Virus record (IMG/VR): IMGVR_UViG_2547132278_000008
Location: 1 to 12,292 of that record
Direction: 5' to 3' (one strand)
DNA length: 12,292 nucleotides
Origin: a virus
Lineage: Duplodnaviria; Heunggongvirae; Uroviricota; Caudoviricetes
The notes under the pieces are model-generated. The model was not told the DNA's origin. It saw nothing but the letters and a program-made list of their open reading frames with translations, and made no database searches. Each line of letters begins with the position of its first letter. Within the stretch, counting starts at the first letter, position 1. Of the stretch, positions 1 to 12,292 are shown one piece after another. Position numbers and translations under genes: made by a program.

Positions 1-769
<769 letters not shown>

Positions 770-774
770 AACAA

Positions 775-814
775 AAGCCTGCTTTAAAGAGAGTTTGAAG
801 CAGGCTTTCTTTTA
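775..814 (+). terminator. Rho-independent terminator after the exonuclease remnant
   Basis: 10-bp stem AAGCCTGCTT (775-784) pairs with AAGCAGGCTT (799-808), followed by TCTTTT. Confidence 0.6.
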
Positions 815-929
815 AAGAACAGTCGCCTTTCAATCATTTCCTGCCTGTATTTAATACTTTTCCGCCTGATAGGTTTAGTCAAAATGCAGCCATCGAAACG
901 CAAATGTAACCAAACAGAAGGAGACTTAC

Positions 930-1739
930 ATGAGTTCGGTTGAAAATGTAATGACAAATGATGATCTGGACGAGCTGACAGCCATGTTGCAATCACTTGA
1001 TGAACCAGTAAAAAAAGCTGCACAGGTTGAAAATACTGATGATATTGACGATCTGCTGCTCGGCCTAGATGCTGGCGTAGCCATGAGTTCTGATGATGTT
1101 GCCGAAGAACTGTTCAATGAAGAAAAAGCAGGTGATTTCAGCTCTACTTTAAATGAGTTGGAGTTAGCGCATGAGCCTATAAACGTAATTAACGCTGAAA
1201 GTGTTGAAGCTGCCGAAAACGAGCCAGAACAATTGGGATTTATTGAGGTTGAAGAGTGTGTTGAGGTTAATGATGAATTAAAAGTTCAACAGTCAAATGA
1301 TAGCAATACAAATAAAAAAGCTCGTACTGCAAGAGGTCCTCGTTTTACTTTAAGTGATAAAGATGATTCGTTTTTCAATAAAGCGGGCTTAGAAAAAGAT
1401 ATTTTCTTAGACGCTTACGATAACGCGCCTGTCAAAGCAAAGGATAAGATATTAAACCTTCTTAATTGGTTTAGCGGAGGTCCAGATATTAGTGTTTACA
1501 CGGTAATTTCCATGAGACACCTTCTCACAGAAAAGAAGGCTACAAGTAATAGTATTAAGATTGCTTTAATGAGCAATCCAGAAAAACCGTATCCGCTTAA
1601 CACTGCGTCAACTCAGGCTGGGCAAATGATGGCTGTATTTCCAGCGACAGGAATTGCCGTTAGAGACGGTGGAAATCTAACATTGAACGAAGAATCACCG
1701 ATCGTTAAGAAGTTTGTCGCGGAGTACACTATTGGATGA
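930..1739 (+). CDS. Hypothetical protein with a strongly acidic N-terminal half (269 aa); candidate DNA-mimic or anti-restriction protein
   Basis: ATG at 930 with GGAG 8 nt upstream. The first ~125 residues hold roughly 35 Asp/Glu against ~4 Lys by hand count; the C-terminal half is mixed-charge. No recognised motif. Confidence 0.6.
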   Translation: MSSVENVMTNDDLDELTAMLQSLDEPVKKAAQVENTDDIDDLLLGLDAGVAMSSDDVAEELFNEEKAGDFSSTLNELELAHEPINVINAESVEAAENEPEQLGFIEVEECVEVNDELKVQQSNDSNTNKKARTARGPRFTLSDKDDSFFNKAGLEKDIFLDAYDNAPVKAKDKILNLLNWFSGGPDISVYTVISMRHLLTEKKATSNSIKIALMSNPEKPYPLNTASTQAGQMMAVFPATGIAVRDGGNLTLNEESPIVKKFVAEYTIG

Positions 1740-1815
1740 CGTTCCCCTACTTAAAATAAAGCCCATAGAGAGCTTTATAGTACTGGGTAAGCCAATCACA
1801 TACCCAGCACCACAA

Positions 1816-1864
1816 AAACGCGCCAGAGAGCTTCTCGTTTGCATTTCTGGCGCGTTTTATTTGA
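1816..1864 (+). terminator. Rho-independent terminator
   Basis: 12-bp stem AAACGCGCCAGA (1816-1827) pairs with TCTGGCGCGTTT (1846-1857), followed by TTTTATTT. Confidence 0.55.
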
Positions 1865-1922
1865 TTGCCAGACATAAAATCAAATGCAAAAATAGGTATA
1901 TACTTACCTATCGAGAAAGAAG

Positions 1923-2516
1923 ATGATTGCAGCCGAAAAAATCAAACAGCGAAAGCGCGACAACTCTCTTCGTGACCTCTGGAGAACACCTGACTGGCTG
2001 TTTTCTGCCATTCAACGTTATCTTGGAGTGACATTTGATGTTGACGTTGCCTGCAACAAGGACAATGCAAAGCTGCCTAATTTCATAGGCGTTGAGCGTG
2101 ATGCTTTGAAATCTGAATGGGGACAGCCAGGTACAATTGCCTTCCTCAATCCACCCTACTCCAAAATCTACCCCTGGATTGATGCGGCTATACGTGAGCA
2201 GGCTCGCGGAGTTACAACAGTGATGCTAATTCCTCAATCCCTAGATACAAAGTGGTATGAGCGTGCAACAGAGTGTGCGAATGAGACGATTATTCTGTCT
2301 GGTGGCCGCGTAGCGTTTGTCGAGCCTGACGTAAATCTGGGTCAGGTAGAAGTAAACATCAACCCAGGTGGCAGTATGCTCGTTGTTTTTCGAGGATTCT
2401 GTCAGGACGCTGGGCACTCTATAAGCAAGATCCCTTTGGACGTCATGAAAAGTCTGGGAGGGTATGATCCTGCGAATGTGATCAGGAAAAAAAGACCATC
2501 AAAGAAGGCTGCTTAG
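1923..2516 (+). CDS. Phage-type DNA N6-adenine methyltransferase (small Dam family, 197 aa)
   Basis: Motif IV FLNPPYS is present, and the WRTPDWLF N-terminal signature and ~200 aa size match the small phage Dam family from memory. An inverted repeat ATAGGTA...TACCTAT (1893-1912) lies just upstream of the start. Confidence 0.8.
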   Translation: MIAAEKIKQRKRDNSLRDLWRTPDWLFSAIQRYLGVTFDVDVACNKDNAKLPNFIGVERDALKSEWGQPGTIAFLNPPYSKIYPWIDAAIREQARGVTTVMLIPQSLDTKWYERATECANETIILSGGRVAFVEPDVNLGQVEVNINPGGSMLVVFRGFCQDAGHSISKIPLDVMKSLGGYDPANVIRKKRPSKKAA

Positions 2517-2537
2517 TTTGTTCTGGCGTCTGTAATT

Positions 2538-2602
2538 AGCCTGCTTCTGTATATATAAATAACCACATATTAATTATTAATATACGGAAGCAGGCTGTTT
2601 TG
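2538..2602 (+). terminator. Long-loop hairpin with T-tract (terminator-like) after the methyltransferase
   Basis: AGCCTGCTTC (2538-2547) pairs with GAAGCAGGCT (2587-2596), then GTTTTG. The loop is 39 nt and AT-rich. The stem core is the same as in the 775-808 terminator. Confidence 0.4.
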
Positions 2603-2701
2603 TATCAGAGACTCCAGACCTGAACATCACTACAGAATCCACTAGAACCCCTTCCCAGACGCTTTAAAATCGATTTTATGAACCACTTTAAGGAAACCAA
2701 C

Positions 2702-2932
2702 ATGTCATACCCGACTAATGTCGTTGCGCTCGTAGAGAGCGATTTTCTGGCCCAGGCTCGTGAAATGATGAAAGATCGTGAGCAGGCTTTCAACTTGTAC
2801 GAATGGGCAATTAAGTGCTTGCATCTTGGCGAGCATCGCGAACTTGTTGAACAGCTTTTAGGTGAGTTGATCAATGAGGTGTTTGCCTTGAATGTTCAAC
2901 TACATGGTAGAGAAAATAATCAATCACAATGA
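2702..2932 (+). CDS. Hypothetical small protein (76 aa; alternative start at 2678)
   Basis: ATG at 2702 preceded by AAGGA (2690-2694). Translation MSYPTNVVALVESDFLAQAREMMKDREQAFNLYEWAIK... has no recognised motif. Confidence 0.4.
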   Translation: MSYPTNVVALVESDFLAQAREMMKDREQAFNLYEWAIKCLHLGEHRELVEQLLGELINEVFALNVQLHGRENNQSQ

Positions 2933-3514
2933 TAGATAAGTACAAACTATTCATAAAGTGAATTGTAAGTGCTAAGATCTGATAGTTTCCAGTCGTAGAC
3001 TGGAGACTCGACCTGATGGGTGGGGGTAAGCGTCACTGGCGTCAGGTTTAAAAAAGCTCACTACCAGCGTAGAACTGGTGCCGTTTAGGTGTCGGGGAAG
3101 GGGGAACCAAAGTGAGCAGAGACAAGGGTCACTTTATGATTGTCGAGTCTGGGGTGTTTCGAGAGGTTGAATCCAGTACTCCCCTTCATAAAGTGTGGGA
3201 AGATCTCGGTTCTGGGGTGCTGTCATCCATAACTTCCCAAGTCTAAGCTGGCAGTAGACTTAGACCATAACTTTTCAGGTTATGAAACGACCAGGTTGGT
3301 GAGAGATTTTTATACTCACCTCCCTGGGAGAGTATTACCTGAAAAGACAACCTCTCACTTCGTTCGAGGTGAACTTCACTCACTTCGTTCGTTCAGTTCA
3401 GGTTTATAAAAACCTGTTCTGGGAAGTAATTTGTTTATTTTAATAATTATTAACACGCACGCGTGTGCGCACGCGCGAGGAAAAATCGGCGCGGCGCTTG
3501 ATTCAGGAGTTTAT
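2933..3514. other. ORF-free, repeat-rich and hairpin-rich intergenic region; candidate structured ncRNA, origin or regulatory hub
   Basis: No ORF of 60 aa or more on either strand. Hairpins include CCAGTC gta GACTGG (2989-3003), GGTGAG...CTCACC (3298-3320) and AGGTTT ataa AAACCT (3401-3416). Direct repeats include TCTGGGGTG at 3138-3146 and 3211-3219, and CACTTCGTTCG at 3356-3366 and 3381-3391. Confidence 0.3.
3453..3477. repeat. 25-nt perfectly alternating purine-pyrimidine tract (Z-DNA-prone) with central CACGCGTG palindrome
   Basis: ACACGCACGCGTGTGCGCACGCGCG read directly; lies about 40 bp upstream of the RNase HI start codon. Confidence 0.9.
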
Positions 3515-4105
3515 ATGACGACGAAGACACCAGCCCGATCGCAAGCAAAAACTCGCAAAAAAGACAAAAACAAAAATTCTCCCCGCACCAATCCCACAAC
3601 GCCTGTCGTAGAGTTCAATCCCCAGCTTAAAACCGTGAAAATCTTTAGTGATGGCTCTTGCCTTAAAAATCCGGGTGGCCCGGGCGGTTACGGTATCGTT
3701 CTCCAGTATCGTGGTGAGGAACGCGAGTTCTCAGATGGTTTTCATAGCACCACCAATAACCGCATGGAGATGATGGGGGCACTTATCGGGCTGGAGCGTT
3801 TGAAATATCCATGCAACGTTATTTTGCACTCTGATAGCCAGTATCTGAAAAACGGCATGACACAGTGGATGAAATGGTGGAAACGCAATGGATGGATGAC
3901 TTCTGACAAAAAACCGGTAAAGAATGTTGATCTGTGGAAGCGTCTGGATGAGGCCGCAAGTCGACATAATGTTCGCTGGAAGTGGGTTAAAGGTCACGCC
4001 GGGCATCGTGAAAATGAAATATGTGATCGACTCGCGAAGATCGCAGCTTTTTCAGCAGCAGATATGCCTCACAAGAAAGATATTGGTTTTGTTTATAACA
4101 AATAG
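3515..4105 (+). CDS. Ribonuclease HI paralog (196 aa) with a ~45-aa basic N-terminal extension
   Basis: AGGAG at 3505-3509 precedes ATG 3515. The core aligns by eye to E. coli RNase HI with all catalytic residues present: IFSDGSC (D), NNRMEMMGA (E), HSDSQY (D), [18 protein letters not shown] (H, D). The extension is Lys/Arg/Pro/Thr-rich. Confidence 0.85.
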
Positions 4106-4202
4106 TAAGTAAGTGTTTACCTATCATTTTAAATCATGTATCTTATCGGCGTCAGGATGACAATGTGTCGGTAAGACACAGTTCCAGGATGGAACGAGAA
4201 AG

Positions 4203-4224
4203 GCGGCTGGCAATCGCCAGCCGC
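4203..4224 (+). terminator. GC-rich hairpin (possible terminator or 5'UTR structure)
   Basis: GCGGCTGGC aatc GCCAGCCGC forms a 9-bp stem; the downstream tail CTCTTTCT is only weakly U-rich. Confidence 0.35.
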
Positions 4225-4253
4225 AACTCTTTCTGACACTGGATGGAGTCCAC

Positions 4254-4748
4254 ATGGCACGTCAAACCTATTTCACTTCTGTAACTAAACGTCCTCGTTC
4301 TTTACGTCAAATTTTGGCCGAATTATTTAGCGGTCGTGTTATGTCACGTCTTGATGAACTAGAGACTACCGTTCGGTTGCTGAATGAACGTTTAGATAAT
4401 CAAGCGTCAGTTGTTGCGAACGTGGGGGCGATTGTTGCCTCTGGTTCTTCACGCGAAGCGAAAAGTACACGGCCTTTAGTGAAGGAGAAAAACAACAAGG
4501 ACAGTTCGAATGGAAAATTTTCAAAGAAAGAGGCTGAAACCAATGGCCTACGTTCTCATTATAGTTTCACTGGCGACGGTAGCCGTTCCAGCCGGCCAGA
4601 GCCTTTTGATGCCGGGTTCATCCATCACCACACCTCCGTCGACGACAATTACCACCACTCCAGTAGAGCGTCCTGTCACTCTGGATGGGATGACGGTGGA
4701 TGCGATACCTCAAGTTCATCCGGTTACTCAGGATCATGCTGTGACTAA
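4254..4748 (+). CDS. Hypothetical protein; N-terminal ~85 aa look coding, C-terminal part is doubtful (overlapped by a +1 frame ORF)
   Basis: GGAG at 4245-4248 precedes ATG 4254. The N-terminus is coiled-coil-like, but after about residue 90 the translation becomes Ser/His/Cys/Gly-rich low complexity. Confidence 0.35.
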   Translation: MARQTYFTSVTKRPRSLRQILAELFSGRVMSRLDELETTVRLLNERLDNQASVVANVGAIVASGSSREAKSTRPLVKEKNNKDSSNGKFSKKEAETNGLRSHYSFTGDGSRSSRPEPFDAGFIHHHTSVDDNYHHSSRASCHSGWDDGGCDTSSSSGYSGSCCD

Positions 4749-4761
4749 GGCGGTTGTATGA
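4510..4761 (+). CDS. Small putative secreted or membrane-anchored Thr/Pro-rich protein (83 aa)
   Basis: AAGGA at 4496-4500 precedes ATG 4510. It has a signal-peptide-like N-terminus (MENFQRKRLKPMAYVLIIVSLATVAVPAGQS) and a TTPPSTTITTTP tract, and its stop overlaps the next start as ATGA. Confidence 0.4.
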   Translation: MENFQRKRLKPMAYVLIIVSLATVAVPAGQSLLMPGSSITTPPSTTITTTPVERPVTLDGMTVDAIPQVHPVTQDHAVTKAVV

Positions 4762-4946
4762 ACTGGTTTTCAAATCACTTTGGAAAAATTTGGCTGGCAA
4801 TTCTTGCCCTCATGGCCGCCGGTTGGGTATCGAACATTATAAAACTTGTTTGCTCTGGCGATCTCCAGTTTCAGGCTGGCATGACCTTGGCTCGTGTAGT
4901 TGGGATTTTTGTTTTTCCAGTCGGTTCGGTACTTGGTTATTTCTGA
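4758..4946 (+). CDS. Small membrane protein (62 aa, two predicted transmembrane helices)
   Basis: ATG 4758 overlaps the preceding stop (ATGA). Hydrophobic segments IWLAILALMAAGWV and VVGIFVFPVGSVLGYF. Confidence 0.45.
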   Translation: MNWFSNHFGKIWLAILALMAAGWVSNIIKLVCSGDLQFQAGMTLARVVGIFVFPVGSVLGYF

Positions 4947-5001
4947 CGGCTGTTAGTGCATATGCATTGACCATCTTTGCGTAAGCAATTTATGTAATTA
5001 G

Positions 5002-5020
5002 AAAACAACTTGTTTTGACA
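5002..5020. promoter_or_regulatory. Perfect palindromic operator-like site AAAACAA-C-TTGTTTT overlapping a consensus TTGACA hexamer
   Basis: Read directly at 5002-5016; TTGACA at 5015-5020. Sits 23 nt upstream of ATG 5040. A possible -35/-10 pair (TTGACC 4967-4972, TATGTA 4991-4996) lies upstream, but the promoter assignment is uncertain. Confidence 0.45.
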
Positions 5021-5039
5021 AATAATAAAAGGAAAACAC

Positions 5040-5465
5040 ATGTTAGGTTTCTTCAAAAAGAAAACTCGTAAAGCTGTTATCGAAGTCAAAAAAATGGAGA
5101 ACCGTGATGCGGTTGAGGCCACCGTGTGGGGCGCGTACATGATCTCCTATGCCGACGGCACATGTGACGCAAAAGAAATTGCCATTCTTGAGAAGACAAT
5201 TGCAGCTCTGCCTGCGTTTTCTCCGTTTGCTGGTGAAATTGCCCAAATGAGCGCCAATATCCGTGCTCGTTACGAAGCGTCCCCTCGTTCTGCTAATGCA
5301 CAGGCTATTCGTGAGCTGTCTGATATTGCGGGTACTCCAGAGGCGGTCGATGTTCTGTGTCTGTGCCTTGATATTGCCGATCAGGACGGCATTGGTGAAC
5401 AAGAAGAGCAGGCACTGAAAAAGATCGCCCAGGCGCTTCAGTTGTCACTGGATGCTTATCTCTAA
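5040..5465 (+). CDS. TerB-like (tellurite-resistance TerB family) protein, 141 aa
   Basis: AAGGA at 5029-5033 precedes ATG 5040. Two TerB-type repeats with acidic Asp-Gly motifs (ISYADGTCDAKEIAILEK and CLDIADQDGIGEQEEQALKKI) match the TerB architecture from memory. Confidence 0.7.
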   Translation: MLGFFKKKTRKAVIEVKKMENRDAVEATVWGAYMISYADGTCDAKEIAILEKTIAALPAFSPFAGEIAQMSANIRARYEASPRSANAQAIRELSDIAGTPEAVDVLCLCLDIADQDGIGEQEEQALKKIAQALQLSLDAYL

Positions 5466-5623
5466 TGCTTGAGAGATTCCGGCTTGTGATCGTCATTGCT
5501 CTTCTGGTGATGGCGGTGTTGGTGGATTTTACGGGAAAGATGATGTCTGTCATTTCTGATGGCGTCCTCATTGGTTTGGCGATCTACTTCGCTTATCCGT
5601 TAGTTCGTAAAGCAAAGTGTTAA
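5465..5623 (+). CDS. Unannotated small membrane protein (52 aa), translationally coupled to the TerB-like gene
   Basis: TAATG stop/start overlap at 5463-5467. Hand translation gives MLERFRLVIVIALLVMAVLVDFTGKMMSVISDGVLIGLAIYFAYPLVRKAKC with two hydrophobic segments. It is below the 60-aa threshold of the ORF track. Confidence 0.5.
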   Translation: MLERFRLVIVIALLVMAVLVDFTGKMMSVISDGVLIGLAIYFAYPLVRKAKC

Positions 5624-5625
5624 TG

Positions 5626-5653
5626 ACAAGGGCCATTTGGCCCTTGTGTTTCG
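5626..5653 (+). terminator. Rho-independent terminator after the TerB-like/membrane pair
   Basis: ACAAGGGCC attt GGCCCTTGT forms a 9-bp stem, then GTTTCG. Confidence 0.5.
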
Positions 5654-5730
5654 TTGACCGAAATAGAGAGTTTGCACCTTTACGTTTAGCTTGCTCCCCT
5701 TTTATGCCACATCACAATAAAGCCAATAAG

Positions 5731-5745
5731 AAAACAACTTGTTTA
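5731..5745. promoter_or_regulatory. Second copy of the operator-like palindrome (AAAACAACTTGTTTA)
   Basis: Matches the 5002-5016 site at 14 of 15 positions within a shared AGAAAACAACTTGTTT context; sits 17 nt upstream of ATG 5763. Confidence 0.45.
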
Positions 5746-5762
5746 AGCATTAAGGAAAACAC

Positions 5763-6329
5763 ATGTGCGAGAAATGCAAAGCAATAGCTGATGAACAAAA
5801 CGCCCTATTCGAAGAAATGGATGCTAATGAACTTGTCAAAATGTTAGGCATTGTTCGGGGAACAGAAGACGTTTCTATATTTGAGAGACTGTTTACAGTA
5901 CTTAATTTTAATTCCACCTTTGAAGAGCCAACTCAGGTTGTAGCTTTGGCACACCATTTCGGTGTTCATTATCTTGCCGAAAAAGAGCGCGCTAATAAGT
6001 TGCAGGCGACTTTGGATATGGTGAGCGAGACTCAAGGAACCCATGACGGTAACAATAGTGAGACGATTATTGCCAGCAAAGATCGTGAAATTGCCGGACT
6101 TAAGTCTTCTCTAACGATGTTGATGTCTGCAATCAATCTTATGTCTTCTAAAGCGGGATATAAAATGCCATCACTAAACAGTGACGATCCAATGGCCGTT
6201 CGCCAGCTTTTGGGAGCAATGGCCGACCAGCTTGATGATACGAAAAGTCGGCTTGAAGACATGATGCGGGAGCTTACGCATCGCCACGACTTGAATAAGC
6301 AACCGCACAAAACGCAATACGCACTCTAA
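5763..6329 (+). CDS. Hypothetical protein (188 aa)
   Basis: AAGGA at 5752-5756 precedes ATG 5763. No recognised motif. The gene has its own operator-like site upstream and a terminator downstream. Confidence 0.6.
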   Translation: MCEKCKAIADEQNALFEEMDANELVKMLGIVRGTEDVSIFERLFTVLNFNSTFEEPTQVVALAHHFGVHYLAEKERANKLQATLDMVSETQGTHDGNNSETIIASKDREIAGLKSSLTMLMSAINLMSSKAGYKMPSLNSDDPMAVRQLLGAMADQLDDTKSRLEDMMRELTHRHDLNKQPHKTQYAL

Positions 6330-6346
6330 TACTGCACCAGTCGACA

Positions 6347-6368
6347 GGGGGCGAAAGCCCCCATTTTT
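6347..6368 (+). terminator. Rho-independent terminator with GAAA tetraloop
   Basis: GGGGGC gaaa GCCCCC followed by ATTTTT. Confidence 0.7.
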
Positions 6369-6427
6369 ACGCCTTAAATCTGCTGTAACGCCTATGAATG
6401 CAGCTTTTATGCCTTTTTAAGTTTGCG

Positions 6428-6472
6428 ATAATTACACCAATCAGAAAACAAATTATTTAATGGTGTAATTAT
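6428..6472. promoter_or_regulatory. 12-bp perfect inverted repeat embracing a degenerate operator motif and the start codon of the 6471 gene
   Basis: ATAATTACACCA (6428-6439) pairs with TGGTGTAATTAT (6461-6472). The 21-nt spacer holds AAAACAAaTTATTTA (6445-6459), and the A and T of ATG 6471 lie inside the right arm. Confidence 0.45.
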
Positions 6473-8156
6473 GAATACAGCCCTTTCCATCATCGACGAT
6501 GCCAGCTCAAACACGGCTATCGACTATCGTCAGGAAATGAATGTCATCCACGAAATCGTGGCCGAGTGCGAGAAAGAGATCGCCTTCATGTATCAGGTAC
6601 ACGACTTCGTTTATGGCGACGAACGCCACAACATGATTAATCGCCTGCTGAGACTAAACCATCGACCAGATGAAGATCGCTCGCGTTTAAATCGAGGTTG
6701 GTTGGATAAAGTCGATCTGGAATGGGTGAAACAGAATATTTGGGCCGAGTACTGGAGGAAGGTCACGGACATGACTAACGTTTTGCTGATCATGCCAGCT
6801 TCCCGTCGAGATGAGTGGCGCGAGCAGTTTATAGAGGGCAAACAGGAAGTCATCAAAACTGACAGAACCGGCTGCCAGATGAAGGTTAAAGAGTTCGTTG
6901 GTGTACCGGAGTTCAAAGCAGAAACGGTCATACCCACGATGCTTAATTTGCTGAATGACAGGCACAAATATCTCTCTGAGCGCGTGTATGGCTTGTTTAA
7001 GGCGCTGAGTCCTGCGCACAAGACAAATAAGACAAACGGTTTCAGCGAGCGTCTGATAATCGCTGACTGCATTTCTGATTTCTGGCGGGACAGCGTTAGC
7101 GTGAACTATCGCAAAGAGGACTACATCGACGATCTGCGTGTCTTGCTTCATTTCTTCGCGCACAAAGAATTTATTACCATCAACCGCACTGCTGAGGTGC
7201 TATCAGCTGCGTATCGGGCAAACGACTGCCAGACCGGTGACTGGATGAACGTCGATGGAAATCTGATGCGCGTGAAGATGTTCAAGAACGGCAACGTTCA
7301 CTTTGAAATACATCCTGACGTGGCCTGGAAGTTGAATGAGGTGCTGGCTTACAGTATGCCTGCTGCAATCCCCGCGCCATGCCGAACTGCGCCAAAAACA
7401 CGGGCACCAAAGCAGTTCGGGTTAATCCAGAAGACGATCTCCGTGCCGGTTCGCACTGCGCTTCGTGACGGGCGATTGAGCAAAGACAAAGGCGTATGGT
7501 ACTTCTCTGATTCAGCTCTCCAGAAGTCGCAGGTGGAAGAGCTTGAGCGCACACTGAGCTTCATTGGCGGCGTGCAGGAGAAAAAGCACTGGCAGTTCCC
7601 GTATGACATCGGCCATACGCTAAATACGATTGTGGCTACCGGTTTAATACCGGATACAAAATCACACCAGTTCTACCCTACCCCACGCTTGATTGCTGAG
7701 TACGTTGCAAGAGCCACTGAATTGAAGCCTGGTGAGAAGCTGTTGGAGCCTCAAGCCGGACGTGGGGATCTTCTGGCCTATATAAACGCCGATCTGGAAG
7801 ATGTTACCTGCATAGAAATCGCACCTCTCTTCGCTGATATCCTGCGTGGAAAAGGGTATACGAACACGATTTGCTGCGACTTCATAAAGTGGTCTGAGGA
7901 CAACGCAGGTTATCAGTTCGACAAAATCGTTATGAACCCGCCGTACTCGCTTGGTCGTCATAGAGAGCACACGCTGGCTGCGCTGGGGCATCTGAAAGTC
8001 GGCGGGCGTCTTGTAGCAGTATTGCCGGGCACTGCGCCAATACTGGACTGGATGACGATGGATAATTACGTTTATGCCAGAGGGAAGTCGTTTACCAACG
8101 AGTTTGAAGACACAGGGATCACAGTCAGCGTATACGTTTTCAAACGCGTTAAATGA
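6471..8156 (+). CDS. Large protein (561 aa): N-terminal ~400 aa of unknown function fused to a C-terminal N6-adenine methyltransferase domain
   Basis: A motif I-like segment (LLEPQAGRGDLLAYI) and motif IV (VMNPPYS) sit in the last ~150 residues. The N-terminal region has no motif I recognise. Confidence 0.75.
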   Translation: MNTALSIIDDASSNTAIDYRQEMNVIHEIVAECEKEIAFMYQVHDFVYGDERHNMINRLLRLNHRPDEDRSRLNRGWLDKVDLEWVKQNIWAEYWRKVTDMTNVLLIMPASRRDEWREQFIEGKQEVIKTDRTGCQMKVKEFVGVPEFKAETVIPTMLNLLNDRHKYLSERVYGLFKALSPAHKTNKTNGFSERLIIADCISDFWRDSVSVNYRKEDYIDDLRVLLHFFAHKEFITINRTAEVLSAAYRANDCQTGDWMNVDGNLMRVKMFKNGNVHFEIHPDVAWKLNEVLAYSMPAAIPAPCRTAPKTRAPKQFGLIQKTISVPVRTALRDGRLSKDKGVWYFSDSALQKSQVEELERTLSFIGGVQEKKHWQFPYDIGHTLNTIVATGLIPDTKSHQFYPTPRLIAEYVARATELKPGEKLLEPQAGRGDLLAYINADLEDVTCIEIAPLFADILRGKGYTNTICCDFIKWSEDNAGYQFDKIVMNPPYSLGRHREHTLAALGHLKVGGRLVAVLPGTAPILDWMTMDNYVYARGKSFTNEFEDTGITVSVYVFKRVK

Positions 8157-8217
8157 TAGGTAAATACTTACTTAATTTATGTAAGAATGTAGTTACTAAA
8201 CGATAAGAGAAAAACAC

Positions 8218-8922
8218 ATGAGCAACCTCCAGTTAGAGCATTTTAACGTCACAGGCCATTCCGATTTTCCTTTCAAGTTTACATTGAAAGGTTATGCAGA
8301 GGATGCGGTAGGCCAGATCATTATTGATAAAGGCATCGTTAAGTTTGAGGGGAATTTTGATGAATCCGCGAAAACATTCATAGACTTCGTTGCCAAACGT
8401 TGGAGCGAGCAATGGAAAGACCTGGAAAAGCGCGCTAGTGAGTTTGATCGGTTCATGGATGCAATGGATACAGCAAAAGAGGCTCTTGCTGCCGGGACTC
8501 CGTTAGATCTGGAGTCACTTTTCAACGGCGAAGTGGCCTCTGCGATGTTCGCCACCATGTTCGCGGGTGAGTTCGTCCGCAGCGGTGCCAAAAACTACCT
8601 TGAGCTGGATTACAACGTCCCTGCAATTGGCGATTTCGTCGTTACCATCCAACGCAAAGAAGGTAAGACGCCAGGTGAACGCGTCGCAGAGCTTGAGGCC
8701 GTTGTGGATCAGCGTAACGGAGAGTGTGACCGTTTGATCAACGAGCTTCATGCACTTCGGGAAGAAAGAATATGCGCGGGTAGTAATACACGTAATGCAG
8801 CGGATATCTACTTCCAGTTAGTTGAGGAATGCCAGATTCCACCAGGTGGCTCTCTTGTCGATTACGTCAGACATTTAATGGCGGAAGTTAACTCCAGCCA
8901 TAAAGATGGTGAGGTGCGCTGA
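8218..8922 (+). CDS. Hypothetical protein (234 aa), downstream of the methyltransferase fusion with no intervening terminator
   Basis: Leader ...AAGAGAAAAACACATG. Long ORF with a clean shadow pattern; no recognised motif. Confidence 0.6.
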   Translation: MSNLQLEHFNVTGHSDFPFKFTLKGYAEDAVGQIIIDKGIVKFEGNFDESAKTFIDFVAKRWSEQWKDLEKRASEFDRFMDAMDTAKEALAAGTPLDLESLFNGEVASAMFATMFAGEFVRSGAKNYLELDYNVPAIGDFVVTIQRKEGKTPGERVAELEAVVDQRNGECDRLINELHALREERICAGSNTRNAADIYFQLVEECQIPPGGSLVDYVRHLMAEVNSSHKDGEVR

Positions 8923-9302
8923 TGTTTGGCATTGATGCACAGCGTATAGCAGCTTTTGCAAAAAGTCCTCTTGATAATCCCTTGTCTCGTAGTGAGCAAA
9001 TGGCGCTGGCAAGGCTTTTTCTTCACATTCAAAAACAGGCAGACGTTTTCAATAACATGCCTGATCAACCTATTCTGGATGGTCACATCCAGATGGTCAT
9101 TAACAGTCATGAGAAAGGCTGGGCTGCAATCGTCCCCTGCACAATTACATACAAGTTGGCGAAAGAGGTTCAAGAGTTTCGAAAAGTCAGCGTCGAATCA
9201 GAGTCTACCAAAGCCGCAATAAACACTCTTATTCGCATGGGGTTCACATGGGACGGTGGAGCTTACTGGCAAGCACCTCAACCCATTTTATCCGACAATT
9301 AG
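8922..9302 (+). CDS. Hypothetical protein (126 aa), translationally coupled to the 8218 gene
   Basis: TGATG stop/start overlap at 8920-8924. No recognised motif. Confidence 0.55.
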   Translation: MFGIDAQRIAAFAKSPLDNPLSRSEQMALARLFLHIQKQADVFNNMPDQPILDGHIQMVINSHEKGWAAIVPCTITYKLAKEVQEFRKVSVESESTKAAINTLIRMGFTWDGGAYWQAPQPILSDN

Positions 9303-9332
9303 GCGCTACAAATCCTTCTGCATGAATAAATA

Positions 9333-9367
9333 AAGGCCATAAGTTATGGCCTTAAATAAATTGTTTT
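9333..9367 (+). terminator. Hairpin with downstream T-tract (terminator-like); tail carries a degenerate operator half-site
   Basis: AAGGCCATAA g TTATGGCCTT (9333-9353), then AAATAAATTGTTTT (9354-9367). Confidence 0.45.
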
Positions 9368-9440
9368 CTACCTTTTCTTATTTGTGAAAATAAACCAGCA
9401 CTTGGTAGTGCTTATGTAACAGCAAAGAAGAGAAAAACAC

Positions 9441-9941
9441 ATGAGTAACAAAATCGAAAATCCCGTAGTTCTCATTCACAAGCGCGAGAACCACGACTCC
9501 TATGCGGTGGCGATCACCAATGGGAGTCACGATTTTTACGATGGCCTGCTAATGGCCTCAGTGTCGCCTGATGAGGCAGACAACTCTTTTGCCGTCTTCG
9601 CTATGGTTGGTTACTACATGGCTGCCGAAATTGAGAAGTTGCGGGCGCAAAGAGACGCATTAGCGGCGGAGAATGCAGCCCTGAAAGAATCTGAGCGAGC
9701 ATTCGATGCGATGTGTGCCGAGGAACACGGAGATAATTGGGTTAGCGAATTAACGGAGACTCCAGCCACCGATACTTTTCTGGCTGAAGTACGTGCGCAG
9801 GGCGTGGATATGGCTCGTAACGCGATGATTGATTTTGTTGATGGTGAAGTTGGGCCAAACAAGAACGTTCCGGGGCTGATTAGAGGCGCAGAGATATGCG
9901 TAAGTATTGCTGAACAGCTTCGTAAAGGAGTCATCCAGTGA
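9441..9941 (+). CDS. Hypothetical phage protein (166 aa), first gene of a six-gene coupled operon
   Basis: Leader ...GAAGAGAAAAACACATG. Contains a coiled-coil-like AEIEKLRAQRDALAAENAALKE segment. Confidence 0.6.
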   Translation: MSNKIENPVVLIHKRENHDSYAVAITNGSHDFYDGLLMASVSPDEADNSFAVFAMVGYYMAAEIEKLRAQRDALAAENAALKESERAFDAMCAEEHGDNWVSELTETPATDTFLAEVRAQGVDMARNAMIDFVDGEVGPNKNVPGLIRGAEICVSIAEQLRKGVIQ

Positions 9942-10405
9942 GCAAGATTGACTATCAGGCACTGCGTGAAAAGGCAGAGAAAGCAACGTGTGGTAAGTGG
10001 TCGCTCGAATATGGAGAGAGCCGATTTGATGGTGATGATGCGCTAATTCATCGTGAAGTTGCTGGATATATTCCTATTTGCAGAATTGAAGGAGCGCATC
10101 CTGAAAGCGGTTTCGATGAAGATTTCCAGATGGAACAGCAGGCCAATGCTGAATTCATCGCCGCAGCCAGTCCAGCTACCGTGCTGGCACTACTGGATGA
10201 GATCAACGCATTAGAGGAAACGCGTATCAACGATGTTTGCCGTATTGCGGAACTAACAAAACAACTGGAGTTGGCAAAATCAAAACTCAACGAGCAGCGT
10301 GAGTATTACGAGGGCGTTATCTCGGATGGAAGTAAGCGCATAGCCGCTCTTCTTCGCAAGGACAATCTTGCCAGCGCCACGAACATTGAAGGTGAAAGAA
10401 AATGA
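9938..10405 (+). CDS. Ead/Ea22-like phage protein (155 aa)
   Basis: GTG start with AAGGAG at 9925-9930; GTGA overlap with the upstream stop. The N-terminal [18 protein letters not shown] and later [23 protein letters not shown] resemble lambdoid Ea22-like proteins from memory. Confidence 0.6.
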
Positions 10406-10725
10406 CCACATCGCACTCTGCTATTACCCAAGAAAAAGCCTTCAACATACTCGAACGACTAGAGACGCTCGCTACGGAGGAGGATATATCCCCGGAGAAA
10501 CTGGTTGAGTTCAGCCGTGTGATATTGCGTCGCAAGAACGATATGGAGCGGCTGACATCTGGCGCTCCATCCTTATCAGTCAGGCGAACACTTTGTTGCA
10601 GCTTCTGCAACAAATCCCAGTACGCCGTCAAAAAGTTAATTGCTGGGGACGCCGTTTTCATCTGCGACGAGTGTGTGGATGTGTGCAACAGAATTATCCG
10701 GGGAGAGAAAGAGGGATCAGCATGA
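10402..10725 (+). CDS. Small protein with a C-terminal ClpX-type C4 zinc-finger domain (107 aa)
   Basis: ATGA overlap at 10402-10405. [35 protein letters not shown] aligns closely to the ClpX N-terminal zinc-binding domain ([34 protein letters not shown]). Confidence 0.65.
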
Positions 10726-11252
10726 AATTTTCCAAATTTTCTGAGTTGGTGAATCGTATTTTGTCCAACAACCACAGCCATCGTCGCGATATGGATGTAA
10801 CGATCGTTGTTCATTCGCCTGGTCGCATCGGTTCAACACCATCAGTTGAGGTTCAGTCAATTCAGGCGGGTTTTGATTGGGATGCCGGGCAAGTGATGAT
10901 TTTTCCAGCACAGCCACTGACCACGCTAACACCAGAGCAGGTTGCTGATATCACTGATAGTGTGCGCAAAGGTCAGTCTTGGCACGCGTATCAGGAATAC
11001 AAGAAGCATAAAGAGCAGTTGGAAAAATTGTCGATGGAGTTGGAAGCCGCTAAACAGCGGGAAAAAGATCTGTTTATGGAAAATGTTCGACTTAAGTCAG
11101 GTATAGCCGGTCTGATACACCTCGGTATTCGATATGCGGATGTTGAGGTCATGAAAATTGCTGGAGATGCCCAGCTTTCTACTCCATGCACTGACAGCAT
11201 CATAAACAGCATTGCAGCAGGCATTTTCACCAAAGAGGGGGCAGCACGATGA
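10722..11252 (+). CDS. Hypothetical protein (176 aa)
   Basis: ATG 10722 overlaps the upstream stop (ATGA), with GAGGG 6 nt upstream. The track ORF 10593..11252 is an in-frame 5' extension that overlaps the previous gene. Confidence 0.55.
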
Positions 11253-11434
11253 GAACACTAGAGGTTCGCGCTGAAGACGTAATCCCTGGTGATGTGCTCA
11301 TAACATCTAAAGGTCAACAATGTGCGGTTAAATCTTTTTGGATGGAAAATGACAAAGTGACTCTGTTCGGTACGGATGGTTCCGAAACTGATTATGACTA
11401 CGACGAATTGCTTGTTGTTGAGAGAGCTGCCTAA
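11249..11434 (+). CDS. Hypothetical small protein (61 aa)
   Basis: ATGA overlap at 11249-11252 with AGAGGGGG upstream. Confidence 0.45.
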   Translation: MRTLEVRAEDVIPGDVLITSKGQQCAVKSFWMENDKVTLFGTDGSETDYDYDELLVVERAA

Positions 11435-11940
11435 TGACCACCGTTAACAATAAGAAATGCTACCCAAGCGAGAAATATCTTAATGAGCTGATCACCAACA
11501 TTGAGTTTGCTGCAAGGGCACCAGTTGAAGTCGTGAGAGCGATTGCAGCAGAGCTACAGAAGCACCGTAAGGCCTATGCCAATACAGCCGCATCTAAGGA
11601 TGGTTGGATAAGCTGTAGTGAGCGAATGCCTGTAATTGGCGAGCTAAATTGGAGAACTAGTTTTCCTTTACTGGTTATGTGTGAGATCGGCGTTATACCT
11701 GCTTATTACGGCTTTGTGAGCGTTAATGGTGATAGGCATTATGGCTTTATGGAGAGTCTTAAATACGGAGACGATAACGGCAACCATCCTCAAACTAATG
11801 AATATGGTCTGATTAGCAATGTCACACACTGGATGCCACTACCAGAACGCCGCAGGAGTCGAACAGTGAATAATGCAGAGTTATTTCAGAAAATATGTAA
11901 GCGTCAACGGAGCACCGTATTGACGCTTATTTATTGGTGA
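11434..11940 (+). CDS. DUF551-like phage protein; last ~14 codons and stop are supplied by the inserted IS66 terminus (3'-disrupted)
   Basis: TAATG overlap at 11432-11436. GWISCSERMP and THWMPLPE motifs are typical of DUF551 from memory. The IS-like terminus begins at 11897, inside the ORF. Confidence 0.55.
   Translation: MTTVNNKKCYPSEKYLNELITNIEFAARAPVEVVRAIAAELQKHRKAYANTAASKDGWISCSERMPVIGELNWRTSFPLLVMCEIGVIPAYYGFVSVNGDRHYGFMESLKYGDDNGNHPQTNEYGLISNVTHWMPLPERRRSRTVNNAELFQKICKRQRSTVLTLIYW
11897..11929. repeat. Terminal inverted repeat of the IS66-family element (starts GTAAGCG), containing an internal 9-bp palindrome
   Basis: GTAAGCGTCAACGGAGCACCGTATTGACGCTTA; IS66-family ends typically begin 5'-GTAA. 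Internal arms AAGCGTCAA and TTGACGCTT. Confidence 0.55.
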
Positions 11941-12292
11941 GTACTACGTTCCATGGCAGGAGTTCGTCAACACGGTTGGAGGGCCATTCCGGCAGTACGC
12001 TCAGAATATGGCGCAGATACGCTTCCGGATCGATACCGTTCAGTCGGCAGGTGCCGATCAGCCCGTACAGCAGTGCTCCACGCTCGCCGCCGTGATCGCT
12101 ACCGAAGAACACGTAATTTTTCTTTCCGAGACAGACTGCACGAAGCGCTCTTTCCGCTGTGTTATTGTCCACCTCCGCCAGACCGTCATCACTGTAATAA
12201 CAGAGGGCGTCCCACTGATTCAGTACATAGCTGAACGCTTCGCCCAGTCTGGATTTTTTCGACAGCGTGCCATTCTTCTCCACCATCCATTC
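11927..12292 (-). CDS. IS66-family transposase (TnpC-like), C-terminal part; 5' end outside window
   Basis: The - strand translation ...NNTAERALRAVCLGKKNYVFFGSDHGGERGALLYGLIGTCRLNGIDPEAYLRHILSVLPEWPSNRVDELLPWNVVLTNK matches the conserved IS66 transposase C-terminus from memory. Confidence 0.8.
   Translation of the reverse strand, partial: EWMVEKNGTLSKKSRLGEAFSYVLNQWDALCYYSDDGLAEVDNNTAERALRAVCLGKKNYVFFGSDHGGERGALLYGLIGTCRLNGIDPEAYLRHILSVLPEWPSNRVDELLPWNVVLTNK

Follow-up and report, generated by a model that had tools for sequence, protein, structure and literature searches.

A variable accessory array of an Escherichia coli phage-plasmid encodes a 107 amino acid protein, g3, that is not a bare zinc-binding domain (ZBD) but a two-domain protein, in which a ZBD closely similar to that of the host unfoldase ClpX follows a conserved N-terminal domain that the original prediction, made from the DNA sequence, had missed. 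We tentatively propose that g3 might be a soluble mimic of the ClpX N-domain that acts in trans as a decoy, or anti-adaptor, for the ligands of that domain. We hold slightly less firmly the further suggestion that, in temperate phages and phage-plasmids of enterobacteria, this docking-domain mimic could serve as a viral anti-adaptor that reprograms target choice by ClpXP.

Genomic context and organization of the gene block

The stretch of DNA that was analyzed (12,292 nucleotides, hereafter the window) is a variable accessory array of an SSU5/pHCM2-like E. coli phage-plasmid of ~108 kb, and its best matches are SSU5-like phage-plasmids of ~106-113 kb. The array is rich in deletions, pseudogenes and IS insertions, and is flanked by genes for a DUF4942 protein, RNase HI and Dam upstream and for an S24 peptidase, ApbC and MetRS downstream. 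Six open reading frames (ORFs) on the plus strand, all with the previously claimed starts and stops in frame, occupy positions 9441-11940. The features of this region are as follows:

9303..9440, plus strand: intergenic leader of the block, kept in relatives
9441..9941, plus strand: g1, 166 aa, function unassigned; phrog_492
9938..10405, plus strand: g2, 155 aa, Ead/Ea22-like, GTG start, GTGA overlap with g1
10402..10725, plus strand: g3, 107 aa, "ClpX C4-type zinc finger protein", ATGA overlaps with g2 and g4
10402..10581, plus strand: g3 N-terminal module, residues 1-60
10585..10707, plus strand: g3 ClpX-type ZBD, residues 62-102
10722..11252, plus strand: g4, 176 aa, coiled-coil-like middle; phrog_6026 / phrog_368
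11249..11434, plus strand: g5, 61 aa; phrog_15283
11434..11896, plus strand: native part of g6, 154 codons, DUF551 protein
11897..12292, minus strand: ISEc47 end (IS66 family), 3' part of the transposase

Every junction in the block is, as originally predicted, a stop/start overlap of 1 or 4 nt (GTGA, ATGA, ATGA, ATGA and TAATG); the junction strings are CAGTGAGC, AAATGACC, GCATGAAA, CGATGAGA and CCTAATGACC, with overlaps of 4, 4, 4, 4 and 1 nt, respectively. The five overlaps at five junctions compare with 2 of 13 among the other plus-strand genes of the window (hypergeometric P ~0.002 from these counts), and in each case, the gene before the junction contains, at its 3' end, purine-rich, Shine-Dalgarno-like motifs (AGGAG, GGTGA, GAGGG and GAGGGGG). 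Colocation on one strand, stop/start overlaps and internal Shine-Dalgarno-like sequences together form the layout of a translationally coupled operon, and to judge from this layout, the genes of the block are probably expressed together as a single unit with translational coupling. The six-gene operon originally described thus stands as far as the six ORFs and their overlapping junctions are concerned, but its 3' end is artificial, having been made by an IS insertion. Furthermore, the block may belong to a longer transcript because the genes of the window all have the same orientation. A search of the plus strand between positions 9303 and 9440 revealed no sigma-70-like promoter. This leader contains a GC-rich hairpin (9333-9353), located 3' of the upstream gene, and, 29 nt 5' of the g1 ATG, a perfect inverted repeat, AGCACT-TGGT-AGTGCT (9397-9412).

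Homology to phage-plasmids ends at position 11896, and the terminal repeat (GTAAGCG...) of the IS66-family element ISEc47 begins at 11897; therefore, ORF 6 consists of 154 native and 14 IS-encoded codons, with the stop codon of the chimeric gene (11938-11940) contributed by IS DNA. The uninterrupted frame in pAVS0223-B is longer by ~62 residues, for a full length of ~216 aa. Among the matches listed, the ISEc47 end is 98.6-100% identical to annotated ISEc47 copies.

The assignment of Ea22-like and DUF551-like members to the block was upheld by Pfam matches above the gathering score for both g2 (Ead_Ea22, PF13935; 4.2e-24, 86.1 bits against a cut-off of 27) and g6 (DUF551, PF04448; 3.2e-10, 41.2 bits against a cut-off of 22). 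The g2 gene is intact here and carries a 186-bp internal deletion (window positions 9980-10165) in pAVS0223-B and pR9-658-1. For g1, there was no match in Pfam, NCBIfam or PADLOC; a relative in phage Cyrano is labelled "Eae-like". The start of g4 was placed at the ATG at 10722, matching the RefSeq homologue, rather than at the upstream TTG listed by the ORF finder; g4 is not kept beside g3 in other backbones and has no similarity to P88 gp20. Across all six proteins, PADLOC yielded 0 defense-system matches and NCBIfam yielded only partial ClpX matches to g3; a search of the whole window against Rfam matched no family.

The likeness of the block to a lambdoid ea region, which had also been claimed, is real at the level of gene content and does not extend to the setting. 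The block and the lambdoid ea/exo-xis region (Ea22, Ea8.5 and others) have the Ead/Ea22, DUF551 and Eaa/Eae-like families in common, and both consist of tightly packed, highly mosaic arrays of small same-strand ORFs. However, the lambdoid ea (b2/exo-xis) position is between int-xis and the recombination genes, including exo, whereas the block lies between the DUF4942 gene and the S24 peptidase/ApbC/MetRS cluster. The block is an accessory ("moron") gene cassette in the variable array of an SSU5-like phage-plasmid.

g3 joins a ClpX-type ZBD to a conserved helical domain

Residues 65-100 of g3 match the Pfam family zf-C4_ClpX (PF06689; 1.2e-15, 57.5 bits against a cut-off of 27), and there is no AAA+ module, which bears out the original prediction of a ClpX N-terminal ZBD without the ATPase. 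The Walker A and B motifs, pore loops and IGF loop that follow the ZBD in the ClpX unfoldase are all lacking, and the NCBIfam ClpX equivalogs reach only 42 and 40 bits (cut-offs, 359 and 371), with the match confined to model positions 4-48. The ZBD is 68% identical to residues 11-51 of E. coli ClpX over 41 residues. Using Foldseek, the AlphaFold2 (AF2) model of g3 was matched to the solved ClpX ZBD (2DS5/2DS6) with an rmsd of 1.0 Å over 38 residues, 71% identity and a probability of 1.00, a treble-clef superposition that rests on the predicted structure of g3. Pfam, the PDB sequence search and the fold search agree on the identity of the domain. The score of g3 against E. coli ClpX (57.6 bits) falls between those of the genuine ClpX ZBDs of Listeria (64 bits) and Neisseria (39 bits), so that, judged by sequence similarity, the g3 domain resembles ClpX as closely as do the true ClpX ZBDs from other phyla. 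Given this closeness to E. coli ClpX, it is reasonable to expect that the two domains share ligands.

The predicted zinc ligands, C66, C69, C88 and C91 (CxxC-18-CxxC), do not vary among the 23 family members, and the C-terminal helix of the ZBD keeps its hydrophobic residues. We expect g3 to bind zinc and to homodimerize. Of the ClpX contact residues, we considered F16 and I46 only (PMC7804408), to which F68 and I98 of g3 are equivalent. The former position is F in all 23 family members, and 21 of these have I, V or L at the latter. C43 of E. coli ClpX is also retained in g3. In contrast, eight ClpX surface positions are systematically substituted in the g3 family, including G18 (to N/K), E23 (to A/T), P31 (to D/E), S32 (to D/A), L42 (to V/A) and D45 (to N/R/S), and these changes could alter the ligand specificity of g3.

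Unlike in E. coli ClpX, the ZBD of g3 is C-terminal, followed by only 7 residues, and lies behind an unrelated helical hairpin (helices 10-25 and 31-52) and a disordered linker (residues 53-62). In the AF2 monomer model, the pLDDT of the N-terminal helices is about 80 and the pTM of the whole protein is 0.37. The alignment of the N-terminal domain contains 14 invariant residues (E11, K12, E18, R19, E21, A24, E26, E27, E36, R43, R44, D47, L51 and S53). When this domain alone was searched against 1.84 billion representative proteins, the matches were solely to the same two-domain family or truncations of it; therefore, the domain is not common to other architectures. A profile of this domain found nothing below E ~0.04 among PDB sequences or in a relaxed Pfam scan.

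Evolution and distribution of the g3 family

The protein belongs to phrog_6797 (4e-58; WP_024187529.1), and the family has already been named by PGAP. The identity of family members to ClpX is 46-76%. Synonymous sites between g3 and host clpX are saturated (pS, 0.77-1.0; pN, 0.20-0.30), which shows the likeness to be old and maintained by selection. Recent capture from host clpX was ruled out by this saturation together with a nucleotide identity of 58-65%. Within the family, most pairs have a dN/dS of 0.2-0.6 (full range, 0.19-1.28), with values of 0.8-1.3 in three comparisons of the ZBD or the N-terminal domain.

The exact g3 protein was found on 692 contigs, and overall, g3 occurs on hundreds to thousands of contigs. 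Among close copies in complete E. coli genomes, 102 of 108 are located on plasmids. The family is present in three unrelated backbones, namely, SSU5-like, P1/D6-like and P88-type elements, with differing neighbors, and is missing from phage Cyrano. The gene located 3' of g3 varies among the backbones, and no conserved partner gene was found. Full-text literature searches retrieved no study of this family or of stand-alone phage ZBD proteins, and no report of an interaction of g3 with ClpX, SspB or another partner.

A possible decoy for ClpX N-domain ligands

The ClpX N-domain is a hub that docks adaptors and several substrates. The hydrophobic pocket formed by F16 and I46 is used by TF, lambda-O, SspB and RssB (PMC7804408). 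Isolated ClpX ZBD has been employed as an in vitro competitor (work of Wojtyra, Thibault and Houry, as cited in PMC7804408; Micevski et al. 2020, PMC7226468), and purified ZBD added in trans at 5-20 uM blocks the RssB-mediated breakdown of sigma-S by ClpXP (PMC7226468, Fig. 1d), that is, at a large molar excess over 0.6 uM ClpXP (PMC7226468). Degradation of ssrA-tagged proteins persists with ClpX lacking the ZBD (PMC7226468, PMC12383707). Because free ZBD in trans has this effect, we consider a decoy to be the best reading of g3; the original suggestion of competition for adaptors thus has a direct precedent in vitro. Like the isolated ZBD, which inhibits adaptor- and N-domain-dependent degradation, g3 is a free ZBD without a motor; the former is a laboratory construct, whereas g3 would be a putative equivalent encoded by a mobile element and equipped with an extra domain.

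Under the decoy model, the hydrophobic pocket with which the ClpX ZBD docks its ligands would also be offered by g3, which would titrate the ligands that must dock there, including the XB-type tails that adaptors, for example, SspB, RssB and UmuD, carry, as well as degrons of the lambda-O or MuA type that depend on the N-domain. N-domain-dependent ClpXP substrates would thereby be selectively stabilized, whereas substrates recognized by the pore, for example, through ssrA-type C-terminal tags, would be unaffected. The conserved N-terminal hairpin might provide a specific second contact or additional oligomerization. The binding partners and physiological target of g3 in this model are all ones that we infer.

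Several observations fit this model poorly. Inhibition in vitro needed ZBD in large molar excess, and a number of ClpX surface positions are substituted in the family. The position equivalent to I46 is not strictly conserved in the alignment, and a pure decoy would leave the conserved N-terminal domain without a role. The ZBD also evolves more quickly than the N-terminal domain among closely related members, which is odd for a simple mimic.

The outcome proposed for g3 resembles that of the anti-adaptors IraD, IraM and IraP, small accessory proteins that re-tune a host AAA+ protease pathway. The Ira proteins, however, bind RssB by unrelated folds, whereas the proposal for g3 is mimicry of the docking domain of the protease itself; g3 has no sequence or fold homology to the known adaptors and anti-adaptors SspB, RssB and IraD/M/P, and the whole protein matches ClpX only. 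Phages encode other modulators of host proteases, including T4 PinA and T7 Gp4.5, which act on Lon, lambda RexB, and SPO1 Gp53, which acts on ClpC. These are alike in the outcome proposed for g3 and have no sequence or fold relationship to it. A role of g3 against CmdTAC, a ClpX-dependent defense system with a C-terminal AA degron (10.1101/2024.02.24.581848), was also considered and down-weighted: a ZBD decoy would be of no obvious help because the antitoxin degron is C-terminal and ZBD-independent.

Alternative explanations

A somewhat unlikely alternative, to be taken seriously nonetheless, is that the ZBD is a zinc-stabilized dimerization scaffold independent of ClpX, with the conserved, highly charged N-terminal hairpin binding some other partner from the host or the phage, for example, a transcription factor or a protein involved in replication or defense. 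There is a precedent in CsfB (Gin; PDB 5N7Y), an anti-sigma factor of B. subtilis that is a small stand-alone dimer with a ClpX-NTD-like treble-clef fold and no link to ClpX (PMC5890618). This alternative gives a role to an N-terminal domain that is always present and under purifying selection, with its 14 invariant residues; it would also accommodate the replacement of several ClpX surface residues, and the low pTM and disordered linker are suggestive of two independent modules. However, CsfB has a different surface and only ~20% identity to the ClpX NTD, so that the fold by itself does not require the ~70% identity seen in g3. The g3 family has diverged far less from ClpX than CsfB has, despite saturated synonymous sites, and keeps the F16 pocket residue in all members. 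Moreover, 5N7Y was absent both from the PDB sequence search at E<=1 and from the best 50 Foldseek matches. Far less plausible, in our estimate, is that g3 is a functionless, decaying fragment of the 5' end of clpX that hitch-hikes in a recombination-prone array. The array is indeed full of deletions, pseudogenes and IS insertions, and g3 is dispensable for the backbone, as its absence from Cyrano attests. Nevertheless, the ORF is intact in every backbone examined, with the four zinc-binding cysteines invariant; at long range, dN/dS is well below 1; the ZBD is fused to a conserved domain foreign to ClpX; and the wide spread of g3 over contigs is at odds with decay.

It is also possible, but distinctly improbable, that g3 joins ClpX itself, through a heterodimer with a ClpX ZBD protomer or through docking of its own N-terminal domain on the ClpX ZBD, while its other module delivers a specific target for degradation or blocks the pore. 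Such an adaptor or hijacker would be consistent with an N-terminal domain, a linker of ~10 disordered residues and a docking-type domain, a layout resembling that of SspB, and with the preservation in g3 of the hydrophobic residues in the dimer-core helix of the ClpX ZBD (interface, PMC5890618). Speculatively, an invariant basic LRR(K/E) stretch in helix 2 faintly recalls the LKxh/LRVVK motif that binds the ZBD (PMC7226468). No conserved neighboring gene, however, stands out as candidate cargo. Invasion by a free g3 subunit is expected to be unfavorable because the ZBDs of a ClpX hexamer dimerize with one another in cis, where their local concentration is very high. In addition, XB peptides bind as a beta-strand, whereas the LRRK stretch is predicted to be helical.

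Implications and related phage domains

ClpXP has control over sigma-S, proteins of SOS mutagenesis, certain antitoxins, the alleviation of restriction and the replication proteins of phages. If the decoy model is true, RpoS, UmuD' or the element's own replication and maintenance proteins would possibly be stabilized by g3, and a mobile element would for the first time have been found to copy the module with which a host AAA+ protease selects its substrates. A natural free copy of the ClpX N-domain would give a mobile element a new and simple means of rewiring proteolysis in its host, and g3 could become a ready-made tool for telling apart ClpXP substrates that depend on the N-domain and those that depend on the pore. 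The carriers of g3 are phage-plasmids that also spread resistance genes. If g3 leaves ClpX alone, it would be a second, CsfB-like reuse of a rare dimeric zinc fold, a result of narrower interest.

Comparison of g3 with a viral fold library yielded weak matches (best E, 5e-3), one of which is a 65-aa orphan ZBD of a Pseudomonas phage. Phages of Caulobacter (Cr30) and Pseudomonas (PP9W2) may have evolved stand-alone ClpX-ZBD mimics independently. In one relative, ISEcp1-blaCTX-M-15 is located a few hundred bases from the g3 copy.

A compact gene block cut by an insertion sequence

Six open reading frames, g1 to g6, lie on the plus strand at window positions 9441-11940. A direct check of their junctions found, in order, the stop/start overlaps GTGA, ATGA, ATGA, ATGA and TAATG, with SD-like purine runs in the 3'-terminal parts of the preceding genes.

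Genes of the block (ORF scan and junction check) and the adjoining insertion sequence (DNA identity to annotated copies)
9441-9941, + strand: g1, 166 aa
9938-10405, + strand: g2, 155 aa, GTG start
10402-10725, + strand: g3, 107 aa
10722-11252, + strand: g4, 176 aa
11249-11434, + strand: g5, 61 aa
11434-11940, + strand: g6, 168 aa
11897-12292, transposase on - strand: ISEc47 end

The dense packing is specific to this block, where 5/5 junctions overlap compared with 2/13 among the window's remaining same-strand genes (hypergeometric P ~0.002, our own arithmetic). The coupled-type arrangement of six genes that had been proposed from the sequence was borne out, and the Pfam domains were confirmed, all above gathering score: Ead_Ea22 in g2 (4e-24), zf-C4_ClpX in g3 (1.2e-15) and DUF551 in g6 (3e-10). 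Matches of g1, g4 and g5 were limited to PHROG families without assigned function, and none of the six proteins matched PADLOC defence models. The window genes all share one orientation, and 'operon' is therefore a reasonable but unproven description, drawn from gene layout. The plus strand of the 138-nt leader preceding g1 showed no sigma-70-like promoter. This leader contains a GC-rich hairpin after the upstream gene (9333-9353) and a perfect inverted repeat, AGCACT-TGGT-AGTGCT (9397-9412); the repeat sits 29 nt 5' of the g1 start codon and might serve as an operator or fold into an RNA hairpin.

The 3' boundary of the block is an artefact of IS insertion, a point missed in the original prediction. 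Homology to every relative ends at position 11896, and from 11897 (GTAAGCG...) the DNA is 98.6-100% identical to annotated copies of the IS66-family element ISEc47 among the matches listed; g6 is therefore chimeric: its first 154 codons are native, and the IS contributes the final 14 together with the stop. In plasmid pAVS0223-B, the native g6 frame runs about 62 residues further. The DUF551 gene is a hot spot for insertions: in plasmid pR9-658-1 (stretch 6403-9357), ISEcp1-blaCTX-M-15 lies ~300 bp past the remnant of this gene.

Genomic setting

The best DNA matches are the 106-113 kb circular E. coli plasmids pAVS0223-B and pR9-658-1 and the 'phages' CMS-2020a, PhiR41_1 and Cyrano, of ~108 kb, in which genes for an exonuclease, Dam, RNase HI, TerB and DUF4942 precede a g1-g6-type array that is followed by S24 peptidase, ApbC and MetRS genes. 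This gene content marks an SSU5/pHCM2-type phage-plasmid; the earlier comparison with a lambdoid ea-region was therefore right for the gene families and wrong for the element.

The accessory array is highly mosaic among relatives. In pAVS0223-B and pR9-658-1, a 186-bp piece of the Ea22-like gene (window 9980-10165) is missing and RefSeq treats the gene as a pseudogene; pR9-658-1 also carries additional genes between g4 and g5. Cyrano has no g3 because the equivalent of window 10200-11052 is missing, including the 3' part of g2 (from 10200) and the 5' part of g4, and the deletion leaves an Ea22::g4 hybrid ORF. Compared with these three relatives, the recombination scars (9980-10165 and 10200-11052) fall within coiled-coil genes.

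Several features outside the block were observed in passing. The window is missing, at 6329-6471 (compared with 6170-7068 of pAVS0223-B), a pair of small genes, 282 and 615 bp long, that separate the 188-aa gene from the DUF4942 gene in pAVS0223-B and Cyrano. The C-terminal third of the 561-aa DUF4942 protein (6471-8156) contains the motifs EPQAGRG and NPPY, and the protein thus looks like an N6-adenine methyltransferase, a second candidate methyltransferase besides the Dam-family gene at 1923-2516. A 164-aa ORF (4254-4748) with a Cys/Ser/Asp/Gly-rich C-terminal tail (…CHSGWDDGGCDTSSSSGYSGSCCD) matched no Pfam family.

g3 is a two-domain protein

The proposal that g3 carries a ClpX zinc-binding domain (ZBD) without the ATPase held up: beyond the Pfam match, residues 62-102 align gaplessly with E. 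coli ClpX 11-51 at 68% identity, and NCBIfam ClpX profiles detected no AAA+ module. In the AF2 model (mean pLDDT 75; ZBD 82-89), two helices (10-25, 31-52) are followed by a disordered linker (53-62) and by a ZBD with a treble-clef fold; over 38 residues, this ZBD superimposes on 2DS5/2DS6 at 1.0 Å. For calibration, the E. coli ZBD scored 64 and 39 bits against the ClpX of Listeria and of Neisseria, respectively; at 57.6 bits against E. coli ClpX, g3 falls, as judged by sequence, within the span of functioning ClpX ZBDs. Compared codon by codon with MG1655 clpX, the domain gave pS of 0.77-1.0 and pN of 0.20-0.30, and its likeness to ClpX has been maintained by selection. Recent capture from host clpX is ruled out by the pS values. 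Across 23 family members, the four zinc cysteines, F68 (ClpX F16), K71, G82, I87, E90, V92 and C95 are invariant, and the position matching ClpX I46 is occupied by I, V or L in 21; systematic departures from ClpX affect G18, E23, R25, P31, S32, Y34 (to F), L42 and D45.

The original prediction overlooked an N-terminal domain of g3; the family is a two-domain one. A search with the N-terminal 60 residues alone against 1.84 billion representatives matched only the g3 family or its obvious truncations, including Salmonella and P88-type members at ~40-50% identity that still contain the ZBD. This module has 14 invariant residues, mostly charged, and no relative in Pfam or PDB. Compared with phage-plasmid D6, the N-domain of the window g3 is 100% identical and the ZBD 79%; compared with P88, the values are 43% and 68%. 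The two domains have partly separate histories, compatible either with recombination within the gene or with diversification of the ZBD, 41 codons being too few to decide. Such mosaicism, with N-domain and ZBD divergence differing between the same gene pairs, is accompanied by raised dN/dS in the ZBD (0.6-1.2) among close relatives.

Distribution and annotation

Full-length g3 relatives are found solely in Escherichia, Shigella and Salmonella; their carriers are SSU5-like phage-plasmids, the P1-like phage-plasmid D6 and P2-like P88-type prophages, and in the prophages they directly follow gpA-ParM-StbB. In all three backbones, an Ead/Ea22-like gene lies at most one gene away, directly upstream in SSU5-like elements and D6 and downstream in P88-type prophages, and the remaining neighbours vary; this adjacency may reflect either functional pairing or co-travelling recombination modules. 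The exact g3 protein is found on 692 contigs, and close DNA copies of the gene in 107/5426 complete E. coli genomes (102/108 places are plasmids). As a sequence feature, g3 is not new, since it already carries an annotation: PGAP names the product 'ClpX C4-type zinc finger protein', and PHROG 6797 lists its function as unknown. Many (older) records call the family 'carboxylate--amine ligase', a name without support in Pfam, NCBIfam or PDB. We found no functional study of the family in the literature.

Possible functions of g3

The ZBD of g3 is a conserved, free domain that resembles ClpX, has been maintained by selection and is carried by a mobile element; the most economical reading, offered tentatively, is that g3 would act as a decoy for ligands of the ClpX N-domain. 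TF, lambda-O and adaptors use a hydrophobic pocket of ClpX that is lined with F16 and I46 (PMC7804408), and ssrA-tagged proteins are still degraded by ClpX without the ZBD (PMC7226468, PMC12383707). [quoted passage not shown] 1d). The ZBD fold might instead be reused as a dimerisation scaffold with the N-terminal hairpin as effector, a principle proven by CsfB; however, CsfB is just ~20% identical to ClpX (PMC5890618), compared with 68% for the g3 ZBD, and we consider this account somewhat less probable. That g3 joins ClpX as an adaptor or hijacker is rather unlikely, and we give similarly little weight to mechanisms beyond those named here; a functionless passenger is very improbable. CmdTAC-type defence needs ClpX, but is not an obvious target of g3 because the dependence runs via a C-terminal AA degron (10.1101/2024.02.24.581848). 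If the decoy reading is true, its novelty would lie in what g3 does, as a naturally occurring mimic of a protease docking domain that acts in trans, among phage-encoded protease modulators.

Orphan ClpX-type ZBDs also occur in unrelated phages, such as the 65-aa protein of Pseudomonas phage PP9W2. In jumbo phages such as phage G, a full ClpX adjoins a ClpP-like gene. The T4-like Caulobacter phage Cr30 contains an orphan ZBD ORF of at most 79 aa (stretch 1222-1461), of which the record annotates just the last 41 codons, as gp170.
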